DNA of 64,000 nucleotides, taken from contig CACJKN010000001.1 in NCBI GenBank assembly GCA_902594005.1, forward strand, positions 17,700-81,699. Reading direction: 5' to 3'. Position numbers and translations under genes: made by a program. Shown here one piece after another: positions 1 through 64,000 of the stretch; positions within the stretch are counted from its first letter, which is position 1, and each line of letters starts with the position of its first letter. This stretch comes from an uncultured SAR86 cluster bacterium. GTDB lineage: Bacteria; Pseudomonadota; Gammaproteobacteria; Magnimaribacterales; D2472. The notes beneath the pieces were generated by a model that made no database searches, had not been told where the DNA came from, and saw only the letters and a list, made by a program, of their open reading frames with translations.

Positions 1-192
1 GTTGCTGGATCTTTTCTGTTTTTTTATGGAAGTATAAGATTTGTAATAGAAAATTTTAGGCAGCCAGACTCACACCTTGGTTTTATTTTTTCTGATTTTC
101 TTACAATGGGTCAACTTTTATGTATTCCTATGATCCTTATTGGTTTAATATTCATAGTTAATTTTAAAAATAAAAATGAAATCATATCTTAA
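1..192 (+). CDS. lgt: Prolipoprotein diacylglyceryl transferase, 3' end (truncated by window start)
   Basis: Frame 1 reads VAGSFLFFYGSIRFVIENFRQPDSHLG...LTMGQLLCIPM...*, with the Lgt C-terminal RFxxExxRxPD and TMGQxL motifs. It overlaps thyA, as in the conserved lgt-thyA pair. Confidence 0.9.
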   Translation, partial: VAGSFLFFYGSIRFVIENFRQPDSHLGFIFSDFLTMGQLLCIPMILIGLIFIVNFKNKNEIIS

Positions 193-1042
193 TCTGCTGT
201 CTCACATTTTAGAAAATGGAGAAAAGCGTGAAGACAGAACTAATGTTGGAACTATTTCTTCATTTGGGCATCAACTTAAATTTGATTTAAGGGATGGATT
301 CCCTGCTGTAACCACAAAAAAACTTGCATGGAAGGGTGTCGTGTCTGAGCTTATTTGGTTTCTAGAGGGTTCTGACGATGAAAGAAGATTAGCGGAGATA
401 AGATATAACAAAAATAGAGACGAATTAACCGATATAGATAAATACCCTACTATTTGGACAGATAATGCAGATAATCAAGGAAAAAATTTAGGATATGAAA
501 ATTCATCATTGGTAAAAAAGCTTGGTCCGGTATATGGAGTTCAATGGAGAAACTGGGGTGATAAAGACCAAATTAAAGAACTCTTAGACTCCCTTAAAAA
601 TAACCCGACGAGTAGAAGACATATTCTCAGTGCTTGGAATGTGGCGATGATAGATAAAATGGCTCTTCCTCCATGCCATCTATTAGCACAATTCTATGTC
701 TCTAGCGACCAAAGCTTAGATTGCCACATGTATCAAAGAAGTGCTGATATGTTTCTTGGGGTTCCTTTCAATATCGCAAGCTACTCCTTGCTTATGCATA
801 TATTAGGGAAAGTATTAGATTTGACCCCAAGATATTTTATTCACTCTTTTGGTGATGCTCACATTTATTTGAACTCAGTTGATCAAGTTAAAGAACAGAT
901 TAAAAGGACTCCACGAGAGCTCCCTCAATTAAAGTTTCCAGATATAAATAATTTAGAGGATCTTAAGGATCTAAGCCTGGATGATTTTATACTGGAAGGA
1001 TACGATCCTCATCCAGCTATAAAAGCTAAGATGGCAATTTAG
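176..1042 (+). CDS. thyA: Thymidylate synthase (T4-phage-like sequence type)
   Basis: DRTxVGT, LPPCH catalytic Cys, YQRSADMFLGVPFNIASY, GDAHIY. Confidence 0.97.
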   Translation: MKSYLNLLSHILENGEKREDRTNVGTISSFGHQLKFDLRDGFPAVTTKKLAWKGVVSELIWFLEGSDDERRLAEIRYNKNRDELTDIDKYPTIWTDNADNQGKNLGYENSSLVKKLGPVYGVQWRNWGDKDQIKELLDSLKNNPTSRRHILSAWNVAMIDKMALPPCHLLAQFYVSSDQSLDCHMYQRSADMFLGVPFNIASYSLLMHILGKVLDLTPRYFIHSFGDAHIYLNSVDQVKEQIKRTPRELPQLKFPDINNLEDLKDLSLDDFILEGYDPHPAIKAKMAI

Positions 1043-1044
1043 AA

Positions 1045-2517
1045 TTAACCTTGATTTTGAATATAGTCTCTTCTTAGCGCTATATTCTTAACGCGAATTT
1101 CTTCGTTTTCTGTGTATTTGATCCAGCTGTTTGCTGTCTTTTTGATCTTCTTATCGTCATCTCGTGCAGCAATCCTGAACTCTTTTTTAGCTTGTTCAAA
1201 ATTTTGAAGTTCAAAGTGTGCTTGACCAAGAGTAAGTCGTGCTTGAGAAGGATTCTTTACTTTTCCTTTTTTAAGGCCTTGTTCAATAGCATCTACAGCC
1301 TCCTCTAATTTATCCTCAGAAAGATATAGGCTGCCAAGAATTATGAATGTTTGCCCATCTTTAGCTAACCTTGCAGCTTTTTCCATAATTGGTATTGCAA
1401 GCTCTATTTCTTGAGCCATTCTCCACGCATCAGCCAATAGCTTTAGATTTTTTTCATTATCTTTAACTACAGGAAGAATCTTCTCCTCTTTTGTTTTCTC
1501 ATCGATAACTGGAACTTTTTTAATTCTTCCAGCCTCCAGAACCTTTGCTGCCCAATAAGGGTTATTGTTTAGAAGAAGTAATTGAGTTAAAGCAAGATAT
1601 TCTGATTCTTTGTCGAGTAAATCCTTTTGGTAAGCAGCATTAAGAGTAATCATATAGTCAAGCTCTCTATCTAGCTGCCCATAAATGCCACCTAGCTGAA
1701 TGAAATACATTTTTTTAGGGTATAGATTTACCAAGATCTCATATATATCTAGTTGCTTGTAAAGGGCTTCCTCCTTACCAATCCTTGATGAGAGCTCGCT
1801 GTAACATGCTGCCATTAGTACATACCAATTTTCTTTTGGCTTATATTCTTCAAGTTCGGCAGTTCGTACAGCGCTTAGCATGCTATCCAAAGCTTTTTCA
1901 TAGTAGTCTAGTTTTTCACTTTCTGATTTCTTATCAGTGCCAAGTTGAAAATATGCTTGTCCTAAAAGAGACCAACCCTGTGCAGTGATAACCTCAACTT
2001 CATCCATCCACTGGAGAAGAACCTTGACCCCCTCTTCATAATCCTCATTTACAAAATTTAATTGAGCAAGTGTATATAAAGAAGCTACTCTTAAAGGTAT
2101 TGTAGATTCAGGTTCAGCAAGAAGATTTCTATATGCCTGCATAGCATCGGAATATCTTTCTTCTGAAAAATAAACATATCCCCAGTAATTCCACATTACT
2201 GATCTGTCATAGCTCCGCAAACTGTCCTTCTTTTCTAGAAGTTCATTTAAAATCTCTTTAACGGTTTCAAAATCTGGATCTTCTTTTCCGTTTTCATCGA
2301 CACGCTCAAGAGCCTCAACCACTTTAACTATTTTTTTAGCAGTCGATGTTTGAAGGGCTCTTGCCTTCTTATAAGTAACCTCTTTTCTTGATGAGTTTGA
2401 ATTTTTAACATTTGGATCTTTAATTCTTGACCCAGTATCTTGTGCCTGACCATTAATATCTATTGGCAAAACTATAAAGCCTAACGCAAGAAATATTGAT
2501 AATAGTCTAAAAAACAT
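1045..2517 (-). CDS. Exported tetratricopeptide-repeat protein of the TonB cluster
   Basis: Signal peptide and multiple TPR-like helical repeats; last gene of the DUF3450-exbB-exbB-exbD-tonB run. Confidence 0.8.
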   Translation of the reverse strand: MFFRLLSIFLALGFIVLPIDINGQAQDTGSRIKDPNVKNSNSSRKEVTYKKARALQTSTAKKIVKVVEALERVDENGKEDPDFETVKEILNELLEKKDSLRSYDRSVMWNYWGYVYFSEERYSDAMQAYRNLLAEPESTIPLRVASLYTLAQLNFVNEDYEEGVKVLLQWMDEVEVITAQGWSLLGQAYFQLGTDKKSESEKLDYYEKALDSMLSAVRTAELEEYKPKENWYVLMAACYSELSSRIGKEEALYKQLDIYEILVNLYPKKMYFIQLGGIYGQLDRELDYMITLNAAYQKDLLDKESEYLALTQLLLLNNNPYWAAKVLEAGRIKKVPVIDEKTKEEKILPVVKDNEKNLKLLADAWRMAQEIELAIPIMEKAARLAKDGQTFIILGSLYLSEDKLEEAVDAIEQGLKKGKVKNPSQARLTLGQAHFELQNFEQAKKEFRIAARDDDKKIKKTANSWIKYTENEEIRVKNIALRRDYIQNQG

Positions 2518-2519
2518 AA

Positions 2520-3212
2520 TTATGACTCTTCCATTATAAAGGTAAATTTATGTTGAACACCTTCAACCCTAACAGCTTTCCCGTCAACAATCTTCGGTTT
2601 ATATTTGAGTTTAAGTGCCGCTCTTGATGATGCGGAATTAAAAATTGAACATGGTCTAAGTTGCGCCTCAGGATCATTTGGATTTTTTGAGGTGCAATAA
2701 CCTTCGACAGGAACTACATCTTCAATAGTTCCGGACTCAGTTATTGTAAAAGCAACGATCGCAAAACCCATAGTGCCTCTCTCTTGAGCTCTTCTTGGAT
2801 ATTGCGGTTGAATCTTAAAAAGAGGAATATATTCACCATCTCTAAAGAAACTCCCACCAGCTGTAAATTTAGCTTTTGGTTTTGGAATGTTTACGTCAAT
2901 TCCAGTAGTTGGCTGAAGATCTACCTCAGGCTGTGCAATATCTTCAGGCTGCTCTTCGGGTTCATCTGGCTTATCAACCTCATCCATGAATGTATCTATC
3001 TCTCTTTCAGGCATTACAATGTCTGCCAATTTCACTGATTTATCCTCTTTGAGGCCACTATCCCCTAATGAGATAAGAGTAACCATTAAAACAAATAAAA
3101 AGAAAGTTGTAGAAACTGACAATACTAAAACGGCAAAGTATTTATTTATTTCAAATAGCCTAATGTAGGCTGCCTTAATTGGAAGAATAAGATTTGATAC
3201 TAATCCGCCCAT
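2520..3212 (-). CDS. tonB: Energy transducer TonB
   Basis: N-terminal TM helix, Pro/Glu-rich linker, PQYPRRAQERG TonB C-terminal domain, KYKPKIVDGK. Confidence 0.9.
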   Translation of the reverse strand: MGGLVSNLILPIKAAYIRLFEINKYFAVLVLSVSTTFFLFVLMVTLISLGDSGLKEDKSVKLADIVMPEREIDTFMDEVDKPDEPEEQPEDIAQPEVDLQPTTGIDVNIPKPKAKFTAGGSFFRDGEYIPLFKIQPQYPRRAQERGTMGFAIVAFTITESGTIEDVVPVEGYCTSKNPNDPEAQLRPCSIFNSASSRAALKLKYKPKIVDGKAVRVEGVQHKFTFIMEES

Positions 3213-3219
3213 AAAAAAC

Positions 3220-3630
3220 CTACTTTGGCTCTGAGGCTAAAGATATTGCAGAAACACCTGCTTCTCTTGCTCCATCCATAACTTTAATTATGGTATCCGC
3301 AACTGCCTTCTCATCTGCTTGGATCACTACTGACCCTTGAGGGTTATCAGCTAAAAGTTTTACAACATTGGCTTTAACTTGCCTTACATCAATTCTTCTT
3401 CCATCCATCCAAACTTCTCCAGTTGGGCCAACTGCGATAAGAATAGCTGCATTTTCTTGAGTTTCAGCTGTGTCTGAGTCAGGCCTATTTATTTCTAAAC
3501 CTGGTTCTTTAATAAAGTTTGCAGTAACAATAAAGAAAATGAGCATAATAAACACCACATCCAGCATTGGGGTGATGTTAATCTCGCTCTCTTCCTCTTG
3601 AACTGCTGTAGATATTGCGTTTCTTCTCAC
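3220..3630 (-). CDS. exbD: Biopolymer transport protein ExbD/TolR
   Basis: EINITPMLDVVFIMLIFFIVT motif, VVIQAD. Confidence 0.93.
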   Translation of the reverse strand: MRRNAISTAVQEEESEINITPMLDVVFIMLIFFIVTANFIKEPGLEINRPDSDTAETQENAAILIAVGPTGEVWMDGRRIDVRQVKANVVKLLADNPQGSVVIQADEKAVADTIIKVMDGAREAGVSAISLASEPK

Positions 3631-3641
3631 TTTAACTTCTC

Positions 3642-4169
3642 CTAAACTCTTTTAATTCTTTCTTCAAGGATTCCAGTGTGCCTCTCGCTCACACTAGAAA
3701 TATAAATCATTGCAAAAATTCCTGATAGAGATACAACCATGCCTGCCATAGTTGGAAGCGTTGCTTTAGAAACACCTCCAGCCATTGCTCTCGCATCACC
3801 ACCTCCGCTGAAAGCCATAACTTGGAAGACCTCGATCATTCCAGTAACTGTTCCAAGCAAACCAAATAATGGAGCTAATGCAATGCATGTTTTTATCAGT
3901 GTCGTATTCCTATTAATAGAAGATTTTGCTTCTGCTAAAAATTTTTCTCTAATTTGTAGAGCATGCCATGAAGTTTTGTCGGCTCTAGAGTCCCATTTGG
4001 AAACAAGAGAATTAAGAAAAACATCATGACCATGAGAAAGATAATATATTCTTTCAAATATTAATCCCCACATTAAAAGAACTAAAAGTGCTATTAACCA
4101 AAGCACACTTCCACCAGCTTCCATGAAGTCTCTGATGGAAATAAAAGATTCAGTTATAGCGTAAATCAT
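3642..4169 (-). CDS. exbB: MotA/TolQ/ExbB proton channel protein
   Basis: APLFGLLGTVTGMI motif. Confidence 0.9.
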   Translation of the reverse strand: MIYAITESFISIRDFMEAGGSVLWLIALLVLLMWGLIFERIYYLSHGHDVFLNSLVSKWDSRADKTSWHALQIREKFLAEAKSSINRNTTLIKTCIALAPLFGLLGTVTGMIEVFQVMAFSGGGDARAMAGGVSKATLPTMAGMVVSLSGIFAMIYISSVSERHTGILEERIKRV

Positions 4170-5557
4170 TATTTACTTTCAGCTCTTTCAGCTAATATTC
4201 CAGTACTTTGCTCCTCAAGAACACCAACAATCTCACGCGCAGATGAGTTTGCAAATGAATGGAGTAAAGTTGTCGGAATCGCCACAAGCAGTCCAAGAAC
4301 CGTAGTTACAAGAGCCTGCGAAATACCGCCGGCCATTAGTTTTGGATCGCCTGTTCCATAAAGAGTAATTTGTTGGAATGTAACAATCATTCCTGTTACC
4401 GTTCCAAGCAATCCTGCCAATGGAGCAACAACTGAAATAATCTTAACAATACCAATATATCTTTCAATATCAGGTCTTTCTGCCATGATAGCTTCTGCAA
4501 GCTTTAGCTCTAATGTGTCTATATCTTTTGAGAAGTGTTCTTCTCCAACTTTTAAGACTCTTCCAAGTGGATTATTAGAGTTAAGAGCTTTCGATTTTGA
4601 TTGCTTTCTTACTGCTCTTCCAGTTACATATAAAACATAGAGTTTATATAAAGCTAAAAGAGTACCGAGAAGACCAACGATAACGATTGCATAACCAATC
4701 TCTCTACCTTGAGCTAATCTTTCAGTTAAGCTTGGTGTTTGAATTAAATTAGCAAGAAGACTTCCTCCAGTAGGCCCTGTAGGGTCAATACCGAAAGTTA
4801 CTTGCTCGCCAGCTCCTGCTGATGCAATGTTGTTAGCAGTTCTTGTATATCTTCCTTCAGGTTGTCTTGGTAAAAATGCATATTGTCCTTTGGATGCTGC
4901 GAATTCTAGATACTTCCCGTCACAAACAGCATTAAAGAGTCCAACACGGACTACATCACAATTAGAAGTTTCGCCATCTACATCAATAACACTTGCCTCA
5001 AAAGAAGCAATTTCTCCACCTGCAATCATTTCTCTTTGAAGCTCATACCAAAGACCTTCAATTTCTCTGATTGTTGGAAGTTCTGTTGTCTCCGACATTT
5101 TAGCTGTCAGGTTGTTTAAGAAATCAACTCTGTCAGTACCAAATTGAGCAGATGACAATGAACCAGTAAACTGAACAGCTGCTTCACCAGATGCACTTTG
5201 AAGATGTCCAAATAATTCCACGAGTGAACCAAGCTCCTTTTTATAAGCCTCTTCTTTGACCCGTAAGATTTCTTCGTTCTTCTTATATTCAGCTTCAAGC
5301 TGATCAGCTATTCTTTCCTGTCTTGCAAGCTCTCTTTTTTCAGCAGCAAGGATGGATGCTTGTTTATTCTTGTTTGCCATAAACTCAGCTTCACGGATTG
5401 CATTTTCAGATTGTTCTCTGACTTGGCCTTCTTTAACCAGTTCAAGGAGTTGTTGGACGGTAGAAGGAGCCTCCCCTTCAGTAGCGTCTTCTTGGGCAAC
5501 TAAAATCTGGTTACTGCTAATTAAAAGTGCGAATAGATAAATTTTTAAAAGTCTCAT
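4169..5557 (-). CDS. Large MotA/TolQ/ExbB family protein with periplasmic coiled-coil N-terminus (TtpC-like)
   Basis: Signal peptide, coiled coil, C-terminal APLAGLLGTVTGMI...GGISQALVTTVLGL. Confidence 0.88.
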   Translation of the reverse strand: MRLLKIYLFALLISSNQILVAQEDATEGEAPSTVQQLLELVKEGQVREQSENAIREAEFMANKNKQASILAAEKRELARQERIADQLEAEYKKNEEILRVKEEAYKKELGSLVELFGHLQSASGEAAVQFTGSLSSAQFGTDRVDFLNNLTAKMSETTELPTIREIEGLWYELQREMIAGGEIASFEASVIDVDGETSNCDVVRVGLFNAVCDGKYLEFAASKGQYAFLPRQPEGRYTRTANNIASAGAGEQVTFGIDPTGPTGGSLLANLIQTPSLTERLAQGREIGYAIVIVGLLGTLLALYKLYVLYVTGRAVRKQSKSKALNSNNPLGRVLKVGEEHFSKDIDTLELKLAEAIMAERPDIERYIGIVKIISVVAPLAGLLGTVTGMIVTFQQITLYGTGDPKLMAGGISQALVTTVLGLLVAIPTTLLHSFANSSAREIVGVLEEQSTGILAERAESK

Positions 5558-6309
5558 CTTGCACCCCCTTTAACTACAGGTAATAGAAGCATATCTGTAG
5601 GAGCAAGTTTCTTAGCCATTCTTATGCCATCTCTAATAGCTGTTCTATAGCCAGAAACCTCTTCCCAGTCATTTGTTTCGTTATTCCAGAAACCACTTTG
5701 CTGCTCATCCTTAGTTTGATAGAACATCCCTATTCTTCCAACAACAAGAATATTAACTACCATTTCTTTACCATCTATAACGATAGTGTCTTCATATGAG
5801 GAAATCTTTCTACCATACTCTGCCTCTATGTTATAGGCCTCAAGTATTTGCCTTACTTGTTCTGATGCAGTTATTTTTGGATTTGATAGTGAACTTCTTA
5901 CAATGTCTAGTCTTTCCAGCCTTTCATCAATATAGAATGGAGTATCTAGCGTAACGAATTGCTCAAGCCCCTCAAGCATTCTCTGAGCTAATGGCGGGAT
6001 TTGTCTTTGCATTACAACAACCTGAACCAGCTGCTCATCAAGCTTATCCATTAAATCAAGCTGAGCCTGAATTTGAATTCTCTTTTGTTCGTTATATAAC
6101 TTAAGCCCTTCTACTTGCTTAGCTACTACTTTATATTCATTTACAATCTTGTCAGTTTGTTTTTCTGTACCATCAATTTTTTCTTGCGAAACAGCACTTT
6201 GGCTAGAGTTTTCTCTACCAACTTCTAATACTGATTCCATCTCGCTAGCAGATAAAATAGATGTACTTACCAAAAAGATAAACGACAAGGTAAGTTTTTT
6301 AGTCAACAT
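5554..6309 (-). CDS. DUF3450 family protein (first gene of TonB2-type cluster)
   Basis: Signal peptide, coiled coil, LDTPF...ER, EAEYGRKI, VGRIG. Start placed at MLTKK after a GAGGGAG SD. Confidence 0.8.
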   Translation of the reverse strand: MLTKKLTLSFIFLVSTSILSASEMESVLEVGRENSSQSAVSQEKIDGTEKQTDKIVNEYKVVAKQVEGLKLYNEQKRIQIQAQLDLMDKLDEQLVQVVVMQRQIPPLAQRMLEGLEQFVTLDTPFYIDERLERLDIVRSSLSNPKITASEQVRQILEAYNIEAEYGRKISSYEDTIVIDGKEMVVNILVVGRIGMFYQTKDEQQSGFWNNETNDWEEVSGYRTAIRDGIRMAKKLAPTDMLLLPVVKGGAR

Positions 6310-6409
6310 AACACACTCCCTCATATGTGGTGTCCTGATATTCTAACAATTGATATCAAAACCGCAAAAAAAAAATTTCATTGTCTTGGCTAGGTTGTTG
6401 AATATAAAT

Positions 6410-7264
6410 CTAAAATATTTTAGGGAAAAAAATAGGTGTTTTTTTAACATATTTTTGATACTCAGCATTTTCTCCCCATTTCACATTGGCTCTTGCCTCA
6501 AGCATTCTGACACCGCTTACAAAATAAATAAGAACAAAAGAGAAAATTGGTGATATCAACGTCCAATATTGAACTCCCTCAAGGTACGGTAAAGACATAA
6601 TTGCTATCCCAGCCCATAAAACAACTTCGCCGAAGTAGTTTGGATGCCTAGAAGCAGACCAAAGTCCTGTTGAAATAAACTTATTTGCATTCTCTGGAAT
6701 TGCTCTGAATTGTGTTTTTTGATTATCTGCAATAACTTCAATAGAGAAGCCAGCAACAAATATAAATAGTCCTAAATAAAATATTGGCTCAACTGCAAGC
6801 ACTCCATTTGAGACTGCAGTTAGGGCACATAATGAGCAAATCACTACCCATAGCGCAGATAAATTAAATGCCATAAAAAATTGTGTTGGGCTTGTCTTTA
6901 TTGTCCTAAATCTCTTGTCTTCCCCTGCATCTAAGACCCTTTTAAGCAAGAAACTCCCGAGCCTTATAGTCCAAATTAGAACTGCAATAGAGATAAATAA
7001 GCTTAACGAGAATGTTGCCCCATATGTCTGGTAGTAAACAAAAACAGACCCAAATGCGTAGCAAATAGATCCAGTTAAATCATAAAACTTTTCAGTTTTA
7101 AAGATTAACGCTGGCACAAAAGCAACCCAATGAATTATTAAAATATACCAAGCTGTTTTAATTACTAAATCAGAACCTGAAAGCCCTGCAAAAGCTATGG
7201 TTGCCAGTATAACGCCTAGCGAAATAGTTAAATTAATTATTATATTTTTTGGCTTTTCTTTCAT
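6410..7264 (-). CDS. DUF1295 / steroid 5-alpha-reductase-like membrane protein
   Basis: EKFYDLTGS, GEDKRF, ADNQK, GLWSASRHPNYFGE. Start moved to MKEKPK to remove the overlap. Confidence 0.85.
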   Translation of the reverse strand: MKEKPKNIIINLTISLGVILATIAFAGLSGSDLVIKTAWYILIIHWVAFVPALIFKTEKFYDLTGSICYAFGSVFVYYQTYGATFSLSLFISIAVLIWTIRLGSFLLKRVLDAGEDKRFRTIKTSPTQFFMAFNLSALWVVICSLCALTAVSNGVLAVEPIFYLGLFIFVAGFSIEVIADNQKTQFRAIPENANKFISTGLWSASRHPNYFGEVVLWAGIAIMSLPYLEGVQYWTLISPIFSFVLIYFVSGVRMLEARANVKWGENAEYQKYVKKTPIFFPKIF

Positions 7265-7268
7265 ATCT

Positions 7269-9071
7269 TTACCATCCACATTGTCTTCCTTCATTTTTTT
7301 CATCCAGCCACTCTTTAAGAGGTGAGTAATAATTAATTATAGATTCACCACTTAATTCTCTGACTCCCGTTAGTTCCTCAAAAGCATCTTGCCATGGAAC
7401 ACTGCTACCCAGTGCAAGCATTGACTTTAATTTTTCTCCTGCTTCAGGATTATTATAAATTGTGCATTCATGAAGAGGTCCATCAAATCCAATATCATTA
7501 CAAAGCGACTCGTGGAACTGATATTGCATTATTCTTGCTAAATAATATCTTGTATATGGTGTATTCCCAGGAATATGATATTTAGCTCCTGGATCAAAAG
7601 CATCATAATCCCTTGCAATAGGAGCTTTAACGCCTTGATACGATTCTCTTAATTCCCACCATAGGTTATTTAACTGATCAGCTTCTACATCACCTGAAAA
7701 AACTTGTGATCTCCACTTATCAAGGATGAGCGTCCATGGGATAACAACAATTCCTTCGAGGGCTTGTTTCATTAGCAGAGATATTGGATCAGAAATTGCA
7801 TCTAAATATTGCTCTTCATTTATGTAACCAAGTTCCTTCAAGTATGCGGGCGTTATTGAAAGGGATAGCAAATCACCAACTGCTTCATGAAATCCATCAT
7901 TTGCACCGCTTTCATATATTGATGGCAGATGATTATAGGCTTGATAGTAAAAAATGTGTCCAAGCTCATGATGAATAGTAACGAAGTCTTCTTCATTTTT
8001 TTGGATACACATTTTAATTCTTAAGTCCTCCTCAGAATCAAGGTTCCATGCGGAAGCATGACAGGTTACATCTCTATCCCTAGGCTTCACAAAAAGAGAT
8101 CTCTCCCAAAATGTATCTGCCAATCTCTCGAACCCTAAAGAAACAAAAAAGTCTTCAGCAACTCTAACCATATCAACTTCGGAAAGATTTTCCTCTTGGA
8201 TAATTTGAGTAAGATTGATTGAGGCATCTACTGAAGAAGGCTCGTAAACTAAGTCGTATATATTACTCCAGGATTGTGCCCACATATTTCCTAAAATATG
8301 AGCAGGTATCATCCCATCATTTTTCACGACTTCATCTCCATAAAACTCATTTAGCTCTCCTCTTACATGGCAATGAAGCGCATCATAAAGGGGTTTAACC
8401 TCCTCCCAAACCCTATCTACATCAGATAAGAATTCATCTGAGCTCATATCATATTTACTAAACCATAAATCGCTGAGGCCTTCGAAACCAAGATCTTTAG
8501 AGCCCATTTCGCCTATTTCGACCATTCTTAAATATTTTTCTTTCATTGGTTTGCCAATCTCTCTCCAACCAGACCATGCCATTAGAAGATCTTCTGGATT
8601 CCTAGAATTATCGATGATTTGCTCGAATCCTTCTAAATCATAACAAGTGCCATCCTCAAAACAATGTCTGCCACTCCCATACATAGCAGAGAGTTCAGCT
8701 TTTAAGTTGGCTATCTCAGTTGCTAGGCCTTCATCCAAGGGTGATGGCATAACAAATCCACTCTTAACAAAATTAAGTTTTCTTCTGGTATCTTTTGTTA
8801 CATCCACATCATCAAATTCAGCTGCCCTTCTTGCATTCTCAACAGACAAAAGGCTGTATCGCTTACTATAATCTGCAACAACTTTTTGTGAGTCATAGGT
8901 GATGAAGTTCGACGAAATCCAATAAGCTGAGCTTGCAATTGGCCCCTCTTCAGTACTGAACTCCTCCATCTCATCCAAGAAAAGGATGGCATCTTCTTCT
9001 GTGAGTTTTGTTTCATTAGAACACCCTTGGAGTAAAAGGATCGCAAATGTATAGATAAAGAGTTTGTTCAT
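7269..9071 (-). CDS. M2 family metallopeptidase (ACE-like peptidyl-dipeptidase A), lipoprotein
   Basis: HHELGH zinc motif, GANDGFHEAVGD, PAHILGNMWAQSW, FDPGAKYHI, PYTRYY; lipobox LQGC. Confidence 0.93.
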   Translation of the reverse strand: MNKLFIYTFAILLLQGCSNETKLTEEDAILFLDEMEEFSTEEGPIASSAYWISSNFITYDSQKVVADYSKRYSLLSVENARRAAEFDDVDVTKDTRRKLNFVKSGFVMPSPLDEGLATEIANLKAELSAMYGSGRHCFEDGTCYDLEGFEQIIDNSRNPEDLLMAWSGWREIGKPMKEKYLRMVEIGEMGSKDLGFEGLSDLWFSKYDMSSDEFLSDVDRVWEEVKPLYDALHCHVRGELNEFYGDEVVKNDGMIPAHILGNMWAQSWSNIYDLVYEPSSVDASINLTQIIQEENLSEVDMVRVAEDFFVSLGFERLADTFWERSLFVKPRDRDVTCHASAWNLDSEEDLRIKMCIQKNEEDFVTIHHELGHIFYYQAYNHLPSIYESGANDGFHEAVGDLLSLSITPAYLKELGYINEEQYLDAISDPISLLMKQALEGIVVIPWTLILDKWRSQVFSGDVEADQLNNLWWELRESYQGVKAPIARDYDAFDPGAKYHIPGNTPYTRYYLARIMQYQFHESLCNDIGFDGPLHECTIYNNPEAGEKLKSMLALGSSVPWQDAFEELTGVRELSGESIINYYSPLKEWLDEKNEGRQCGW

Positions 9072-9112
9072 TTAATGACTCCCAATTAAAATGAGTAGAT
9101 ATATTGTAAACC

Positions 9113-9682
9113 ATGAAGATACCAACAAATCAATTTAGAACGGGAACTAAAATACTTCTTGATGGAGCGCCATGCACAATACTAAGTCATGAGTTTCATA
9201 AGCCAGGAAAAGGTCAAGCAGTTGTAAGAATTAAATACAGGAATTTATTATCAGGAAATGTGATTGAAAAAACTTTTAAATCTAATGAGAGTGTAGAGCT
9301 TGCTGATGTTACTGTGAAAGAAATGGCATTTTTATATAAGGATGAATCAAAATGGTACTTTATGGATAACAGTACATATGAACAAATAGAGCTAGATGAA
9401 AAGATTATGGTCGATGCAAAAAAATGGCTTATTGGTGAGGAGCTTTGTGAAATAGTGCTTTGGAATAACTCGGCAATAGCAATTAATGTTCCAAAAATTG
9501 TAAGCTTAAAGATTGAAACATCTGAGCCTGGTGTAAAAGGAGATACAGTGTCTGGCGCTCAAAAGCCTGCAGTTCTTGAAACAGGAGTTTCAATTCAAGT
9601 ACCTCTTTTTGTTGAGGAAGGTGAAGTTGTTAAAGTAGATACTCGTTCATCAGAATATTTAGGAAGAGCTAATGATAGCTGA
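9113..9682 (+). CDS. efp: Elongation factor P
   Basis: HKPGKGQA loop, EPGVKGDT, KPAVLETG, VPLFV, KVDTR. Confidence 0.97.
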   Translation: MKIPTNQFRTGTKILLDGAPCTILSHEFHKPGKGQAVVRIKYRNLLSGNVIEKTFKSNESVELADVTVKEMAFLYKDESKWYFMDNSTYEQIELDEKIMVDAKKWLIGEELCEIVLWNNSAIAINVPKIVSLKIETSEPGVKGDTVSGAQKPAVLETGVSIQVPLFVEEGEVVKVDTRSSEYLGRANDS

Positions 9683-11369
9683 TGAAATAAAGAATAAGAT
9701 TCTCAGCCATATAGAAGAGCGCTTCTCTGAAGAAGAGGTTTCAATTGCTTCTTCAAAGTTCCAAATAGAAATACCTGATAGTCCTGAGAAAGGTGATCTT
9801 ACATGCAATATTGCTCTGATATTGGGAAATATTACTAAAAATAATCCTAAAGAAATTGGTCTTGAAATTGGAAATATTTTGAAGGAGCTTAGTTTAGTGA
9901 GCTCTATTGAGGTTGCTGGTCCTGGATTCATTAATATCTTTCTCAACCATTCTGGGACTCTGAAAATAATTAAAGATATCCTTAATAAAAATACTATTAA
10001 AGAGGAAGCGGATTCAAAGAAAATTCAAGTCGAATTTGTTTCAGCAAATCCAACTGGTCCACTTCATGTTGGCCATGGAAGAGGAGCTATTTATGGTGAT
10101 GTAATTTCAAAACTACTTGAAAAAAAAGGTCATGAAGTTCAAAAGGAATACTATGTCAATGATGCAGGAAGACAAATAGATATTCTTACGGCTAGTGTAT
10201 ATTTAAGGGCCATTGAAATAGAAGATAATATTTTTCCTGAAAGTGCTTACAGAGGAGAATATATAAAGGAAATCGCAAAGAATGCTAACTTACAGGATGC
10301 TGTAAATATTGATGATCTTTTTAAAAGTCTTCCCGAGGACGATGAAGAGAAAATAGATAAAATTATCTCGCATCTCAAATCTGCTAGTGAGAAAGACTGG
10401 CAATCAATTAAAAAAGTGTCACTAGAGAGTGTTCTTTCAACAATAGAAAAAGACCTTGAGGATTTTGGCGTAACTTTTGATAACTGGTTCTTAGAATCCT
10501 CTTTACTAGGTGCTGATTCAAAAATTGATGCAGCTGTCCAAAAACTAAATACAAATAATCTAATAGATAATCGAGATGGAAATATCTGGTTTAAATCTTC
10601 TGCTTTTGGCGATGATAAGGATAGAGTTTTGATAAGAGCTGATGGAAGACAAACTTACTTCGCTTCTGATGTTGCTTATCATAAAGATAAATTAGATAGA
10701 GGTTTTGATGAAATTATAAATATTTGGGGCTCCGATCATCATGGATACATAAAGAGGGTCGAAGCATCTTTGGAAGGCTTAGGCTATGACAAAAATAAAC
10801 TTTCTGTGAAGCTTGTTCAATTTGCAAATCTAATTAAAGGTGGTTCGCCAGTTAAGATGTCTACAAGAAGTGGAGAGTTTTACTCTCTCGAGGACTTATT
10901 AAGTGATGTTGGCTCTGATGTTGCTAGATTTTATTATCTTTCAAAACAAACTGATCAGCATTTAGATTTCGATCTAGACTTAGCAGTCTCAAGCAAGAAA
11001 GAAAATATGTATTACTACATTCAATACGCACACGCTAGAATATGCTCTCTTGAAAAAAAAGCTGGCTTAAAAGATTTTCTAGCAGAAGATATATCTGAAG
11101 ACCATGTAGATATTTGCTCAAATCTTATTCATGAGATCTCAAAATATCCAAATGTACTTGAAAAAGCCTGTAACAACCTCTCACCACACTTATTAATTTT
11201 TTATTTAAAGGATTTAGCTTCAATTTTTCATAATTTTTATAACGATAACAAAATATTAGACAAGTCAGAATCTGAAAAATTAACTATCCTTGCAGTTACT
11301 CATACCATAAAGGAAGTAATAGCGGATAGCCTCAATCTGTTGGGTGTAAAGGCATTAGAAGAAATGTAA
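9672..11369 (+). CDS. argS: Arginine--tRNA ligase
   Basis: VEFVSANPTGPLHVGHGRG (HIGH), KMSTRSG, YYIQYAHARI. Confidence 0.97.
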   Translation: MIADEIKNKILSHIEERFSEEEVSIASSKFQIEIPDSPEKGDLTCNIALILGNITKNNPKEIGLEIGNILKELSLVSSIEVAGPGFINIFLNHSGTLKIIKDILNKNTIKEEADSKKIQVEFVSANPTGPLHVGHGRGAIYGDVISKLLEKKGHEVQKEYYVNDAGRQIDILTASVYLRAIEIEDNIFPESAYRGEYIKEIAKNANLQDAVNIDDLFKSLPEDDEEKIDKIISHLKSASEKDWQSIKKVSLESVLSTIEKDLEDFGVTFDNWFLESSLLGADSKIDAAVQKLNTNNLIDNRDGNIWFKSSAFGDDKDRVLIRADGRQTYFASDVAYHKDKLDRGFDEIINIWGSDHHGYIKRVEASLEGLGYDKNKLSVKLVQFANLIKGGSPVKMSTRSGEFYSLEDLLSDVGSDVARFYYLSKQTDQHLDFDLDLAVSSKKENMYYYIQYAHARICSLEKKAGLKDFLAEDISEDHVDICSNLIHEISKYPNVLEKACNNLSPHLLIFYLKDLASIFHNFYNDNKILDKSESEKLTILAVTHTIKEVIADSLNLLGVKALEEM

Positions 11370-11888
11370 ATGAAAGATTTCGCTCAACAAAAAAAAGATA
11401 TAAAAAAAAATAAAAGTGTTTCAAATATAACCACTGGTAAGTCGCCAGTTCCTATAAAGTTGATTTTAGCTTTAATGGTTTTTCCAGTCGTATTCCTAAT
11501 GGGTTCTGGACTATTCTTTAATACAGAGTCTGAAATTTACACAGTAGAAAAAACAGAAAATGATATTACTTTCACATTTGAGCAAGATCTCAAAAATGAA
11601 AATATATATCTTGAATTAGAGAAGATTTATGAAGAGGCAACCTGCGAGTCCTATCTTCAAATTGAAACTTATGGTAAAAAAATATTTGCTGAAGAAACCT
11701 TAGATAAGATGAGAGAATTAGGTTTTGAGTCCTATTTAGAAGAGGTAACATCAAAAAACTATGATGGAATGCTTTTCAGAGTAATGATCGGACCCATGCA
11801 GAGCATATCTGATACAAATAATGCCAGAGAAACTCTTATAAGAGCTGATTTCCTTCCGCTTCTAAGAACAAGGTGTACTCAAATATGA
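11370..11888 (+). CDS. SPOR-domain cell-division protein (FtsN-like)
   Basis: Basic N-terminus, one TM helix, C-terminal YLQ...FRVMIGP SPOR-like domain; the argS-SPOR adjacency is common in gammaproteobacteria. Confidence 0.65.
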   Translation: MKDFAQQKKDIKKNKSVSNITTGKSPVPIKLILALMVFPVVFLMGSGLFFNTESEIYTVEKTENDITFTFEQDLKNENIYLELEKIYEEATCESYLQIETYGKKIFAEETLDKMRELGFESYLEEVTSKNYDGMLFRVMIGPMQSISDTNNARETLIRADFLPLLRTRCTQI

Positions 11889-12559
11889 CGAAGCCTTTCG
11901 TAGACTTCATAGAAGATCTAAGATTGTTTTGTAGTGAAAATAAAGTCGACAATGACAAAATATCTATAGTTGGTGTTTCCAAGAAAAAGAGCTTAGAAGA
12001 TATTTTAGGTCTGTATAGGCTTGGTCTTAGAGATTTTGGTGAGAATTATGCGCAAGAACTTAATGAGAAATCTTTGGCTCTTGATTCAAAAAAAATAAGA
12101 TGGCATTTTATGGGCCCAATCCAAACCAACAAGATTGGTTTAATTGTCAAAAATTCTTATCTTGTTCATTCGGTTGATAGAGAAAAAGTATTAAGAAAAA
12201 TGGATTTTGAATCGAAAAAGATTAACAAAATACAAAAGGTATTGGTTCAAGTAAATATTAGTGGTGAAGACTCTAAATCTGGAATTTTGCCTGGCGATGC
12301 TGAAGAGTTTATAAACCTTGCTGATAGCTTCGATAACTTAGAACTTGCTGGGTTGATGTTTATGCCAAATATAAACCAAGATAAAGTTACACATATTAAA
12401 GAAATAAAAGATTCTGTTAATTTATTTAATGATATGAAAGCAAAAAGAAAAAATATACAAGTTCTGTCTTTAGGAACTTCATCTGACTATAAAGAATGCA
12501 TTAAAGCAGGGTCAAACTTAATAAGAGTTGGGGAAATTCTCTTTGGCCCTAGGCTTTGA
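11885..12559 (+). CDS. yggS: Pyridoxal phosphate homeostasis protein YggS/PROSC
   Basis: VGVSKK, FGENYAQE, WHFMGPIQTNK, VQVNISGEDSKSG, RVGEILFG. ATGA overlap start. Confidence 0.93.
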   Translation: MTKPFVDFIEDLRLFCSENKVDNDKISIVGVSKKKSLEDILGLYRLGLRDFGENYAQELNEKSLALDSKKIRWHFMGPIQTNKIGLIVKNSYLVHSVDREKVLRKMDFESKKINKIQKVLVQVNISGEDSKSGILPGDAEEFINLADSFDNLELAGLMFMPNINQDKVTHIKEIKDSVNLFNDMKAKRKNIQVLSLGTSSDYKECIKAGSNLIRVGEILFGPRL

Positions 12560-12575
12560 TTTATAATTCAATCTT

Positions 12576-13097
12576 ATGAATAGTAATTTATTTTCTTTCC
12601 TAGAGCTTGTAAGTACGGGCCTGATGTTTATTGCCGTAATTTATTCTATTTTTTCTATATTTAAAGTTAATTATTTCAACCCCATAGTTCAAATATTTGT
12701 AAAGATTGTAGACCCATTTACAAAAGTTTTCTTAGGAATTAATAAATCTTTATCGGGATTGATCGTCGCGGTAGCTTTTAAGTTTTTAGGGCTCTTAAGT
12801 TATGTATCTAGTTATAACTATATTCTCCTTATTTCTATAAGTTTTTTTGAGGTTCTTATCGTATTTTTTAAGATACTTTTTTACTTTGTTATTGCTGGTG
12901 TTGTAAAGAGTTGGGTTGCTCCATTTTCTGAAAATGATATGTGGAAGATCGTTGAGGAAGTCTCTAATAAAATTCTTGATCCAATAAGAAAATTTATTCC
13001 GGCTATCGGTGGCTTAGATTTCTCTCCTATCTTTGCATTTATTTTACTTAATTCAATAAATGTTTTCCTGGCACAGCTTGCTGTTTCTATTCTCTAA
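12576..13097 (+). CDS. yggT: YggT family membrane protein
   Basis: NPIVQ...DP and PIRKFIPAIGGLDFSPI motifs; follows yggS. Confidence 0.88.
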   Translation: MNSNLFSFLELVSTGLMFIAVIYSIFSIFKVNYFNPIVQIFVKIVDPFTKVFLGINKSLSGLIVAVAFKFLGLLSYVSSYNYILLISISFFEVLIVFFKILFYFVIAGVVKSWVAPFSENDMWKIVEEVSNKILDPIRKFIPAIGGLDFSPIFAFILLNSINVFLAQLAVSIL

Positions 13098-14186
13098 ATG
13101 ATTGTTGAGACAAAAAAAATACTTATTGATTCTAAATTAAAGTGTGCTTCGGGGGATGCTCTTGAAAGCTTTGAGCTAATGACAGATTTTTATGGGGAGC
13201 TAAATGAGAGAAAAGATAATGCAGTCCTTGTATGTCATGCATTCTCTGGAAGTCATCATGCTGCAGGAAAAAGAGATGGCAACATTGGTTGGTGGGATGA
13301 GTTTATTGGTCCAGATAAAACAATAGATACAAATCGTTTTTTTGTGATCTCCGTAAATAATCTTGGAAGTTGTTTTGGTTCTAGTGGTCCTCTTAGTAAA
13401 GATAAAAATGGGGAGAGGTTTAATAATAATTTTCCTCAGTTAGAGGTCATTGATTGGGTTGAGTCTCAAAAAATGCTTGCCGATAAATTAGGAATAAAAA
13501 AGTGGCATTTAGTCATTGGTGGAAGTTTAGGCGGAATGCAGTCTCTTCAATGGGCTGTAAGTTATCCAAAAATGGTAAAAAAAGTTGGCATTCTTGCTGC
13601 TGCGGCTAAAACAAGCTCTCAAAATATTGCTTTGAATGAAGTTGAGAGGGAAGTTATAAGGAAAGATAATGACTTTAATGATGGGAAGTATCTTGAATTT
13701 AATAAATCTCCAGTTAAAGGCCTCAAAGCTGCAAGGATGCTTGGTCATATAACTTATTTATCTGCTAAAAACATGGATCTGCGCTTTGGAAGAAAGTTAC
13801 AAAATACTGATTCCAAAATAGCGGAAGATGTTGATTTTGAAATTGAGAATTACCTTCAATATAAGGGAGGAAAGTTTGCGGAATCATTTGATGCTAATTC
13901 ATATATTCTTTTAACAAAAGTTATGGATAAATTTGATATTGCTCATGGGTATGATGACAGTCTTGAGGCTGCTCTTGAAAATATTACTGCTGAAGTTCTG
14001 GTTGTGTCATTTACCTCAGATTGGATGTTCCCTACAAGCAATGGAAAAGAGATATGTTTAGCATCCATCAAAGTGAATAAAAAATGTTCATATATTGAAT
14101 TAGAAGGAGAGCATGGTCATGACAGCTTCCTATATCCAAATGAAGATTACCAAATTGCTATAAAAAACTTTATCGAATCAAAATGA
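13098..14186 (+). CDS. metX: Homoserine O-acyltransferase (MetX family)
   Basis: VCHAFSGSHH, GGSLGGMQ nucleophile, FDANSY, HGHDSFL. Confidence 0.93.
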   Translation: MIVETKKILIDSKLKCASGDALESFELMTDFYGELNERKDNAVLVCHAFSGSHHAAGKRDGNIGWWDEFIGPDKTIDTNRFFVISVNNLGSCFGSSGPLSKDKNGERFNNNFPQLEVIDWVESQKMLADKLGIKKWHLVIGGSLGGMQSLQWAVSYPKMVKKVGILAAAAKTSSQNIALNEVEREVIRKDNDFNDGKYLEFNKSPVKGLKAARMLGHITYLSAKNMDLRFGRKLQNTDSKIAEDVDFEIENYLQYKGGKFAESFDANSYILLTKVMDKFDIAHGYDDSLEAALENITAEVLVVSFTSDWMFPTSNGKEICLASIKVNKKCSYIELEGEHGHDSFLYPNEDYQIAIKNFIESK

Positions 14187-14776
14187 AATCAGATTTTAAG
14201 AGAATAATAGAAAAATGGATTCCGCAAAACACTAAGGTGCTCGACTTAGGTTGTGGCGATGGAGACCTTTTAGAGCACCTTAAAGATTCAAAAAATGTTA
14301 ATGGTTTTGGTATTGAAATAGATATTTCTAAAGCTAATGAATGTCTTAGAAGAAATATCCCAGTTATGCAATGTGATATTGATGAGGGTATTAAAGAGTT
14401 TAATGATTTGGACTTTGATATAACAATAATGGCAAACTCAATCCAATGCCTTAAAAATCCTAATTTAGCCCTCCAAAATATCCTTAATATCTCTAATAAA
14501 TGTATTGTTACTCTTCCAAACTTTGCCCACTGGTCCTGTAGATTAGATTTATTTTTTGGAAAGATGCCAGTTACTAAGAATCTTCCAGTGCCCTGGTATG
14601 AAACTAAGAATATTCATTTGTGCACTATTAAAGATTTCGAGGAACTCTGTAACAACTTAGACTTATATGTAATTGAAAAATTGTATTTAAACAATAACTT
14701 CAAAGAGAGTACTTTAACAAAACTATTGCCGAATCTTTTTGCTGCTGAAGGTGTGTACTTAATTGAAAGAAAGTAA
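14183..14776 (+). CDS. metW: Methionine biosynthesis protein MetW
   Basis: VLDLGCGDG, PNFAHW, GKMPVT, WYETKNIHLCTIKDFE. Confidence 0.93.
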   Translation: MKSDFKRIIEKWIPQNTKVLDLGCGDGDLLEHLKDSKNVNGFGIEIDISKANECLRRNIPVMQCDIDEGIKEFNDLDFDITIMANSIQCLKNPNLALQNILNISNKCIVTLPNFAHWSCRLDLFFGKMPVTKNLPVPWYETKNIHLCTIKDFEELCNNLDLYVIEKLYLNNNFKESTLTKLLPNLFAAEGVYLIERK

Positions 14777-15356
14777 ATTAATAATAGCTTCCTCAAATAA
14801 AGGGAAAATCAACGAATTCCAAAAAATTCTTCCAGATTTTGAATGCATTCCTCAATCTGTCTTCAATATCAGTGATGTTGAAGAAACAGGAAAAGATTTT
14901 GAAGAGAACGCAATCCTAAAAGCTAAAAATGCATTTACAAAGACAAATATCTCATCTGTTGGTGATGACTCAGGCTTAATAGTCCCTGCAATTAATAATG
15001 AGCCCGGCCTTTACTCGGCTAGATATGCGGGATTGAATGCAACTGATAGTGATAACAGAAATAAACTTATATCAAAACTTAAGGATAAAAAGCTTGAATC
15101 AACTTATGCATACTTTTTTTGTTGCATCGTTGCTGTTGGCATAAAGGGTCAAAATGAAATTATAGTTTGTGGTGGAAAAATTGAAGGTGAGGTCAGAACT
15201 ATTGAAAGAGGTGAAAAAGGTTTTGGTTATGATCCAATGTTTTATCCAAAAGGATATTCTGAGTCCTTCGCAGAACTTAACTCATTAGAAAAAAATAAAA
15301 TAAGCCATAGAGGCCAAGCTTTGAAAAAGCTTATGGATAAATTAAATAAGACTTAA
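14763..15356 (+). CDS. rdgB: Non-canonical purine NTP pyrophosphatase RdgB/HAM1
   Basis: ASSNKGK, EENAILKA, DDSGL, PGLYSARY, GFGYDPMF, KNKISHRGQA. Confidence 0.95.
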   Translation: MKESKLIIASSNKGKINEFQKILPDFECIPQSVFNISDVEETGKDFEENAILKAKNAFTKTNISSVGDDSGLIVPAINNEPGLYSARYAGLNATDSDNRNKLISKLKDKKLESTYAYFFCCIVAVGIKGQNEIIVCGGKIEGEVRTIERGEKGFGYDPMFYPKGYSESFAELNSLEKNKISHRGQALKKLMDKLNKT

Positions 15357-15986
15357 TTTGAAGTTATATATCTCTCGCCCTTCCTTGATACCTTTTCTTT
15401 GAAACTTAGAAAGCTCTCTTCCGGGTATTTGCTTTAAAGTCTCAATAGAAAACTTATCTTCAAAAGTTCTTAGCACATCTTCAATTTGTTCAGCATAGTT
15501 TTTCCAGTCTGTAGAAAGAAAAATAAATGAATTTTGTTTCAAGCATGGCTGAATGCGTTCAAAGAAATCTTTATTTAAAAGTCTTCTTTTGTGATGTCTA
15601 TCTTTTGGCCATGGATCAGGGCAAATGATATAAACTTCATCAAATTTAAAACCTTTTTCATCAAAAATAAGATCTCTTATATCCCCTTCATGAATATATA
15701 TATTTTCCAGTGAATGCTCTCTAATTTTTCCTATTAAATTCCCAATACCAGATTTATAAACTTCAGAAGCCAAAAATAATGTATTAGTTTTTTCTTTCGC
15801 AAAGGAAAAAAAGTCTTCCCCGTTACCAAAACCTATTTCAAGGGCAATCTTATCAAACGATGGATCATTATTTAAAGTATTAGGATCATCCAACGAATAA
15901 TCTGCTAAGAAACTTAGGTTTGTTTCCTGAAGCTTTGTAATCCTTCCTTTTCTTCTGGCAAAGCTTGGTAAAAAGTTATATCTCAA
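15342..15986 (-). CDS. trmB: tRNA (guanine-N7)-methyltransferase
   Basis: LEIGFGNG, PDPWPKDRHHKRR, TDWKNYAE. Confidence 0.93.
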   Translation of the reverse strand: MRYNFLPSFARRKGRITKLQETNLSFLADYSLDDPNTLNNDPSFDKIALEIGFGNGEDFFSFAKEKTNTLFLASEVYKSGIGNLIGKIREHSLENIYIHEGDIRDLIFDEKGFKFDEVYIICPDPWPKDRHHKRRLLNKDFFERIQPCLKQNSFIFLSTDWKNYAEQIEDVLRTFEDKFSIETLKQIPGRELSKFQRKGIKEGREIYNFKLSLI

Positions 15987-16763
15987 CTACTTTATTGCTC
16001 CATCTTCTGGAGATGACTTCGAGGCATATAGTCTTTTTTTCATTCTCCCGGCCAAGAATGCTTCTCTGCCTGACTCAATTGCTTTTTTCATAGCTGAAGC
16101 CATGAGAACAGGATTTTTAGCTTCGGCTATCGCTGTATTCATTAGTACGCCATCACATCCTAGCTCCATTGCTATGGTGGCGTCTGAAGCAGTCCCTACT
16201 CCCGCATCAACTATGACTGGTTTATTTGAATTCTCCAAGATTATCTCGATGTTATATGGGTTTGTTATCCCTAATCCTGAACCAATAGGAGCTGCCAGAG
16301 GCATAATCGAAACACAGCCAATATCATCAAGCTCTTTACATAATATTGGATCATCAGTGCAATAGACCATTACTTCAAAATTATCTTCAACTAATATTTT
16401 TGCAGCCTCAAGTGTTTGAGTCATATTTGGAAATAGCGTTTTTTCATCTCCAAGAACTTCAAGTTTAACGAGATTATGGCCATCTAGAAGCTCTCTTGCT
16501 AGATTACAAGTTCGAACCGCATCATCAACACTGTAGCAGCCTGCCGTATTGGGAAGAATTATAAATTCTTCAGGATTTAGGAAATCAAGAAGGTTTGGTT
16601 CTCCTTTGTTTTGACCAATATTAGTCCTTCTTATTGCCACGGTAACTACTTCAGCTCCTGAGGCCACTATTGCGTCTTGTGTTTCTTGGAAATCTTTATA
16701 TTTCCCTGTACCGACTAAGAGCCTAGATGAGAATTCTCTAGAGCCGACAACCAACTTTTCCAA
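15987..16763 (-). CDS. thiG: Thiazole synthase
   Basis: [47 protein letters not shown] start just after the thiS stop. Confidence 0.96.
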
Positions 16764-16764
16764 T

Positions 16765-16977
16765 TTATCCTCCGCCAACAGCAATAACTATTTCAACTTC
16801 ATCTTTGTCATTGAGAGTATAGTTATCTATCTGTGATTTTGGAACAATCTCTCGATTTATTTCTACAGCAAATCTGGCTTCAGAGAGATTTAAGCTATCT
16901 ATAAGTTCTTTGAGGGAGTTAGACTTTAGGTGGATTTCTGAGCCGTTAAGGATAATGCCTATTGTTATAGCATTCAC
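16765..16977 (-). CDS. thiS: Sulfur carrier protein ThiS
   Basis: [11 protein letters not shown] and C-terminal AVGGG; directly upstream of thiG. Confidence 0.93.
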
Positions 16978-17837
16978 AGAGCATCAGTCATAGAGCTTCT
17001 TAATTTTTTAAGAGCGCCATTTTCGATCTGTCTAATTCTTTCTGCTGAAATTTTATACTCTTCTGCTAACTCATGAAGAGTAACTTTAGAGTCAGATAGA
17101 TATCTTCTTCGTATAATATCTTTACTTCTGTCATCAAGGCCTTTGAGAGCATCTAAAAGTTCGGCATTATTAAATGCCATTGTTTGCTCTGCCTCAACCA
17201 AGTCTTCAGGATTAAATCTTTTATCTTCTAGATATTGTGATGGCGCCATTATTTCATTTTCACCATCTCCAGTATTTACAGGAGCATCAAATGATGAATC
17301 ATTAGAAGATAGTCTGTTTTCCATATGCAAAACATCTTTGACCGCGACATTTAAATCTTCAGCTATTTTTTCTGCTTCTTCCTTAGTAAGCCATTCCAAT
17401 GACTTTTTCTTGCTTCTTAGATTGAAGAATAGTTTCCTTTGAGCTTTTGTAGTAGCTATTTTTACAAGTCTCCAGTTTTTAAGAATGTACTCATGAATTT
17501 CAGCCTTTATCCAATGGACTGCAAAAGAAACAAGCTTCACGCCTCTGTTAGGATCAAATCTATCAACAGCTTTCATAAGACCAACATTACCTTCCTGGAT
17601 AATATCGCCTATTGGTAAACCATAGCCTTGATAGGATCTTGCAATATGGACGACAAAACGTAGGTGCGAAATAACTAATTGCCTTGCAGCGTCAAGATCA
17701 TCGTTGTCATAAAGCTTATGAGCAAGTTCTTTCTCTTGTTCAGGCGTCAATATTGGTATTGAGTGCACGCAAGCAAGGTAAGATTCTATATCTTTACCTG
17801 GAGTTGTTAGCTCAATTTTTTGTAAATCAGTACCCAT
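16974..17837 (-). CDS. rpoH: RNA polymerase sigma-32 factor
   Basis: Region 2 DIIQEGNVGLMKAV and the RpoH box KIATTKAQRKLFFNLR. Confidence 0.96.
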   Translation of the reverse strand: MGTDLQKIELTTPGKDIESYLACVHSIPILTPEQEKELAHKLYDNDDLDAARQLVISHLRFVVHIARSYQGYGLPIGDIIQEGNVGLMKAVDRFDPNRGVKLVSFAVHWIKAEIHEYILKNWRLVKIATTKAQRKLFFNLRSKKKSLEWLTKEEAEKIAEDLNVAVKDVLHMENRLSSNDSSFDAPVNTGDGENEIMAPSQYLEDKRFNPEDLVEAEQTMAFNNAELLDALKGLDDRSKDIIRRRYLSDSKVTLHELAEEYKISAERIRQIENGALKKLRSSMTDAL

Positions 17838-17888
17838 TATAATTTCTGTTTATAATATATTATACATAAAAATTATGTAGACCTTAAA

Positions 17889-18677
17889 TTATAGCAACTT
17901 TTTTACATAATCTTCCACTTTTTGACCATAAGCTTCTCTAATAAGTTCATTTCTATAAGCTATAAAAGGCGGATTGAGTATGTTTTTTTTGGAATATTTG
18001 AGCTTTTCAAAGTCTTCTAGGCTGAATATTGAACCTCTATAAGATTTAAGAACTGCATCTGCAGCAGCAATATCCCACTCAGAAGTTGGCCCAAATCTAG
18101 GGTATATATCAGCTTCACCGTCGCATAAAGCGCAAATTTTTAATGAGCTACCCTTTTCGACAAGCTCATAATCTATTTCAGAATCCTGAAGAAATTGTAA
18201 AAACATTGTATCTGCCTCTCTCTTATGGCTTCTACTCATAACAATCCTTAGTGGCGATGTTTCTTCAGCCTTCTCCTGGGAAACTTTATCTAGACTTGTC
18301 CAGATCCTCAGATCAGTTGGTCTTTGAACAATCCCAAAAATACTTCGCCTCTCATGAATAAAAGAGATGTTTACTGAAAAATCTCCATTTCTATTAATAA
18401 ATTCCTTAGTGCCATCAAGTGGATCTATTAACCAATAACTATCTGCATAAGAAATATCACTCTTGAAGGTCTCTTCTGAAATAACTTGGATTTGAGGAGT
18501 TATTTCTTTTAGTCCATCGATAATTATTTTATTTGATGATTCATCTGCTAGTGTCAGAGGAGATCCGTCATCTTTATTTTCATGTGAAAAATCAGAATTA
18601 TAGATGTCCATTATTGAATTGCTAGCTTTTGAAGATAGATCTATTAAGTCTGGTAGCAGTTTATTGAAATCAAGCAT
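17889..18677 (-). CDS. cysQ: 3'(2'),5'-bisphosphate nucleotidase
   Basis: KDDGSPLTLAD, ISEE, WLIDPLDGTKEFI, GSSLK, YPRFGPTSEWDIAA. Confidence 0.93.
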   Translation of the reverse strand: MLDFNKLLPDLIDLSSKASNSIMDIYNSDFSHENKDDGSPLTLADESSNKIIIDGLKEITPQIQVISEETFKSDISYADSYWLIDPLDGTKEFINRNGDFSVNISFIHERRSIFGIVQRPTDLRIWTSLDKVSQEKAEETSPLRIVMSRSHKREADTMFLQFLQDSEIDYELVEKGSSLKICALCDGEADIYPRFGPTSEWDIAAADAVLKSYRGSIFSLEDFEKLKYSKKNILNPPFIAYRNELIREAYGQKVEDYVKKLL

Positions 18678-18742
18678 TTTTTATTTTTTTTTGATTATAA
18701 GGATCATTTACTTATAATTACAATTTTCAACTAATAGAAATA

Positions 18743-18901
18743 ATGAATCAAAAACTTATAGATAATTTAGAATTTGTACATAGTAGGCTCAAGTGGCTCA
18801 GCAAAGATAGAAAAATTGTACTGCCTCACCATAAAACATTTGATCTTGTAGATGAGCTAATGGATAAAGTCTCAGAATCAATAGATATTGCAAAGAAATG
18901 A
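18743..18901 (+). CDS. Small hypothetical protein (52 aa), below the ORF-track cut-off
   Basis: ATG at 18743 gives MNQKLIDNLEFVHSRLKWLSKDRKIVLPHHKTFDLVDELMDKVSESIDIAKK*. Its TGA overlaps the next ATG (ATGA) and it fills an otherwise unexplained gap. Confidence 0.65.
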   Translation: MNQKLIDNLEFVHSRLKWLSKDRKIVLPHHKTFDLVDELMDKVSESIDIAKK

Positions 18902-19758
18902 GTAAGTATTCCTGCTTTGATGTAAAAACAAAAGACCATATATGCAGTCTTGTTTTAAATCGCCCAAATGAACTAAATACAATGACTCGAGACTTTTGGG
19001 TCGAGCTAGGAGATGCATTAGAAGAAATAAATAGAGATTCTGATGTAAGAGTTGTAATTCTTTCTTCAACTGGAAAACACTTTTGTGCAGGTATGGACCT
19101 TAGTGCTTTTTCTAATGGAGTTGATGATATTCCTGATGACAAAAAACCCGATCATGCCAGAGTTGGAGAAGCTGTTTATAGAACTGCAAAAGAGTTACAA
19201 GGTTACATAAGTAAACTCGAAGAAATAAGAGTTCCGGTAATTGCTGCGGTTCATGGAGGTGTTATTGGTGGAGCGTTAGATCTTATTACTGCATGTGACA
19301 TGCGTTTTGCTTCAAATGATGCTTTCTTTTGTATTCAAGAAATCAATATTGGTATGGCTGCTGATGTTGGTACCCTTCAAAGGCTACCAAAGATTATTCC
19401 TGATTCAAAGATGAGGGAAATGGCTTATACCGGAAGAAGAATGCTTGCCGATGAAGCAAAAGATTCTGGTCTAGTGGGTGAAATTTATGAAACACAAGAT
19501 GAAATGCTTGATGCAGTTCATAAACTAGCAGCTGAAATAGCCTCTAAATCGCCAGTAGCGATATATGGTCTTAAGGCTGTAATGAATTACTCAAGAGATC
19601 ACAATGTAAGTGATAGCTTAGACTTTAATGCTCTTTGGAGCGGTGCAATGCTTAGTCAAGCAGATATGACTGAAGCTATGACTGCTCAAATGGAAAAAAG
19701 AGATGCTAACTTCGACAAAATGGTCGATGTTAAAAAATTCAACGAATCAAAAAGTTAA
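18898..19758 (+). CDS. Crotonase/enoyl-CoA hydratase family (delta3,5-delta2,4-dienoyl-CoA isomerase-like)
   Basis: GKHFCAGMDL, PVIAAVHGGVIGG, EINIGMAADVGTLQRLPK. Confidence 0.9.
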   Translation: MSKYSCFDVKTKDHICSLVLNRPNELNTMTRDFWVELGDALEEINRDSDVRVVILSSTGKHFCAGMDLSAFSNGVDDIPDDKKPDHARVGEAVYRTAKELQGYISKLEEIRVPVIAAVHGGVIGGALDLITACDMRFASNDAFFCIQEINIGMAADVGTLQRLPKIIPDSKMREMAYTGRRMLADEAKDSGLVGEIYETQDEMLDAVHKLAAEIASKSPVAIYGLKAVMNYSRDHNVSDSLDFNALWSGAMLSQADMTEAMTAQMEKRDANFDKMVDVKKFNESKS

Positions 19759-20510
19759 GGCTTTCTTAGAAATACTGGGCTATCAGCGGTTGAATCAGCT
19801 TTAGAGTATTTATACCCGTCAAGATCAAAATTAACTAACTCATCAGTTTTCTTGATCCTATTCTGAATAATAAACCTAGCCATCAGACCTCTAGCTTTTT
19901 TGGCATAAAAGCTAATTATTTTGTAGTTTCCATTTTTATAGTCTTTAAAAACTGGAGAGACCACGTTAGCTTCGTCACTTATGTTACCTAGAACCTTATA
20001 GTATTCATTAGAAGCTAAGTTCACGATTGTATCTGAGTCTTTGAGTAGGTCTTTTTTAACGGATTCGCCCCAAAACTCATATAGGTTTTTCCAACCGTTA
20101 ATTTGTAATTTTGTTCCCATCTCTAATCGATACGGGTTCATAACATCAAGGGGCTTAAGTGCGCCATATAATCCTGACAATATTCTTAAATGCTTTTGTG
20201 CAAAACTAAGATCACCTTTTTTGAAGTCTTCAGCTTGAAGCCCTTGGTAAACGTCACCTTTAAAAACTAGTAAAGCAGGCTTTGAATTATCTGAAATCTT
20301 TTTTTCAGCTTTCCAAGACTGGTATCTATCAAAATTTAATGATGCCAACTTGTCACTAAGGCCCATTAACGAGGCAATTTCACTTGGTTCCTTTTGCTTT
20401 AATTCTTTAACGAGCTCACCGGACTTTTTTAGGAAGCTCGGCACAGAGTGTGTATCATTATAATTAGCACTATAATCTAGTGTCTTTGCTGGAGATAAAA
20501 CTGTAATCAT
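19755..20510 (-). CDS. yaaA: Peroxide stress protein YaaA (UPF0246)
   Basis: LSPAKTLD, FKGDVY, ILSGLYG, PYRLEMGT, NLASNEY, SFYAKKARG. Confidence 0.95.
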   Translation of the reverse strand: MITVLSPAKTLDYSANYNDTHSVPSFLKKSGELVKELKQKEPSEIASLMGLSDKLASLNFDRYQSWKAEKKISDNSKPALLVFKGDVYQGLQAEDFKKGDLSFAQKHLRILSGLYGALKPLDVMNPYRLEMGTKLQINGWKNLYEFWGESVKKDLLKDSDTIVNLASNEYYKVLGNISDEANVVSPVFKDYKNGNYKIISFYAKKARGLMARFIIQNRIKKTDELVNFDLDGYKYSKADSTADSPVFLRKP

Positions 20511-20536
20511 TAGCTTATTTTAAAAATTAATATTTT

Positions 20537-20989
20537 ATGAATCAATCTATAGGCAAATTTTTTTCGTACTTTTTACCAATAATTGTAATTCTGGTTATAT
20601 TTATTGTTATTAGTAGATATGTATTTGGGGTTGGTAGAGCAGATTTACAAGAGTTGGCACTGTATTTGCATGCGCTAGTTTTCTTGGGTTGTGCTGGCTG
20701 GGCCCTTGTTGAGGAAGAGCATGTTAGGGTGGATATTCTCTATAAAGACAAGCCAGAATCATACAAAAAACTTATAAATACCTTGGGTTTAGTTTTTTTC
20801 GTCTTGCCGGTAGTTTTTATAATAAGTTTTTACTCCATAGATTTTATTAAGTTATCTTGGCTGTTAAAGGAATCATCAACTGAGCCAGGTGGTTTAAAAA
20901 CTGTTTATCTACATAAAACAATTATCTTACTTTTTCCACTCGTCCTTTTTTTAGCAGCCGTTAAACAATTAAAAGAGCTATGGAAATAA
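20537..20989 (+). CDS. dctQ: TRAP transporter small permease
   Basis: Four TM helices, RYVF, HVRVDILY, STEPGGL. Confidence 0.88.
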   Translation: MNQSIGKFFSYFLPIIVILVIFIVISRYVFGVGRADLQELALYLHALVFLGCAGWALVEEEHVRVDILYKDKPESYKKLINTLGLVFFVLPVVFIISFYSIDFIKLSWLLKESSTEPGGLKTVYLHKTIILLFPLVLFLAAVKQLKELWK

Positions 20990-22311
20990 TACCGCTTTTA
21001 TTAATAATCTTTGTTTGTAGTTCATTGCTGGCTGGTTATCCAGTTGCTTTTACATTAGCTGGTGTATCAATAATATTTGCTCTGATATGTTCATTATTTG
21101 GCATCTTTGATTTAAATCTTTTTAAAAACTTGCCGATAAGAATATTTGGGATTATGAACAATCAAACCCTTCTTGCTGTGCCTTTATTTGTTTTTATGGG
21201 AGTGGTGTTGGAAAGATCGGGAATTGCAGCAAAGATGTTGCAGGATATGGCCAAAGCCTTTGCTGGTATAAAGGGGGGTCTTGGTATTTCCATTGTTATA
21301 GTGGGCGCATTATTGGCCGCGAGTACAGGTATCGTCGGGGCAACAGTTGTGACTATGGGGTTAATGTCACTTCCAGCTCTTCTTAAAGAGGGATATGATA
21401 AAAAATTCTCTTCTGGTCTAGTTGCAGCAACTGGTACTTTAGGTCAGATTATTCCTCCGTCAATCGCATTGGTTCTTCTTGGTGATGTTATGTCTAATGC
21501 ATATCAGCGAGCTCAAAACGATATGGGTATCTTTTCAGTAAAAACAGTTTCTGTTGGCGACTTGTTTATAGGAGCGCTTCTTCCAGGACTAATTATTTGT
21601 ATACTTTTTTTGGTCTATACAATCTTTTGGAACAGAAATTTAACCATTAGTAGTGAAAAAGAAAGCAAAGTTAGTCTTCTATCTTTATTAAATACTCTTT
21701 TGCCACCGATCTTACTTATCTTTATGGTCTTGGGGTCTATTATTTTTGGGATTGCTACTCCAACAGAGGCAGCTGGTGTTGGAGCAATTGGTTCAATACT
21801 TATATGTTTGTACTTTAAAAAATTCAATATAGAGCTTTTAAAAGAGGCGAGCAGAAGAACAGCTTTGGTTACCACCATGGTCTTTACTATCTTAATTGGT
21901 GCGTCCATATTTTCTCTAATCTTTAGAGGGGTCGGCGGTGATGAATTAATTAGTTTAGTTTTTGAGATGTTGCCGGGTGGAAAATATTCAGCATTGTTTT
22001 TCGTAATGCTGATGATATTTTTGCTGGGTTTTATATTAGATTTTATTGAAATTTGTTATGTATTTGTTCCGCTAATTGCACCACCATTACTTATGATGGG
22101 TTTTGATCCTGTTTGGCTCGGGATAATGCTAGCAATTAATCTTCAAACTTCTTTTTTAACACCTCCCTTTGGGTTTTCTCTCTTTTACCTAAGAGGAGTG
22201 GCAGATAAATCAATAAGAACAATAGAAATATATAAAGGAGTAATGCCTTTTATAGCGATTCAGTTATTAGTCTTGTTAATGGTTATACTTTTTCCAAGCT
22301 TAGTCCTATGA
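20980..22311 (+). CDS. dctM: TRAP transporter large permease
   Basis: GYPVAFTL, LLAVPLFVFMG, GTLGQIIPPS, ATPTEAAG, NLQTSFLTPPFG. Confidence 0.93.
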   Translation: MEIIPLLLIIFVCSSLLAGYPVAFTLAGVSIIFALICSLFGIFDLNLFKNLPIRIFGIMNNQTLLAVPLFVFMGVVLERSGIAAKMLQDMAKAFAGIKGGLGISIVIVGALLAASTGIVGATVVTMGLMSLPALLKEGYDKKFSSGLVAATGTLGQIIPPSIALVLLGDVMSNAYQRAQNDMGIFSVKTVSVGDLFIGALLPGLIICILFLVYTIFWNRNLTISSEKESKVSLLSLLNTLLPPILLIFMVLGSIIFGIATPTEAAGVGAIGSILICLYFKKFNIELLKEASRRTALVTTMVFTILIGASIFSLIFRGVGGDELISLVFEMLPGGKYSALFFVMLMIFLLGFILDFIEICYVFVPLIAPPLLMMGFDPVWLGIMLAINLQTSFLTPPFGFSLFYLRGVADKSIRTIEIYKGVMPFIAIQLLVLLMVILFPSLVL

Positions 22312-23393
22312 GAATACTATTTTTTACCATTTTTTTTATTGTTTCATGTTCTCAAGATGAAATAGTCACTGATAAAACTTTAACGGTATTTGAAGATCAA
22401 AAAATCTTGTTCGATTCAGGCCTTATAAATAATGATAATGAAATCAATAGAACACTTGGGTCAGGAAGAGTGGTCCTTAAGAAGATTAAATTACCTGAGA
22501 CTGGTAATTTTCATCGCGCTAAAGCCATTATCACGTTAAAGTCGATAGGAGATCCATGGGATAAGTCTGGTTCGTTCTTCATATTGCCTGAGGGTGATCT
22601 TAATAATCTTAACGAAGTCACTTCATTAGAGTTATTAAGATTTATAACTCCTTTTGGTGTTGGCCACTTTAATAACAAAGAAAATATACAAAAGCTAAAA
22701 CCCTCTTATATACCAAGGTGGGAGGATGACATTACTTGGGAAGAAGATATATCTCATTTACTGCCAGTTTTGAAAGACGAGGTTTGGGTTGGTCTTTATA
22801 TTGATACTTGGTCAAATGAAGGCTGGAATGTTGATATTGGTTTTAAGTTTGATGAATATTACACAAAAACAAATAAACCACCAAAGACTATATATCCTTT
22901 GCTGAATACAACTCCAATGTTTCCTGGGCAAAGTGGTTATGATAAGTTTGCGAGCGAGCCCATAACAAAAACATTTAGGTTAGCTAAAGATCATGAAAAC
23001 GTAAGATTATATTATTTAACAACGGGCCATGGTGGCCATAGTGGCGGTGATGAGTTTGTAAAGAGGCTTAATGTGATAAGTCTTAATGGCAAAGTTATAA
23101 AAGAGTTTATCCCTTGGCGGGACGACTGTGCTTCCTTTAGAAGATTTAATCCTAGCTCAGGCGTTTGGATGACAGAAGCTGAGTGGAAAGGTGAGATAAT
23201 TGAAGAAAGAATTGCATCGTCAGACTATTCGAGATCTGGGTGGTGTCCTGGCAGCAAAGTAACTCCTGAAATAATTGAATTAGGTAAATTAGAAAAAGGG
23301 GAGCACTCAATTACAATTTCTATTCCTGAAGCACAAATAACTACAAAAGAGTTTTTTAATTTTTGGAACGTATCAGCTTATATAATCTTTTAA
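22308..23393 (+). CDS. Peptide-N-glycosidase F (PNGase F)-like lipoprotein
   Basis: Lipobox IVSC; GDPWD, ELLRFITPFGVG, TGHGG..GGDEF, PWRDDCASFRRFNP, SRSGWCPG. Confidence 0.82.
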   Translation: MRILFFTIFFIVSCSQDEIVTDKTLTVFEDQKILFDSGLINNDNEINRTLGSGRVVLKKIKLPETGNFHRAKAIITLKSIGDPWDKSGSFFILPEGDLNNLNEVTSLELLRFITPFGVGHFNNKENIQKLKPSYIPRWEDDITWEEDISHLLPVLKDEVWVGLYIDTWSNEGWNVDIGFKFDEYYTKTNKPPKTIYPLLNTTPMFPGQSGYDKFASEPITKTFRLAKDHENVRLYYLTTGHGGHSGGDEFVKRLNVISLNGKVIKEFIPWRDDCASFRRFNPSSGVWMTEAEWKGEIIEERIASSDYSRSGWCPGSKVTPEIIELGKLEKGEHSITISIPEAQITTKEFFNFWNVSAYIIF

Positions 23394-23414
23394 TGCTCTA
23401 AAATTTTATATACC

Positions 23415-24374
23415 TTACAAGTCAAAATCATATCTTAGAGAAAATGTTCCTGATTGTTCCTCGACTACTTTAAACTTTGAGTTTTGGAGAGCTTTAATCG
23501 CTGATTCATTAAATATTCTATTAGACGATTCAACAACAAAGATTTCTTGAGCATATCCATATTCATCAATGCTAAAGCTTAGCACGACAAAGCCGGTAAG
23601 GCTTCTTTGCTCGGCTTCTTCAGGATAAGCTAACTCTCCTGGCCTAATCATTTTAGGAGAAGTCTTCTTTGAAGTGTTCTTTTTTTGATCAGCTTTTTCT
23701 ATATAGTCTTTTTGATAGTCAGGCTCTTCATCTGTTAGATAATTGATTTCTTTATGAATGTCGGTCAATTGAGAAACTGAAACATAATCTTTTTTAGCGA
23801 CACAGGCCGTAGTATGAAGGGAGGCATCTTCAGGTGGTATTGACCAAAAGCTAATATCTAAATAATCTCTATCAAGCTCTTCCAGCCAAAGATCTTCATA
23901 AAAATCTTGAATTTTAAGCCTATACCCAATATCCGTTTCAGTAAGCAAAAGAACTGGATGACTTTCTTTAATGCCGCTACTTTGAAAGATCTGATTTTTT
24001 ATTTGGAAAACCATTTTCTCTGTATATAAATAAAAAGTCTCTTCTCTTTCGAATGCTTTTGTAAGCTTTTTAAATCCTCCATCACACCTATTTGCTACAA
24101 CCCAACCCTCTAAATCATTGCCTAATGATTTCAAAAGAAAGGTTTCTTTCGGAGCTTTACAATATTTAAAATTATCTACAGACCCACAATCTCTGCCCTT
24201 GCATGATTTTGTAACTTTGTTTGTATACCCATCTGTTTCAACAAATGCAGCATTGCTTACATTTAAATTAAATCCATCATTTGGAGCTGCCAGACATACT
24301 AAATCTCTAGATTCACTTAGACTTTCAACTGAAATTAATATTAATAATAATGATGACAGAATTCTTTTATTCAT
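23415..24374 (-). CDS. Exported protein with C-terminal TonB_C domain
   Basis: Signal peptide, Cys-containing N-terminal domain, C-terminal YPEEAEQRSLTGFVVLSFSIDEYG...FNESAIKAL. Confidence 0.7.
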   Translation of the reverse strand: MNKRILSSLLLILISVESLSESRDLVCLAAPNDGFNLNVSNAAFVETDGYTNKVTKSCKGRDCGSVDNFKYCKAPKETFLLKSLGNDLEGWVVANRCDGGFKKLTKAFEREETFYLYTEKMVFQIKNQIFQSSGIKESHPVLLLTETDIGYRLKIQDFYEDLWLEELDRDYLDISFWSIPPEDASLHTTACVAKKDYVSVSQLTDIHKEINYLTDEEPDYQKDYIEKADQKKNTSKKTSPKMIRPGELAYPEEAEQRSLTGFVVLSFSIDEYGYAQEIFVVESSNRIFNESAIKALQNSKFKVVEEQSGTFSLRYDFDL

Positions 24375-25110
24375 TTTCTAAATACTCTCTCACTTGATCA
24401 TACCAAATTACTCTTTCAGGACCTGAGGGATGTGAATCCATAAATACTGAATTCACTCTCGAAACCCCGATTCTTGTCAGCCTGATAATACCATGTCTTG
24501 ATTTTTCTAAATCATAACCTGATTTCTTTAATATCTCTAATGATAAAGCATCTGCCTCAAGCTCTTGTCTCTTTGAGCCAGATAATCTCCCCATATTTGC
24601 TCCAGATAAAATTATGTTACCCGTTGGAATACCAGTAGAGCCAGTTATTATTGCTCCAATAACAGCTCCAAATACTGTTTTTGTTTTTGCTTCAGCTATA
24701 TGATTGCCTATGTGATGAGCTATCTCGTGAGCAACAACGAATGCCAGCTCTTCTTCGTAATAAACCCCTCTAACAAGTCCAGTATAAAAAGTAATTTTAT
24801 TGTCTTCAGATGCATATGCATTGAATTGATTATTTGACTCAATTATTAACTCCCATTTGCATCTATCGGTATTTTTTACATGTTCTTTACAAACTTCTAT
24901 GGCCGAATCTTGTATTTTTTCAAAAACAGTATTCAATAAATCCTCAGACTCAGATTTTGTCCTAAAAATAGGTTTTTTTAACTTAAATGAGTTTATTTCA
25001 TCAAGAACTGATTGAGAAACTTCAAAATTTGCAAAAGAATTGGAAGAAAATAAAAATATAGCACCAATTAGGCAGAAAGATTTTGCCTTAATAAATAGCA
25101 CTTTTCCCAA
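24367..25110 (-). CDS. M48 family metallopeptidase
   Basis: FNAYA, ELAFVVAHEIAH, QELEAD, DSHPSGPER. Confidence 0.88.
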   Translation of the reverse strand: MGKVLFIKAKSFCLIGAIFLFSSNSFANFEVSQSVLDEINSFKLKKPIFRTKSESEDLLNTVFEKIQDSAIEVCKEHVKNTDRCKWELIIESNNQFNAYASEDNKITFYTGLVRGVYYEEELAFVVAHEIAHHIGNHIAEAKTKTVFGAVIGAIITGSTGIPTGNIILSGANMGRLSGSKRQELEADALSLEILKKSGYDLEKSRHGIIRLTRIGVSRVNSVFMDSHPSGPERVIWYDQVREYLENE

Positions 25111-25116
25111 ACTGAA

Positions 25117-25587
25117 CTAGTTCAAAGCATCTAAAAGAGATCTTTCAAGACTTCCATTTGAAACGCATGATTGGGTTGTATAAAAACATTGCCCATACAT
25201 GTTGCAACTAGAAAAAGTAACATTCATAGAAAAGTTGACGTTTGCTGTTACAAACTCATCATCTTCAACCAATGTTGCACTCCCTGTCACAGAGCCACCA
25301 CTAAGAGTCTGCAAAAAAGGGACTGTATACAAACAATATTCGCCAATAGTTTGTGGGTTTAAATTCAAACTATTCACAGTTATGATTCCAGATTCCTTTT
25401 CTAGCGTCCCGATACTGATAGTGTTAGTGCTGAAAAATCTAACCATTTTTTTCCACTGCGTATCATAGTCAGACATATAGGTTCTTGAGGTCTCAAATGG
25501 ATCCACTTCAACTTGAGCCGTAGAACATGAAATTAATAGAAATACAACGGAAAAAAGAGATGCGTATTTAATATATCTTTTTTTCAT
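25117..25587 (-). CDS. Hypothetical lipoprotein
   Basis: Lipobox LISC; resembles small BamC-like lipoprotein folds (weak). Confidence 0.6.
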   Translation of the reverse strand: MKKRYIKYASLFSVVFLLISCSTAQVEVDPFETSRTYMSDYDTQWKKMVRFFSTNTISIGTLEKESGIITVNSLNLNPQTIGEYCLYTVPFLQTLSGGSVTGSATLVEDDEFVTANVNFSMNVTFSSCNMYGQCFYTTQSCVSNGSLERSLLDALN

Positions 25588-25632
25588 ACATTATTTATAG
25601 TTCATATACTTGGTTTTGTAAAGAGCAACTAA

Positions 25633-26613
25633 TTAGAAGTTTTTAGGAATCTTTAAATCTACATTATTTTTTTGAAGAGCTCTTTCTGCTCTATAGCTTG
25701 AACGAACCATTGGTCCGGAAACCACCTCCAAAAAACCTCTATCTATACCAATTTTTCTATATCTTTCAAACTCTTCAGGGGTTACCCATCTTTCAACTGG
25801 TAAATGATTGAGGGTTGGTCGAAGATATTGACCAAGAGTTAAAATATCAACCTTGTGATCAACAAGATCATCCATTGCTTGTTCAATCTCTTCATCTGTT
25901 TCGCCAAGGCCCAATATTAAACTTGTTTTTGTTAATACTTCCTTATTTATTTCTTTTGATTCGTATAAAACATCCAGTGTTTGTTGATATCCTGCTCTAG
26001 GATCTCTTACTGGATGAGTTAATCTTTTAACTGTCTCAAGATTTTGAGCAAAAACTTCAATGCCTGAATTCACAATAGTATCTATTGAGGATTTAATTCC
26101 TTTAAAGTCTGGAGTAAGTGCTTCTACAGCAGTGTTGGGATTAAGATCTTTTATAGCCTGAACTGTCTGTGCATAATGTTCAGCCCCTCCATCTTCAAGA
26201 TCATCTCTATTAACTGAAGTTAGAACAACATATTTAAGGCCCATAGTTCTGACAGCTTTAGCTGTTTTCAAAGGTTCTCCTTGATCTAACCAGCCTTTTG
26301 GATTTCCTGTATCTACAGAACAAAATTTACAAGCTCTGGTGCAAACTGAACCCATCAACATAAAAGTTGCCGTTCCGCTTGACCAACACTCTGAGATGTT
26401 TGGGCACATTGCCTCTTCACAGACTGTATTAAGTTTTTTGGAGGTAACTTGATCTTTGACCAGCTTATATTTGGGATCAAAACTAGCTTTTACTCTAATC
26501 CAGCTTGGCTTCTTTTCAGCAGGAATAGATGCAAACTTATTTGCCTTTTGACCATTCTTTACAGCCTTAATGCCGTCTCTATTTACAATCTTTACTGTAG
26601 GTATTATTTCCAT
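25633..26613 (-). CDS. lipA: Lipoyl synthase
   Basis: [27 protein letters not shown]. Confidence 0.97.
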
Positions 26614-26616
26614 TAA

Positions 26617-27261
26617 TTAAAAAAACTGTTGAATGTTTACTTCTACTGCTGATTTTACTTTTTCTAGGGTGATGTTGCTATATATATCTTTAATTTGGGT
26701 AACTTGGAGTCCTTCGTAACCACAGGGATTAATATTTTTAAAAGGATCTAGATTCATATCAACATTGATGCTTATGCCATGATAGGAATAACCTTTTGAA
26801 AAACGGAGTCCAATTGAAGCTATCTTTTTTGAATCTACATAGACTCCGGGTGAACCTTCTATAGTATTACTTTGGATCTGAAAATCTAAAAGCGTCTTCT
26901 GCACTAAATCCTCTAATTGTTTTACAAACTTCTTTGGTCCAAGATTCCTTTTTTTTATGTTTAATAAAAAATATATAACGAGCTGACCTGGTCCGTGATA
27001 GGTAACCTCTCCTCCTCTATCTGCTTGGAATATATCAATATTTGTTCTTTTTAAGATATGTTTTTGGTCTGCAGCGGTTCCAAGCGTGAAGACTGGATCA
27101 TGCTCGAGCATCCAAATAGACTCATCTTCACCCTTTGCTACAAAATCTTTCATTGCAGAAAAGGTATCTTGATATCGCTTTTTACCTAAATCTTTAATCA
27201 CTACTTGATCTAGCTTCAACAAAGGCATCTTCTGCAATTGAATGATAGTCTGAAACCTCAT
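26617..27261 (-). CDS. lipB: Octanoyltransferase
   Basis: EHDPVFTLG, DRGGEVTYHGPGQ, KIASIG, INPCG. The true start is probably nearer 27200. Confidence 0.95.
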   Translation of the reverse strand: MRFQTIIQLQKMPLLKLDQVVIKDLGKKRYQDTFSAMKDFVAKGEDESIWMLEHDPVFTLGTAADQKHILKRTNIDIFQADRGGEVTYHGPGQLVIYFLLNIKKRNLGPKKFVKQLEDLVQKTLLDFQIQSNTIEGSPGVYVDSKKIASIGLRFSKGYSYHGISINVDMNLDPFKNINPCGYEGLQVTQIKDIYSNITLEKVKSAVEVNIQQFF

Positions 27262-28315
27262 CTAAGAAATCCTGAAAAGAAGTATGAACCTTTTTTATCG
27301 TCTCGTCGTTAAGACTTTCCGCAATAATCTCATCAGAGATTTTTTTAAATTCCATAATTACTTCTTCAGGAAGTTTTCTCAACTCAACTCCATGAGTCTC
27401 AATAAGTTCTTTGAGAGCCTTATTATTTGAGGCCGTGTATTCATCTAATAAATCTTGATTAACCGCTTTGGCTGCAGTTTCAACAATTGCTTGTAAGTCA
27501 GGTGGTAGTGAATTCCAAGCGTCATCATTTACCAATAATTCAAGCATAGATCCTGGTTCATGCCATCCAGGATAATAATAATATTTTGCCACTTGTTGAA
27601 AACCAAAAGCTAAATCATTGTATGGGCCAACCCACTCAACTGCATCTATAGTTCCAGTCTGCATAGCTGTATATAATTCGCCGCCAGGGATATTTACTGG
27701 ATTACCGCCGGCTCTTTTAAAAACCTCTCCTCCAACTCCAGGAATCCTCATTTTTAAACCCTTCAAATCATCTAATGAGTTAATTTCCTTATTGAACCAG
27801 CCGAACATCTGTGTTCCAGTATTGCCACAAGGTATCGGATAAATATTAAAGGGTTCATATAACTCTCTCCATATTTCTAATCCGCCACCTCTGTTTACCC
27901 AAGCATTCATTTCTTTAGCATTAAGTCCAAACGGAACTCCGGCAAAGAATTGTGCTGCAGGAATTTTGCCTTTCCAATAATAAGCGCCGCTATGCCCCAT
28001 TTGAACTGATCCTGAGGATACAGCATCAAAAACCCCCATTGCTGGAACAATTTCGCCAGCACCATAGACTGTTATATTCATTCTCCCATCACTCATTTCT
28101 TTAACAAGCTTTGCTAGCCTTTCTGGAGCCATACCTAAACCAGGATAATTTTTGGGCCATGTCGTTACAAGAGACCAGTTGTAGGTTTTTTGCTTATCTA
28201 TTTTTTGTTCAGGGTTAGAAGAATCTGAGCAGCTTATTGCAAAAAATAAAGCAAAGAATACGAAATTACTCTTAATTATATTTTTTCTAATTTTGCGAAC
28301 GCTAAAACTAACCAT
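27194..28315 (-). CDS. dctP: TRAP transporter substrate-binding lipoprotein (TakP/alpha-keto-acid type)
   Basis: TTWPKNYPG, YYWKGK, GNTGTQMFGWF, LKMRIPG, EWVGPYND, YYPGWHEPG; lipobox AISC. Start uncertain. Confidence 0.9.
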   Translation of the reverse strand: MVSFSVRKIRKNIIKSNFVFFALFFAISCSDSSNPEQKIDKQKTYNWSLVTTWPKNYPGLGMAPERLAKLVKEMSDGRMNITVYGAGEIVPAMGVFDAVSSGSVQMGHSGAYYWKGKIPAAQFFAGVPFGLNAKEMNAWVNRGGGLEIWRELYEPFNIYPIPCGNTGTQMFGWFNKEINSLDDLKGLKMRIPGVGGEVFKRAGGNPVNIPGGELYTAMQTGTIDAVEWVGPYNDLAFGFQQVAKYYYYPGWHEPGSMLELLVNDDAWNSLPPDLQAIVETAAKAVNQDLLDEYTASNNKALKELIETHGVELRKLPEEVIMEFKKISDEIIAESLNDETIKKVHTSFQDFLDEVSDYHSIAEDAFVEARSSSD

Positions 28316-30453
28316 TTTGTTCCCTCTTGTTCAAAATTTATTTGAACTCGTGCTGACTCACCAGCTCCTTCATAATTTAGTACTATACCCTCTCCAAACG
28401 TTGGATGTGAAACTTTTTCACCCAGAGAAATCCCAATAGAATCGGAAGAATCTTTTAAGGATGGGCTCATTTGGCCTTTTCTTTTATAAGGTATTGTTGT
28501 CTGTGCTCTTGGTCTTATTTCATCGATGAGCTCTGACGGTATTTCCTTTAAAAATCTTGATGGTGGATTAAATATGTCAGTTCCATGCAACCTTCTCGAT
28601 TCAGCATAGGTAAGGTAAAGTTTTCTCATTGCCCTGGTTATTCCTACATAACAAAGGCGTCTTTCCTCCTCAAGCTGAGATGCACTTTCCATTGATCTTC
28701 CATGCGGAAACAAGCTTTCCTCCATACCAGTTAAGAAAACTAGTTTAAACTCTAATCCTTTTGCTGAGTGTAATGTCATAAGCTGGACAGCATCATCATG
28801 TTCATCTGCTTGCCTATCTCCTGCATCTAAAGAAATAACATCTAAAAAGTTTTCAACAATCTCTTTATTATCTTTATCTTCATTAAAAGATTGTTCAAAG
28901 TTTTTTGCTGCCGATACAAGCTCATCGAGGTTCTCTGTCCTTGTTTTACCTTTTTCACCAGGCTCTTTCTTATGGAAATCATATAGACCTGACTTTACAT
29001 TTATATGCTCAACTAATTCAGAAAGGTTATGCGTTTGCAACATTTCAAAAGCATTTGCAATAAACTCTAAATATGTCCCAAGCCCCGAGGCTCCCTTACC
29101 TTTTATTGCGCCTTCATCGATTAATTTAGCAGCAGCTTTGATGTAAGAAATTCCAGATTTTTTTGCTTCATCTCGCACCTTAGCTAAAGTCTTTTGGCCT
29201 ACTCCTCTGGTAGGATTTGAAATTGATCTTTCAAAAGCTGGATTATCCGAATTATTAAAGATTACCTTTAAATAACTAACTGCATTCTTAATCTCAAGCC
29301 TGTCATAAAATCTAAGTCCGCCATAAATTCTGTAAGGAATGCCAATTCTTAGTAAAGCCTCCTCTATAGCTCGGGATTGAGCATTAGACCTATAAAGCAC
29401 AGCTGAATCTTGATAGAGTTCACCTTTTTCCATCCAATCCTTTACAACACCAGCTACAAACCTTGCCTCCTCTTGTTCATTGAATGCTTGATACAAAATT
29501 AAATTTTCTCCCTCAAGCTCCTCCGTCCAAAGATTCTTCCCAAGTCTATCAGCGTTGTAATCTATCAAAGCATTAGCAGCAGATAGGATTTTGCTTGTTG
29601 ACCTATAGTTCTGCTCTAATTTAACAACACTTACCTTTTTGAACTCTTTTATATAAGCGTCTACATTCTCAACTTTTGCTCCTCTCCATCCATATATAGA
29701 TTGATCATCATCTCCAACAGCTGTTGTAAGTGCATCCTTAGAGGTTATTTCCTTCAGCCACTTATATTGAATGGTATTGGTATCTTGAAACTCATCAATC
29801 AAAACAGATCTAAACCTTTTGTGAAAATAACTTTTAACGGAGGCATTTTTCCTAATGAGCTCATAAGATTTTAGTATCAACTCCGCAAAATCTACCAAAC
29901 TGTCATTTCTACAAAGCTCTTCGTATTCTGTATAGACTCCTTTAATTATTTTTCTATAAAAGTCTCCTCTGTCTCTTATTGATTTAGCTCTTTTTCCAGA
30001 GTCCTTCCAACTATTTATTTGCCATTGTGTTTGTCGATATGGAAACTTTGCTTCATCAATGCCTTGTTCTTTAGACAGCCTTTTTATAATTCTTAACTGA
30101 TCATCAGCATCAAGGATTGTAAAACCTGAAGATAGCTCAGCTTCTTTGTTAAACCTTCTTAAGATTCTATGAGAGAGGCTATGAAAGGTCCCACACCAAA
30201 TCTCAGGAGATGGATGCTGAAGAAGATCTTCAATTCTTGATCTCATTTCATTGGCCGCTTTGTTTGTAAAAGTCACTGCCATAATTGAGCCAGGTGAAAA
30301 GCTAAGCGCCTCCACTTGCCAAGCTACTTTATGAACAAGCACCCTAGTTTTACCTGATCCAGCTCCTGCTAAAACCATAATATTTTGGTCTTCGGAGGTG
30401 ACGGCATGCCGTTGTTGATCGTTTAGATTTTCAAGTATGTGGGATACGTCCAT
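28276..30453 (-). CDS. uvrD: DNA helicase II
   Basis: LAGAGSGKT, TFTNKAA, DEFQDTN, VGDDDQSIYGWRGA, LEQNYRS, TLHSAKGLEF, EEERRLCYVGITRA. Confidence 0.96.
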   Translation of the reverse strand: MDVSHILENLNDQQRHAVTSEDQNIMVLAGAGSGKTRVLVHKVAWQVEALSFSPGSIMAVTFTNKAANEMRSRIEDLLQHPSPEIWCGTFHSLSHRILRRFNKEAELSSGFTILDADDQLRIIKRLSKEQGIDEAKFPYRQTQWQINSWKDSGKRAKSIRDRGDFYRKIIKGVYTEYEELCRNDSLVDFAELILKSYELIRKNASVKSYFHKRFRSVLIDEFQDTNTIQYKWLKEITSKDALTTAVGDDDQSIYGWRGAKVENVDAYIKEFKKVSVVKLEQNYRSTSKILSAANALIDYNADRLGKNLWTEELEGENLILYQAFNEQEEARFVAGVVKDWMEKGELYQDSAVLYRSNAQSRAIEEALLRIGIPYRIYGGLRFYDRLEIKNAVSYLKVIFNNSDNPAFERSISNPTRGVGQKTLAKVRDEAKKSGISYIKAAAKLIDEGAIKGKGASGLGTYLEFIANAFEMLQTHNLSELVEHINVKSGLYDFHKKEPGEKGKTRTENLDELVSAAKNFEQSFNEDKDNKEIVENFLDVISLDAGDRQADEHDDAVQLMTLHSAKGLEFKLVFLTGMEESLFPHGRSMESASQLEEERRLCYVGITRAMRKLYLTYAESRRLHGTDIFNPPSRFLKEIPSELIDEIRPRAQTTIPYKRKGQMSPSLKDSSDSIGISLGEKVSHPTFGEGIVLNYEGAGESARVQINFEQEGTKWLVLAFAKLEKI

Positions 30454-30506
30454 ATGATTGTTTTAGTATATATTGAAACTAATCATGTGGGTGTTAATAT
30501 AATTTT

Positions 30507-31436
30507 ATGAACAAAGTTATGGAACATCTAGGCAGTAAGTACCCAATTATTCAAGCGCCAATGGGATGGATTGCAAGAAGTAAACTTGCTTCTGCCGTCT
30601 CAAATGCAGGCGGGTTTGGAATAATAGAAACCTCATCTGGAGAGGTTGATGCTTGCAAAGAAGAAATCAAAAAAATGGCAGAGTTAACTGACAAACCTTT
30701 TGGAGTAAATCTGCCTTTATTGTTCTTAAGTGATTCGACAATGGTAGATTTTATTGTTGAACATGATGTTAATTTTGTTACAACGTCTGCTGGAGATCCA
30801 GGAAAATACATAGATGTTCTAAAATCGGCAGATATTACCGTTTACCATGCGGTTCCAAGTTTGGCTGGAGCAAAGAAAGCCTTTGAAGCTGGTGTTGATG
30901 GGTTAGTTGTAGAAGGAACCGAAGGTGGCGGTTTTAAAAGTCCTGAGGAGGTTGGTTTGTTTGTTTTAATTCAAGCAATTAAGAATGAAATTGACTTACC
31001 AATAGTAGCCGCTGGCGGAATTGTAGATGGAGTTGGGATGGCAGCTGCGTTTGCTGCCGGCGCTGAAGGCATCCAAATGGGAACAAGATTTGTTTCAAGC
31101 AAAGAGAGCCCTGTTCATAATAACTTCAAAAATACAATTGTTGGATCAGAAACAAATGGAACTTTAATTCTTAATAAAAAATCAAAGCCCTGCATACGAG
31201 CACTTAAAACAAACCTAACAAATGCAATTTATGAGAAAGGTGTTATGGAAATGTCCGAAATGATGGGCATTAAGAATTTATATTTTGATGGAGACATGGA
31301 AGCAGCTCCAGCACTTGCAGGACAATCAGTGGGTTTAATTGATAAAGTAAAGTCAGTTGAAGAAATAATTAATGAAACTATTGTTGAGTTCAATCAAACA
31401 GTTTCTAGGCTAAATGAGAGTAAATTTAATGAGTAA
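30507..31436 (+). CDS. Nitronate monooxygenase / FabK-like flavoprotein
   Basis: PIIQAPMG, KPFGVNL, VVEGTEGGG, AAGGIVDG, QMGTRF. Confidence 0.88.
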   Translation: MNKVMEHLGSKYPIIQAPMGWIARSKLASAVSNAGGFGIIETSSGEVDACKEEIKKMAELTDKPFGVNLPLLFLSDSTMVDFIVEHDVNFVTTSAGDPGKYIDVLKSADITVYHAVPSLAGAKKAFEAGVDGLVVEGTEGGGFKSPEEVGLFVLIQAIKNEIDLPIVAAGGIVDGVGMAAAFAAGAEGIQMGTRFVSSKESPVHNNFKNTIVGSETNGTLILNKKSKPCIRALKTNLTNAIYEKGVMEMSEMMGIKNLYFDGDMEAAPALAGQSVGLIDKVKSVEEIINETIVEFNQTVSRLNESKFNE

Positions 31437-31845
31437 TGAAATAAAAGATTTTTTTAAAACGTATTCAGACTTTGTCACTAAAGTAACTAGTGATCCTAGT
31501 CTTGATCTTGATGCATTAATGGAAAGATTAAAGGAGGTTGATGCTTCCTCTGATATTAAATCCGCAAGGTTGTTAACTGCTGCAATGGGCCTTGGAAGCG
31601 AGACTGGGGAATTTGTTGAGATTGTAAAGAAAATGTATCTTCAAGGTAAGCCTGCTTCAGAGGAGAACATCTTTCATATGAAAAGAGAGCTAGGCGACAT
31701 AATGTGGTATTGGGCTACAGCATGTGCAGCTCTTGATTTAGATCCACATGAGGTAATTGCTGAAAATCAAAAAAAGTTAGAGGCAAGATATGGTGAACAA
31801 TTTGAAGTGCAAAGGAGTGAGGTCAGAAAAGAAGGCGATCTTTAA
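31429..31845 (+). CDS. Single-domain MazG-like nucleoside-triphosphate pyrophosphohydrolase
   Basis: RLLTAAMGLGSETGEFVEIVKK, ELGDIMWY, NQKKLEARY. Confidence 0.85.
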   Translation: MSNEIKDFFKTYSDFVTKVTSDPSLDLDALMERLKEVDASSDIKSARLLTAAMGLGSETGEFVEIVKKMYLQGKPASEENIFHMKRELGDIMWYWATACAALDLDPHEVIAENQKKLEARYGEQFEVQRSEVRKEGDL

Positions 31846-32192
31846 TGGTTGAAAATATAGTTGCTTATATTTATTCAATTACTGGCTTAATATTTTTTAT
31901 TGCGTGGCAAATGAATTACAGCCTTACAAAATACTTTATAAAAGAGAAAAATTTTACTAAGACATTGTACTTAGAGCTCTTTTTCTTAATCATTATTATG
32001 GTTTCTTATTACCTAAGTAGCTCAGCTTTCTTTATTTTGTTATTCATAATCCATGCAGCTAATATCTTTACAATTATTTTCCTAAAAGATCAGATCTTAG
32101 ATTCTTCAGAAATTTTTGATTCGCAGATTATGGAGATAACAACAGTTTCTTATTACATAGTTGTTGGATTCTTGCTCGTGTTTTTTGCTTAA
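31845..32192 (+). CDS. Hypothetical 4-TM membrane protein
   Basis: Hydrophobic ORF with TAATG coupling to the upstream gene. Confidence 0.55.
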   Translation: MVENIVAYIYSITGLIFFIAWQMNYSLTKYFIKEKNFTKTLYLELFFLIIIMVSYYLSSSAFFILLFIIHAANIFTIIFLKDQILDSSEIFDSQIMEITTVSYYIVVGFLLVFFA

Positions 32193-33542
32193 CTATTCAA
32201 TAGCTTGAGTAATTAGATCATAAAAACCAGAGGAATAAAAATTACTATTTATGTTGGCTCCTGCAGCACGAGGTAAAGTCAAAATCCAGTTTGATTGAGA
32301 TAAATCGTTCGGAATTAATTTCATCTTCCTATCATTGGATGCATTTAGGATTGGTTCATATAGGCTAGACCTTACTACAACGATATTACGAGCAAAATCA
32401 ATCATTATATATTGCCCATCAAAACCTATTGTTGAATGAATAAAACTATTGTTTGGACAATTACCATTTTCATCATGAGTTTTTGCACAGATTTTCCAAA
32501 ACTGAAGTCCGTAACTTTCGAGATTTCTTATCCTGCTTACATAAGAATTATAACTTAAGGAATTTCCTTCCCAGATTCCTCCCAAAAGCAGCATATAACC
32601 GAACTTGGCATAATCTCTTGCTGTTGCATCCAGACAACAATATGAAAGAATGTTGCCATTTGAATGTCCAAAATTCTGAAAATCTTTCCACCAAATGGCA
32701 TTCATATTGATCTTTGAAAAAAGGTAATAGTCTGCGAAAGTTTGAGGGTCCTGCCCCGTTGCTCTAAAAATAATTTCGCCTAAAACATTAGTATCGCAAT
32801 TGGAATACTGAAAATCTCCTCTTTCATAAATTTCTGTTTCTGAAAACCATGGCTGAATAACTCCGCTTTCAGCTAAATCTCTATTTATGCAACCGGTAAG
32901 CTGATCATCTGAATAAATAATATTTCCTCCTGAAGATGAATCAACCAAGTTTGAGCAAACTTTTAATCCCTGACTATCCGAATCAAAACACATTGGCGTT
33001 AATCCTGATCTCATATCTAGTATATCTTTAATTGTGATGCTTGCCCTGTCATCATTTGCCCATTCTGAAATATATATTGAGGCTGAATCATTAATTGAAG
33101 AAATAAACCCCTCTGATTCTGCTATTCCAATTAAGAAGCTTGCAAAAGATTTTGCGCTTGACCATGACGAAGAGTAGCTTGACTGATCTCTATCACCAAA
33201 TTGAAGTTGGAGTAGTTCAGCATCAATTCCTGTTAGGTTTGATAAATTTGTTTTCTCTCCTTCTAAGATGCCTCTATATCTCTCATAAACCAACTTTCCA
33301 TCTTTAATCACTATTGCTGATTGGGTGAAAGTTCCATCTGCAAAAGCAGAATCAAAGGCTTCTTTTAGTTTGTTCTCGTTCATGCTTACGGAGCTTGGAG
33401 AGACAACCTCCCAAACTAACGGATGCACAGGTGAGGAAGAAGATACAGGCAAATCATAGCTAGGAGAGCTAGATCCTCCACTACAAGAAACAATAAAAAA
33501 TATTATAAAAGTTAACGTAAAAAGATTAGTTATCTTTCTCAT
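32193..33542 (-). CDS. Serine hydrolase, beta-lactamase (class C)-like family lipoprotein
   Basis: SWSSAKS (SxxK), MRSGL, FQYSN, ARDYAKFG, IGFDGQYI; lipobox IVSC. Confidence 0.85.
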   Translation of the reverse strand: MRKITNLFTLTFIIFFIVSCSGGSSSPSYDLPVSSSSPVHPLVWEVVSPSSVSMNENKLKEAFDSAFADGTFTQSAIVIKDGKLVYERYRGILEGEKTNLSNLTGIDAELLQLQFGDRDQSSYSSSWSSAKSFASFLIGIAESEGFISSINDSASIYISEWANDDRASITIKDILDMRSGLTPMCFDSDSQGLKVCSNLVDSSSGGNIIYSDDQLTGCINRDLAESGVIQPWFSETEIYERGDFQYSNCDTNVLGEIIFRATGQDPQTFADYYLFSKINMNAIWWKDFQNFGHSNGNILSYCCLDATARDYAKFGYMLLLGGIWEGNSLSYNSYVSRIRNLESYGLQFWKICAKTHDENGNCPNNSFIHSTIGFDGQYIMIDFARNIVVVRSSLYEPILNASNDRKMKLIPNDLSQSNWILTLPRAAGANINSNFYSSGFYDLITQAIE

Positions 33543-34398
33543 CTAAACGTTTTAGTAAACTTGAGGTATCAAGTCTGCCTGCCCCCATGTTTTGTAATTC
33601 TTTGTAATATGATTTTATCACCTCAGTTGTAGAAATGTTGGCACCAATCTTTTTTGAGAACTTTGAAACTATTTCAAGGTCTTTAACCATTAAATCTACT
33701 GCAAAACCAAAGTCATATTCATCATCAATCATTGACTCCCATCTGTTTTCCATTTGCCAAGATTGTGCTGCGCCTCTTGAAATGACATCTAAAACTTCTT
33801 TTGATGAGATGCCAGACTTTTTAGCAAAGCTAGCTGCCTCGGCTAAAGCCTGAATTAGTCCAGCGATACATATTTGATTAATCATTTTTGTTAATTGTCC
33901 ATTACCTGATGGCCCCATATATTTGTGGAAAGCTGAATAACAATCAAGAATTGGAGATATTTGTTTGTAAGCTGAGTTGTCTCCCCCTATCATAACTGAG
34001 AGTGAGCCATTTTGTGCTCCAGCCTCACCCCCTGAGACAGGGGCATCCAAAAAAATAGAATCTTTTTTTAAAATCTCTTTGCTTATTAAAGTCGCCGTAT
34101 CAACAGAGGTTGTTGAATGATCAACTACTATGGTTCCCTCATTTATATGTTCCAAGATTCCATCACTACCTAAAACAACTTCTTCAATATCTCTATCTTC
34201 ACTGAGGCATAGAAAGATTACCTTAGATTTTAAAGCAAGGTCTTTTACAGATTCACATGTCTCCCCTTCAAATTCGGAAGTCCATTTTTGTGATTTGTTT
34301 GTTGTTCTATTAAATACTAGAGTTTGGTAAGATTTTGATATGTGGCCTGCAATCGGAAATCCCATAGTCCCAAGACCTATAAATCCAACTTTTAGCAT
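33526..34398 (-). CDS. NAD(P)-dependent beta-hydroxyacid dehydrogenase (3-hydroxyisobutyrate/tartronate semialdehyde reductase family)
   Basis: GFIGLGTMG, FLDAPVSGG, GQLTKMINQ. Confidence 0.9.
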   Translation of the reverse strand: MLKVGFIGLGTMGFPIAGHISKSYQTLVFNRTTNKSQKWTSEFEGETCESVKDLALKSKVIFLCLSEDRDIEEVVLGSDGILEHINEGTIVVDHSTTSVDTATLISKEILKKDSIFLDAPVSGGEAGAQNGSLSVMIGGDNSAYKQISPILDCYSAFHKYMGPSGNGQLTKMINQICIAGLIQALAEAASFAKKSGISSKEVLDVISRGAAQSWQMENRWESMIDDEYDFGFAVDLMVKDLEIVSKFSKKIGANISTTEVIKSYYKELQNMGAGRLDTSSLLKRLDEKDN

Positions 34399-34402
34399 CT
34401 AG

Positions 34403-35050
34403 TTATCTTTCTTTAAGTCCGTTTTCTTTGAGAGTTTTCATTATTTTATCAAATTGGTCCTGCCCGAAAAAATGCTTGTCTCCAATAACCGTTAAAGGGA
34501 CGCCATGATGTCCTGCATTCAATTGATCAACCTGGTTTTGTTTTATTTGTCCAATGATTTCTTCTTCATGGACGTTTATGCTATCCCTTAGTTGATTTAG
34601 ATCTAGCCCAACCTTCTTGGCAGCTTCTGATAGATTTTCATCAGTATTCCAGTTCTCAACTCCTCCGAAGATTAAGCTTGATACCTCAAAAGCAAACTCC
34701 ATACCAACACCTTTCATTTGTGCCATTTGTCCTAAATGACAAATATCAAATATATAAGGTTGATGGCTTGATATTTTCCCAGTCATAATATTTTGTCTAA
34801 TAGGGTCTGGTTTGAGCTTTGATGTAAAAGGGATACCGAGCTTTTTTGCTTGTAGCCTCATATCTATCATTTTAAAAAAGAAAAATGTAAAAAAATTCTT
34901 ACCTTCAAACCACTCAGGCATTCTGATGGCTATTGGATAAACAACCTTAAAGTTTATTTCAATATCATACTTTTCTTTAAGCTTAAGCATTCTAGGGAGT
35001 ATCAAATATGAATAGGGACTTCTATATGAAAAATATAGATCTATTTTCAT
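34403..35050 (-). CDS. DsbA / 2-hydroxychromene-2-carboxylate isomerase (GST-kappa-like) family
   Basis: YFSYRSPYSYL, GHHGVP, FFGQD. Confidence 0.82.
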   Translation of the reverse strand: MKIDLYFSYRSPYSYLILPRMLKLKEKYDIEINFKVVYPIAIRMPEWFEGKNFFTFFFFKMIDMRLQAKKLGIPFTSKLKPDPIRQNIMTGKISSHQPYIFDICHLGQMAQMKGVGMEFAFEVSSLIFGGVENWNTDENLSEAAKKVGLDLNQLRDSINVHEEEIIGQIKQNQVDQLNAGHHGVPLTVIGDKHFFGQDQFDKIMKTLKENGLKER

Positions 35051-36024
35051 GAGATTTTTGCTTTATTATTAAAATCTGAAGTAGCCTCACTAAACTCAGC
35101 TCTTATTCTTTCAACTAAAGATTCAACAGTTGGAGCGTCCTCTATGAGACCAATTCCCTGACCAGACCCCCAAATATCTTTCCATGCCTTCGAATCTGTA
35201 TTCCCACCAGAGCCGAAGTTCATTGCAGATTTATCTGCAGTTGGAAGATTATCTGGATCAAGACCAGCATTTTGAATAGAAGGTTTAAGGTAGTTCCCTA
35301 GGACACCAGTAAATAAGTTTGAATACACGATATCGTTAGCGGAGCTTTCAATTAACATCTGTTTATATTCTGGCTCAGCATTTGCTTCATGTGTTGCAAT
35401 AAATCTTGTGCCTAGATAAGCAAAATCAGCACCGAGTGCCAGCGCAGATGCAACGGAATAACCGTCTCCTATGGAGCCTGACAAAATAATAGTTCCATCG
35501 AACCAAGATTTTACTTCTCTTAGAAGAGCAAAAGGAGATAATGCCCCTGCATGACCTCCTGCTCCAGCGCAAACTAAAATTAAGCCATCGACGCCCATAT
35601 CAGCAGCTTTTTTTGCATGCCTTACATTAATAACGTCGTGAAAAACCAAACCTCCATAACTATGGGCTGCCTCAACAACTTCTGCGGGTGGTCTCAATGA
35701 AGTAATGATTATTGGCACTTCATGCTTTACGCAAATCTCCATATCGCCTTGTAATCTATCGTTTGATCCATGGCAGATTTGGTTTACTGCAAAGGGTGCT
35801 ACCTTTTTGTCCGGATTTTGTTCTTGGTACTCTTTTAATTCTGTTTTAATTCTTACAATCCATTCCTCTAGCACATGCTGTGGTCGTGCGTTAAGTGCTG
35901 GAAAAGATCCAATTATCCCAGCTTTACATTGTGCAATTACCAAATCGGGAACAGAGATAAGAAACAAAGGCGCTCCAATGACAGGTATAGAAATATTATC
36001 TTTTATTGAATCTGGTATAGGCAT
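35047..36024 (-). CDS. Nitronate monooxygenase family flavoprotein (second paralog)
   Basis: PVIGAPLF, FPALNAR, GAGGHAG, AYLGTRFIAT, WKDIWGSGQG. Confidence 0.88.
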   Translation of the reverse strand: MPIPDSIKDNISIPVIGAPLFLISVPDLVIAQCKAGIIGSFPALNARPQHVLEEWIVRIKTELKEYQEQNPDKKVAPFAVNQICHGSNDRLQGDMEICVKHEVPIIITSLRPPAEVVEAAHSYGGLVFHDVINVRHAKKAADMGVDGLILVCAGAGGHAGALSPFALLREVKSWFDGTIILSGSIGDGYSVASALALGADFAYLGTRFIATHEANAEPEYKQMLIESSANDIVYSNLFTGVLGNYLKPSIQNAGLDPDNLPTADKSAMNFGSGGNTDSKAWKDIWGSGQGIGLIEDAPTVESLVERIRAEFSEATSDFNNKAKIS

Positions 36025-36069
36025 ATAAGCTCCTAAGTAATAGAATTAAAAAACTTAATATACCAGTAA

Positions 36070-36702
36070 ATGAATAACCGTTTTAATCTATTTTTAATTT
36101 TTTTTTCTATTCTCCTATCTTCTTGCTCGCAGGAAAAAGAAAATCAAACATGCTTAGTATATGAAAGCCAAGAAGAAGAATTTGCTTATGTCCAGATTGT
36201 TGGAGAAAAAGATATTAATTTAGATTTTTCTTCGTTCATAGCTACCTACCAAACTAGAGGAGAGTTTAGTGGCTCTTTAGGAGATCTTGCTGAACACGAG
36301 GGCTTGGATTTATTCAATATTGATAAAGATTTATCTGATATACCCATACAAACAATAGCTAAAGGAGTTGTCGTTTATGCAAGGACTGGGTGTCCATCAA
36401 GTACACAGTTTTCGGATAATACAATGTTGCGGGAGTGTGGTGCAGGCTGGGGCAATCATTTAGTAATAGATCATGGAGATAATATTTACTCAAGATATGG
36501 TCACATGAGGTTTGATGGAGTTTATAAAAGAGTTGGGGATAAAGTTAATAAAGATGAAATTATTGGGCTGATGGGCAACTCTGGAAGAAGTGAGGGAAGA
36601 CATCTCCATCTAGAAATAGGATATTATTCAGGTGATTTTGATAGCTGTGAGCCTTCTAAGTCTTTTGACTTTGTTGTTAATCCAGCTGCTTATGGATTTT
36701 AG
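36070..36702 (+). CDS. M23 family metallopeptidase lipoprotein
   Basis: HEGLD, WGNHLVIDH, YGHM, GNSGRSEGRHLHLE. Confidence 0.85.
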   Translation: MNNRFNLFLIFFSILLSSCSQEKENQTCLVYESQEEEFAYVQIVGEKDINLDFSSFIATYQTRGEFSGSLGDLAEHEGLDLFNIDKDLSDIPIQTIAKGVVVYARTGCPSSTQFSDNTMLRECGAGWGNHLVIDHGDNIYSRYGHMRFDGVYKRVGDKVNKDEIIGLMGNSGRSEGRHLHLEIGYYSGDFDSCEPSKSFDFVVNPAAYGF

Positions 36703-37991
36703 TTGTTGCTTGCGTAATCTAGAGCTAAATAAACCATTGCTTTAACTCCTTCATCTAAAGCTCGATCATCTATTTTAAAGAATGGAGTGTGATTTCCAGG
36801 AGCTACATCAACACCTGGCTCGTTTACACCTAACCAAAAATACATACCTGGTATTTGTTGAGAAAAGAAAGAAAAATCCTCAGCGCCTGTAGTAGGTTTA
36901 TCAAGAATAAAAAATTTCCCATCAGCAGCTTCTGACAACGTCTGCGAATATTTATTTGTTAATTCTACGTTGTTAAAAGTGACTGGATAAAAACCTCCGA
37001 CATCAAACTCTACATCAACCTTTGTTCCAGTTCCTTCTGCAACTCCTCGAGCTATCTGCCTAATCTCATCATAAATCTCTGCACGCAAGTCTGGATCAAA
37101 TGTTCTGATCGTTCCTGTAATTTGTGATTTATCAGGGATAATATTGTTCCTAGTTCCAGCTTGAACCATTCCTACTGAAATTACTGCAGGATTGTTAATG
37201 ATATTTATTCTTCTACTTACAACTGTATTTAATGATTCAATTAATTGTGCTGTAGCCATAATTGGATCGATGCTATCCCATGGCCTTGATCCATGCGCTT
37301 GAACGCCATTAACAGTGATTCTGTAAGAAGATGCAGCGGCCATTGCTGGTCCAGGCAGGACACCAAGATGACCATGTCGTGAATTAGTGACATGAAGTCC
37401 GAATATTACTTCAGGCTTATATCTATCAAATATTCCCTCAGCAAGCATAAGTTCAGCTCCACCGCCCTCACCCTCAGGTGCACCCTCTTCAGCTGGCTGA
37501 AATATAAGCATTATATTTCCTTTTAGATTCTTTTTATTTTTAGCAAGAAACTCAGCAGCTCCCATCAAGATAGCAACATGAGCATCATGACCACATGCAT
37601 GCATAACTCCGACATCTTGACCTAAATATGTTGTTCTTTGCTTCGATGCGAATGGCAGTCCCGTTTGCTCAGTAACCGGAAGTGCGTCCATATCTGCTCT
37701 TAGGGCTATTGTTGGTCCAGGTTTGCCGCCTCTTATTAATCCAACAACTCCGGTGTAAGCAATTCCAGTTTCCACCTCTACGCCAAGGGATACTAAGTGC
37801 TCAGCAACTTTTTTTGAAGTTCTAAACTCTCTATTGCCTAGCTCGGGAAACTCATGGATATCATGACGCCATTCAATAACTTTTTCCATTAAAGGATCTA
37901 AATCAGCTTGAAGTTTCTCTTTAAGGTCTTGAGCAGCCAAAAACCCCGAGATGAGAATTGTTGGTATAAATAAATATTTCGTTATTTGCAT
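36699..37991 (-). CDS. M20 family amidohydrolase
   Basis: HEFPELGNRE, ALRADMDALP, MHACGHDAH, FQPAEEG, GAEDF. Confidence 0.92.
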   Translation of the reverse strand: MQITKYLFIPTILISGFLAAQDLKEKLQADLDPLMEKVIEWRHDIHEFPELGNREFRTSKKVAEHLVSLGVEVETGIAYTGVVGLIRGGKPGPTIALRADMDALPVTEQTGLPFASKQRTTYLGQDVGVMHACGHDAHVAILMGAAEFLAKNKKNLKGNIMLIFQPAEEGAPEGEGGGAELMLAEGIFDRYKPEVIFGLHVTNSRHGHLGVLPGPAMAAASSYRITVNGVQAHGSRPWDSIDPIMATAQLIESLNTVVSRRINIINNPAVISVGMVQAGTRNNIIPDKSQITGTIRTFDPDLRAEIYDEIRQIARGVAEGTGTKVDVEFDVGGFYPVTFNNVELTNKYSQTLSEAADGKFFILDKPTTGAEDFSFFSQQIPGMYFWLGVNEPGVDVAPGNHTPFFKIDDRALDEGVKAMVYLALDYASNN

Positions 37992-38054
37992 ACTTAAAAG
38001 TTTACAAAAAAGGTTTTGGATTGTCATTTTTATGACGACTTGGTATTGAAGTCA

Positions 38055-38744
38055 CTAATCTAGATTAATGTTATCTGCTACCCAACTAATTGACCAAAGA
38101 TGTCCTAATCTTTTTCCTCTATATTGACGTGGAAGCCTAACAACGCTGGATTCTTTAAAATCTATTAACTGAGGATCATAATCAAAGCTATTAAAAGCAT
38201 AATCTAGTTTTTTAATCGTTCTCCATTGGTAGTAGGAAACATTATTATTTTTTGATGTTGGATGTTCATAGCCGCAATATTTTTTTAAGTCACTACTACC
38301 TAAAGGTGCGGCTATAACATGTATCTCTGTTTCTATAGCCTCTATCTCATTTAGTAATAATGAAGAAAGTATGCCTCCATAACTATGTCCCAGAATTGTA
38401 ATCTTTTCGATATCTTTCATTGCTGATATTTCTTTCATAAGGATTAGAATGGTTTTTTGTGGACATTTTGTTGTATCCCATCGAAAAAAATAAGTCTTTG
38501 TAACTTCACTATCTATGGTCTGAAGTGGATAGATCCATTCAAATCCTCTGCTATCCCGGCCATGGATGCTAATCAGGATTTCTTTGCCTATTTGGCTGGC
38601 TTCAAGATCATGAAGACCAAAATCGAGATCCATAAGCTTCTGACCAGATTTAAGATATTCCTTATCAGGGTCTAGCTCATAAAGATTTAAAGAAAGTAAT
38701 TCTAATGGAGTTATTAAAAGGGCAAACAAAAGATAAAACTTCAT
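38055..38744 (-). CDS. Exported alpha/beta hydrolase
   Basis: IHG, GHSYGG nucleophile elbow, C-terminal His (LGHLW). Confidence 0.7.
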   Translation of the reverse strand: MKFYLLFALLITPLELLSLNLYELDPDKEYLKSGQKLMDLDFGLHDLEASQIGKEILISIHGRDSRGFEWIYPLQTIDSEVTKTYFFRWDTTKCPQKTILILMKEISAMKDIEKITILGHSYGGILSSLLLNEIEAIETEIHVIAAPLGSSDLKKYCGYEHPTSKNNNVSYYQWRTIKKLDYAFNSFDYDPQLIDFKESSVVRLPRQYRGKRLGHLWSISWVADNINLD

Positions 38745-38750
38745 AATCTT

Positions 38751-39827
38751 TTATTCTTCAACAAAACCTTGCCATCTCTGCATATATTTTATGAAGGTTT
38801 CACTTAGGCCTTCTTGGGTCAGATGCTCTTTAGAAACGGGTAGCTCTATTGGTTCAAACCTTTCATCTGCTATCACTCTCCTGGGGAAGTCATGATGAAG
38901 TATGCCAGCTCTTCCGACTGTTACAAAATCAACATCCTTTTCTAATATTTTCATTACACTTTCGCCTGATCTTATGTTGCCGGCTACTGTAAGCATTGTG
39001 TTGCCAAAATCCATGTCTGTGAAATGCTGTAATAAATTTTTTCCTTTATATTCTTCTTCATTTGGGTCTTTAAATGAATCCCAAAGTGACATATCTAAGA
39101 AATCAATATTATTTAAGGCAATAAGCTCCTGACATACCTCTTTTATCTCTCCAAGCTTTAATCCAAATCCTTCTGGTGAAAGTCGAACCCCTAGAACAAA
39201 ATCTTTGCCACAGTTATTTCTTATGCCCTCAACTATCTCAAAAATAATCCTCGATCTATTTTCATTAGAGCCACCGTATTCATCCTGACGTCTATTAATT
39301 TCGGATGATAAAAATTGAGAAAGTATATAACCATGAGCTCCGTGTATTTCAACTCCTTGATAGCCAGATTTTTTAGCCCTGACCGCTGCAGCTATAAAGT
39401 CTTCTCGAAGTTGTATAACTTCTTCAAAAGATAAACTTCTTGCGCCTGTATTGCTGTCATCTGATGGGCATACAGGTTGAGTATTTATAAGGTCTTTCGG
39501 TGAACGCATTCCGGCATGATGTAGTTGAGCAATTGCTAAGCTTTCATGCTTTTTAATTTTGGAGGTAAGCTTTGTTAAACCATCGATATGCTTGTCATCA
39601 AAAATTCCAAGCTGTCCAGGAAATCCTTTGCCTATATCTTGAACATGAGATGCACAAGACATAGTTATACCAAAGCCACCTTCTGCCCTCTTTGTCAGCC
39701 AATGATATTCATCATCCGAAAGCACTCCATCTTCATGGCTTTGTGTATTAGTGAGGGGCGCAAGCATAAATCTATTTTTCATTTGATGACCAGAAGCAAA
39801 AGTTAACTTGTCATTGAGTGATTTCAT
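38751..39827 (-). CDS. NADH:flavin oxidoreductase (Old Yellow Enzyme family)
   Basis: KNRFMLAPLT, QLHHAG, GVEIHGAHGYILSQFLS, DEYGGS. Confidence 0.92.
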   Translation of the reverse strand: MKSLNDKLTFASGHQMKNRFMLAPLTNTQSHEDGVLSDDEYHWLTKRAEGGFGITMSCASHVQDIGKGFPGQLGIFDDKHIDGLTKLTSKIKKHESLAIAQLHHAGMRSPKDLINTQPVCPSDDSNTGARSLSFEEVIQLREDFIAAAVRAKKSGYQGVEIHGAHGYILSQFLSSEINRRQDEYGGSNENRSRIIFEIVEGIRNNCGKDFVLGVRLSPEGFGLKLGEIKEVCQELIALNNIDFLDMSLWDSFKDPNEEEYKGKNLLQHFTDMDFGNTMLTVAGNIRSGESVMKILEKDVDFVTVGRAGILHHDFPRRVIADERFEPIELPVSKEHLTQEGLSETFIKYMQRWQGFVEE

Positions 39828-40762
39828 GTCAGTCTTAGGCTCCTAAAATAAAAGAAGAAAAATAATGTAGCTATTGAGGAAAGAATATGCCACAAAGCAT
39901 GTGCCTGCACTAAAGAGTCTGGATTACAGAAGTCCGTTTCAGGATAGCCCTGAAGCCAAATTACAAAGGCTGTCAGATACGTAAACATTCCGAACCAAAA
40001 CCATCGAAATCTAGTCTTTCTCATGAGTGATTTCTTATTAATAAATATTGCTGGTATCCAAAATAAGATAGTCCACCAGTACTCGCTAAGATTTGCAAAA
40101 ATCTCACTGGGGAAGACCCCAAAGACTGCTGCAACAAGAAAGCCTATAAAACCTGATAACAATCTAAGTAGTGGTGAATAAAAGTGCTGCAATGATTCCG
40201 TAATTACCCATAAAGCTATTGATAAAAACCATAAATTTAGACCAATGCCAAGGTCATTTCCAAAATTCCAACTTATCAATGCATAAATTGTGATGTAAGA
40301 GACATAAGTCTTCGCAAAAACATTTTCTGAATAATCCTTAATTACAAAAATGTTTACAAGCCAGGGAATTGAAATAAACATGATCATGCTTAACCAATCA
40401 GCCCACTGCCCCCATGCAGTATGAGTTCCATGCATAAGCAGTGATCCTGGACCCAAAAATAACGCAGCGGTTGCAAATATTATGGCCGTTGGTGAAGCGC
40501 CATGAAATCTTGATTTGCCTCTCGACTCTCTTGATAGAATCCAGAACATTATTAGACCGGTAGTAATAAATCCTATATTTGAAAGAGCATTACTTGGCTC
40601 CCGAAAGTAACCACCACTGATCCTCTCACACCATCGTGAAACATCATTAATGCTATAGCCTGGCTCTACAGATAGAAAGCTCCCCGTTTGAGCCAATAAA
40701 AGATAGACAACAAAAAAAAGAATGGAAGCAGTCAGTGGTATGAGAAAAACTTTTTTATTCAT
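39824..40762 (-). CDS. Ceramidase-domain (CREST superfamily) membrane hydrolase
   Basis: WCE...EPSNALSN, GSLLMH (SxxxH), W..D, QAHALWH. Confidence 0.75.
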   Translation of the reverse strand: MNKKVFLIPLTASILFFVVYLLLAQTGSFLSVEPGYSINDVSRWCERISGGYFREPSNALSNIGFITTGLIMFWILSRESRGKSRFHGASPTAIIFATAALFLGPGSLLMHGTHTAWGQWADWLSMIMFISIPWLVNIFVIKDYSENVFAKTYVSYITIYALISWNFGNDLGIGLNLWFLSIALWVITESLQHFYSPLLRLLSGFIGFLVAAVFGVFPSEIFANLSEYWWTILFWIPAIFINKKSLMRKTRFRWFWFGMFTYLTAFVIWLQGYPETDFCNPDSLVQAHALWHILSSIATLFFFFYFRSLRLT

Positions 40763-40770
40763 TAAAAAAC

Positions 40771-41331
40771 TCAGTCCCAAATGGAAATATAGTCATTAGT
40801 GTTCATCTCAGGTAATGATTTCTTCTTACCTGCAGGAGTACCTATATAGATATATCCGATAATCGTTTGGTTTTCATTTAAGCCAAATTTCTCCGAAATC
40901 TTATTATTAAATGCAAAACTGCCAGTTCTCCAAATTGCTCCATATCCTAATGCGCTTAATGCAAGCATAATGTTTTGTCCTGCCGTTCCTGTTGATATTA
41001 TTTGCTCCATTTCTGGTACTTTTGGATGATCTTTTTTTGTAGACACGAGCACCACGATTAATGGAGCCCTAAAAGGAGCATTTCTATATTTTTCTATTCT
41101 CTCTTCTGTTAGATCATCAAAGTTTTCTTCAGCAAAATCAACAAATATATCTGAAAGTTTTTGGAGGCCGCCCCCGCTTATCTGAATGAAGCTTGAAGGT
41201 CTTAGCCATGCATGATCAGGGGCTCTTAAAGCAGCCTGAAAAACTTTCTCCATTTCATCTTTTGATGGAATAGGCTCGACCAAGTTACGATGTGAGTTTC
41301 TTTCTAAAATGTTTTTGAGTGCTTCATTCAT
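40771..41331 (-). CDS. Nitroreductase (YdjA-like)
   Basis: RNS, ALRAPDH, RAPL, EQ, ALGYGAIWRTG, YIGTP. Confidence 0.88.
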   Translation of the reverse strand: MNEALKNILERNSHRNLVEPIPSKDEMEKVFQAALRAPDHAWLRPSSFIQISGGGLQKLSDIFVDFAEENFDDLTEERIEKYRNAPFRAPLIVVLVSTKKDHPKVPEMEQIISTGTAGQNIMLALSALGYGAIWRTGSFAFNNKISEKFGLNENQTIIGYIYIGTPAGKKKSLPEMNTNDYISIWD

Positions 41332-41334
41332 GGA

Positions 41335-41781
41335 TTACATAAATGATTTAAGGACTGTTTTAATATTTTCAAATAGATTTGGATTTTGATTAAAGCTCTT
41401 AATATGGTCATCAGGCTTATTCCAGTCATCAGCTGATTCAGTAAAGTAGTTTGAATCTATAGTAACCCAGCTGGAATCATCTAGTGTGCCTGCCTTTATA
41501 AATATTACTCTATCAAGCTCTTTAGCAAAGCTTAGAATTCCTGACCCGCATTTTTCACAAAACCCTCTATTTATATGCATACCTTGATTGCCAACACTTT
41601 CAAAGTATTTTGGTTCGCCGCTTATTGAGAGATTTTTCTTTGAAATGACTAAAATAGTAGCTTTTCCAGACCCTGTGGCTCTCTGGCAATCTTTGCAGTG
41701 ACAATGATGTCCAGAAATAATTTTGTCTCTTTCAAACGAATACTCAATCTCTCCGCACTGACAGCGTCCGCTCTCTGTCAT
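41335..41781 (-). CDS. GFA (glutathione-dependent formaldehyde-activating) family protein
   Basis: GRCQCG, CHCKDCQR, FCEKCGS. Confidence 0.88.
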   Translation of the reverse strand: MTESGRCQCGEIEYSFERDKIISGHHCHCKDCQRATGSGKATILVISKKNLSISGEPKYFESVGNQGMHINRGFCEKCGSGILSFAKELDRVIFIKAGTLDDSSWVTIDSNYFTESADDWNKPDDHIKSFNQNPNLFENIKTVLKSFM

Positions 41782-43469
41782 TAAGAACTTGCCCAGTCTT
41801 GTAAGATCATATCAGAGGCTTTTTCACCAATCATTATGGTTGGTGCATTAGTGTTGCCTCCAATTAGAGTTGGCATAATTGATGCGTCAACAACCCTTAA
41901 ACCTTCAACCTTATGAACTTTTAGTCTTTGATTGACGACAGCCTCATCGTCATTGCCCATCTTGCATGTTCCTACGGGATGATAGACAGTGTCTGCTCCT
42001 TCACGAATAGCCTTTTCAATGTCAGCATCATCATTTATATCAATCGGTCTTTGACAGTGCTGTTTTATATACTTATTTACTGGTTCCATATTTAAGATCC
42101 CCATCATCTTTTTGTATCCTTCGATCATATCTTTCATATCATCAGGGTGAGATAAAAACTTTGGGTCTATCAAAGGATCTTCCATTGGGTCTGCAGACTT
42201 TAGTGTAACTGTTCCCCTAGACTTCGGTCTCAACAAACAACTATGACAGCTAAATCCATGTCCCCATACTTGTGTTCTGCCATGATCGACAACCATAGCA
42301 GGCGCAAAGTGAAGCTGTATGTCTGGAATTTCTTTTGCCTCATTAGATTTTATAAAACCACCTGCTTCTGCAATGGTCGAGGTGAATAACCCAGTTTTCT
42401 TTAATATGTACTTTAATACCTCAATTGGATATTTTATTAAGAATGCTTTTATGGAGGTTCCAATAAACTGCATAGAGTTATATTTGTGCACAGTAAGATA
42501 GTCAATGTGATCTTGAAGGTTTTTTCCTACCCCAGGAAGATCTACCTTGTGCTCTATACCATGTTTTTCAATTTCTTCTCTTGGTCCTACCCCAGATCTC
42601 AACAATATTTGAGGAGAACCAAAAGCGCCTGAACAAAGAAGTACTTCTTTTGAGGCTGATATGATGTGAGATTCTCCTTCTGCATCTATATATTCAACTC
42701 CAGAAGCCTTGTTATTATCAATTAGGATCTTGTTTACATTTGCTTCAGTAATCACAGTCAAATTCGGTCTATCTAAAGCAGGCACTAAATATGCTTTCGC
42801 GGCACTGCATCTTTTGCCGTCTTTTTGTGTGGTTTGGTAGAAGCCTATGCCCTCTTGCTCACCGCCATTAAAGTCTTCATTTTGTTTGTAAAGTTTTGAC
42901 CCAGCTTCAACAAAGTCTTTTGTTGGTTTGTTTTCATGTCTTATCTTTGAAACATTAAGTGGGCCTCCTTGTCCATGAAACTCATCATCAAACGTTTCAT
43001 TATGTTCTGCCTTCTTAAAATATTTTAGGATCTCATCATATGACCATCCCTCATTTCCAAGACTAGCCCAGTGATCATAGTCCCATCTGTGACCTCGAAC
43101 ATATAGCATTGCATTTATTGAACTTGAGCCGCCAAGTGTTTTTCCTCTTGGTTGTGCGCCACGCCTATGTTCTTTAACTTCTTGCTTGATTGAGTGAACA
43201 CCTCCAGCTGTATCAACAACCTCAGCTGCTGGTTCAGCTACTGTCACCTCCTCAAATTCTTTTTGAGGAACTGTCTCATAATTCCAACTAACAGGATTAT
43301 CTGGACCAAAGAATGCAAAACCTATTGGTATATGGATTCTTGGATCTGTATCTTTTTTTCCAGCTTCCATAATACAAACTTTAGTATTTGGATCAGCACT
43401 AAGTCTGTTAGCTAAAACGCACCCTGCAGAACCTGCTCCTATAATTACAAAATCATATATTTTATCCAT
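41781..43469 (-). CDS. GMC family oxidoreductase (choline/long-chain alcohol dehydrogenase-like)
   Basis: GAGSAG, RGKTLGGSSSINAM, GAFGSPQILLRSG, VGKNLQDH, YHPVGTCKMG, GNTNAP. Confidence 0.93.
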   Translation of the reverse strand: MDKIYDFVIIGAGSAGCVLANRLSADPNTKVCIMEAGKKDTDPRIHIPIGFAFFGPDNPVSWNYETVPQKEFEEVTVAEPAAEVVDTAGGVHSIKQEVKEHRRGAQPRGKTLGGSSSINAMLYVRGHRWDYDHWASLGNEGWSYDEILKYFKKAEHNETFDDEFHGQGGPLNVSKIRHENKPTKDFVEAGSKLYKQNEDFNGGEQEGIGFYQTTQKDGKRCSAAKAYLVPALDRPNLTVITEANVNKILIDNNKASGVEYIDAEGESHIISASKEVLLCSGAFGSPQILLRSGVGPREEIEKHGIEHKVDLPGVGKNLQDHIDYLTVHKYNSMQFIGTSIKAFLIKYPIEVLKYILKKTGLFTSTIAEAGGFIKSNEAKEIPDIQLHFAPAMVVDHGRTQVWGHGFSCHSCLLRPKSRGTVTLKSADPMEDPLIDPKFLSHPDDMKDMIEGYKKMMGILNMEPVNKYIKQHCQRPIDINDDADIEKAIREGADTVYHPVGTCKMGNDDEAVVNQRLKVHKVEGLRVVDASIMPTLIGGNTNAPTIMIGEKASDMILQDWASS

Positions 43470-43493
43470 ATGAACATATTAACATCTATCAGA

Positions 43494-43522
43494 TTGCATG
43501 TTGATAGCTTGACCATTAGAAT
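43494..43522 (+). promoter_or_regulatory. Putative sigma70 promoter of the zinc metalloprotease gene
   Basis: TTGCAT-N17-TAGAAT, followed by a GAGG SD before ATG 43548. Confidence 0.45.
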
Positions 43523-43547
43523 AACCACCTAGTTTACGAGGTAGAAA

Positions 43548-45980
43548 ATGAAAAATATCAGTTATTTATTAGGTTTATTATTAGCATTTTCCTGTGTTTC
43601 TTTTGCAGACGAAGAAGTCAAAGAAGCTCCTAAAGAATCAGAAGAAGCTATAGAAGATGTTGCTGAAGAGCCAGCGGATGAGGAAGCTGAAGAAGATAAA
43701 GAGCCAACTATCAGTGAATTCATTGAAGAGGGAGAATTTGAAGTCATTGAGGGTATGATCGATATTTATTATGAAACAGAAGAAGACACCTACTACACAA
43801 TTCTTGAAGAAGAAAATCTCTCAAAGGAATTTATTTATTTTTACTACATTATAAGTGGTGCTCAAGCAGGAGGAGCAAGTGGTGGAGATATGGGAGATAG
43901 TTCTGTATTAGAGTTTAGAAAATTTAAGGATGACATAGCCCTTTATAAGAAAAATACTGTCTTTAACTATGATGACTCTAACAATATCTCAAAATCTACT
44001 TTAACAAACATACTGGAATCATTTGTTGGTAGGTTTGAAGTAAAGATAGAAGAGGAAGGAAGATACCTAATAAATATAGATAAGTTATTTCTAGGTGAAA
44101 TGCTTGTTGGGCTTACCCCACCGAAAGAATATGCGGAGTATTACAGTCTTATTCTTGGAAGAATTGATGATAAAAAGACTTATATTAGCAGAGTGAAAAA
44201 CTATCCAAAAAATACCTCAGTAGAGGTGACTTATGGATTCTTTAATCCTAGCCCAAAGGGTTCAGTTGATGCAGTGCCCGATGCAAGATATTCAAGTATC
44301 GTAGCTAGGCACATGTTTGTCGAAATGCCAGATAACAATTATGAGCCAAGAGTTGCTGATCAACGAGTAGGATATTTCTCAACAAAAATTACTGATTTAA
44401 GCACTTATGACTATTTTAAGGGCAAGGATCTAATTAATAGATGGCGTTTAATAAAAAAGGATCCAACAGCAGAGATTTCTGAGCCAATAAATCCTATCGT
44501 TTTCTGGGTAGAAAACTCAACACCTGAAGAAATTAAACCATTTGTTGTTGAAGCAATTGAGCTTTGGAATATTGCCTTTGAGAAAGCAGGATTTAAAAAT
44601 GCAGTTGTTGCAAAAATCCAACCAGATGATGCTGAATGGGATGCTGGTGATGTTCAATACAATGTTATTCGTTGGGCTTCAACTCCCTCCCCTAGATATT
44701 CTGGATATGGTCCAAGTGTTGCTAACCCAAGAACTGGAGAAATGATAGCTGCTGATATAGTCCAAGAATTTAATTCCATTAGTTACGGATACAGACTTAG
44801 GAAGATCTGGGGTTATGATGAAGAAAATGATCCTTTAAGACAGTGGATTGTATCCTTAACGCTTCATGAAATTGGTCATACTCTAGGTCTCCGACATAAC
44901 TTTAAAGCAAGTTGGCTATATGGGCCTACTGAAATTCATGACAAAAGTGTAACTGGTAAGAATCATATTGGTTCTGTTATGGATTATGATCCAATCAATT
45001 TAGCTCCTGAGGGTGTCGAGCAAGGAAATTACTTCCCAACGGAGCCTGGTTTTTATGACATTTGGGCTATTGCTTTTGGCTATACCCCAAAGATGACGGA
45101 ACAGCAAAGAAATGATTTGTTGGCTCAATCTACAAAACCTGAACTTATATTTGGTACCGATGACGATGCTATGGGTTCCCCTGGAAGAAATACTGATCCA
45201 AGAAATAAAAGGTATGACATGTCAAATGATCCAATAACTTATACAGTTCAAAGGATTCAAACAATTGACAAGAAGATTGCTGAATTGCCAGAAATCTTTA
45301 ATGAGCCTGGGTCAACTTACTCTGAACTCAAAGGTACATTTGATAGTCTAGTTAGAGATAAGGGTAGATTTCTTGAGTCTGTTGCAATTCAAATTGGAGG
45401 AGTTTACTCCAACAGGCTTGTTGTAGGACAAGATGAAAACATGACACCTTTTGAGGTGGTCCCATATAGCGAACAAAAAAGGGCAATGAAAGTCTTAAAT
45501 GCTGAACTTTTTGCAAACGATGCTTTTACGTTTGATCCAGAGATATTAAGACTTCTTCAATCAGAAAAAAGAGCTGCAAGTTATGGAAACTCTGATAATG
45601 ATCCTAAGATTCATGATCTTGTTCTACGAATGCAGATGAGTTCACTTAGCTTTATTCTTCATCCAAGAGTAATGAAGAGACTTACAGATAGCTCTCAGTA
45701 TGGTAATGAATATTTACCAAATGAAGTCTTAGAAGATATTTTTACTGGCATCTTTGTGCCGAGAGAGATACCTGGTACATTTAAGATGAATCTTCAATCA
45801 GCTTATGTTGATGGCTTAATCGAAGCTATGGATGATGGAAGCTATGATGAAGTATCAAGAGCAGCTATCTTTAGCTCACTAAACAAAATAAAGAACTTTA
45901 CGAATTCAGCATATGGCAACGATATGGTGAAGGGGCACTTTGATTATTTAAATTGGAAAATAAACGACGCCCTCGATTGA
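43548..45980 (+). CDS. Exported zinc-dependent metalloprotease (DUF5117/DUF4953 'Met-zincin' type)
   Basis: Signal peptide, acidic N-terminal linker, ADQRVGYF, NPRTGEMI, HEIGHTLGLRHNF, SVMDY Met-turn. Confidence 0.9.
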   Translation: MKNISYLLGLLLAFSCVSFADEEVKEAPKESEEAIEDVAEEPADEEAEEDKEPTISEFIEEGEFEVIEGMIDIYYETEEDTYYTILEEENLSKEFIYFYYIISGAQAGGASGGDMGDSSVLEFRKFKDDIALYKKNTVFNYDDSNNISKSTLTNILESFVGRFEVKIEEEGRYLINIDKLFLGEMLVGLTPPKEYAEYYSLILGRIDDKKTYISRVKNYPKNTSVEVTYGFFNPSPKGSVDAVPDARYSSIVARHMFVEMPDNNYEPRVADQRVGYFSTKITDLSTYDYFKGKDLINRWRLIKKDPTAEISEPINPIVFWVENSTPEEIKPFVVEAIELWNIAFEKAGFKNAVVAKIQPDDAEWDAGDVQYNVIRWASTPSPRYSGYGPSVANPRTGEMIAADIVQEFNSISYGYRLRKIWGYDEENDPLRQWIVSLTLHEIGHTLGLRHNFKASWLYGPTEIHDKSVTGKNHIGSVMDYDPINLAPEGVEQGNYFPTEPGFYDIWAIAFGYTPKMTEQQRNDLLAQSTKPELIFGTDDDAMGSPGRNTDPRNKRYDMSNDPITYTVQRIQTIDKKIAELPEIFNEPGSTYSELKGTFDSLVRDKGRFLESVAIQIGGVYSNRLVVGQDENMTPFEVVPYSEQKRAMKVLNAELFANDAFTFDPEILRLLQSEKRAASYGNSDNDPKIHDLVLRMQMSSLSFILHPRVMKRLTDSSQYGNEYLPNEVLEDIFTGIFVPREIPGTFKMNLQSAYVDGLIEAMDDGSYDEVSRAAIFSSLNKIKNFTNSAYGNDMVKGHFDYLNWKINDALD

Positions 45981-46829
45981 TTAAAATGAGCCGCCTCTTA
46001 ATTTAGTATTTGGCGGCCCAAATATCAGCGATAAAGCTTCTTTCGCCGTTTTTGCTTTTCTAATATCTTTAAAGATTGCGCTCCACCCCATAAAGGTAAT
46101 CTTTACAGGATTAAATGTATTAACATTATTAACTAATCCATATTTGACCGGTGCTTTCTCAGGCTCAAATGTTCCGAACATCTTGTCCCAAATAATAAAA
46201 AGATTCCCATAATTTTTATCAATATACTCTTTATTAGCTCCATGATGGACTCTGTGATGAGAGGGTGTATTAAAAATAATTTCTAGTGGTCCAAGCTTGT
46301 CAACTATTTGGGTGTGTCCAACTACGCCCCAAAGTGTGCTTATAACTCCTGCAATAACAAGAATGGTTGGATCCATTCCTAGTAAAGGGAGTACTGCAAA
46401 AAAGGGAAGCTTTGACAGTGGCGCAAACCATGCCTGTCGGAGAGATACTGCAAAGTTCATTTCCTCACTGGAGTGGTGACTCATATGGATAGCCCACAGA
46501 AATCTTACTCTGTGTGAAAGCCTGTGATAAATATAAAAAACTAAATCTATCAACACAAAAGCTAACACCCACATAAGCCATAGAGGTATGAGATTAGCTA
46601 AATCTATAAATCTAAACTGGTAAAGGAAAATGTGAACTGCAAAAGATAGACCTTTTGCGGCTGATCCTATCAATATATTTCCAATAAGTAAGCCGGCAGT
46701 ACATAAAGTATCATCAAGCCTATAAAAGGACTTATTTGTAAGGGATGAAAACATTGCTTCCAAAGCAATCATTCCATAGATAATAGGAAGACCAATTGCG
46801 TAAACTTCTGCAACCGTTAGATTTGTCAT
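45981..46829 (-). CDS. Sterol desaturase / fatty-acid hydroxylase family (alkylglycerol monooxygenase-like)
   Basis: His boxes YIYHRLSH, WAIHMSHHSSE, NTPSHHRVHH; DKNYG...WDKMFGTF. Confidence 0.88.
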   Translation of the reverse strand: MTNLTVAEVYAIGLPIIYGMIALEAMFSSLTNKSFYRLDDTLCTAGLLIGNILIGSAAKGLSFAVHIFLYQFRFIDLANLIPLWLMWVLAFVLIDLVFYIYHRLSHRVRFLWAIHMSHHSSEEMNFAVSLRQAWFAPLSKLPFFAVLPLLGMDPTILVIAGVISTLWGVVGHTQIVDKLGPLEIIFNTPSHHRVHHGANKEYIDKNYGNLFIIWDKMFGTFEPEKAPVKYGLVNNVNTFNPVKITFMGWSAIFKDIRKAKTAKEALSLIFGPPNTKLRGGSF

Positions 46830-47395
46830 TTGGATTTTAACGCTTCGATATGCTCAACTAAAGATTGCAGCTCTGGTTTATTAGCTTTTATCTCATCCAT
46901 TGAAAGTCCTTGAAGCTCGTGCGGAAATACAAGCCACTGATCAGTCTCATGAATATGATAATCTGGAACTCTGTCAGTTTTATTTTTTCCTGGCTTGAAG
47001 TATGGTGTAGCAATTCTTATTTCGGGTGTGTTCTTTTTACAAGCTGACTTAAGGTCAGTTATTACTTTGTTAATAGACATGCCTGTGTCATAGACATCAT
47101 CAACAATTAAAAGCGAATCTTCTGATTCTAACTTTCTTATAACATAATTAAGCCCATATACTTGGACCTCATCCCTTCTTGAATCAATTCCCGAATAGTA
47201 TGAAGTTCTAATTGCAATATGATCGGAGGGGACACCAAGGAAATCTAGAAACTCTTGAACTGCTATGCCTATTGGAGCCCCGCCTCTCCAAACACCAATA
47301 ATATAGTTTGGTTTAAAACCGCTTTCGAAGATTTTCCAGGCTAGGTTATACGAGTCCTTTAATAATTGGTCTGCTTGGATAAAATGCTTTTCCAT
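46826..47395 (-). CDS. Type I phosphoribosyltransferase, xanthine/hypoxanthine-guanine PRT-like
   Basis: GVWRGG, PRPP-binding LIVDDVYDTG, WLVFPHE. Confidence 0.82.
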   Translation of the reverse strand: MEKHFIQADQLLKDSYNLAWKIFESGFKPNYIIGVWRGGAPIGIAVQEFLDFLGVPSDHIAIRTSYYSGIDSRRDEVQVYGLNYVIRKLESEDSLLIVDDVYDTGMSINKVITDLKSACKKNTPEIRIATPYFKPGKNKTDRVPDYHIHETDQWLVFPHELQGLSMDEIKANKPELQSLVEHIEALKSK

Positions 47396-47454
47396 AAAGC
47401 GTATATTACTCCAAACAGACCCAATATATAAACTAGCAGCGCTTAAATGCTTTA

Positions 47455-49794
47455 CTAGAAGCTATATCTTAACCTCGTCATAACTTGTCTTGGCGGAATA
47501 AGCTCGAGCCCCGTTGCAGCAACACCAAATACGTCTGTCATACTTGAATTCACGCCGCTTTCATCAGTTACATTAAGAACCATGAAGTCTACAGCTAGGC
47601 TGTCGCTAAAACCAATACTCGTTGTTAGATTGCCGATTGTATAAGCTTTTATGTCATCAACAATTGGGTTATTAGAGACGCGTTGCTGGAACTCTCCTCT
47701 TCTAACATATTGAGCTGTTGTGGTTAATGAATTTCCAGAAGGTAAATTAGTTTCATGTTTAATTAAAATGTCTGCGGTGAATTCAGGCGTTTTAGCTAAC
47801 TGATTTCCTCTGACATTCTCTCTTAGTCCATATCTTAAATCTTCTTGGCCAAAGAAATATTGATATGCATCTACGTTATCAAGAACCTCATAGTCAGAAG
47901 TCACTTCCGACTCCAAGAATGCTAAGTTCATATCTATACTTAGGGAGTCTGTTACAAATCCAGTAAATTCTATCTCTAAACCAGACATTTCAGATTCCGG
48001 TATATTCGCTACGCCTCCTCTATATGGATCTGGATCAGTAGCTTGAAACTGTAGATTTTCATAAGTATAAGAAAACGCCGCTAAATTCGCTCTAGCTTTT
48101 CCATCTGCAAAAGTAGATTTGAGTCCAAGCTCAACTGACTCTACTGTTTCACTTTCAAAAGTTGGAAATACTAGCGCAGGAGCAATGGGTCTGCCTGCAA
48201 TTGCATCTTCTTCTTCAGTGAATCCGAATGTTAAGTTACTTCCACCAGGTTTGAAGCCTCTTGCTAGGGCAACATAAAGCATTGTGTCCTCAGACAGATC
48301 AAACTCTCCTACAACTCTTGATGTAACCTCATCAGTCGTTCCTTCCTCTTGAAAGCTTTCAACGTTTAAAAAGTTTGTTACATCGGTTGTAAAGGTGTCT
48401 TCTGAATATCGAAGTCCTGAAACGATTCTGAATGTATCACTAACATAAAGTGTGGTTTGTCCATAAATAGAAAATGATTCTCTTCCTGGGTTAGCATCTG
48501 TGAAGAAGTCAACTTCTGCAGCTGGTCCAAAAATATCAAATCTTCCTGGAATGCCATAGTCATGGTCATAACAATAGCTTGGGTCAGCAAAAGATTCATC
48601 ACATAAATATTTTATTCTTCCATCCAAGTCATCATCTCTATAGCCTCTAATGACGTTCTCAATTTCATGGTCCATATAAAACATTCCTACGGTCCAATCC
48701 AATCTATCTTCAATAGGCTGATTAGAGATTAAATTTATTTCTAAGGTTGTTGTATCAACAAGTGAAGTTTCTGGTGTAAATTCAGCTCTTTGGTAGGTTG
48801 CGCCTGCTCCAAGGCCAGGTATAGATAAAACTGGATCTAAATAGTTATGTCTATCATTATCTCTAACAACCAACACATCATCTTCTTGCACACTGGCAAT
48901 TGCTTTTAAATTAGCAAAACCTAAATCAGATTCATATATAGCTGCTAGAACCCATGATGATAGTTCATGCTGGGAAATCGTATCTTGAGAAAGTTTTCTC
49001 ATTCCTGAAGTCTGATCATCGATACCTCTTATAGCAGCACCATTTCTATCAACTTTAAAGTATTGTCCAAACACTCTGAGGCTTGATGTGTCATTTAAAT
49101 TGAACATCCAGTCAGTTCTGAAACTTTTACTATTATCATCATCAAGATCTTGGCCTGTATAAATATTCTTTGTGAACCCGTCACGAGTTGATGAAGATAG
49201 AGAGAATCTAGTTGCGATCTTGTCATTCACAACAAAATTGTTTGAAGCACTAACTTTACGGAGATTATAGTCACCAAAAGTTACATTCATTCTTCCTGAG
49301 CCGCCATCCATAGAAGGTGCTTTACTTATAACATTTACAGCACCACCAGTTGAGTTTTGACCAAACAATGTCCCCTGAGGCCCTCTTAAAACCTCAATTC
49401 TTTCGACATCTAAAAAGTCTGTGCCAAGTGCAAAAGGTGAAGCTATAAAAACTCCATCCATATGAAATGCTACAGAAGGTGCAGCAATTGCATTCTGATT
49501 GGTTTCGTTACCGACTCCTCTAATTGAGATGATAGTCTTGTAGCCTTCATTTTTTGCTACAGTCACGCCTGGAACAATTGCACTCAAGTCTACAAAACTT
49601 GTAATGTTCTTTTCTTCAATGTCAGATTCTGTCAATGCAGTAACGGCTTGAGAAATATCTTGGAGGTTTTCAGAACGCTTTTCAGCTGTAACTACAACTT
49701 CCTCAATTTCCTGAGCTACTAAAGATAGGCCAAAAGAGCCAACAAATGAAGCTAGAACAATTTTTTTAAATAAAATATTTACATAATTTTTCAT
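47455..49794 (-). CDS. TonB-dependent outer-membrane receptor
   Basis: Signal peptide, TonB box IEEVVVTAEKR, plug ERIEVLRGPQGTLFGQN, C-terminal RYSF. Start ATG 49794 after a GGGGA SD. Confidence 0.95.
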   Translation of the reverse strand: MKNYVNILFKKIVLASFVGSFGLSLVAQEIEEVVVTAEKRSENLQDISQAVTALTESDIEEKNITSFVDLSAIVPGVTVAKNEGYKTIISIRGVGNETNQNAIAAPSVAFHMDGVFIASPFALGTDFLDVERIEVLRGPQGTLFGQNSTGGAVNVISKAPSMDGGSGRMNVTFGDYNLRKVSASNNFVVNDKIATRFSLSSSTRDGFTKNIYTGQDLDDDNSKSFRTDWMFNLNDTSSLRVFGQYFKVDRNGAAIRGIDDQTSGMRKLSQDTISQHELSSWVLAAIYESDLGFANLKAIASVQEDDVLVVRDNDRHNYLDPVLSIPGLGAGATYQRAEFTPETSLVDTTTLEINLISNQPIEDRLDWTVGMFYMDHEIENVIRGYRDDDLDGRIKYLCDESFADPSYCYDHDYGIPGRFDIFGPAAEVDFFTDANPGRESFSIYGQTTLYVSDTFRIVSGLRYSEDTFTTDVTNFLNVESFQEEGTTDEVTSRVVGEFDLSEDTMLYVALARGFKPGGSNLTFGFTEEEDAIAGRPIAPALVFPTFESETVESVELGLKSTFADGKARANLAAFSYTYENLQFQATDPDPYRGGVANIPESEMSGLEIEFTGFVTDSLSIDMNLAFLESEVTSDYEVLDNVDAYQYFFGQEDLRYGLRENVRGNQLAKTPEFTADILIKHETNLPSGNSLTTTAQYVRRGEFQQRVSNNPIVDDIKAYTIGNLTTSIGFSDSLAVDFMVLNVTDESGVNSSMTDVFGVAATGLELIPPRQVMTRLRYSF

Positions 49795-49873
49795 AAAATT
49801 TCCCCGTAAAGTTTTTTTATTTTGCAATTTGTCTGCAGGACAATTGAAGCTAAACTCGACCAGTTTAACGGTG

Positions 49874-49922
49874 GCGTTCCTTCGGTTTTCACCTACTTCC
49901 GTCTCCTAAGAGATGAACGATT
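49874..49922 (-). ncRNA. glnA-motif (glutamine-I) riboswitch aptamer, copy 2 (gene-proximal)
   Basis: Minus strand AAU-CGUUC-A-UCUC(UUAG)GAGA-CGGAAGUA-GGU(GAAA)ACC-GAAG-GAACG-C: P1/P2/P3 three-way junction with an AGUA/GAA E-loop, as in the glnA consensus. Confidence 0.88.
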
Positions 49923-49925
49923 AGC

Positions 49926-49974
49926 GCGTTCCTTCAGCTTTCGCTTACTTCCGACTCCGAAGAGTTGAACGATT
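49926..49974 (-). ncRNA. glnA-motif (glutamine-I) riboswitch aptamer, copy 1 (gene-distal)
   Basis: Minus strand AAU-CGUUC-A-ACUC(UUCG)GAGU-CGGAAGUA-AGC(GAAA)GCU-GAAG-GAACG-C. Stem differences from copy 2 are compensatory. Confidence 0.88.
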
Positions 49975-50164
49975 TTAACTCACTTACACTCAATCACTTG
50001 AGCTCCTTTTTAACCATGGAGATGGTGCAAATTAAATCACAATGTAAAATAATACTTTTTAAAAATTAAGTTAACAAGATAGAAATCAATATTTGAAGGC
50101 ATTTTTTGTTTTTTTTTGCATTAAAAACTAAATTAATGTCTTTAAAGCTGTAAAATTTATCAAA

Positions 50165-51454
50165 ATGCTAGAAAAAATATTCAAACTTGAATCAAATAAC
50201 ACCTCAATCGGTAAAGAGATCTTAGCTGGAGTTACCACATTTGTAACAATGGCATACATCATCTTTGTAAATCCGCAGATGATGGCTGTTAGTGGTATGG
50301 ATTTAGGTGCTAGTTTTGTAGGGACATGTCTTGCAGCATCTCTAGCCTGCATAATTATGGGTGTATATTCTAATTGGCCGGTAAGCTTGGCGCCCGGCAT
50401 GGGTCTAAATGCTTTTTTTACTTATACCGTTGTAGGTGAAATGGGATATTCTTGGGAAGTCGCTCTTGGTGCTGTTTTCTTGGCAGGGGTTTTGTTTTTT
50501 ATAATGAGTATTACCAGATTAAGAAGATGGATGCTTGATAGTATTCCTCTAAATCTTCGCATTGCTATGGGTGCTGGTGTAGGGCTATTTATTGGCTTTA
50601 TTGGTTTGAAAAACGGTGGATTGATTGTTTCTAATAATGCCACCTTCCTTAGTCTAGGAGACTTCACCAATATAGAAACATTATTGGCTGCCTTGGGTTT
50701 TCTTACAATTTGTTCTTTATCGGTCAGAAATATCCCAGGAGCTATTCTGATTGGTGTAATCCTGGTTACAGTATGCTCTATATTCCTTGATTTAATTGAG
50801 TTTGGTGGCTTAGTCTCTATGCCTCCCAGTGTTGCTCCAACTCTGATGAAAATGGATATCTTGGGTGCTTTAGATATTGCGATGCTTAGTGTGGTTATGT
50901 CTTTCCTTTTTGTTAATTTATTTGATACTGCGGGGACGCTGCTAGGTGTTGCTACAAGAGCAAAAATAACCGATGAATATGGTAATGCAAAGAACTTTGA
51001 TAAAGCTCTAAAAGCTGATAGCAGTTCTAGTATCTTTGGAACCTTTTTTGGGTGCTCTCCAGTAACAAGCTATGTTGAGAGTTCTGCTGGAGTTGAGGCT
51101 GGAGGTAGAACAGGATTAACAACTGTTGTTGTTGGGCTTTTATTTTTAGTTGCTATTTTCTTTTCACCATTAGCTGCAATTGTTCCAGCATATGCAACCG
51201 CTGGAGCCTTAATTTATGTTTCTATCCTAATGATGAGCGGTATGGAAAAACTTAATTGGTCTGATTCAACAGAGCTTTTACCAGCTCTGGTAATTATCGT
51301 AATGATTCCTCTCACCTTTTCAATTGCAAATGGGATTGCCCTCGGATTCTTGGCATATGTTGTGCTAAAGGTCTCTAATGGTGAAGTTAAAAATATTTCC
51401 TCTGGAGCTTGGTTCTTAACTGCTGTTTTTGTTTCAAAGTTTCTTTTTTTATAA
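50165..51454 (+). CDS. NCS2 / AzgA-type purine (adenine/guanine/hypoxanthine) permease
   Basis: EILAGVTTFVTMAYIIFVNP, LAPGMGLNAFF, FDTAGTL, TSYVESSAGVEAGGRTGLT, PLTFSIANGI. Confidence 0.92.
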   Translation: MLEKIFKLESNNTSIGKEILAGVTTFVTMAYIIFVNPQMMAVSGMDLGASFVGTCLAASLACIIMGVYSNWPVSLAPGMGLNAFFTYTVVGEMGYSWEVALGAVFLAGVLFFIMSITRLRRWMLDSIPLNLRIAMGAGVGLFIGFIGLKNGGLIVSNNATFLSLGDFTNIETLLAALGFLTICSLSVRNIPGAILIGVILVTVCSIFLDLIEFGGLVSMPPSVAPTLMKMDILGALDIAMLSVVMSFLFVNLFDTAGTLLGVATRAKITDEYGNAKNFDKALKADSSSSIFGTFFGCSPVTSYVESSAGVEAGGRTGLTTVVVGLLFLVAIFFSPLAAIVPAYATAGALIYVSILMMSGMEKLNWSDSTELLPALVIIVMIPLTFSIANGIALGFLAYVVLKVSNGEVKNISSGAWFLTAVFVSKFLFL

Positions 51455-51456
51455 AA

Positions 51457-52983
51457 ATGTCCCAAAACTTTTTCAGGATTTTTATTGTCCTTTTTGCTAT
51501 TGGTATTCAAGGATCAACAGATCATCAACCAACAATATTTATCAAAGATACTAAACTCATAGGGAGCTTGCATCAGAACAATGAGGTAGAGATGTTTCTT
51601 GGGTTACCTTTTGCTGTTCCGCCAATAGGTGACTTGAGATGGGAAAAGCCTATTCCTTGGATTCCAGAATTAAATAAAAAGATTGTCGCTAATGAATTTA
51701 AACCTGCATGTATTCAAAACCAAAGAATTGTTAATTGGTATAAAAGGTTAATTCTTGACTTCGGCGGCGACCCGAAAACCTTTGATGTTCCAGCGTTTAG
51801 TGAAGACTGCTTGTATTTGAATTTATGGAAACCAAAGGACGAAAAAAATGATTTACCTGTAATTGTGTATATACATGGTGGGAGTAACAAAGCTGGATGG
51901 TCATATGAGCCTAATTATCTTGGTCATAATATTGCTAACAAAGGCTATATATTAATAAGTATTCCGTATCGTCTGGGTGTGTTTGGTTTTTTTTCTCATC
52001 CAGATATTAAAAATCCTAATATAGCTTTATATGATCAGATTATGGCTCTTGAATGGATACAGGAATATATTTCTTTCTTTGGTGGAGATCCATCAAATAT
52101 TACTTTAGTTGGTGAGTCAGCTGGCGCCGGAGGTATAAGTCATTTAATAGCTTCGCCATTGAGCAAAGATTTATTTCATAAAGCAATCCATCAAAGTGGT
52201 GGCTCTTCTTTTACTTATCCAACTTCAAGCTCAAATGTTAAAAAGCTAGCAAATAACTTTGCAAATTCTTTTAAAGATCCATCAATTAAGCATTTAAAAA
52301 GTATTAGCGCAGAGGAAATACTTGCTGTTTCTGAAGAAGTTTATGCTGAGCACTACTTTAATTATGTTGACGATAATTTATCTATAACCGAAAACTTATC
52401 TGATATCTATAAAAGTGAGAATGTTCAAAATGTAGATCTTGTAATTGGGTCTAATAATGATGAATGGTCCTTATATTTTGATGGTAATGTAAATATTGGT
52501 TTATGGCTTGATCAAGAAACAACTCCTGAGAAAAAAATAAAACTTTTAGAACTTCTTGATGATATTAAAGATCCTATTAGAAAAATGGATTTATTGATTA
52601 CAGCTAAAAACTTTGTCTGTCCTTCCTTGTTTATGGCTGATGAGTTAGGGAAAAAAGGAGGTAAAGCCTGGGTATATCAATTTAACAGAGTTAGAGATGA
52701 TAAGTTGGCAAAAAAATATGGGGCTTTTCATGGCGCAGAGCTTCCTTATGTTTTTGATACTCATGATGAGTGGCTGCCAACAAATGAAAAAGACAGAGAG
52801 CTTACCAGAGAGATTCAATCTTATTGGTTATCTTTTGCTAAGACTGGAAATCCCAATAATGGCGATGCTGTAATATGGCCAGAATATGATTCGTACAATG
52901 ATTCAACTCTTGTTTTAGATGATGAGATATATCAAAGAAAACATGAGAGTTCTGAGATTTGTAAAATAATGGATTTATTTTAG
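51457..52983 (+). CDS. Type-B carboxylesterase
   Basis: FLGLPFA, SEDCLYLNLW, HGG, FGGDPSNITLVGESAG, GAFHGAE. Confidence 0.92.
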   Translation: MSQNFFRIFIVLFAIGIQGSTDHQPTIFIKDTKLIGSLHQNNEVEMFLGLPFAVPPIGDLRWEKPIPWIPELNKKIVANEFKPACIQNQRIVNWYKRLILDFGGDPKTFDVPAFSEDCLYLNLWKPKDEKNDLPVIVYIHGGSNKAGWSYEPNYLGHNIANKGYILISIPYRLGVFGFFSHPDIKNPNIALYDQIMALEWIQEYISFFGGDPSNITLVGESAGAGGISHLIASPLSKDLFHKAIHQSGGSSFTYPTSSSNVKKLANNFANSFKDPSIKHLKSISAEEILAVSEEVYAEHYFNYVDDNLSITENLSDIYKSENVQNVDLVIGSNNDEWSLYFDGNVNIGLWLDQETTPEKKIKLLELLDDIKDPIRKMDLLITAKNFVCPSLFMADELGKKGGKAWVYQFNRVRDDKLAKKYGAFHGAELPYVFDTHDEWLPTNEKDRELTREIQSYWLSFAKTGNPNNGDAVIWPEYDSYNDSTLVLDDEIYQRKHESSEICKIMDLF

Positions 52984-53570
52984 AAGTTGGCTGGGTTTTT
53001 TGGTGTAAAGGTATTGTAGTATTCTCTAATACTTAAGATATCCTGCTTATCGTCGCCAGTTGGCATAAACTCTTTACCAAAAACTAACTCCTTCTTAAGG
53101 AAGTCTAGTGAAACCAGAACAACTCCTGAATTAAGCTCTCTAGCAATTCTTAAGAATCCTGTTTTCCACTCACCAACTTTCGATCTTGTGCCTTCCGGCG
53201 CAAGACCAATGAGCCCATTCTTTTTATCTTCTACTTGCCTCAGTAAGTCTTTTATAAGTCCACCTGGTTTTGATCTATCAACAGGAATGCCTCCCATGTA
53301 TTTCATGAATTTTCCTAATATGCCGGTAAAGACTGTATGTTTGCCTATGAAATATACTTTTAAGTCAACCGCTGCAATAGCTGCCAGGCCTACTACTGCA
53401 TCCCAGTTTGATGTGTGAGGTGCAACAATAGCTACAAACTTCTTGTTTTCATAAAGATCTGATATTTGTCCTTTTATTTTCCATCCTGAAAGTTTCATTA
53501 ATACTTTTCCAAGCCACTGAAATGGTTTGGGTCTGTTAGCCTTATAACTATTTGGAAATTTAAAATTCAT
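52980..53570 (-). CDS. 1-acyl-sn-glycerol-3-phosphate acyltransferase-like (PlsC family)
   Basis: APHTSNWD (HX4D), GGIPVDR, APEGTR. Confidence 0.88.
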   Translation of the reverse strand: MNFKFPNSYKANRPKPFQWLGKVLMKLSGWKIKGQISDLYENKKFVAIVAPHTSNWDAVVGLAAIAAVDLKVYFIGKHTVFTGILGKFMKYMGGIPVDRSKPGGLIKDLLRQVEDKKNGLIGLAPEGTRSKVGEWKTGFLRIARELNSGVVLVSLDFLKKELVFGKEFMPTGDDKQDILSIREYYNTFTPKNPANF

Positions 53571-53573
53571 GGG

Positions 53574-53861
53574 TCACATTATAATGCTATTTGAAGAGAT
53601 TCCCTCTTTTTTTAAGAGTTTGCGCTTTGTGGAAGGCCCACCTTTGCCACTATATCCTCCTAGATACCCATCAGATCTAATCACCCTATGACACGGTATT
53701 TCAATTGGTCTTGGGTTTTTTCCACATGCGTTTGCAACCGCGCGAGCAGAGTTTGGTTTTCCAATAGCAATTGCAATTTCTTTATAAGTCCTAACTTCAC
53801 CTTTTGGGATCTTTTTTAACTCATTCCAAACCATAATCTGAAAACTTGTTCCTTTTAGCAT
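53574..53861 (-). CDS. Minimal O6-methylguanine-DNA methyltransferase (C-terminal domain only)
   Basis: IPKGEVRTY, ARAVANAC, active site IPCHRV, GGY. Confidence 0.88.
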   Translation of the reverse strand: MLKGTSFQIMVWNELKKIPKGEVRTYKEIAIAIGKPNSARAVANACGKNPRPIEIPCHRVIRSDGYLGGYSGKGGPSTKRKLLKKEGISSNSIIM

Positions 53862-54701
53862 TTATTTCAGGTGCTCAATTAATAGTGTTGGTACATTACA
53901 AGTATGAGATTTAATAGTAGCTACCAAAGTCCCTTTCTTAAGCCCATCTTTTATTGGTGTTACTTCAACGTTATTGCTAACCAATCTTTTGCAGGCATCC
54001 TCAATTGAATCTACTTCCCAAGCGAGCCCCCAGAGCTCATCAGCTGATTCTTTTTTATCTTTATCTTCAATAACCTCGATTGTTGTAGCATTTGTTCTAA
54101 AAAATAGCATTCTTCTCTTCCAATGCTCTATAGTTTTATCTAATGCTAATCTTATTTTATAAACATCTCTATAAATGCTTATAAAGCTATCTGCATCCTG
54201 TGTATTTATTACTACATGGTCAAGTTTTTTTACTTTTGAGGGATCTTGATTTTCATACTTTGAGAGACCTCCCTCAGTATGTTCAATGATAAAGATAAAT
54301 AACTCTCTGCTGAGAGCACTTGGCAAAAAAATATTTTTCCATCTTCTTATCTTTCCATCTTTCTCGTTGACTGTCTCACCCGAACTTATCTCAACTGCAT
54401 GCCCATTCTTATTTAATGCTTCTTTAGTGTGTTCTATATTTTTTGTTCCAAGGACGATCCCTGCTAAATGATCACCATTCTCTGCAAGTAAAGTATTAAC
54501 AAGCTCTGTTCCGGGCCCTACATCACATGGCGAAAGTAGCTCCAAGTATGTATTCTCAAAATTAAATAGAGCATTTCTTGTTCCTAGCTCATTGTGCTTA
54601 CCTTTCCAGCAGGGGGTAATGCCAAGAATTTTTTCATAGTCACTTATAGCCTGATCTAGATCTTTCACTGCGATTATTAAGTGGTCTACCGAAGAAATCA
54701 T
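53862..54701 (-). CDS. Two-domain VOC/glyoxalase family protein
   Basis: DHLIIAV...GTRNA...YLEL and a second LDHVVI...IEVI module. Confidence 0.8.
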   Translation of the reverse strand: MISSVDHLIIAVKDLDQAISDYEKILGITPCWKGKHNELGTRNALFNFENTYLELLSPCDVGPGTELVNTLLAENGDHLAGIVLGTKNIEHTKEALNKNGHAVEISSGETVNEKDGKIRRWKNIFLPSALSRELFIFIIEHTEGGLSKYENQDPSKVKKLDHVVINTQDADSFISIYRDVYKIRLALDKTIEHWKRRMLFFRTNATTIEVIEDKDKKESADELWGLAWEVDSIEDACKRLVSNNVEVTPIKDGLKKGTLVATIKSHTCNVPTLLIEHLK

Positions 54702-54708
54702 TTTTATA

Positions 54709-55242
54709 TTAATCCTCCAAGTTACTTATTTTTTTAATGAATAGCTTTGCACCAAGCGAAACATTATCGACCCAATCATCCTTTGCTTCATTGTCAGCAT
54801 TATCAGAAATAAACTTAAAACATCTAAAATCAATATTTTTTAATTTGCATACTTTTGCGATGGCAAAGGCTTCCATATCAACGATATCTGTTTTTAGAGT
54901 TGGTGTGCTGGTGACGAACTTATCGCCAGTGCCGCATGTCACTCCCTCTCTTCCAAAGGTTATCTCGATATCTTCTTCAAATGGAGTTTGTCCCACCTCA
55001 AAACCAAGCGGTGAAGCATCCATATCTCTTTGAAAGAAGCTTGAAACCTCAACAAGTCCTGTTATTTTTTCATAAAGGGATCCGGCTGTTCCAAAATTTA
55101 TTATTTGTTTTGGTGAGTGTTTTTCTATTGCATTTAAAGTATTGAAGACGGCATTCACTTTACCAACGCCGATGTATTCTATTTTATGATCAGGGAGGTC
55201 AGATCTTTTAAGCTCATCTTCAATTGCAACCAAAATAAGCAT
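54709..55242 (-). CDS. Short MTA/SAH nucleosidase / purine nucleoside phosphorylase-family protein
   Basis: GVGKVNA, NFGTAG, QRDMDA, TGDKF, VDMEA, KFISDNA. Confidence 0.85.
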   Translation of the reverse strand: MLILVAIEDELKRSDLPDHKIEYIGVGKVNAVFNTLNAIEKHSPKQIINFGTAGSLYEKITGLVEVSSFFQRDMDASPLGFEVGQTPFEEDIEITFGREGVTCGTGDKFVTSTPTLKTDIVDMEAFAIAKVCKLKNIDFRCFKFISDNADNEAKDDWVDNVSLGAKLFIKKISNLED

Positions 55243-55295
55243 TCTTACTTCCAGCTTCCTTTTCTATTAACTTCTTCAAGACTAATCATCTTCTT

Positions 55296-55622
55296 TTAAT
55301 TAATTGATTTATTAATATTTACAATCGTAACACCGATTACAACAAGGAAAAGTCCAACAACAGATTGCCAGTTAAGAGCTTGCTTGTAAAAAATATAACT
55401 AAGCAAAGCTATCGTAAAGACTCCTATACCTGACCAGCTAGCATAAACAATTGATAGGGGCAGTTTCTGCGTAACTATAGCAAGGAAGTAAAATGATATG
55501 CCATAAGAAAAAAGTAAGATTGAGGTTGGAATTAATTTTGTGAAATTTTGCGATGCTGGAAGAAGCATCGTACCCAGCACCTCAAATATTATTGCTAAAA
55601 AAAGAACAATATAGGGGTTCAT
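55296..55622 (-). CDS. SMR (small multidrug resistance/DMT) transporter
   Basis: AIIFEVLGT (membrane Glu), PLSIVYASWSGIG; four TM helices. Confidence 0.9.
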   Translation of the reverse strand: MNPYIVLFLAIIFEVLGTMLLPASQNFTKLIPTSILLFSYGISFYFLAIVTQKLPLSIVYASWSGIGVFTIALLSYIFYKQALNWQSVVGLFLVVIGVTIVNINKSIN

Positions 55623-55640
55623 TAAAATTAAAGGTCTTTG

Positions 55641-56039
55641 CTAAACAACATCGTGGCAATCACAATCAAGCTCTTTACATAGCTGAAAGTTTTTTGTGTG
55701 CGCATAAACTACAAGAATAGATCCCATCAATGTAAAAATAATTACAGATGTTTCTGTTAAAAAGCTTTCCGATAATGCTGTAGCTGTGAGAACACCTAAA
55801 CCTGCCAGACCAACTAAAAATACAGCATAATCATTATGGTTTGAAACACCAGTAATTAGCGCATAAACACTTATTGGGATAGCTAGAAATAAAATAGCCC
55901 AATGAATTAGCTCATTATCTATGGAGAGTGCCAACGCTCCTGAGGTAACAATTAAAAAAGAGGGTACCAACAAACAATGCAATGCACATGCTATTGATAA
56001 TCCAGCAGCGAACTTATCAGTAATTGGATGAGTTTTCAT
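55641..56039 (-). CDS. MerC-domain membrane protein
   Basis: DK...SIACALHCLLVP, E.IH, YAH..N; Cys/His tail CKELDCDCHD. Confidence 0.78.
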   Translation of the reverse strand: MKTHPITDKFAAGLSIACALHCLLVPSFLIVTSGALALSIDNELIHWAILFLAIPISVYALITGVSNHNDYAVFLVGLAGLGVLTATALSESFLTETSVIIFTLMGSILVVYAHTKNFQLCKELDCDCHDVV

Positions 56040-56139
56040 AGTTAAGATAATTATACAATACTTGTCAATTATTCATTGTAACCTTTACTTCTCATTATAA
56101 AGATGATAAGTTTGCGTTACATTTTTTTAGGAGAGATTT

Positions 56140-56535
56140 ATGGGTCAAGGATTAATAGTGCCAGTATTAGGAATTATGACGGGAATTATAGTTCCTGTAG
56201 CAGTTTTTGTTTGGTTATATTTTGAAAGCAAAGATAAGAACAAAACAATATTAGAGATATCAAGAAATATAGATGATCCCTCAAAAGTAGAGGATTTAAT
56301 AGGGTTGCTTGATGAAAGAAAAAAAGAGCCAATTGATTATAGAAGAACAGGGGTAGTAACTTTATTTGTTGGAATTGGTTTATTTCTATTTGGAGTTTTC
56401 TTTCTAGGCTCACTTTTAAAGGGAGTTGGTGCATTAGTGGCTGCAATTGGTGTTGGTCAAATTATTGCCGGCTACTTATATCCAAATACTTCTGGAGAAA
56501 TTAATAAAGCCGTAGAGGATTTTGAGACGAATTAG
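56140..56535 (+). CDS. Hypothetical membrane protein (DUF6249-like)
   Basis: TM helix, soluble loop, then two TM helices (RRTGVVTLFVGIG); AGGAGA SD. Confidence 0.6.
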   Translation: MGQGLIVPVLGIMTGIIVPVAVFVWLYFESKDKNKTILEISRNIDDPSKVEDLIGLLDERKKEPIDYRRTGVVTLFVGIGLFLFGVFFLGSLLKGVGALVAAIGVGQIIAGYLYPNTSGEINKAVEDFETN

Positions 56536-56751
56536 GTGGGAAAGGATCACGCAAAACTTCTTAATCGCCTGCAAGAATTAAGGAAGCAAGCTGGATTAAC
56601 TCAAGAAGAATTGTCTAATAGCGCAGAAGTTTCCAGAAAAAGTATAAATGCAATTGAGAATGGTGTTTATGTGCCCTCCACTGTACTTGCCTTAAAAATT
56701 GCTAGAACACTTAAATGCAAAGTAGAAGATCTTTTTAGGCTTCCTAATTGA
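56536..56751 (+). CDS. XRE-family helix-turn-helix transcriptional regulator
   Basis: NRLQELR, LTQEEL, VSRKSINAIENG.YVPSTVLALKIA, VEDLF. Confidence 0.92.
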   Translation: MGKDHAKLLNRLQELRKQAGLTQEELSNSAEVSRKSINAIENGVYVPSTVLALKIARTLKCKVEDLFRLPN

Positions 56752-56760
56752 AGGATAGCT

Positions 56761-56791
56761 TTGACTTAGAGTAATATCTAAGTTTTATAAT
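56761..56791 (+). promoter_or_regulatory. Sigma70 promoter with 19-bp spacer and internal dyad (MerR-family operator architecture)
   Basis: TTGACT(56761-66)-N19-TATAAT(56786-91); perfect inverted repeat ACTTAGA-N6-TCTAAGT (56764-56783). Confidence 0.55.
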
Positions 56792-56811
56792 ATTTTAAGT
56801 TTGGAGAATTT

Positions 56812-56967
56812 ATGAATAAAAAATCTAAATCTTCTTGGAATACTGGAACACTAATTGCAGTTGGTGTAGCTATAGGGGCAGGACTGTTTGCTGCAACAAG
56901 TGAACCACTATGGATAGCTGTTGGCATCGGAATAGGTGCGGCTCTGAGTTTGAGGAATAGAAGGTAA
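56812..56967 (+). CDS. Small 2-TM glycine-rich membrane protein (51 aa)
   Basis: GGAGA SD; MNKKSKSSWNTGTLIAVGVAIGAGLFAATSEPLWIAVGIGIGAALSLRNRR*; GxxxG helices flanked by positive charges. Confidence 0.75.
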   Translation: MNKKSKSSWNTGTLIAVGVAIGAGLFAATSEPLWIAVGIGIGAALSLRNRR

Positions 56968-56972
56968 TAAAA

Positions 56973-57068
56973 ATGCAAACGCATGTAAAAAGCTTTATTA
57001 GATCGATTGTTGTTAATGCAATTATGTGGGGCGTTATTTTTTATTTCTTTTTTGAGTTTATTTTTTGA
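56973..57068 (+). CDS. Small single-TM peptide (31 aa)
   Basis: MQTHVKSFIRSIVVNAIMWGVIFYFFFEFIF*; fills the gap between neighbours (5 nt and 3 nt spacing). Confidence 0.45.
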   Translation: MQTHVKSFIRSIVVNAIMWGVIFYFFFEFIF

Positions 57069-57071
57069 TCG

Positions 57072-57545
57072 TTGAATAGTTTTAGATTTAATTTTTTTTG
57101 CTCAATATTTGTTTTATCTTCATGTGTATCAAATACAGTAAATGTAAAACCAAATACTGAAGAGTATTCACAACTAGTTGGTACGCCAGTATATATAAAA
57201 AGATCATCCGATAAAGATATTAATACTTTTGAGGATGAGTTAGATGAATGTATAAAAACATCTAATACTAGAGTAAATAGGTCTTCAAAAGTTGGCATTG
57301 GTTTTGGGTCGTATTTGGCATTAGGAGGGCTTTATATGATTGCAACTGCAAGTGGAGTCTTTGCTCCTATTTATGTTGCGGCAGGTACTGTAGGGGGCGT
57401 CTTGGGAGGCTCAACAATTTTTGTTACAAGGGCGACTAAGGAATTTAGAGAGTATTCCAGTCTTGAGAGTTGCTTAGAAAAACAAGGACATGATGTTGTT
57501 TTTTATGATGATGGTAAAGCAAAAAAAGATAAAAGTGATCTTTAG
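57072..57545 (+). CDS. Hypothetical lipoprotein with glycine-zipper-like segment
   Basis: Lipobox LSSC; DLDEC-like ELDEC...CLEKQGH flanking a Gly-rich hydrophobic region. Confidence 0.6.
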   Translation: MNSFRFNFFCSIFVLSSCVSNTVNVKPNTEEYSQLVGTPVYIKRSSDKDINTFEDELDECIKTSNTRVNRSSKVGIGFGSYLALGGLYMIATASGVFAPIYVAAGTVGGVLGGSTIFVTRATKEFREYSSLESCLEKQGHDVVFYDDGKAKKDKSDL

Positions 57546-58579
57546 TTTGGTAATTGAGTGATCCACTCTCTTACCATCTCAACTGCTTCCTGATGGGTTA
57601 AAGCCCTGCCAGACTCTGGCATCATAATTCCAGGATCCATTGATTCCATTCTATAGAGCAAAATAGATTCATCAGGTTTGCCTGGGACTATAGAGTATTT
57701 GTTACCCCCGCTGCCCCTTCCTGTTGCTACAGGTTTTTTATAAATGCCTAAATTTATATCTCTTGTCTCTACTAAGCTTAGATAAAGCCCGGTTGAGTTT
57801 GCATTGCCTGTTGGTGAGTGGCAGTGGCCACAATTTACATCTAGATAAGACCTTGCTCTATCATTAATATCTTTAGTTTCATCTCTCCAATCAACTGGTG
57901 ATACTAAATCCTCCGGGAAACTATCAATTATTTCTTTTTTCATCCAATAGGCTAGCTGGTTAAAATCTCCTTCTTTAAAGCTAAAATCTTTATTTATGTT
58001 TTTTGCTTTTGGCCCTATTGGAGTAATTGCATCTTTAGCAGCATGGCATTCTTTACATTGATTAACGTTTGGGACTCTATATCGCACCTGCCTTTCGTCG
58101 CCCATAAAGTCTACCCAAGATGCATTAATAGTTTTTCCAGCTATTTTTTTATAGGCTTCATTTTGTTGCTCATTCCAAGCATAAGAAACCGCTTCCCAAC
58201 CATCTTTTTTTCTCAACAGGAGCCGCGTCTCTAAAAGCTGTTTCCCAAGATCTGGATTCCTTTCATCAACTGGGTAATAAAAAGTTTTTATTAGTGCAGA
58301 TCCTTCTGGAAAATTGAAAACCCAGTCTTTCACATATGATGCTTTGGTATTATTAGGAACATATACCCATCGTTGCTTATAAGAATAATCAGAAAATAAT
58401 GTTGAAATCAGTTCATATGGAATAACTTTTTCATGTGGTTCTTGAGCGGAATCATCAAGAAAAAACTCAAATTCTGATAATTTATCAGGAAAGGAGTCAG
58501 CTAAAATTAAATTATTATTAACTGAGAAAGTATTGGCGCTGAATATTAATAAAAATAAACAGCAAACTGCGTTTCTCAT
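57542..58579 (-). CDS. SO2930/HNE_0200-family diheme c-type cytochrome
   Basis: LFSDYSYKQR, KTFYY, ETRLL, heme motifs CKECH and CGHCH, ARSYLDVNC, MMPESGR. Confidence 0.85.
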   Translation of the reverse strand: MRNAVCCLFLLIFSANTFSVNNNLILADSFPDKLSEFEFFLDDSAQEPHEKVIPYELISTLFSDYSYKQRWVYVPNNTKASYVKDWVFNFPEGSALIKTFYYPVDERNPDLGKQLLETRLLLRKKDGWEAVSYAWNEQQNEAYKKIAGKTINASWVDFMGDERQVRYRVPNVNQCKECHAAKDAITPIGPKAKNINKDFSFKEGDFNQLAYWMKKEIIDSFPEDLVSPVDWRDETKDINDRARSYLDVNCGHCHSPTGNANSTGLYLSLVETRDINLGIYKKPVATGRGSGGNKYSIVPGKPDESILLYRMESMDPGIMMPESGRALTHQEAVEMVREWITQLPN

Positions 58580-58584
58580 TTTTA

Positions 58585-59802
58585 TTAAAATGTTTCTATA
58601 TTTATCTCTTTAAGAGGAGATATCTCTCCTTTAAAGTCATCTTTGTTTGTATTGGTTGGGTCAGAAAATCCGAGCATATATTTAATTGGCTTAATTGTAA
58701 GAAAGCTTGCATCCTCCTCAACAACAACAAGCTTCTCATCTTCTGGTTGACCAAATATTATTTGTGGCAGAGGAACAATGCCATCCCAGAAGATATCTGG
58801 CATTTTTCCACCACTGATTTCATACAATGCTTTTGCTAAGTCACCTGTCTCAATATCGGGATCAAAGCCACTTGGTCCATAAGTATTTCCATGAACCTGA
58901 ATATTTTTTGGGTGGGGATAATAGTTGGAATCATCTGTCTCATCACCATAAGAAACAATTGATAGGTTTACAGTTCCATTACCGCTCATAAGATTATTAA
59001 AAATTTCAACATCTGAATTTGCCATGATAATAATTCCTGTCCCTCTTGGAACCTCGCCAACAATATTTCCTTCGGGTGCAAAATTATCTGTATCGTTATC
59101 AATAGATTTATTATCAAAGACTCTTATGTGATGCCCACCTTGTTGGGGCAGGTCTGGCAAGTCAAAAACTAAGATGCCGCCAGTGTTGTGGGAAGCTATA
59201 TTGTTATATACATCTGCATAATATGAATTTTCAATCTCAATACCTGCTACGTTATATTGGGCAATGCTGTTTCTAACAATTATATTTTTTGATTGGCCTA
59301 CATATATACCAGCATCTGAAGCTCCAATTGCAACACAACCATCAATTAGAACATCCTCTGATTCAACCGGATAAAACCCATAAGCTCCATTTGTGCTTTT
59401 AGGTCCACCAGTCCATTCAGTTTTAAGGTTTATCATGTTAATGCCTTTAGCCCCTATTACTTTTAGAGCATCTCCTTTTGCATCGAGTATTGAAAAATCC
59501 CTGAGGGTAACTCTGTCTGACGTAACGAGTAAGCCTTGAGCACCAGATTGTTGATTTTTAAAATCTAAAATTGTGTTGACGATACCCTCACCTTTTACAA
59601 TAACGCCATTTACATCAAGAGATAATCCGTCTTCAAGCTCATAATAGCCACTTCTGATTGTTAAAGTGTCGCCCTCTTCCATTAGAATCAATGCTTCCTG
59701 CAGTCTTTCTTGAGCATTGGGGCCTGGCTCTATATAAACGTCTTTTGCATAAAGGTTAAGAGCAAATAATAAAGGAATAGAAAAGAAGAGAACTCTTTTC
59801 AT
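58585..59802 (-). CDS. Parallel beta-helix repeat protein (the type usually paired with the SO2930-family cytochrome)
   Basis: NGAYGFYPV, GASDAGIYVGQS, NVAGIEIENS, NTGGILVFDLP, NFAPEGNIV. Start placed at MKRVLFF (signal peptide). Confidence 0.85.
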   Translation of the reverse strand: MKRVLFFSIPLLFALNLYAKDVYIEPGPNAQERLQEALILMEEGDTLTIRSGYYELEDGLSLDVNGVIVKGEGIVNTILDFKNQQSGAQGLLVTSDRVTLRDFSILDAKGDALKVIGAKGINMINLKTEWTGGPKSTNGAYGFYPVESEDVLIDGCVAIGASDAGIYVGQSKNIIVRNSIAQYNVAGIEIENSYYADVYNNIASHNTGGILVFDLPDLPQQGGHHIRVFDNKSIDNDTDNFAPEGNIVGEVPRGTGIIIMANSDVEIFNNLMSGNGTVNLSIVSYGDETDDSNYYPHPKNIQVHGNTYGPSGFDPDIETGDLAKALYEISGGKMPDIFWDGIVPLPQIIFGQPEDEKLVVVEEDASFLTIKPIKYMLGFSDPTNTNKDDFKGEISPLKEINIETF

Positions 59803-59815
59803 GTTTTTCAAATTT

Positions 59816-59863
59816 TTACTTTGAGCAGCAGGAGCACTCGCAGCAATCGCAACAATCACACAT
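59816..59863 (-). CDS. Cysteine-rich leaderless micro-ORF MCDCCDCCECSCCSK (15 aa)
   Basis: ATG TGT GAT TGT TGC GAT TGC TGC GAG TGC TCC TGC TGC TCA AAG TAA. TATAAT lies 6 nt upstream of the ATG; the stop is 13 nt before the next ATG. Confidence 0.7.
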   Translation of the reverse strand: MCDCCDCCECSCCSK

Positions 59864-59869
59864 GGTTGA

Positions 59870-59875
59870 ATTATA
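59870..59875 (-). promoter_or_regulatory. -10 hexamer TATAAT positioned for a leaderless transcript starting at the poly-Cys ORF
   Basis: Minus strand TATAAT-TCAACC-ATG; weak TTCAAT 17 nt upstream. Confidence 0.55.
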
Positions 59876-59886
59876 TACTAACTTGG

Positions 59887-60420
59887 TTATGTATTGAACG
59901 CTTCTCTTTTGCTTGTGATCAAATAGTAAATAACAGATAAGATAAGGGCTGATAACATAACTTGTGGGCCTATTAGCTCGAACAAAGTAAAGGTACATGC
60001 TCCTAAAATAAATAAATAACCTATTTCTTTTTTGCTTCCAATTAAGCCCTGTCTAAGCGCAGCCTTAAAAATAAAATAATTTACAGGCAAATATAGCAAA
60101 ACTCCTGTTATGGCTCCCGGGCTAAAATCTAAGAAGTAGAAACTGAAAAAAACATGAAAGAAAGCATTAACTATCTGCGTGGTCATCAAAAAAAATAGAA
60201 TAATATGTGCGCTCGGCTTATTTCTCTTAATAGAGTGCAAAAAAATCATTATCAACAAGACTGTTAAAAGCCTTATAAGGACTTCTTCTGTTGATAAAGG
60301 ATTGTTATCTAGAAAGTATGAAAGCCGCCATTGTCTGAAATTAAAAATTATATGTTCTTCAAAATGATGAATCACATATACAAGAGGGCTTAATATTATA
60401 AGGTTTTTAAATTCTTTTAT
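59887..60420 (-). CDS. HXXEE-domain membrane protein (probable ATA start at 60420)
   Basis: HHFEEH motif, NAFFH, FSPG. The frame extends upstream of GTG 60375 as (I)KEFKNLIILSPLVYV, the expected first TM helix. Confidence 0.75.
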   Translation of the reverse strand: MKEFKNLIILSPLVYVIHHFEEHIIFNFRQWRLSYFLDNNPLSTEEVLIRLLTVLLIMIFLHSIKRNKPSAHIILFFLMTTQIVNAFFHVFFSFYFLDFSPGAITGVLLYLPVNYFIFKAALRQGLIGSKKEIGYLFILGACTFTLFELIGPQVMLSALILSVIYYLITSKREAFNT

Positions 60421-60854
60421 TGATCTTTTCTCTTAAAATAAAGCTTCATTGATCGGCCATCTTCTTCAGAAGGCGTTTCCCAAACTAGAAACCCATTTTC
60501 AATACTTATCGGCAAGGGTTCTGAATTGTTATTGTCACAAGTGAAGGTGCCAGCACTTGGGTTGATTGAACACATGGTTTTTTCACCAAAAGCTTCTATC
60601 TCGACTTTGTTGTCTACAATGTCTAAGATAGGGATCATGTTTGCGATCATTCCACACATTGCGGAGCCCATTCCCATAGCAAGAGCAGCACCAAATGGAT
60701 TTTCATCCAAATCATCTGTCACATCTGCCATCATTGTGCTTTGGCATGACTGAGTCGTTAGCTCATTATCAATAACCCAAAGCCCCTCATAAGGAGAACT
60801 GTTTGAGCAGCCAAGAATTGAAAAGCTTATTATGATTGCTAATATTTTTTTCAT
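60417..60854 (-). CDS. Hypothetical lipoprotein
   Basis: MKKILAIIISFSILGC lipobox; YEGLW lipocalin-like start. Confidence 0.65.
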   Translation of the reverse strand: MKKILAIIISFSILGCSNSSPYEGLWVIDNELTTQSCQSTMMADVTDDLDENPFGAALAMGMGSAMCGMIANMIPILDIVDNKVEIEAFGEKTMCSINPSAGTFTCDNNNSEPLPISIENGFLVWETPSEEDGRSMKLYFKRKDQ

Positions 60855-60922
60855 TTTGTGACTATAACTAATTTTTGCTGAAAATTCACTTCAGTCTTTA
60901 GAAGCAAAGCTTTAATTGAATT

Positions 60923-61375
60923 TCAATCAGCTTTTATGGTCTGGGCACCAACATCTGCAGCAATAGAGTTTGGAACAAGCATAGTTAAAGCATAGTGAGT
61001 TATTTTCCATTCTCCGCTTATTAGATGAACAACGCCCGTGCCTCTGCAATGTCCCAACTTTTCATTAAAAAGTATTTCATCAAACCAACGAATATCGCCG
61101 CCTCCTTCCCAATTGCGCTCGATGACTTCGTAAGTCCAGCCGTGTCCATCTGCAAAGGCTGGTTTAGCGTAGGATTTAAATTCTTGTATATTCCAGCGTT
61201 CGGTTTTGTCTGTACCTAAAAACACAGCATCTAAACTATAACGATCAAAATATGCCTCAAAATTTCCCTTATGTGCATCTTCGTGGAGACCATCTAACAA
61301 TGCATCGATATTTGTCTGATCTTCTGCATTAGTATTAAAAACTATTAAAAAACTTACTAATATTAATTGTTTCAT
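60923..61375 (-). CDS. NTF2/SnoaL-like family exported protein
   Basis: YF...AVFLGTD..ERW, GWTY, WFDE.L, CRGTGV, WKITHY. Confidence 0.82.
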   Translation of the reverse strand: MKQLILVSFLIVFNTNAEDQTNIDALLDGLHEDAHKGNFEAYFDRYSLDAVFLGTDKTERWNIQEFKSYAKPAFADGHGWTYEVIERNWEGGGDIRWFDEILFNEKLGHCRGTGVVHLISGEWKITHYALTMLVPNSIAADVGAQTIKAD

Positions 61376-61382
61376 TTTCTGT

Positions 61383-61670
61383 TTAAGTTATTAATTTAGG
61401 TATTATCCCCAATTGGGAAAGGATGCCAAAAATAATTAATAATATAATGCTAGCGGGTATTTGAAGATTTTTCTTTTCCACCCAATCAAATGAGTATTCT
61501 GTTAGTTTTCTTATCCATTTATCAGCTTTATCCATTAACTTTATAGCTTTTCTTGTCCATTTGTCGGTCGCATCAATTAGTAGCAGAGAAAGTACAGCGA
61601 TGATAAGCCAGATAAACCCATTTAAGATCATGTCTATAATCCAACCAACTGCTATCCAATTCATTTCCAT
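61383..61670 (-). CDS. Hypothetical 2-TM membrane protein
   Basis: Two hydrophobic helices separated by a basic amphipathic segment. Confidence 0.55.
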   Translation of the reverse strand: MEMNWIAVGWIIDMILNGFIWLIIAVLSLLLIDATDKWTRKAIKLMDKADKWIRKLTEYSFDWVEKKNLQIPASIILLIIFGILSQLGIIPKLIT

Positions 61671-61754
61671 TATCAGATTATGGCATAAGTTAAAATAACT
61701 GAATGTTAAATCTATTCGACGGTGACGGATTGTTTTCGTCGTGTCGTGATCATG

Positions 61755-62453
61755 CTAACGCTCGTAACCCATTGCATCGAACTCGATCCTGCAGTTCTTA
61801 TATATTTGGTCCTTTACTTTCTGCGACAACAGCTCGGATGCAGGCCTTCTGTTAGTTCGGAATTTGTGTTTGGTTTGTGGATAGTGCGCGACAATATCAA
61901 ATTCAAGCCTGTCGCCGAGAGTTGTGAGGTCTTCCTGCATATTGTCAAAATTGACAATGAAATCGACAATAGGTTTTTCACCGTCTGAATAGGTTGGGTA
62001 ATTGACGTAATACTTCTTCTTCAGAACACGCTCAAGCTCCTTGTCAAAACTCCAGTTCTTTTTTCCGCGCGCATGATAATAGATATGTGATACAACCTTT
62101 TCGTACGGATGCCTTTCGATCGAAAAAGTGAAGTAATCATCGTAAGTTTTTTTGCCGACGTACTCGCGAATCGCAACAGCCGGCATATGATTGAAAAACT
62201 TGCCACGGCGTCTGGCGCGTAAAAATTTCATCTTGCGTGCCTTTATCATATCGCGATATCGCTGCTCTCCAAGACCACCGTAGTTCTGAGGTAACGTGCC
62301 GCCCATGTCCAGCCTGACGAGTTCGTCTTCAAACGATATCGGAGTGATGATGTCATCGGGACCACAGACTTGGCTCAGACTAACCTCCATGCTTGTGCCC
62401 GAGGTTTTACGGGTCTTTACGAAAATAAACTTCTTTGCATGGCTAACGATCAT
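61755..62453 (-). CDS. Sulfotransferase family 2 protein
   Basis: MIVSHAKKFIFVKTRKTSGTS (5'-PSB-like), FFNHM, YFTFSIERHPYEKVVS (3'-PB-like). Confidence 0.82.
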   Translation of the reverse strand: MIVSHAKKFIFVKTRKTSGTSMEVSLSQVCGPDDIITPISFEDELVRLDMGGTLPQNYGGLGEQRYRDMIKARKMKFLRARRRGKFFNHMPAVAIREYVGKKTYDDYFTFSIERHPYEKVVSHIYYHARGKKNWSFDKELERVLKKKYYVNYPTYSDGEKPIVDFIVNFDNMQEDLTTLGDRLEFDIVAHYPQTKHKFRTNRRPASELLSQKVKDQIYKNCRIEFDAMGYER

Positions 62454-63246
62454 TGGTTGCTCTGCTGATTCGACTAAGTCCTTTCTTGCGCCGATAGATA
62501 GCTATTTTTCTCGAAGCATCAATGGGTTGCGAAATTCTCTGCCAAAAACGTTTTTTCTCCGGATACCAACTGTTAGATTTATCCGGTAAAACGCCGTCCA
62601 GAACAACTTCCCAATCCGGCGATGATTCGTATCCACAACCGACCAGATCTGGTGTCATTGTGCCGTGGATTGACTGCTGTTGAACGATGCGACCGAGATG
62701 TTTTCGCCAGACACCGACACTGGTCGGCTCAATAGGACGGACGCCACGCATTGCAACCTTTGACTTTTCAGACACTTGCGCGTGTTCATGGTACTCAGAA
62801 AATTTGTGTTGTTTCTCAAGCCATGGAAATTTTGCAGTGATTTGGCTTTGTGTGGCGTCAGGGTTATTTACGAAATCCTCGTACCGGATATTGAGAAAAC
62901 GATCGTGGCCGAACAATGGGCGTGCACAGGCATGCAATTCACGCCAAAGCCTAATGTTCGAGTAGTACATATCCTTGCTCTTACCGTGCCGGCTAACGAT
63001 GACATCACGCGGATCGCGCGTTACGTAAATGACATAGAGATTAGGATCGTCGATGACTCCTGGCATGTACAACGTATCTTTGGGTCGTTTCGTGATAACC
63101 ACATCGTTGTTTTTTGCGGTTACGAGGTGAAAGCGAATCTCATGGTCATAATGCTTGTTTGTCCGAAAACAGGTGACCATCGCCTCGTGCAAGAGAGTAG
63201 TACCGGATCGCGGCGAGCAGGCAACAATGTGAATGTGCTTAAATAT
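62443..63246 (-). CDS. Sulfotransferase-like P-loop protein (probable ATA start at 63246)
   Basis: (I)FKHIHIVACSPRSGTTLL PAPS-binding motif upstream of the track start; RDPRDVIVS, IRYEDFV. Confidence 0.8.
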   Translation of the reverse strand: MFKHIHIVACSPRSGTTLLHEAMVTCFRTNKHYDHEIRFHLVTAKNNDVVITKRPKDTLYMPGVIDDPNLYVIYVTRDPRDVIVSRHGKSKDMYYSNIRLWRELHACARPLFGHDRFLNIRYEDFVNNPDATQSQITAKFPWLEKQHKFSEYHEHAQVSEKSKVAMRGVRPIEPTSVGVWRKHLGRIVQQQSIHGTMTPDLVGCGYESSPDWEVVLDGVLPDKSNSWYPEKKRFWQRISQPIDASRKIAIYRRKKGLSRISRATNDR

Positions 63247-63403
63247 ACGTCAACTCCCTAGTGCGCCGTAACAGAGTGGAATTAACCCGACCCTCATTTG
63301 TATTCATTTTTATTCATTCAACAGTAACGGAGTAAGGTGAACCGATCTTCCATTCATCACTTTTTCTGCGGTGTTTTAAAGAATCTATATTTGATTGCAT
63401 ATC

Positions 63404-63631
63404 TTACCCGTCAGCCCCAAAGAAACCATCACCATCGTCACTATCATCACTTGATTCACCCTCTTCATCTATTCTATTTTCAATATCTCTGTCGTCTTGA
63501 AAGATATTAGTGGCGATTATGGTTGTTATTGCTAGCATTGGCATGGTGTAAACCATGGCATTAGTCATAATTGCAATTGCATATGTTGGTATCGCAATTA
63601 TTAAAACTTTTTTTATAAGATTTTTTTTCAT
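63404..63631 (-). CDS. Small membrane protein with acidic C-terminal tail
   Basis: Two short hydrophobic helices followed by DEEGESSDDSDDGDG. Confidence 0.6.
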   Translation of the reverse strand: MKKNLIKKVLIIAIPTYAIAIMTNAMVYTMPMLAITTIIATNIFQDDRDIENRIDEEGESSDDSDDGDGFFGADG

Positions 63632-63637
63632 ACTTTA

Positions 63638-64000
63638 TTATAAATTCTTAATTTCAGAATGATGTATTAATTTTATATCATTTGCTTCAGCAAGTTTTTT
63701 TGCACTATTAGTGAAACCTGCATTTGATATCACCACTCCAATATTTGCTCCATAATATCCCATTCCAGCAACCACTTCTTGAACTGCGCTATTACCTACA
63801 GGTTTTTGATATTTTTTGCATTGTCCAACAAGATAATCATTGCCCTTCTTGGCAATTACATCAACTCCTTGATCCGATGAACCAGATGTTGCATTTGCTT
63901 CATCCCAACCACACTTTAAAAACTGATTTGCGCAGTAGTGTTCATAGTCATATGGATCCATGTCTTCAGTGAAATCTTCAGATAAAGAATACCCCTCTAT
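63638..64000 (-). CDS. Mrr-like (type IV) restriction endonuclease catalytic domain, truncated by window end
   Basis: YE...SSDQGVDVIA...QCKKY...VGNSAVQE...GFTNSA. The frame stays open to the window edge (IEGYSLSEDFTEDMDP). Confidence 0.82.
   Translation of the reverse strand: MEGYSLSEDFTEDMDPYDYEHYCANQFLKCGWDEANATSGSSDQGVDVIAKKGNDYLVGQCKKYQKPVGNSAVQEVVAGMGYYGANIGVVISNAGFTNSAKKLAEANDIKLIHHSEIKNL

Follow-up and report, generated by a model that had tools for sequence, protein, structure and literature searches.

The glutamine riboswitches that have been characterised, which are the only ones tested experimentally, act as on-switches, with glutamine raising expression (Klahn 2018, PMC6212724). 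Weinberg 2010 (PMC2864571) linked the motif, in marine metagenomes, to genes for glutamine synthetase, ammonium transporters and P-II, and tandem arrangements are known, with 157 doublets and 4 triplets reported in PMC9481103. For the marine copies linked to glnA, both the taxon and the effect were left open in Klahn 2018 (PMC6212724). The locus described here carries two RNAs resembling the type-1 class (the glnA RNA, RF01739, as in the Synechocystis gifB leader), with full-model matches at nearly twice the gathering score. It differs from the known RF01739 cases in that it resides in a small-genome ocean gammaproteobacterium of the SAR86 type, in that the RNAs precede an outer-membrane receptor and a purine phosphoribosyltransferase (PRT), genes absent from the published associations examined, and in that they are embedded in a larger cassette (closing helix, 5' hairpins and 3' hairpin) lying outside Rfam.

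The GlnD/P-II/NtrB-NtrC/sigma-54 regulon of the proteobacteria acts on the same targets, namely glutamine synthetase, amtB and an uptake operon for scavenging nitrogen, and responds to the same signal, glutamine, and the relatives of the source genus, here called g1, use this system at the same three operons. In contrast to that cascade, sensing in g1 would be performed by RNA, in cis on each mRNA. A likeness is found also in the xpt-pbuX operon of Bacillus subtilis, a riboswitch-led operon uniting a purine PRT with purine uptake; however, its guanine riboswitch senses the purine itself and its transporter resides in the inner membrane, whereas the switch described here would sense nitrogen status and the regulated transporter is a TonB-dependent receptor (TBDR) of the outer membrane. 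The plug and 22-strand-type barrel domains of this receptor are common to known TonB-dependent transporters such as BtuB, the SusC-like proteins and DdbCD, the last being a pair of the SusCD type that serves nucleic-acid fragments in Bacteroidota (PMC12478041). No TonB-dependent transporter of purine bases that has been characterised came up in full-text literature searches, in keeping with the initial annotation, which had pointed to this gap for free purines.

Gene content and the receptor leader

Within the window, that is the whole 64,000-nucleotide stretch of DNA that was analysed, the TBDR gene is followed by the PRT gene, and an AzgA-type permease gene is transcribed divergently, with 370 nt from ATG to ATG (Table 1). 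This arrangement, with tandem aptamers in the 370-nt intergenic region, is as it had been annotated initially, and open reading frames, Pfam and Rfam agree on it. The upstream TTG at which the mechanical reading frame of the TBDR begins varies among congeners and the ATG was therefore taken as the start; in the alignment of 8 congeners this ATG and the GGGG Shine-Dalgarno are kept, and the TTG is not.

Table 1. Features of the receptor locus, in window coordinates.
Feature	Position	Strand	Basis or remark
Fatty-acid-hydroxylase-family gene	45981..46829	-	coordinates, Pfam; start overlaps PRT stop by 4 nt
PRT gene, second gene of receptor operon	46826..47395	-	189 aa; ORF list; Pribosyltran 44.1 bits
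TonB-dependent receptor (TBDR)	47455..49794	-	779 aa from conserved ATG at 49794
TBDR, mechanical ORF	47455..49827	-	runs up to TTG at 49827
TBDR Shine-Dalgarno GGGG	49802..49805	-	sequence; invariant in congener alignment
Closing helix, 3' strand, long-range (UCCU-GCAGA-C-AAAUUGCA)	49823..49840	-	predicted, RNAfold + RNAalifold
Conserved hairpin GUUAAACU-loop-AGUUUAGC, directly 3' of aptamer 2	49849..49869	-	
Glutamine aptamer 2 (RF01739)	49871..49921	-	65.5 bits, E 2.9e-12, model 1-53/53
Glutamine aptamer 1 (RF01739)	49923..49973	-	66.2 bits, E 1.8e-12, model 1-53/53
5' leader module: CCAU-CUCC-AUGG hairpin + downstream GGAG, then CUCAA/UUGAG hairpin	49990..50025	-	
Closing helix, 5' strand (UGUGAUUU-AA-UUUGCA)	50026..50041	-	predicted; at/near mRNA 5' end
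Sigma-70-like promoter TTGTTA-17-TATTAT	50049..50077	-	consensus scan, 9/12 matches
AzgA-type purine permease	50165..51454	+	divergent from TBDR; own promoter; Xan_ur_permease PF00860 156.1 bits
Nucleosidase-like gene	54709..55242	-	PNP_UDP_1; PRK05634 98.6 bits, under 129 cut-off

The TBDR matches Plug PF07715 (63.7 bits, cut-off 23.9) and TonB_dep_Rec_b-barrel PF00593 (104.4 bits, cut-off 27). By eye its translation has a hydrophobic leader ending in LVAQE, presumably a signal peptide, followed by EEVVVTA, which we take to be a TonB-box-like stretch, and ends in RYSF with what we assume to be the C-terminal aromatic residue; a TonB partner is encoded in the genome (five TonB_C matches over cut-off in G000). 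No NCBIfam equivalog was matched above cut-off, the best being TIGR01783 (106.7 bits against 223.5), and the BtuB model TIGR01779 gave 72.9 bits with a cut-off of 599.7. For the PRT, the best solved relatives are the purine PRT 1vdm (E 4.1e-14) and then Sulfolobus GpT-2 and GpT-1, and the scores lie below the equivalog cut-offs for XPRT (PRK09177, 34.9 against 138 bits) and HGPRT (TIGR01203, 28.6 against 150 bits). Judged from its sequence, the PRT is assignable only to superfamily PF00156 with a likeness to archaeal purine PRTs, and of the earlier designation as a xanthine/hypoxanthine-type enzyme the purine-PRT affiliation holds, while the narrower specificity is unsupported by the curated models. 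The only solved relatives of the permease are the plant adenine/guanine permease AZG1 (E 5.2e-65) and AZG2 (E 3.6e-48), which sustains the AzgA-type label.

A consensus scan of the 59-nt TBDR-PRT spacer found neither promoter-like nor terminator-like sites; a possible separate -10 box for the PRT had been noted initially. The fatty-acid-hydroxylase-family gene may be co-transcribed with the PRT in g1; it is outside the conserved triad of receptor, PRT and permease, and of the loci compared only L001 and L002, the closest two, show the same arrangement. The nucleosidase noted at about 3 kb further on does exist, 3.3 kb from the permease with five unrelated genes between it and the cluster, but lies outside the conserved unit; tblastn gave no match to it in the fetched relatives' loci, most of which extend only about 2 kb past the triad.

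At the gathering threshold (35 bits for RF01739, with the full model of P1, P1a, E-loop and P2 required), Rfam gave exactly two matches in the window, both RF01739 on the minus strand, and these are the sole copies in the 988,607-bp assembly. They lie 77-179 nt upstream of the TBDR ATG and 3' of a conserved sigma-70-like promoter, and since they are on the TBDR strand between promoter and start codon they belong to the TBDR leader and not to the permease mRNA. Of the glutamine-gated purine path initially envisaged, the TBDR-PRT transcript thus carries the riboswitch, but the divergent permease is not directly gated. Both promoter hexamers are invariant in 8/8 congener leaders; the promoter call rests on this conservation, because sigma-70-like consensus matches in the region do not exceed those in shuffles (10 found, 18.5 expected). 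In congeners G002 and G003, aptamers 1-2 of the amtB leader have exactly the sequences of these two aptamers.

The modules flanking the aptamers match nothing in Rfam but weak Glutamine-II echoes of the same aptamers, and the 5' leader module itself matches no Rfam family. The latter is kept in 7/8 congener TBDR leaders (deleted in G006) and is common to the glnII leaders and to the leaders of family f4. The hairpin directly 3' of aptamer 2 is kept in all leaders, with changes that are G-U-compatible, and in the RNAalifold consensus its AGUUUAGC arm can instead pair with GAGUUAAAAUCG directly 5' of aptamer 1. In both RNAfold and RNAalifold the 3' strand of the closing helix is predicted to pair with its 5' strand and with the AGGA of the 5' module; cognate 5'/3' duplexes had a mean energy of -12.4 kcal/mol, with cross-type pairs at -8.7 and shuffled sequences at -5.1. 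Most pairs in the proposed long-range helices never vary, and covariation support is therefore thin. Shine-Dalgarno accessibility showed no consistent change across five leaders folded in RNAfold with P1 forced, free or blocked, so the expression platform is unreadable from thermodynamics alone, and the TBDR leader is devoid of terminator-like elements.

Assembled contigs from RNA libraries, which cannot show transcription, starts or ends, cover the TBDR in four studies, and two of them, X1 (49788-49902) and X6 (49777-49902), link aptamer 2 to the TBDR start. Over the bin 49980-50153, 3/4 runs had zero cover and X2 had a trace (1.72). Depth is very high over the aptamers, but the joints reveal that it is pooled with that of the paralogous leaders of glnII and amtB. 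These contigs carry no weight in the interpretation below.

Conservation of the triad and exchange of regulators

Among 96 loci of the family, neighbours were counted in the 87 where the DNA extends far enough: the PRT lies downstream of the TBDR in 87/87 and the divergent permease is present in 87/87. A TBDR ortholog is found in 26/26 high-quality family genomes, and the triad recurs in 18/18 loci of the two sister families f2 and f3. It is kept while the TBDR diverges to 45% identity and the flanking genes change from genus to genus. Outside the order, the distant gammaproteobacterium G838 has, in this order, a sigma-54 motif, a TBDR 46.5% identical and an AzgA permease 63% identical, with two adjacent PRTs (54% and 49%). 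In G509, from an order with only two genomes in the collection, a TBDR homolog of 31-34% identity (reciprocal best match, E 6e-102 and 8.4e-102) precedes genes for an NCS2 permease and two 2OG oxygenases as well as XdhA/B/C-like genes; a PRT and a divergently transcribed LysR regulator accompany them. The third homolog outside the order, 28% identical and from a genome flagged unpublished (G1026), has no purine genes nearby. The neighbourhood check proposed for the initial annotation thus bears out a linkage of the receptor to purine genes, with permease and PRT at every countable family locus and in f2 and f3, and in G838 and G509 the linkage reaches beyond the order.

The promoters were compared in 88 loci containing both gene starts, 8 of them from g1 and 80 from other genera. 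In g1 the tandem riboswitch precedes the TBDR in 8/8 loci and the sigma-54 motif in 0/8, even in relaxed form; in the other genera the riboswitch is found in 0/80 and a sigma-54-type motif in 80/80, comprising 73 strict TGGCAY-N5-TTGCW sites, 6 relaxed ones and one TGGCAA variant (controls: opposite strand 0/80, shuffles 2/8000). By its sequence, the element of the relatives has the characteristics of a sigma-54/NtrC-dependent promoter. No such element was found upstream of the TBDR in the window, and a genome-wide scan gave 2-9 motif matches per g1 genome among the matches listed, recurring in coding-like regions. Five of the sigma-54-type loci contained no other RNA families, even at E<=1. 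The triad loci of f2 and f3 had the sigma-54 motif in 1/18 and the riboswitch in 0/18.

This partition is mirrored in the gene content of genomes, for which absence calls rest on assemblies that are 65-93% complete: rpoN is found in 0/11 g1 genomes (G000 included) against 118/128 genomes of other genera, and Sigma54_activat in 0/11 against 111/128, always with exactly one match per genome. This sole sigma-54 activator of the relatives is NtrC (TIGR01818, 636.6 bits, cut-off 558.6), encoded beside NtrB behind glnII. The glnII locus of g1 is syntenic but without ntrBC, of which tblastn found no remnant, and the riboswitch sits where the relatives have the sigma-54 motif. GlnD was found in 0/2 g1 genomes tested against 1/1 outside (G126), and P-II genes were found in G006 and, in the form of glnK, in G007. 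Control by RNA in place of an Ntr protein cascade, as had been conjectured for this locus, is supported by the motif at the same position in relatives and by the lack of detectable rpoN, NtrC and GlnD in the g1 genomes examined for each. The riboswitch regulon of g1 comprises glnII, Gcw_chp-(glnK)-amtB and TBDR-PRT, and the 5' and 3' leader modules are common to all three leaders.

Probable nitrogen-controlled purine uptake and its alternatives

The explanation that we hold to be probable is that of a conserved nitrogen-stress purine-acquisition module, in which a tandem glutamine riboswitch has replaced the sigma-54 promoter in g1 and low glutamine leads to expression. The TBDR would be co-transcribed with a Gpt-like purine PRT, adjoined by the AzgA inner-membrane permease, and the module would be a member of the nitrogen-stress regulon. 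In most relatives the operon would be driven by a sigma-54 promoter with NtrC as the only activator. The genus g1 would have lost sigma-54, NtrB/NtrC and apparently GlnD, the protein glutamine sensor, and acquired instead a sigma-70-type promoter with the tandem riboswitch cassette, the same that precedes its glnII and amtB operons. In the most likely logic the leader would permit expression when glutamine is low, and scarce dissolved purine bases would be taken across the outer membrane by the TBDR, into the cell by the permease and to nucleotides by the PRT, a salvage that would save the glutamine spent on de novo synthesis. At high glutamine, binding at either aptamer would refold the leader and turn the operon off. 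Beside the anatomy, synteny, promoter/riboswitch partition and gene losses observed here, we infer that the ligand is a purine, that glutamine turns the operon off and that the leader works by refolding. In five genomes surveyed for purine pathways (G000, three congeners and G126), purF was present in 5/5, and MoCoBD_1, A_deaminase and guanine deaminase were each over cut-off in 0/5, a combination that supports salvage rather than catabolism.

It is rather unlikely, in our estimate, that the RNA is an on-switch as in cyanobacteria, with TBDR-PRT, glnII and amtB expressed at plentiful glutamine, for instance in coupling nucleotide supply to growth. The characterised gifB and Prochlorococcus leaders do turn on with glutamine (PMC6212724), in PMC2864571 the motif is interpreted as reducing expression when nitrogen is depleted, and in other SAR86 genera small ORFs and ATP-grasp genes follow the aptamer at 2-51 nt, with a CAUCU/AGAUG hairpin over the Shine-Dalgarno that would fit an on-switch. 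Against this, the cassette at 3/3 g1 operons replaces, or stands at the place of, sigma-54 promoters that in the relatives would fire only with NtrC, their sole activator, acting under nitrogen limitation. In the g1 and f4 cassettes, moreover, the aptamer is separated from the start codon by a further 80-200 nt of conserved structure, which the direct type lacks and which is compatible with inverted logic, and Klahn et al. call negative regulation of glnA "reasonable" (PMC6212724). The g1 cassette probably works with a sign opposite to that of the gifB-type riboswitch.

As to the ligand, TonB-dependent transporters typically serve substrates whose size or scarcity puts them beyond the reach of porins; free purines are small enough for porins. 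The TBDR could import a larger nucleic-acid compound (nucleoside, nucleotide, dinucleotide or short oligonucleotide) that is trimmed in the periplasm to the base taken up by the AzgA permease, leaving anatomy and nitrogen control unchanged; the predicted DdbCD transporter for DNA-derived products in Bacteroides (PMC12478041) and the nearby nucleosidase-like gene would agree with this. We regard it as unlikely, since the conserved unit contains no nuclease, nucleotidase or nucleosidase, its flanks differ between genera, the nucleosidase recurs in no fetched relative's locus, and the G509 cluster joins the TBDR homolog directly to a base permease and xanthine dehydrogenase. Still less probable is a receptor unrelated to purines, for a siderophore, a vitamin or another nitrogen compound, with its neighbours a frozen accident. 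The best curated matches of the TBDR do fall among generic receptor subfamilies for siderophores, haem and B12, each far under cut-off, and the G1026 homolog has its non-purine neighbours; but the triad has outlasted divergence of the TBDR to 45% identity through three families and another order, a homolog of 31-34% identity lies within a xanthine dehydrogenase/NCS2 cluster, and none of the loci showed a gene or riboswitch related to iron or cobalamin, Rfam having given nothing else.

Implications for nitrogen regulation in an ocean heterotroph

Going beyond nitrogen-stress purine acquisition in g1, we tentatively propose, at somewhat less than even confidence, that in two or more lineages without sigma-54 (g1 and f4) the GlnD/NtrB/NtrC/sigma-54 cascade was wholly replaced by one modular RNA device, a glutamine aptamer array in a closing helix with an inverter platform. 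This device would have spread between operons by recombination and, in g1, captured the formerly NtrC-driven operon of a new class of TonB-dependent purine-base transporters. The aptamer class is known; its use here gives a clean natural example of a two-component/alternative-sigma cascade being replaced, gene by gene and during genome streamlining, by an RNA that senses the same metabolite in cis. At least one group carrying marine glnA-linked glutamine riboswitches is hereby identified, together with an explanation of why it carries them, a point open since Klahn 2018 (PMC6212724). A candidate purine TBDR subfamily is also defined by its genomic surroundings, in which purine permeases, purine PRTs and, in one case, xanthine dehydrogenase are found. 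For ocean ecology, the findings suggest an abundant heterotroph that treats dissolved purines as a nitrogen-sparing resource, and if the RNA device did replace the cascade, the nitrogen regulon of this abundant marine heterotroph would be entirely RNA-sensed.

Features of the receptor-PRT-permease region (PRT, phosphoribosyltransferase)
Feature	Position	Strand	Evidence or note
TonB-dependent receptor ORF	47455-49827	-	ORF call; Pfam Plug and barrel
PRT, 189 aa	46826-47395	-	59 nt after receptor; Pfam Pribosyltran
Permease, 429 aa	50165-51454	+	Pfam Xan_ur_permease
Glutamine aptamer RF01739	49923-49973	-	Rfam 66.2 bits, cut-off 35
Glutamine aptamer RF01739	49871-49921	-	Rfam 65.5 bits, cut-off 35; adjoins other aptamer
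CCAU(A)CUCCAUGG-N7-GGAG element	49990-50025	-	resembles H-type pseudoknot with Shine-Dalgarno-like arm
Fatty-acid-hydroxylase-family gene	45981-46829	-	weak OlsE-like match, 79 bits, cut-off 475

The receptor and its purine gene neighbourhood

The two adjoining glutamine aptamers are the only Rfam matches in the window and the only copies of RF01739 in the 988,607-bp, 79%-complete assembly. The initial annotation had the whole purine path gated by glutamine; this would apply to the receptor-PRT leader, in which the aptamers are placed, but not directly to the permease, whose transcript cannot carry them because it runs in the opposite direction. When this leader is aligned across eight congeners, the promoter-like element TTGTTA-17-TATTAT is invariant, both aptamers are present, and the 3' module and the ATG at 49794 are conserved, with GGGG as the Shine-Dalgarno sequence; the TTG 5' of this ATG is not conserved. 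Summed depth over the aptamers (window 49806-49979), in which the glnII and amtB leader paralogs are mixed, as contig joints reveal, was 148-2530 in three of four RNA-library contig sets, with 13-170 over the receptor body, and was not raised (24.9) in the fourth set, X6. The start of the fatty-acid-hydroxylase-family gene overlaps the end of the PRT gene by 4 nt, an arrangement found only in the two closest relatives; in this genus it may be transcribed together with the riboswitch-controlled operon.

Among solved structures the permease is related only to AZG1 (E 5.2e-65) and AZG2, adenine/guanine permeases of plants. The nearest solved relatives of the PRT are archaeal purine PRTs (1vdm, E 4.1e-14), and it scored below the curated cut-off for both XPRT and HGPRT. 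Relatives of the receptor in the species collection came from uncultured marine gammaproteobacteria, including SCGC AAA076-P13, which we take to be a SAR86 single-cell genome. An ortholog at E≤1e-100 was present in 98 of 139 genomes of the family and in all 26 of high quality. Among 95 fetched ortholog loci and the window, the PRT was downstream of the receptor in 87/87 with enough DNA and the AzgA permease was divergent from it in 87/87, even as receptor identity drifted down to 45% and the outer flanks changed. In an order-wide sample of 201 genomes, receptor orthologs at 54-59% identity were found in two further families, f2 and f3, where the three genes stayed together in 18/18 fetched loci; none was found in the 30 genomes of a third, f4.

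Outside the order, a class-wide sample (400 genomes scored, E≤1e-60) yielded a single match, genome G509, whose receptor and that of the window (31-34% identity) are each other's best hits. Downstream of the G509 receptor, in the same orientation, come genes for an NCS2 permease, two 2OG-Fe(II) oxygenases and XdhA-, XdhB- and XdhC-like proteins, and diverging from it are a LysR regulator and a PRT of 191 aa, which can be aligned with the PRT of the window over the whole length of both proteins (19% identity, E 2e-7). The oxygenase genes (DIOX_N and 2OG-FeII_Oxy; L197:5514-7559) are in tandem between the NCS2 permease gene and xdhA, together with a 170-aa ORF without a Pfam match. A phylum-wide sample of 401 genomes, searched with the G509 receptor, added two more. 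In G838, a sigma-54-type motif, the receptor (46.5% identical to the window's) and an AzgA permease (63%) follow one another in the same direction, and two PRTs (54% and 49%) adjoin them. The G1026 homolog, 28% identical, lies among genes for an isochorismatase, a TauD-family protein and a Rieske oxygenase with no purine gene among its neighbours, and is the sole counter-example, from a genome flagged unpublished. Two of the three homologs outside the order thus have a purine context, and the linkage of receptor orthologs to purine genes that the initial annotation proposed as a check is borne out. Judged by its neighbourhoods, the receptor belongs to a subfamily accompanied by purine genes.

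Promoter exchange and the Ntr cascade

Eighty-eight family loci reached across the starts of both permease and receptor. The eight from the window's genus all carried the tandem riboswitch and none a sigma-54-type motif; the 80 from other genera had no tandem riboswitch, and the motif was present in strict form (TGGCAY-N5-TTGCW) in 73, in relaxed form in six and as a TGGCAA variant in one. It was always on the receptor strand within the short intergenic region; among controls, the opposite strand had it in 0/80 and shuffled sequence in 2/8000. G011 (locus L001), the ninth congener in which the receptor start is assembled, also has both aptamers, at the contig end. In genus g3 (L067, L068, L069 and L073; e.g. 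G013:C2:229122-229230) the sigma-54-driven receptor has, roughly 1.5 kb away and just past the permease, a tandem glutamine riboswitch accompanied by a 61-aa ORF, and glutamine aptamers therefore already lay near this cluster before its control passed to one of them. Inverted repeats resembling NtrC sites (TGCAC-N-GTGCA type) were seen 5' of the receptor in G838, a distant gammaproteobacterium (L202:7908-8140), and in f2 (L182, G247); TGCACCAT...ATGGT beside the promoter in the leader of the window's genus is possibly a remnant.

The window's genus differs from the rest of the family in exactly the way that matches this exchange. The rpoN gene was found in 0/11 of its genomes (65-93% complete) versus 118/128 in the other nine genera, and the sigma-54 activator domain in 0/11 versus 111/128, always with one match per genome. 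This sole activator is NtrC (TIGR01818, 636.6 bits, cut-off 558.6), whose gene in the relatives lies 3' of those for NtrB (PRK11073, 254.9 bits, cut-off 240) and for a glutamine synthetase of the GlnII type; a sigma-54 motif precedes the set. At the corresponding locus of the window's genus the flanking genes are kept (42-67% identical) and GlnII is 92% identical, two glutamine aptamers stand in place of the motif, and ntrB and ntrC are missing, with no remnant by tblastn. GlnD was identified in genome G126 (568.5 bits, cut-off 519.4) and was not found in two genomes of the window's genus (93% and 91% complete); P-II is patchy there, in one of four genomes examined and as glnK in the amtB operon of G007. 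The claim that glutamine-sensing RNA acts instead of an Ntr protein cascade agrees with these losses.

Full-length rpoN and RF01739 in 131 genomes of the order, each at least 80% complete
Group	Full-length rpoN	RF01739	Remarks
Window's genus (incl. its own genome, G000)	0/5	5/5	
Other genera of the family	45/47	19/47	
f2	27/30	12/30	
f3	none	14/29	candidate ~80-aa C-terminal relic in 11/29
f4	0/20	19/20	1-5 aptamers

By these counts, two of the lineages that lost sigma-54, the window's genus and f4, have multiple glutamine switches, but f3 does not. In f4, a glutamine synthetase of type I or GlnII, with the same extended cassette, is one of the genes preceded by aptamers; the others are Gcw_chp-amtB and a 45-aa ORF. 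The cassette precedes the receptor in the window's genus only. In f3 genus g18 (L212, L213), of a lineage without full-length rpoN, a single aptamer lies directly 5' of gltB, for the glutamate synthase large subunit. The 78-95-aa open frames of 11 f3 genomes (e.g. G140:C1:833391-833573) match the last ~60 positions of the sigma-54 model, the RpoN box, at 38-48 bits and are either relics or small stand-alone proteins. Genera g7, g8 and g9 (L022-L028, L031) have a single aptamer 32-51 nt before a gene for a 476-483-aa circularly permuted ATP-grasp protein (CP_ATPgrasp_2, ~490 bits), an association not found in the portions of the riboswitch literature consulted.

The shared leader cassette and its predicted folding

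Genomes of the window's genus hold 2-7 aptamers versus 0-3 (mostly 0-2) elsewhere in the family. Two precede glnII (one in G007), three an operon of a Gcw_chp outer-membrane protein and amtB (two in G007, where glnK is included), and two the receptor and PRT. Operons of the glnII and amtB type are textbook NtrC targets, and the receptor operon is the addition. All three leaders have a sigma-70-like promoter and a 5' element (GCAUUUU or UGUGAUUU, then UUUGCAC), usually a CCAU-CUCC-AUGG...GGAG hairpin module, and, 3' of the last aptamer, CCGUUAAAC-loop-GAGUUUAAC followed by UCCUGCAGA and AAAAUGC or AAAUUGCA. The aptamers of the receptor leader are letter-for-letter identical to aptamers 1 and 2 of the amtB leader in G002 and G003, and sequence has evidently been exchanged between leaders. 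The pseudoknot-like element accompanies glutamine aptamers in leaders of this genus and of f4, is duplicated in f4 amtB leaders (two copies, L204 and L211), is deleted in the receptor leader of G006, and matches no Rfam family.

RNAfold and RNAalifold predict a closure of the whole array in which the 5' and 3' elements pair with each other and AGGA pairs with UCCU. Cognate 5'/3' pairs averaged -12.4 kcal/mol versus -8.7 across operons and -5.1 (sd 2.2) in shuffles, over 15 distinct leaders from perhaps five independent lineages; the closing pairs are mostly invariant, with U-A to A-U changes at one pair. RNAalifold also pairs GAGUUAAAAUCG, just 5' of aptamer 1, with CGAGUUUAACUU, which would break the P1 helix of that aptamer and compete with a local GUUAAAC/GUUUAAC hairpin. 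These predicted pairings suggest a two-state leader. Without glutamine, the long helix rod would keep UCCU on the decoy AGGA, with the true Shine-Dalgarno left exposed. Glutamine would let both P1 helices form, the local hairpin would take GUUUAAC and the rod would loosen, so that UCCU could cover the Shine-Dalgarno; the amtB leader could instead form a terminator-like hairpin further downstream. No change in Shine-Dalgarno accessibility was seen in thermodynamic folding.

Proposed nitrogen control of purine salvage

Tandem copies of the glutamine riboswitch are well known (PMC9481103, in the part consulted), and the consulted part of Klahn et al. 2018 (PMC6212724) places marine metagenomic type-1 switches before glnA, with host affiliation and sign given as unknown. 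The one relevant paper found on the glutamine riboswitch together with SAR86 or TonB, PMC12379486, mentions RF01739 within SAR86 deletions in passing. Full-text searches, whose matches were mostly at abstract level, contained no report of a purine-base TonB transporter; the same partial literature on SAR86 and on TonB-dependent purine, hypoxanthine or nucleobase uptake held no description of this receptor, and sigma-54 loss in this clade was not reported in the excerpts of the matches listed, of which 15 of 1,512 on NtrC, rpoN or sigma-54 included no SAR86 paper.

In five genomes (G000, three congeners and G126) purF was always present, and no molybdopterin xanthine-dehydrogenase domain, no adenosine/adenine deaminase domain and no guanine deaminase over cut-off was found. 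The organism can therefore make purines and apparently cannot burn them. Of the PRT-domain proteins found, none but the receptor-linked one resembled a 6-oxopurine PRT. This gene content, from incomplete assemblies, fits a module for salvage that spares glutamine-derived nitrogen, not for mineralisation. The association of the receptor-PRT operon with the aptamers is real and far from chance, and the overall reading of the initial annotation is supported and sharpened by the promoter exchange and the apparent loss of the Ntr cascade. The evidence supports the receptor-PRT operon as a member of the nitrogen regulon, with protein control replaced by RNA in a lineage apparently without the Ntr cascade.

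Follow-up and report, generated by a model that had tools for sequence, protein, structure and literature searches.

The 64,000-nt window (the whole stretch of DNA that was analysed) carries, on its minus strand, a gene for a 779 aa TonB-dependent receptor (TBDR, 47455–49794), preceded by a predicted leader that holds two adjacent glutamine riboswitch aptamers. The receptor exhibits a Plug domain (2.6e-17), a TonB_dep_Rec_b-barrel domain (1.6e-29), a hydrophobic N-terminus, the residues EEVVVTAEKR close to that terminus and, at the C-terminus, ...RYSF with an aromatic last residue, all of which place the predicted protein in the TBDR class. No NCBIfam subfamily scored over its cut-off (the best was TIGR01783 with 106.8 bits against 223.5, the others were far below theirs), and a search for a characterised TBDR subfamily in a protein atlas and in solved-structure sequences returned generic TBDR matches only, the nearest solved chains being FyuA, Cir and BtuB, which match chiefly in the plug. 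A purine-type phosphoribosyltransferase (PRT) gene of the Pribosyltran family (189 aa, 46826–47395, minus strand) begins 59 nt after the TBDR gene, its best solved relative is the purine PRT 1vdm (4.1e-14), followed by Sulfolobus GpT-2 and GpT-1. It overlaps by 4 nt the gene of a weakly OlsE-like, fatty-acid-hydroxylase family protein (45981–46829, minus strand). A Xan_ur_permease-family permease gene (50165–51454, plus strand) diverges from the receptor gene and belongs to the context of the locus, outside riboswitch control. The PRT gene lies 3' of the TBDR ortholog in 6/6 related loci having downstream sequence and the divergent permease–TBDR pairing is retained in 6/6 having upstream sequence, whilst among the related loci compared the fatty-acid-hydroxylase gene is adjacent in the window's genus only.

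A covariance-model scan of the entire window against Rfam at gathering thresholds (cmscan) returned only two matches, both to the glutamine riboswitch family RF01739 (cut-off 35 bits): aptamer 1 at 49923–49973 (66.2 bits, E 1.8e-12) and aptamer 2 at 49871–49921 (65.5 bits, E 2.9e-12), both on the minus strand. The pair shares the strand of the receptor gene and lies 76 nt upstream of its start, in the divergent intergenic region. Both cover model positions 1–53 of 53 in the Infernal alignment to RF01739 and neither is truncated. This bears out the original prediction of tandem glutamine-I (glnA) aptamers upstream of a TonB-dependent receptor, with both copies far above the cut-off of the Rfam glnA model; the 49-nt repeats 3 nt apart that it described at 49874–49974 are the same object as the 51-nt units, 1 nt apart, delimited by Infernal. 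P1 is CGUUC/GAACG in both aptamers, P2 differs between the copies (ACUC-UUCG-GAGU versus UCUC-UUAG-GAGA), as does P3 (AGC-GAAA-GCU versus GGU-GAAA-ACC), the junction is CGGAAGUA and the 3' ends of both copies are GAAGGAACGC. The two 48-nt cores agree at 41 of 48 positions. Among the seven differences, one is in the P2 loop and the other six make up three compensatory pairs, a single one in P2 and two in P3, as had been claimed for the stem differences. Both copies form the three-helix junction (P1, P2, P3) of a type 1 glutamine riboswitch and all their conserved core positions agree with the RF01739 consensus. A ligand-dependent long-range pair, G23–C60 of Ren et al., is quoted in PMC6212724; the junction G and the C directly 3' of P1, the G/terminal-C pair named in the earlier work, are the consensus bases in both copies (CGGAAGUA and GAAGGAACGC), a correspondence at the level of sequence. 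A permissive Rfam scan of 49750–50170 gave no further element besides an overlapping Glutamine-II match that, at 16.5 bits, is below the cut-off of 33. With two complete aptamers 1 nt apart, then a single platform and one gene, the arrangement is that of a tandem riboswitch, and both repeats are genuine type-1 glutamine (glnA-motif) aptamers.

The ligand is almost certainly glutamine and not a purine, because aptamers 1 and 2 are each identical at 48/48 positions to aptamers 1 and 2 in the amtB leader of a congener, where they precede the ammonium-transporter operon. The neighbouring purine-type PRT and Xan_ur_permease-family permease would suit aptamers with a different ligand, such as a purine-related compound, yet these very aptamers head an ammonium-transporter operon and their conserved core positions all fit RF01739. 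The purine-related ligand variant raised earlier is hence extremely improbable. The TBDR itself probably imports a nitrogen-rich organic compound; as the receptor falls in no characterised subfamily, its nitrogen-scavenging role is read solely from its regulation, and a purine-type substrate is a guess, weakly suggested by linkage with the purine permease and the purine PRT.

The aptamers form part of a modular leader cassette of ~250 nt, which opens with a structured 5' domain, continues with between one and three aptamers and closes with a conserved 3' platform. At its upstream end lies a candidate sigma-70-like promoter (TTGTTA, 17 nt, TATTAT; 50049–50077, minus strand, predicted start ~50042), the single consensus match in 49700–50250, which is weak on its own because shuffled sequences average 2.0 matches. 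The same promoter-like hexamers are found in 8/8 congeneric TBDR leaders having upstream sequence, from the aptamers to the start codon the consensus scan gave no other promoter candidate, and a scan of the leader for intrinsic terminator-like sites gave none. The 5' domain, defined by alignment and covariation (49982–50031, minus strand, containing UUUGCACC), has a hairpin ACCAU/AUGGU with a CUCC loop that pairs with GGAG at 50003–50006, giving a pseudoknot-like fold, and a variable hairpin CUCAA/UUGAG (49989–50002) in which compensatory changes are visible by eye in the alignment. This domain is conserved among the GlnII, amtB and TBDR leaders of two families. Both partners have changed in two of the four CUCC/GGAG pairs, the share of paired cells is 98.7% and the covariation score was reached by 0/500 shuffles, which amounts to moderate support since the sequences are related. 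Single-sequence folding of the leader was uninformative (z = +1.16). Neither the conserved 5' domain nor the 3' platform featured in the original prediction, nor did the loss of rpoN and ntrBC described below.

The 3' platform (49832–49870, minus strand, from the leader alignment) consists of CGUUAAAC, a loop, CGAGUUUAGC, UUCAA and UCCUGCAGA, in which the first three elements form hairpin H1 (49849–49869) and UCCUGCAGA occupies 49832–49840. It is conserved 3' of the last aptamer in 23 aligned GlnII, amtB and TBDR leaders from genera g1 (the window's genus) and g13, and is absent in leaders of rpoN-positive genera. The Shine-Dalgarno GGGGA (49801–49805) and the receptor ATG (49792–49794) follow on the same strand, with ACGGGGAAA..ATG conserved in congeners. 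A putative 12-nt long-range helix may link both ends of the cassette: its 5' strand GAGUUAAAAUCG (49970–49981, minus strand), made up of flank, AU and the first two P1 bases (CG) opening aptamer 1, is complementary to CGAGUUUAGCUU (49847–49858, minus strand). Pairing extends to 11/12 positions in the window, to 10–11/12 in 16/18 genome leaders and to at least 10/12 in 73/85 genome and metagenome leaders. The alignment holds no double compensatory change in this helix, just wobble-compatible single-side changes, those in the 3' strand being equally compatible with the local hairpin H1, and we treat it as putative for that reason. A sigma-54 promoter inside the platform (CUGCAG..UUGCA) was considered under the criteria of GG-N10-GC, fixed spacing and rpoN in the genome, and rejected: the -24 element reads TG instead of GG, the spacing from CTGCAG to TGCA varies from N5 to N9 among leaders and rpoN was not found in 11/11 g1 genomes.

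The motif is widespread in the lineage, which we take to be SAR86-like. An Rfam search found RF01739 in 29/41 related genomes and in 10/10 congeners, so of the earlier claim that such control is atypical in a heterotrophic gammaproteobacterium the part concerning the motif does not hold, whilst the part concerning the receptor does: what is new here is the receptor as target gene, not the presence of the motif in the lineage. The order riboswitch–TBDR–PRT occurs in 9/11 genomes of the window's genus and in 22/80 marine metagenome loci with the platform pattern, a pattern scan in which 4/80 loci were false positives with no RF01739 match (two of them, L161 and L166, inside a 455-aa terminase-like open frame). 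Twenty of these 22 TBDR loci have RF01739 matches and two are interrupted by a contig end; two aptamers were found in 15 of the metagenome TBDR leaders, one of which has its upstream copy cut by a contig end. The platform and 5' domain are common to TBDR, GlnII and amtB leaders, and in the window's genus the cassette is found, besides the TBDR, in front of the gene for the glutamine synthetase GlnII and of the TorF-porin/amtB operon. GlnII and TorF-porin/amtB use the one modular riboswitch leader in both g1 and g13, the TBDR does so in g1 only.

As the cassette has evidently been copied between loci, with aptamers identical to those of a congener's amtB leader and a 5' domain resembling that of the GlnII leader, the TBDR leader could be a passenger, a duplicated GlnII/amtB leader that came to lie before the receptor gene and is decaying or has no regulatory effect. 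Metagenome contig L189, in which an amtB-type 5' domain is joined to the TBDR by either recombination or mis-assembly, could be taken the same way. Against this, nine genomes have kept the two aptamers, the platform and the promoter-like hexamers intact despite TBDR protein divergence of up to ~15%, a more distant ortholog (68–70% identical) retains a single 69.8-bit aptamer with platform, and the stretch from the aptamers to the start codon offers no alternative promoter that would bypass them, all of which makes a passenger leader quite improbable.

The genomic setting suggests what the riboswitch may have replaced. Profile searches did not find rpoN (PF04552) in 11/11 g1 or 5/5 g13 genomes, yet it was present in 14/14 genomes of the family's other genera. 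Each of 22 rpoN-positive genomes has a strong NtrC-type match (E ~1e-70), a search which gave no strong match in genera g1, g13 and g18; one genome, G029, has a strong NtrC-type match and no PF04552 match. Gene order at the expected positions points to clean deletions of rpoN and ntrBC at conserved sites: lptB abuts the next gene in G001, G003, G005, G027 and G030, where G013 has lptB–rpoN–next gene, and in 11 loci a gpm-like gene comes straight after glnII, whereas the order is glnII–ntrB–ntrC–gpm in G013 and glnII–ntrB, up to the end of the locus, in G016. The window's own assembly is 79% complete, lacks the glutamine synthetase and amtB loci and has the rpoN neighbour at a contig end, so that we infer rpoN absence in this genome from its congeners. 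Platform-type leaders occur in 16/16 g1 and g13 genomes and in 0/22 rpoN-positive genomes, a correlation that comprises two genera only, which are not independent samples.

In the sister genera the orthologous genes carry promoters of another kind. TBDR orthologs of 67–71% identity have no RF01739 match in 5/5 other loci having upstream sequence, and all five of these riboswitch-free loci contain TGGCAT-N5-TTGCA upstream of the TBDR start (260 nt inspected). The same promoter type precedes the ortholog in rpoN-positive G013 and G014. Similarly, a sigma-54-type promoter precedes GlnII (L093) or TorF-porin/amtB (L098, L102, L104 and L111) in five rpoN-positive genomes. The number of TGGCAYN5TTGCW sites per genome was discarded as a measure of the sigma-54 regulon, with 4–9 in rpoN-negative and 5–9 in rpoN-positive genomes; in a crude test 10/10 examined sites of rpoN-negative genomes fell within long open frames versus 19/30 of rpoN-positive genomes, and our sigma-54 comparison covers those intergenic sites, inspected one by one, that lie before GlnII, the porin and the TBDR. 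In Ntr systems, sigma-54 promoters with an NtrC-type activator fire at low nitrogen. Given that rpoN and ntrBC are deleted and that sister genera use sigma-54 promoters for the orthologous genes, the nitrogen-status input once provided by NtrC/sigma-54 is most likely supplied by the riboswitch instead.

Taken together, we propose that the receptor-operon leader contains functional glutamine aptamers which replace NtrC/sigma-54 control and turn the operon off at high glutamine, a reading to which we assign a probability of roughly two in three. The operon would comprise the TBDR, the purine-type PRT and, in the window's genus, the fatty-acid-hydroxylase-family protein, which would share the ~250-nt 5' untranslated leader, be expressed at low glutamine and be shut off once both aptamers are occupied. 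Complementarity suggests a ligand-stabilised state with P1 of each aptamer and the local hairpin H1, and an alternative state in which the 12-nt long-range helix would take the first P1 bases of aptamer 1 and the 3' strand of H1, whilst CGUU of the platform could take AACG of the last aptamer's P1. The ensemble free energies with all P1 forced and with the long helix forced are mostly ~1–7 kcal/mol apart (10 in L044), which fits a switch tipped by ligand binding. RNAalifold paired UCCU of the platform with AGGA of the last aptamer. Occlusion of the Shine-Dalgarno by platform UCCUG was rejected as the output, as constrained ensemble folding gave no consistent change: accessibility in the unbound versus the bound state was up in 3/18 leaders (window included), down in two and nearly unchanged in the rest.

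The predicted OFF direction is deduced solely from the logic of the regulon, and genuine, cis-acting aptamers could belong to an ON switch of the kind seen in the cyanobacterial gifB leader, with the receptor operon induced when glutamine is sufficient. The sole experimentally characterised type-1 glutamine riboswitch, the only one tested in vivo, is an ON switch with expression activated upon ammonium upshift (PMC6212724), Weinberg et al. inferred that both of their motifs down-regulate on nitrogen depletion (PMC2864571), and ON-type leaders exist in sister genera, where a Shine-Dalgarno-sequestering hairpin starts at the C after P1. However, the window's platform is unlike that hairpin, the bases 3' of the post-P1 C not being complementary to the Shine-Dalgarno, the same platform heads GlnII and amtB, whose induction by glutamine would hardly make physiological sense, and the sister-genus orthologs have sigma-54 promoters and an NtrC-type activator, active at low nitrogen. 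We therefore regard an ON switch as unlikely. Negative regulation has also been called reasonable for marine glnA-linked type-1 switches (PMC6212724).

Contigs from RNA libraries (four runs from three studies, which can hold DNA and whose contigs carry no record of ends, strand or level) extend over the coding region of the TBDR, the longest single piece running from 47500 to 49504 with 159 other letters. These contigs break near 49801–49806 and none covers 50058–50211, observations from which we draw nothing. Word depth is far higher in the leader bins than in the coding region, as would be expected if the main product were a short stable leader RNA, acting in trans or as a glutamine-dependent decoy, with downstream control secondary. 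This depth, over 49750–50057, is confounded because GlnII and amtB leader contigs share the leader sequences, and joints and inserted letters show such contigs mapping onto the TBDR leader. In addition, the contigs cannot give RNA ends and the leader scan gave no terminator-like site, so we judge a leader RNA of this kind as the main product to be very unlikely.

SAR86 is among the most abundant ocean bacterioplankton, an uncultured lineage noted for the large number of its TBDRs. We extend the proposal to SAR86-like lineages without rpoN and ntrBC, in which the ~250-nt modular OFF-type leader (pseudoknot-like 5' domain, one to three aptamers, platform) may be the nitrogen regulator of the cell, having reached three or more operons (GlnII, TorF-porin/amtB, and TBDR with purine salvage) through duplication and recombination, a generalisation for and against which we see about equal odds. 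If true, a riboswitch regulon would have replaced a two-component/sigma-54 regulon, most likely a clear example from nature of a streamlined genome giving up a cascade of regulatory proteins in favour of an RNA sensor at the same promoters. It would add an outer-membrane TBDR to the glutamine riboswitch regulon and mark the receptor, through its regulation, as a presumptive nitrogen-scavenging gene, and it defines a compact, testable leader. Type-1 glutamine riboswitches upstream of glnA have been seen in marine metagenomes, with taxon and direction stated to be unknown (Klahn et al. 2018, PMC6212724), and RF01739 has been reported inside deletions in SAR86 MAGs (PMC12379486). Our data place a large share of these marine glnA-linked switches in SAR86-like gammaproteobacteria, tied to rpoN/ntrBC loss, which, if true, would reveal the hosts of the glnA-associated glutamine riboswitches of 'marine metagenome' origin, which had long gone unassigned.

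Compared with the type-1 glutamine riboswitches described from cyanobacteria and marine metagenomes (PMC2864571, PMC6212724), the aptamers share the same fold and core over their full length at 65–66 bits. Tandem glnA RNAs were already part of the original description (Weinberg et al. 2010, PMC2864571), where tandem riboswitches are cited as 'more-digital gene regulation', and the tandem layout and the association with nitrogen genes, here GlnII and amtB, are common to both. In contrast, the host here is a heterotrophic SAR86-like gammaproteobacterium, and the TBDR/purine-PRT operon is outside the gene classes named in the passages available from these two papers; we found no literature report that places a glutamine riboswitch in front of a TonB-dependent receptor gene, though the supplementary gene lists of both papers may include some. 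The gifB leader has a postulated Shine-Dalgarno-sequestering hairpin and is ON (PMC6212724), whereas the leader described here has a 3' platform and a structured 5' domain and is predicted to be OFF. A cobalamin riboswitch upstream of btuB is mentioned for OM43 (PMC9004378), and ours would likewise be a 5'-leader riboswitch governing an outer-membrane TonB-dependent transporter. The ligand here would signal the overall nitrogen status and is probably distinct from the cargo. For btuB-type TonB-dependent receptors under a cobalamin riboswitch, the ligand is the transported cargo or a derivative, which gives feedback on uptake. Tandem glycine aptamers are a known tandem riboswitch architecture, and both they and this leader place multiple complete aptamers of the same class (two or three here) before a single platform, with a spacing of 1 nt in the TBDR leader and a small hairpin between aptamers in the GlnII and amtB leaders. 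A further counterpart is the NtrBC/sigma-54 regulon, which in the rpoN-positive sister genera has the same targets (GlnII, TorF-porin/amtB and the orthologous TBDR with its TGGCAT-N5-TTGCA), but whose protein regulators are deleted in the window's genus, where a glutamine-sensing RNA stands in their place.

Scanned end to end at gathering thresholds, the 64-kb window yielded only two matches, both on the minus strand and both to the type-1 glutamine riboswitch (glnA motif, RF01739; cut-off 35 bits): aptamer 1 at 49923-49973 (66.2 bits) and aptamer 2 at 49871-49921 (65.5 bits), each spanning all 53 model positions. The comparison with the Rfam glnA model, suggested alongside the original prediction of tandem glnA-type aptamers, thus confirms it with two full-length matches well over the cut-off, and every helix and junction it named is present in the sequence. 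The 48-nt cores are identical at 41 of 48 positions, and the stem differences are compensatory as claimed: six of the seven form three compensatory pairs and the seventh lies in the P2 loop. A purine-related ligand variant had been held possible; each window aptamer is identical at 48/48 positions to aptamer 1 or 2, respectively, of the amtB leader in a related genome (G007), which makes a ligand other than glutamine very unlikely. By sequence, the window aptamers are ordinary RF01739 members.

Both aptamers sit within a divergent intergenic region, with a Xan_ur_permease-family permease upstream on the opposite strand. As predicted, a TonB-dependent receptor (TBDR) lies downstream: it starts 76 nt past aptamer 2 on the same (minus) strand and encodes 779 aa with plug and barrel domains, fitting none of the characterised TBDR subfamilies to which it was matched. 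A 189-aa phosphoribosyltransferase (PRT), whose closest solved relatives are archaeal purine PRTs, follows on the same strand after a 59-nt gap with no terminator-like feature, and its gene overlaps a fatty-acid-hydroxylase-family gene by 4 nt. Convergent with the end of this operon is a gene for a secreted-looking, 810-aa Met-zincin with DUF4953 and DUF5117 (43548-45980, plus strand), whose stop codon directly abuts that of the hydroxylase gene. The permease and PRT are linked to the TBDR in all six related loci with the relevant flank. De novo purine synthesis consumes glutamine, so purine-type uptake and salvage at low glutamine would be sensible; that the receptor operon takes up and salvages purine-type compounds when glutamine is low is nevertheless a tentative reading, which we consider less likely than not. 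A sigma-70-like promoter candidate at 50049-50077 is a consensus match, weak taken alone, and its hexamers are kept in 8/8 congeneric leaders having upstream sequence.

RF01739 matches were found in 29 of 41 related genomes of the order, including 10/10 congeners. The window's own assembly is 0.99 Mb and 79% complete. Classification of the genes downstream of all 46 sites in the related genomes distinguished three leader types in the genus: two aptamers before GlnII glutamine synthetase, three before a TorF-family putative porin and amtB, and two before the TBDR-PRT-hydroxylase operon. Within the genus, the last is present in nine genomes out of 11; G006 has a TBDR ortholog (66% identical) cut at the contig end, and the G010 assembly has none. 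Scanning public metagenome contigs with a pattern of aptamer end plus platform, the conserved segment 3' of the last aptamer, returned 80 loci, followed by TBDR orthologs (22 loci, 67-99% identical), GlnII (37), GSI (3), TorF porin (6) or PII (3), with five contigs running out and four chance matches. RF01739 matched in 20 of the 22 TBDR loci, the other two being truncated where the contig stops. Two divergent orthologs, at 68-70% identity, have a single aptamer each (69.8 bits). SCGC AAA076-P13, named as a SAR86 genus (PMC9771814), has a TBDR ortholog with the window's gene order, and RF01739 has been reported in SAR86 MAGs (PMC12379486); on these grounds we take the lineage to be SAR86-like. 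MAG contigs often end right within these leaders (G001:C9, G002:C11, G009:C6, G010:C10), evidently owing to the near-identical aptamers and platform. One metagenome contig (L189:3746-3918) has a TBDR that shares 99% identity with the window's and is preceded by two aptamers, which in turn follow a short 5' domain and a promoter of the amtB type; this junction reflects either natural recombination between leaders or chimeric assembly across the shared aptamers. Single aptamers also precede a 1519-aa glutamate synthase large subunit, with yet another platform, in a third rpoN-less genus (L073 in G035, L075 in G038), and a circularly permuted ATP-grasp and Alpha-E domain operon in two rpoN-positive genera (L054 in G011, L061 in G021).

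TBDR orthologs at 67-71% identity retain the permease/TBDR/PRT order and have no RF01739 match. In 5/5 of these loci with upstream sequence (260 nt examined), the ortholog start is preceded by TGGCAT-N5-TTGCA, the classical sigma-54 -24/-12 promoter. Promoters of this type precede GlnII and TorF-porin/amtB in five rpoN-positive genomes, two of which (G013, G014) also carry one before the TBDR ortholog; in three rpoN-positive genomes (loci L089, L095, L106) one precedes a ~125-130-aa protein with a conserved ..SLNFFQSDTY.F motif. The sigma-54 DNA-binding domain (PF04552) was detected in 14/14 genomes from other genera of the window's family, and was found in none of the 11 genomes of the window's genus and none of the 5 of g13, a genus of another family. 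Strong NtrC-type activator matches split the genomes nearly identically, the exception being G029, which has the activator match and no PF04552 hit. In G013, rpoN lies between lptB and the next gene (L133, compared with L135-L139); without rpoN, these genes are ~5 nt apart in G001, G003 and G005, and ~90 nt apart in G027 and G030. Likewise, G013 (L134) has the order glnII-ntrB-ntrC-gpm and G016 has glnII-ntrB before its locus stops, and across the two rpoN-less genera 11 loci have glnII directly next to the gpm-like gene (L032, L036, L038, L041, L043, L045, L048, L065, L067, L071, L076). Synteny at both positions therefore shows that the rpoN and ntrB-ntrC absences are clean deletions in two genera of different families, not assembly gaps. 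The assembly of the window's genome breaks off at the rpoN neighbour and contains no GlnII, GSI, amtB, PII or TorF porin; we infer the absence of rpoN there from the congeners. Platform-type leaders occur in 16/16 genomes of the two genera and 0/22 rpoN-positive genomes, which represents two genera rather than 16 independent events. Most likely, the riboswitch leader took the place of sigma-54 control at the TBDR operon.

The GlnII, amtB and TBDR leaders share a platform, CGUUAAAC-loop-CGAGUUURRC-UUCAA-N-UCCUGCAGA, and, before the first aptamer, UUUGCACC, a 5' domain hairpin (ACCAU/AUGGU) whose CUCC loop pairs with a downstream GGAG, a variable hairpin and GAGUUAAA. Two of the four pairs of the CUCC/GGAG helix change on both sides (covariation score reached by 0/500 shuffles), and the variable hairpin has compensatory changes, judged by eye; this covariation argues for a transcript starting upstream of the aptamers. 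GAGUUAAAAUCG, which takes in the first two P1 bases of aptamer 1, is complementary to platform CGAGUUUAGCUU at 11/12 positions in the window, at 10-11/12 in 16 of the 18 leaders from genomes, and at 10/12 or more in 73 of 85 leaders in total, with no double compensatory change among those compared. This long-range helix is incompatible with both aptamer 1 P1 and the local platform hairpin H1, and RNAalifold also paired AACG of the last P1 with platform CGUU. In ensemble energy, the two states mostly lie ~1-7 kcal/mol apart (10 in one leader). No terminator-like site was found in the window leader, and across leaders modelled Shine-Dalgarno accessibility did not differ consistently between states. 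The sensor and competing helices are reasonably grounded. Building on the two canonical aptamers, the cassette on GlnII and amtB, the ortholog sigma-54 promoters and the rpoN/ntrBC loss, we propose that a constitutive sigma-70-type promoter would drive transcription of the operon. When glutamine is low, the leader would take up the long-range helix and the genes would be expressed; when it is high, both aptamers would fold, H1 would form and expression would fall, presumably through an effect on translation or on transcript stability. Provided the element is a cis regulator, we put the probability of this OFF direction at about 0.7.

Tandem glnA-motif copies were already noted in 2010 (PMC2864571), and Klahn et al. 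state that the taxon and regulatory direction of metagenomic glnA-associated type-1 riboswitches are unknown (PMC6212724). In the literature covered, no TonB-dependent receptor is described as preceded by a glutamine riboswitch, though one may have been listed earlier, e.g. in supplementary tables. On sequence evidence the window's tandem glutamine riboswitch is real, canonical and conserved, and neither its target nor its context has been reported there; relative to this literature, the receptor as target, the conserved 5' domain and 3' platform, the placement of metagenomic glnA-associated type-1 riboswitches in SAR86-like bacteria and the link with rpoN/ntrBC loss are new. In rpoN-positive sister genera, RF01739 aptamers, tandem (L056, L057, L060, L062, L066, L072) or single (L055, L058, L069), precede ORFs of 43-54 aa from two families, one mostly with C-terminal ..FFPYYL and the other with repeated YRG motifs; by analogy, these peptides might be counterparts of GS-inactivating factors. 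In the tandem loci a hairpin, GCAUCU..GGAGAUG, runs from the C after P1 over the Shine-Dalgarno sequence and start codon. It resembles the ON-type leader of cyanobacterial gifB, for which a Shine-Dalgarno-sequestering hairpin has been postulated (PMC6212724), so that the lineage seems to employ both ON and OFF glutamine-riboswitch logics via different platforms.

What the first reader, a model, noticed from the sequence alone, without database searches (positions are those of the whole stretch)
59816..59875. Leaderless 15-aa poly-cysteine micro-ORF (MCDCCDCCECSCCSK) heading the beta-helix/cytochrome operon
Seen: 8 of 15 codons are Cys (6 TGC, 2 TGT), spaced by Asp/Glu/Ser. The 48 nt are 23/48 G+C within AT-rich surroundings. 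A perfect TATAAT sits 6 nt before the ATG, and the stop is 13 nt before the beta-helix ATG. The ORF track hides it inside a spurious 60-aa ORF and an implausible Ala-rich N-terminal extension. Established analogies: leaderless polycysteine sORFs act as cysteine-sensing attenuators in mycobacteria, and CC/CxC acidic peptides resemble metallothioneins/phytochelatins. Inference: (a) a ribosome-stalling cysteine sensor controlling the downstream operon, translationally since no terminator fits in 13 nt; (b) a minimal gene-encoded metal chelator; or (c) a substrate/partner of the downstream proteins. I know of no description of any of these for this operon.
Basis: partly seen in the sequence, partly recalled or inferred. 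Interest (0 to 1): 0.85.

Follow-up and report, generated by a model that had tools for sequence, protein, structure and literature searches.

The report
Conserved leaderless 15-residue poly-cysteine microprotein gene
A tiny gene for a 15-amino-acid peptide that is more than half cysteine is real and conserved across an order of small-genome marine bacteria; it most likely makes a miniature metal-binding peptide rather than a switch for the neighbouring operon.

Summary
Window 59863..59816 (-) encodes MCDCCDCCECSCCSK. A TATAAT lies 6 nt before the ATG, and the stop lies 13 nt before the beta-helix ATG.

It is not chance. Back-translated patterns find it, nearly always once per genome, in 84-89 of 266 genomes of the order. 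Those genomes fall in 3 of the order's 4 families. The patterns also hit at least 116 marine metagenome contigs. Reversed-pattern controls gave 0 hits.

Pooled, there are 133 distinct instances and 52 peptides. They share a CxCCxCCxCxCC core, polar-only spacers and a stop at a fixed place that varies between TAA, TAG and TGA. A -10 hexamer sits at exactly -12..-7 in 125 of 132 instances. The same layout marks 32 of 774 long ORFs in this genome, so leaderless expression is normal here.

The beta-helix/cytochrome link is confined to one subclade of the genus. Elsewhere the downstream gene belongs to more than 27 different families, or is convergent in 7 of 120 cases. This argues against a general Cys-sensing attenuator.

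The one recurrent partner is a MerC-like metal transporter. It lies within 6 kb, and is always co-oriented, in 18 of 38 better genomes. No true MerA was found.

Best reading, at about 0.5: a stand-alone mini-metallothionein-like peptide that works with MerC. Metal binding is inferred, not shown.

The parts
59870..59875 (-). -10 promoter hexamer TATAAT, ending 6 nt before the ATG
   Evidence: Read. A TAnnnT hexamer sits at exactly -12..-7 in 125 of 132 distinct family instances. No conserved -35 was seen.
59864..59869 (-). 6-nt spacer (TCAACC). It puts the A of the ATG at the expected transcription start. It holds no Shine-Dalgarno sequence.
   Evidence: Spacer positions carry 0.04-0.63 bits of information in 50 loci, while its length is fixed.
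59816..59863 (-). Leaderless sORF, 15 codons plus TAA: MCDCCDCCECSCCSK
   Evidence: There are 99 distinct ORF DNAs and 52 peptides. The Cys spacing is conserved, third positions wobble, and the stop is TAA, TAG or TGA at a fixed place.
59803..59815 (-). 13-nt A-rich gap to the next start. It holds no SD and no terminator.
58585..59802 (-). TIGR03805 parallel beta-helix protein with a signal-peptide-like N-terminus. It is probably co-transcribed from the sORF promoter in this subclade only.
   Evidence: E 1.3e-121. The adjacency is confined to the genus.
57542..58579 (-). TIGR03806 SO2930-family diheme c-type cytochrome, the second gene of that pair
   Evidence: E 1.2e-110.
55641..56039 (-). 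MerC-like membrane protein (CALHC motif, C-terminal CKELDCDCH), 3.8 kb downstream and co-oriented. It is the family's one recurrent partner.
59887..60375 (-). Upstream HXXEE-domain membrane protein gene. Its stop lies 23 nt before the sORF ATG, so the -10 box sits just after it.

Best explanation
The sORF is a stand-alone, translated microprotein gene, expressed from a leaderless mRNA. The -10 box lies 6 nt before the ATG, so transcription should start at the A of the ATG.

Its product has eight thiols in a fixed CxCCxCCxCxCC pattern separated by polar residues. After the likely loss of Met1 it would be 14 residues long.

I read it as a minimal metallothionein-like peptide. It would bind soft metal ions such as Cu(I), Zn(II), Cd(II) or Hg(II) as thiolate clusters in the cytoplasm. 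It probably acts as the acceptor or sink for metal brought in by the MerC-like membrane protein that is its recurrent, co-oriented neighbour. These genomes have no mercuric reductase.

In the window's subclade the beta-helix/diheme-cytochrome pair has come to lie 13 nt behind it. That pair is probably transcribed from its promoter, which I treat as a secondary, lineage-specific arrangement.

Shown: the existence, conservation and coding signature of the sORF; the promoter geometry; its single copy; its variable context; its linkage to MerC.

Inferred: the transcription start, translation, metal binding, and hand-off from MerC.
For: 1. Conservation with a coding signature.
- 52 of 139, 76 of 266 and 84 of 266 genomes match, with 0 control hits.
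- The union is 89 of 266, by my tally.
- At least 116 metagenome contigs match.
- Positions 1-2 of the Cys codons are invariant and third positions wobble.
- Position 6 is Ser through both AGT/AGC and TCT codons.
- Codons 11-16, the stop and the promoter were outside the patterns, yet are conserved.

2. Constraint at the peptide level.
- The Cys spacing is fixed.
- Spacer residues are only D, E, K, N, S, T, Q, A, P or G in 132 distinct rows.
- One variant has Lys at all three charged spacer positions.
- Length is 13-19 aa.

3. Leaderless layout.
- TAnnnT lies at -12..-7 in 125 of 132 rows.
- The same spacing peaks genome-wide, at 32 of 774 long ORFs against a background of 1-8.
- One locus (L121) instead has TTGACA-17-TATAAT and a GAGAGG SD before the same ORF.

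4. It stands alone.
- Downstream genes fall in 27 labelled clusters plus 20 unclustered.
- 7 of 120 are convergent.

5. MerC linkage.
- A MerC homologue lies inside the held flanks in 33 of 133 distinct instances.
- All 33 are co-oriented and 22 lie within 200 nt.
- MerC is within 6 kb and co-oriented in 18 of 38 sORF-positive genomes, across 6 genera of 3 families (my tally).
- MerC keeps its Cys motifs.
- MerA scores over its cut-off in 0 of 58 genomes.

6. No RiPP maturases (MNIO, SPASM) were found in the own genome, which is 79% complete.
Against: - No experiment or structure shows metal binding. The function rests on composition and on one genomic association.
- MerC is nearly universal in the order (85 of 104), so its presence does not track the sORF. 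20 of 38 sORF-positive genomes have MerC far away or on another contig. Shared ancestry can inflate such linkage.
- Only about a third of the genomes carry the sORF.
- 113 of 120 instances have a co-directional gene close behind, at a median of 64 nt. A terminator-like hairpin follows in only 6 of 50 loci. So a leader-type role cannot be excluded.
- Synonymous sites look more constrained than a peptide alone requires.
- RNA-library contigs that cover the sORF also run upstream of the proposed start, to 59890 and 59907. They do not show a 5' end at the ATG.
- The peptide is too short for the homology tools, so likeness to known metallothionein families was not tested.
Confidence: 0.5

Rival explanations
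1. Cysteine-sensing leaderless leader ORF, as in the mycobacterial attenuators. Ribosomes would slow at the Cys codons when charged tRNA-Cys is scarce. This would change translation or transcription of the gene behind it. In the window that gene is the beta-helix/cytochrome pair, and the effect would come through stalling or through termination-reinitiation across the 13-nt gap.
For: - The layout is leaderless and there are three CC doublets.
- 113 of 120 instances have a co-directional gene close behind, and few of those genes have an SD-like motif (9 of 113).
- Terminators are rare after the sORF (6 of 50 loci).
- The own genome shows no sulfite reductase domain and no CysK over its cut-off, so reduced sulfur may be limiting. 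That genome is only 79% complete.
- The mycobacterial paper notes that such sORFs can change context.
Against: - Downstream genes belong to more than 27 unrelated families with no cysteine-metabolism theme, and 7 are convergent.
- Downstream proteins are not Cys-rich. The median of family means is 0.82%, against 0.99% genome-wide.
- There is nearly always one copy per genome, not a multi-locus regulon.
- No structure pairs the sORF with the next start (z -1.28; 23 of 200 shuffles fold as well).
- Exact Cys spacing, polar-only spacers, length and the terminal Lys are conserved across three families. A codon-counting sensor does not need any of these.
Confidence: 0.15
2. Dedicated partner of the MerC-like transporter rather than a bulk chelator. 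In this reading the peptide is a cytoplasmic metallochaperone or gate that takes the ion from the C-terminal Cys tail of MerC, or a regulator of MerC activity.
For: - Co-oriented adjacency occurs on either side of MerC in three families.
- The MerC C-terminal tail CKELDCDCH resembles the peptide's own motif.
Against: - More than half of the sORF-positive genomes have MerC elsewhere.
- Most MerC-bearing genomes lack the sORF (85 of 104 have MerC, against roughly a third with the sORF).
- No interaction test was possible, because the peptide is shorter than the complex tool's 30-residue minimum.
Confidence: 0.15
3. Precursor of a modified peptide or cofactor (RiPP-like), or a thiol redox or sulfur-storage peptide, processed by enzymes encoded elsewhere.
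For: It is a very Cys-rich short peptide, and its function is otherwise unknown.
Against: - No maturase is conserved next to it in 133 instances.
- No MNIO or SPASM domain was found in the own genome, which is 79% complete.
- 15 residues leave no room for a leader peptide.
- The genomes are 1-1.8 Mb.
Confidence: 0.08
4. Not a gene: a chance TGC/GCA-rich low-complexity stretch, or a non-coding RNA or DNA element.
For: - In one search, all 45 coding nucleotides were identical to those of the closest relative. That could hint at constraint on the nucleotides themselves.
- There is no direct evidence of translation.
Against: - Control patterns gave 0 hits against 52-84 genomes.
- Conservation has three-base periodicity. 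Ser is encoded by two codon families. The stop sits at a fixed place in three forms. An SD-led variant exists.
- Rfam gave no match at E up to 1.
- No significant fold was found.
Confidence: 0.02

Closest known systems
Metallothioneins. These are small Cys-rich metal-thiolate proteins. Examples recalled, not from a call: the 25-residue copper metallothionein of Neurospora crassa, bacterial SmtA/BmtA, mycobacterial MymT, and the CC-x-CC and C-x-CC motifs of the mammalian alpha domain.
   Same: - Very low mass.
- Extreme Cys content in CC and CxC motifs.
- No aromatic residues in 50 of 52 variants.
- Polar or charged spacers.
- Cytoplasmic, with no signal peptide.
   Different: - Much shorter and denser than the examples I recall (8 Cys in 15 residues).
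- No detectable homology could be tested.
- Leaderless expression.
- Genomic link to a MerC-like transporter.
- Metal binding is untested.
Mycobacterial polycysteine leaderless sORF attenuators (Canestrari et al., bioRxiv 10.1101/834739; abstract, Discussion and passages read).
   Same: - A leaderless short ORF with consecutive Cys codons.
- Usually the first ORF before co-directional genes.
- Unannotated by gene callers.
   Different: - The downstream genes are not cysteine-related and differ from genus to genus.
- Single copy per genome.
- No SD-sequestering duplex was found.
- The peptide pattern itself is conserved across three families of a gammaproteobacterial order.
Phytochelatins, and the gene-encoded synthetic phytochelatins (Glu-Cys)n used in engineered bacteria (recalled, not from a call). 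Related are engineered pairs of an importer plus a metallothionein for bioaccumulation (search listing and abstract starts only: PMC3180271, PMC10317975).
   Same: - Alternating acidic residues and Cys.
- The logic of pairing a metal importer with a cytoplasmic thiol sink.
   Different: - Natural and ribosomally made.
- CC doublets rather than a strict (EC)n repeat.
- Acidic residues are replaceable by Lys, Asn or Ser.
mer operons (MerT/MerP/MerC importers that hand Hg(II) to MerA); the functional knowledge is recalled.
   Same: A MerC-family membrane protein with conserved Cys motifs lies next to a cytoplasmic Cys-rich acceptor.
   Different: - No MerA was found in 58 genomes.
- Pfam scans of neighbour-cluster representatives named no MerR, MerT or MerP.
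- The acceptor here would be a 15-residue peptide.

Membership tests
Mycobacterial-type polycysteine leaderless sORF attenuator | Leaderless mRNA: transcription starts at the start codon | tested here: inconclusive
   The promoter geometry fits. The -10 box ends 6 nt before the ATG in 125 of 132 instances, and the same signature appears genome-wide. No 5' end was mapped. RNA-library contigs run past the site.
Mycobacterial-type polycysteine leaderless sORF attenuator | At least two consecutive Cys codons | tested here: met
   There are three CC doublets.
Mycobacterial-type polycysteine leaderless sORF attenuator | Heads an operon with cysteine-associated genes | tested here: not met
   The downstream genes fall in 27 labelled clusters plus 20 unclustered, with no cysteine-metabolism theme, and 7 of 120 are convergent.
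Mycobacterial-type polycysteine leaderless sORF attenuator | An RNA duplex between the sORF and the downstream ribosome-binding site, relieved by a stalled ribosome | tested here: not met
   The window's first 100 nt fold at -17.9 kcal/mol (z -1.28; 23 of 200 shuffles as good). No pairing over the next start was seen beyond a 4-bp helix. Only the window's own junction was tested.
Mycobacterial-type polycysteine leaderless sORF attenuator | Several such sORFs per genome, forming a regulon | tested here: not met
   Every matching genome has one match, except G241, which has two.
Metallothionein (operational definition, recalled) | Low molecular mass and very high Cys content in CC, CxC or CxxC motifs | tested here: met
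   8 of 15 residues are Cys. The CxCCxCCxCxCC pattern is conserved in 52 peptide variants.
Metallothionein (operational definition, recalled) | Few or no aromatic residues | tested here: met
   50 of 52 peptide variants have none. The exceptions are one Cys-to-Phe and one Cys-to-Tyr variant.
Metallothionein (operational definition, recalled) | Binds metal ions as thiolate clusters | not testable with these tools
   This needs titration of the peptide. The structure and complex tools require at least 30 residues.
Metallothionein (operational definition, recalled) | Sequence homology to a described metallothionein family | not testable with these tools
RiPP precursor | A conserved adjacent maturase and a leader-core organisation | tested here: not met
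   No neighbour is conserved other than MerC. No MNIO or SPASM was found in the own genome. A 15-residue peptide has no room for a leader.
TIGR03805/TIGR03806 beta-helix and diheme-cytochrome gene pair | The sORF co-occurs with the pair | tested here: not met
   Only 1 of 26 orthologue loci from other genomes has it (L001, 93% identity). The beta-helix gene is the downstream gene in 13 of 120 sORF instances. G007 has the sORF without a beta-helix match.
mer (mercury resistance) operon | MerA reductase together with a MerC/MerT importer | tested here: not met
   MerC is present in 85 of 104 genomes. MerA is over its cut-off in 0 of 58, with a best score of 346 against 454 bits.

The most novel reading that the evidence does not exclude
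This is, as far as I recall, the smallest gene-encoded metallothionein yet seen: a 14-15-residue, eight-thiol peptide made from a leaderless mRNA. Together with a MerC-like importer it would form a two-gene soft-metal handling module in an abundant group of genome-streamlined marine bacterioplankton that lack mercuric reductase. If so, it would influence how Hg, Cd, Cu or Zn is held in surface-ocean bacteria. It would also show that genome streamlining can shrink a whole protein class to 48 nucleotides.
Probability: 0.4. Interest if true: 0.85.

Novelty: new variant of a known kind. Interest (0 to 1): 0.72.

Why it matters
Gene callers miss this ORF. In the window it is buried in a spurious 60-aa ORF and in a false N-terminal extension of the neighbouring gene. 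Yet it is one of the most sharply conserved small features of the region. It occurs in about a third of the species genomes of a whole order of marine bacteria and in many ocean metagenome contigs.

If the peptide binds metals, it would be a new and extremely small class of metallothionein, with a natural transporter partner. That would bear on trace-metal and mercury handling by ocean bacterioplankton, and on the design of minimal chelating peptides.

It also gives a clear, testable example of leaderless gene expression in Gammaproteobacteria. Finally, it is a case where a textbook-looking amino-acid-sensing leader peptide is more probably a functional microprotein.

My literature searches found no description of it. 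The terms and their call numbers were: polycysteine + leaderless; SAR86 + metallothionein; SAR86 + leaderless; bacterial metallothionein + small open reading frame; cysteine-rich + leaderless + small protein + metal. The library lacks most subscription journals, and supplements were closed.

Tried and rejected
- **Beta-helix-centred search.** Looking upstream of 26 orthologue loci at first suggested that the sORF was confined to one close relative. That was misleading, because the sORF is not tied to this gene.
- **Class-level search.** The looser pattern (401 sampled genomes) returned mostly TGY trinucleotide repeats. None of the 12 non-repeat loci I inspected had the family's architecture. 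The family was therefore not found outside the order in the genomes searched.
- **Viral contigs.** 0 matches.
- **Expression.** Four marine RNA-library runs from four studies were laid, all as contigs. One contig from X4 (59643-59907) and one from X11 (59770-59890) cover the sORF. DNA carry-over cannot be excluded, and no 5' end can be read from contigs. This neither shows transcription nor fixes the start.
- **Terminators.** A hairpin plus T-tail follows the sORF in 6 of 50 loci, with no consistent element.
- **Attenuator variants.**
  - No significant fold.
  - Downstream proteins are not Cys-rich.
- **HMA-domain genes.**
  - They occur in 44 of 104 better genomes, always in frames of 124-166 aa.
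  - 11 of 37 sORF-positive genomes have one, against 33 of 66 sORF-negative genomes (hand tally; Fisher p = 0.06).
  - Kin are not independent, so I draw nothing from this.
- **MerC presence.** MerC presence or absence does not track the sORF. Only its position does.
- **MerC neighbourhoods of sORF-negative genomes.** I inspected 16. 15 had no Cys-rich sORF. One (G040) had a variant my earlier patterns missed, which led to the wider pattern.
- **Rfam.** No match.
Full report
**1. The observation.**

On the minus strand the window reads TATAAT (59875..59870), then TCAACC, then ATG (59863..59861). The ORF continues TGT GAT TGT TGC GAT TGC TGC GAG TGC TCC TGC TGC TCA AAG TAA, with the stop at 59818..59816. 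This gives MCDCCDCCECSCCSK.

The next ATG, 13 nt on at 59802, opens a 405-aa protein with a signal-peptide-like start. That protein matches TIGR03805 (parallel beta-helix, E 1.3e-121). A TIGR03806 SO2930-family diheme cytochrome c follows it (E 1.2e-110). An HXXEE-domain membrane protein ends 23 nt before the sORF ATG.

The sORF is the only place in the window, in six frames, with 8 Cys in a 12-residue window.

**2. Is it conserved?**

Starting from the beta-helix gene was misleading. Of 26 orthologue loci in other genomes, only the closest (L001, 93% identity) has the sORF.

Searching for the sORF itself gave a very different answer. The results of the pattern searches were:

| Search | Pattern | Result | Reversed-pattern control |
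|---|---|---|---|
| Window's family | back-translation of codons 2-10, up to 2 mismatches | 52 of 139 genomes, one hit each | 0 |
| Whole order | second pattern | 76 of 266 genomes | 0 |
| Whole order | ATG-anchored, all spacer codons free | 84 of 266 genomes | 0 |
| Viral contigs | same pattern | 0 | not run |

- In one search the hits by family were f1 64 of 138, f2 7 of 50, f3 0 of 47 and f4 12 of 30.
- One search also found five variants that one search missed (G012, G017, G059, G089, G260), and one false positive (G151, which lies inside a long ORF). By my tally the union is 89 of 266.
- In a sample of 401 genomes of the class, a looser pattern hit only trinucleotide repeats or off-frame readings of long ORFs. 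None of the 12 non-repeat loci I inspected had the family's architecture.

**3. Coding signature.**

Pooling genomes and metagenomes gives 168 instances. These reduce to 133 distinct sequences (20 nt upstream plus the ORF), 99 distinct ORF DNAs and 52 peptides.

- The core is M-C-x-C-C-x-C-C-x-C-x-C-C, followed by 0-6 further residues, usually [S/A/T]-K.
- Total length is 13-19 residues.
- The first two positions of the Cys codons do not vary, while third positions alternate between T and C.
- Position 6 is Asp, Ser (through AGT/AGC and through TCT), Lys, Asn or Thr.
- Position 9 is Glu, Gln or Lys, and Asn or Thr in genus g4.
- The stop is TAA in 96 rows, TAG in 30 and TGA in 5, nearly always at the same place.
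- The spacer and tail residues tallied (positions 3, 6, 9, 11, 14 and 15) are exclusively polar or small.
- One variant (L105) has Lys at all three charged positions, so acidity is not required.

Codons 11-16, the stop, the ATG and the promoter were not part of the patterns. Their conservation is therefore independent of how the loci were found.

Two variants have lost one Cys, to Phe or Tyr, and one has a premature TGA.

**4. Leaderless layout.**

In 125 of 132 distinct rows a TAnnnT hexamer occupies exactly -12..-7 relative to the A of the ATG. It is TATAAT in 57 rows and TATACT in 47. The six bases between the hexamer and the ATG are essentially unconserved (0.04-0.63 bits). There is no Shine-Dalgarno sequence, and I saw no conserved -35.

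Bacterial transcription usually starts about 7 nt after the -10 hexamer. That is established knowledge, recalled rather than from a call. It puts position +1 on the A of the ATG.

The window's own genome gives an internal control. Among 774 ORFs of at least 150 aa, -10-like hexamers ending 6 nt before the ATG number 32, with 13 at 7 nt, against a background of 1-8 at other spacings. Leaderless genes therefore seem to be a regular feature of this organism.

One locus (L121) has a different arrangement. It has TTGACA, 17 nt, TATAAT, and then a leader with GAGAGG shortly before the same ORF. Swapping a leaderless start for an SD-led one only makes sense if the ORF is translated.

Direct evidence for the 5' end is lacking. 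RNA-library contigs from two of the four studies laid cover the sORF, but they continue upstream to 59890 and 59907. They could also stem from DNA.

**5. Context.**

The neighbourhood is a shuffled set of small accessory genes:

- DoxX, SMR, HXXEE, GFA, MerC and DUF6249 with an HTH regulator
- SnoaL-like, cupins, a BD-FAE hydrolase and PEMT/ICMT
- a methyltransferase, a desaturase, a sulfatase and others

Of the 133 distinct instances, 12 run off a contig end and one has no ORF behind it. The remaining 120 break down as follows:

| First gene behind the sORF | Instances (of 120) |
|---|---|
| BD-FAE hydrolase | 14 |
| MerC | 13 |
| Beta-helix (TIGR03805) | 13 |
| HXXEE | 8 |
| Methyltransferase | 7 |
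| 22 further labelled clusters (27 labelled in all) | 45 |
| Unclustered | 20 |

Seven of the 120 are convergent genes.

All of the beta-helix cases that come from genome-derived loci belong to the window's genus. Within that genus, G007 has the sORF but no beta-helix match. G008, G009 and G011 have neither with this query.

The beta-helix/cytochrome pair lies directly behind a pre-existing microgene and is probably read from its promoter.

**6. The recurrent partner.**

A MerC-family membrane protein (PF03203) is present in 85 of 104 order genomes of at least 85% completeness. Among 14 control genomes, none scores over the cut-off.

Its presence does not follow the sORF, but its position does:

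- A MerC homologue lies inside the held flanks (median 1.8 kb upstream, 1.5 kb downstream) in 33 of 133 distinct instances.
- All 33 are on the same strand as the sORF.
- 22 lie within 200 nt, 12 behind the sORF and 10 in front of it.

I also tallied by hand. In 18 of 38 sORF-positive genomes (37 of at least 85% completeness, plus the window's own), MerC lies within 6 kb and is co-oriented. These 18 fall in six genera of all three families.

In the window, MerC is at 55641..56039 (-), 3.8 kb downstream. The beta-helix gene, the cytochrome gene and two plus-strand genes lie in between. The window's MerC keeps a CALHC motif and a C-terminal CKELDCDCH tail.

No genome has a MerA over the family cut-off: 0 of 58, with a best score of 346 bits against a cut-off of 454. 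Shared ancestry inflates such linkage counts. Even so, everything else around the sORF has been reshuffled.

**7. Mechanism.**

I consider the following shown:

- a conserved, single-copy ORF with a coding signature and a fixed promoter geometry
- a variable context
- a recurring MerC neighbour

I infer the following:

- The peptide is made from a leaderless mRNA.
- It loses Met1, since a small second residue permits this (recalled).
- It binds soft metals through its eight thiols, as metallothioneins do.
- It serves as the cytoplasmic sink or acceptor for what the MerC-like protein carries.

I put this reading at about 0.5.

**8. Rivals.**

*Mycobacterial-type cysteine attenuator.* I read the abstract, Discussion and passages of bioRxiv 10.1101/834739. 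That model requires cysteine-related downstream genes. At the studied locus it also requires an RNA duplex over the SD, and it forms a multi-locus regulon.

None of this holds here:

- The downstream genes are unrelated to cysteine and are not Cys-rich. Across 42 families, the median of family means is 0.82%.
- The window's junction has no significant fold (z -1.28).
- There is one copy per genome.

Some points keep the idea alive at about 0.15, especially as a local add-on in the window's subclade:

- 113 of 120 instances have a co-directional gene close behind, at a median of 64 nt, and only 9 of 113 of those genes have an SD-like motif.
- Terminators are rare after the sORF.
- The own genome, which is 79% complete, shows no sulfite reductase domain and no CysK over its cut-off.

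*Other rivals.* A dedicated MerC partner role is a close variant of the main reading (0.15). A RiPP-like or redox role has no support from neighbours or from maturase searches (0.08). A chance or non-coding origin is essentially excluded (0.02).

**9. Unexplained.**

Synonymous sites look more constrained than the peptide alone requires.

- Between the window and L001, the neighbouring beta-helix gene differs at 150 of 1218 nt, including 118 of 405 third positions. The 45 coding nt of the sORF are identical (P about 0.006).
- An RNA-library contig with 28 differences in 265 nt has none in the sORF (P about 0.005).
- Codon choice depends on position. The 5' Cys codons are TGT and the last is TGC.
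- G-ending codons are over-used. Glu-9 is GAG in 103 of 116 rows, against 0.32 genome-wide. Lys-15 is AAG in 76 of 114 rows, against 0.27.

Constraints of leaderless initiation, selection on translation of a highly expressed message, or an added RNA-level role could each account for this.

**10. Novelty and limits.**

My searches found no description of such a peptide.

- The library lacks most subscription journals, and supplements were closed.
- The peptide is too short for the homology, family, cluster, structure and complex tools. Whether any database already lists it could not be checked.
- The lineage is unnamed in the tools. The nearest named records are marine Gammaproteobacteria/Pseudomonadota MAGs and single-cell genomes. 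I did not resolve it further.

Noticed in passing
whole genome G000 (window = C1:17700-81699): There is a genome-wide leaderless signature. Among 774 ORFs of at least 150 aa, a -10-like hexamer ends exactly 6 nt before the ATG in 32, and 7 nt before it in 13, against a background of 1-8. SD-like 4-mers peak 5-8 nt upstream in only 141 of 774.
   Followed up: partly
L121 (G095:C25), sORF at 1693-1740: This is the only family member with a leadered arrangement. It has TTGACA, 17 nt, TATAAT, and then a leader of about 20 nt with GAGAGG before the same poly-Cys ORF.
   Followed up: partly
L110 and L111 (G241:C19 and G241:C3): One genome carries two copies with different peptides, MCDCCKCCECSCCSK and MCDCCNCCKCSCCSK. 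Every other matching genome has one match.
   Followed up: no
window 53862-61375 and loci L028-L077: The sORF sits in a flexible islet of small accessory genes whose order differs between genera. They include SMR, DoxX, HXXEE, GFA, MerC, DUF6249 with an HTH_3 regulator, SnoaL_3, cupins, PNP_UDP, glyoxalase and Zn_peptidase_2.
   Followed up: partly
order-wide; e.g. G063:C1:1301765-1301935: HMA (heavy-metal-associated) domains occur only in small frames of 124-166 aa, in 44 of 104 better genomes. None lies in a frame of P-type ATPase length. In G063 this HMA gene lies about 0.9 kb from the sORF and MerC.
   Followed up: partly
window 55641-56039 (-): The C-terminal tail of the MerC-like protein (CKELDCDCH) resembles the Asp/Cys pattern of the sORF peptide itself.
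   Followed up: no
whole genome G000: No sulfite reductase (NIR_SIR) domain was found, and the best CysK-model hit is far below the cut-off (84 against 351 bits). The genome is 79% complete, so this is only a hint that the organism depends on reduced sulfur.
   Followed up: no
window 57072-57545 (+): A 157-aa ORF lies convergent to the cytochrome gene, and their 3' ends overlap by 4 nt. It has no Pfam family and only a far sub-threshold NheB hit (21.7 against 500 bits), which I regard as meaningless.
   Followed up: no
window 59816-59863 and family-wide: The sORF over-uses G- and C-ending codons (GAG, AAG, TGC) relative to the genome, and its codon choice is position-specific. There were no synonymous changes against the closest relative.
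   Followed up: partly
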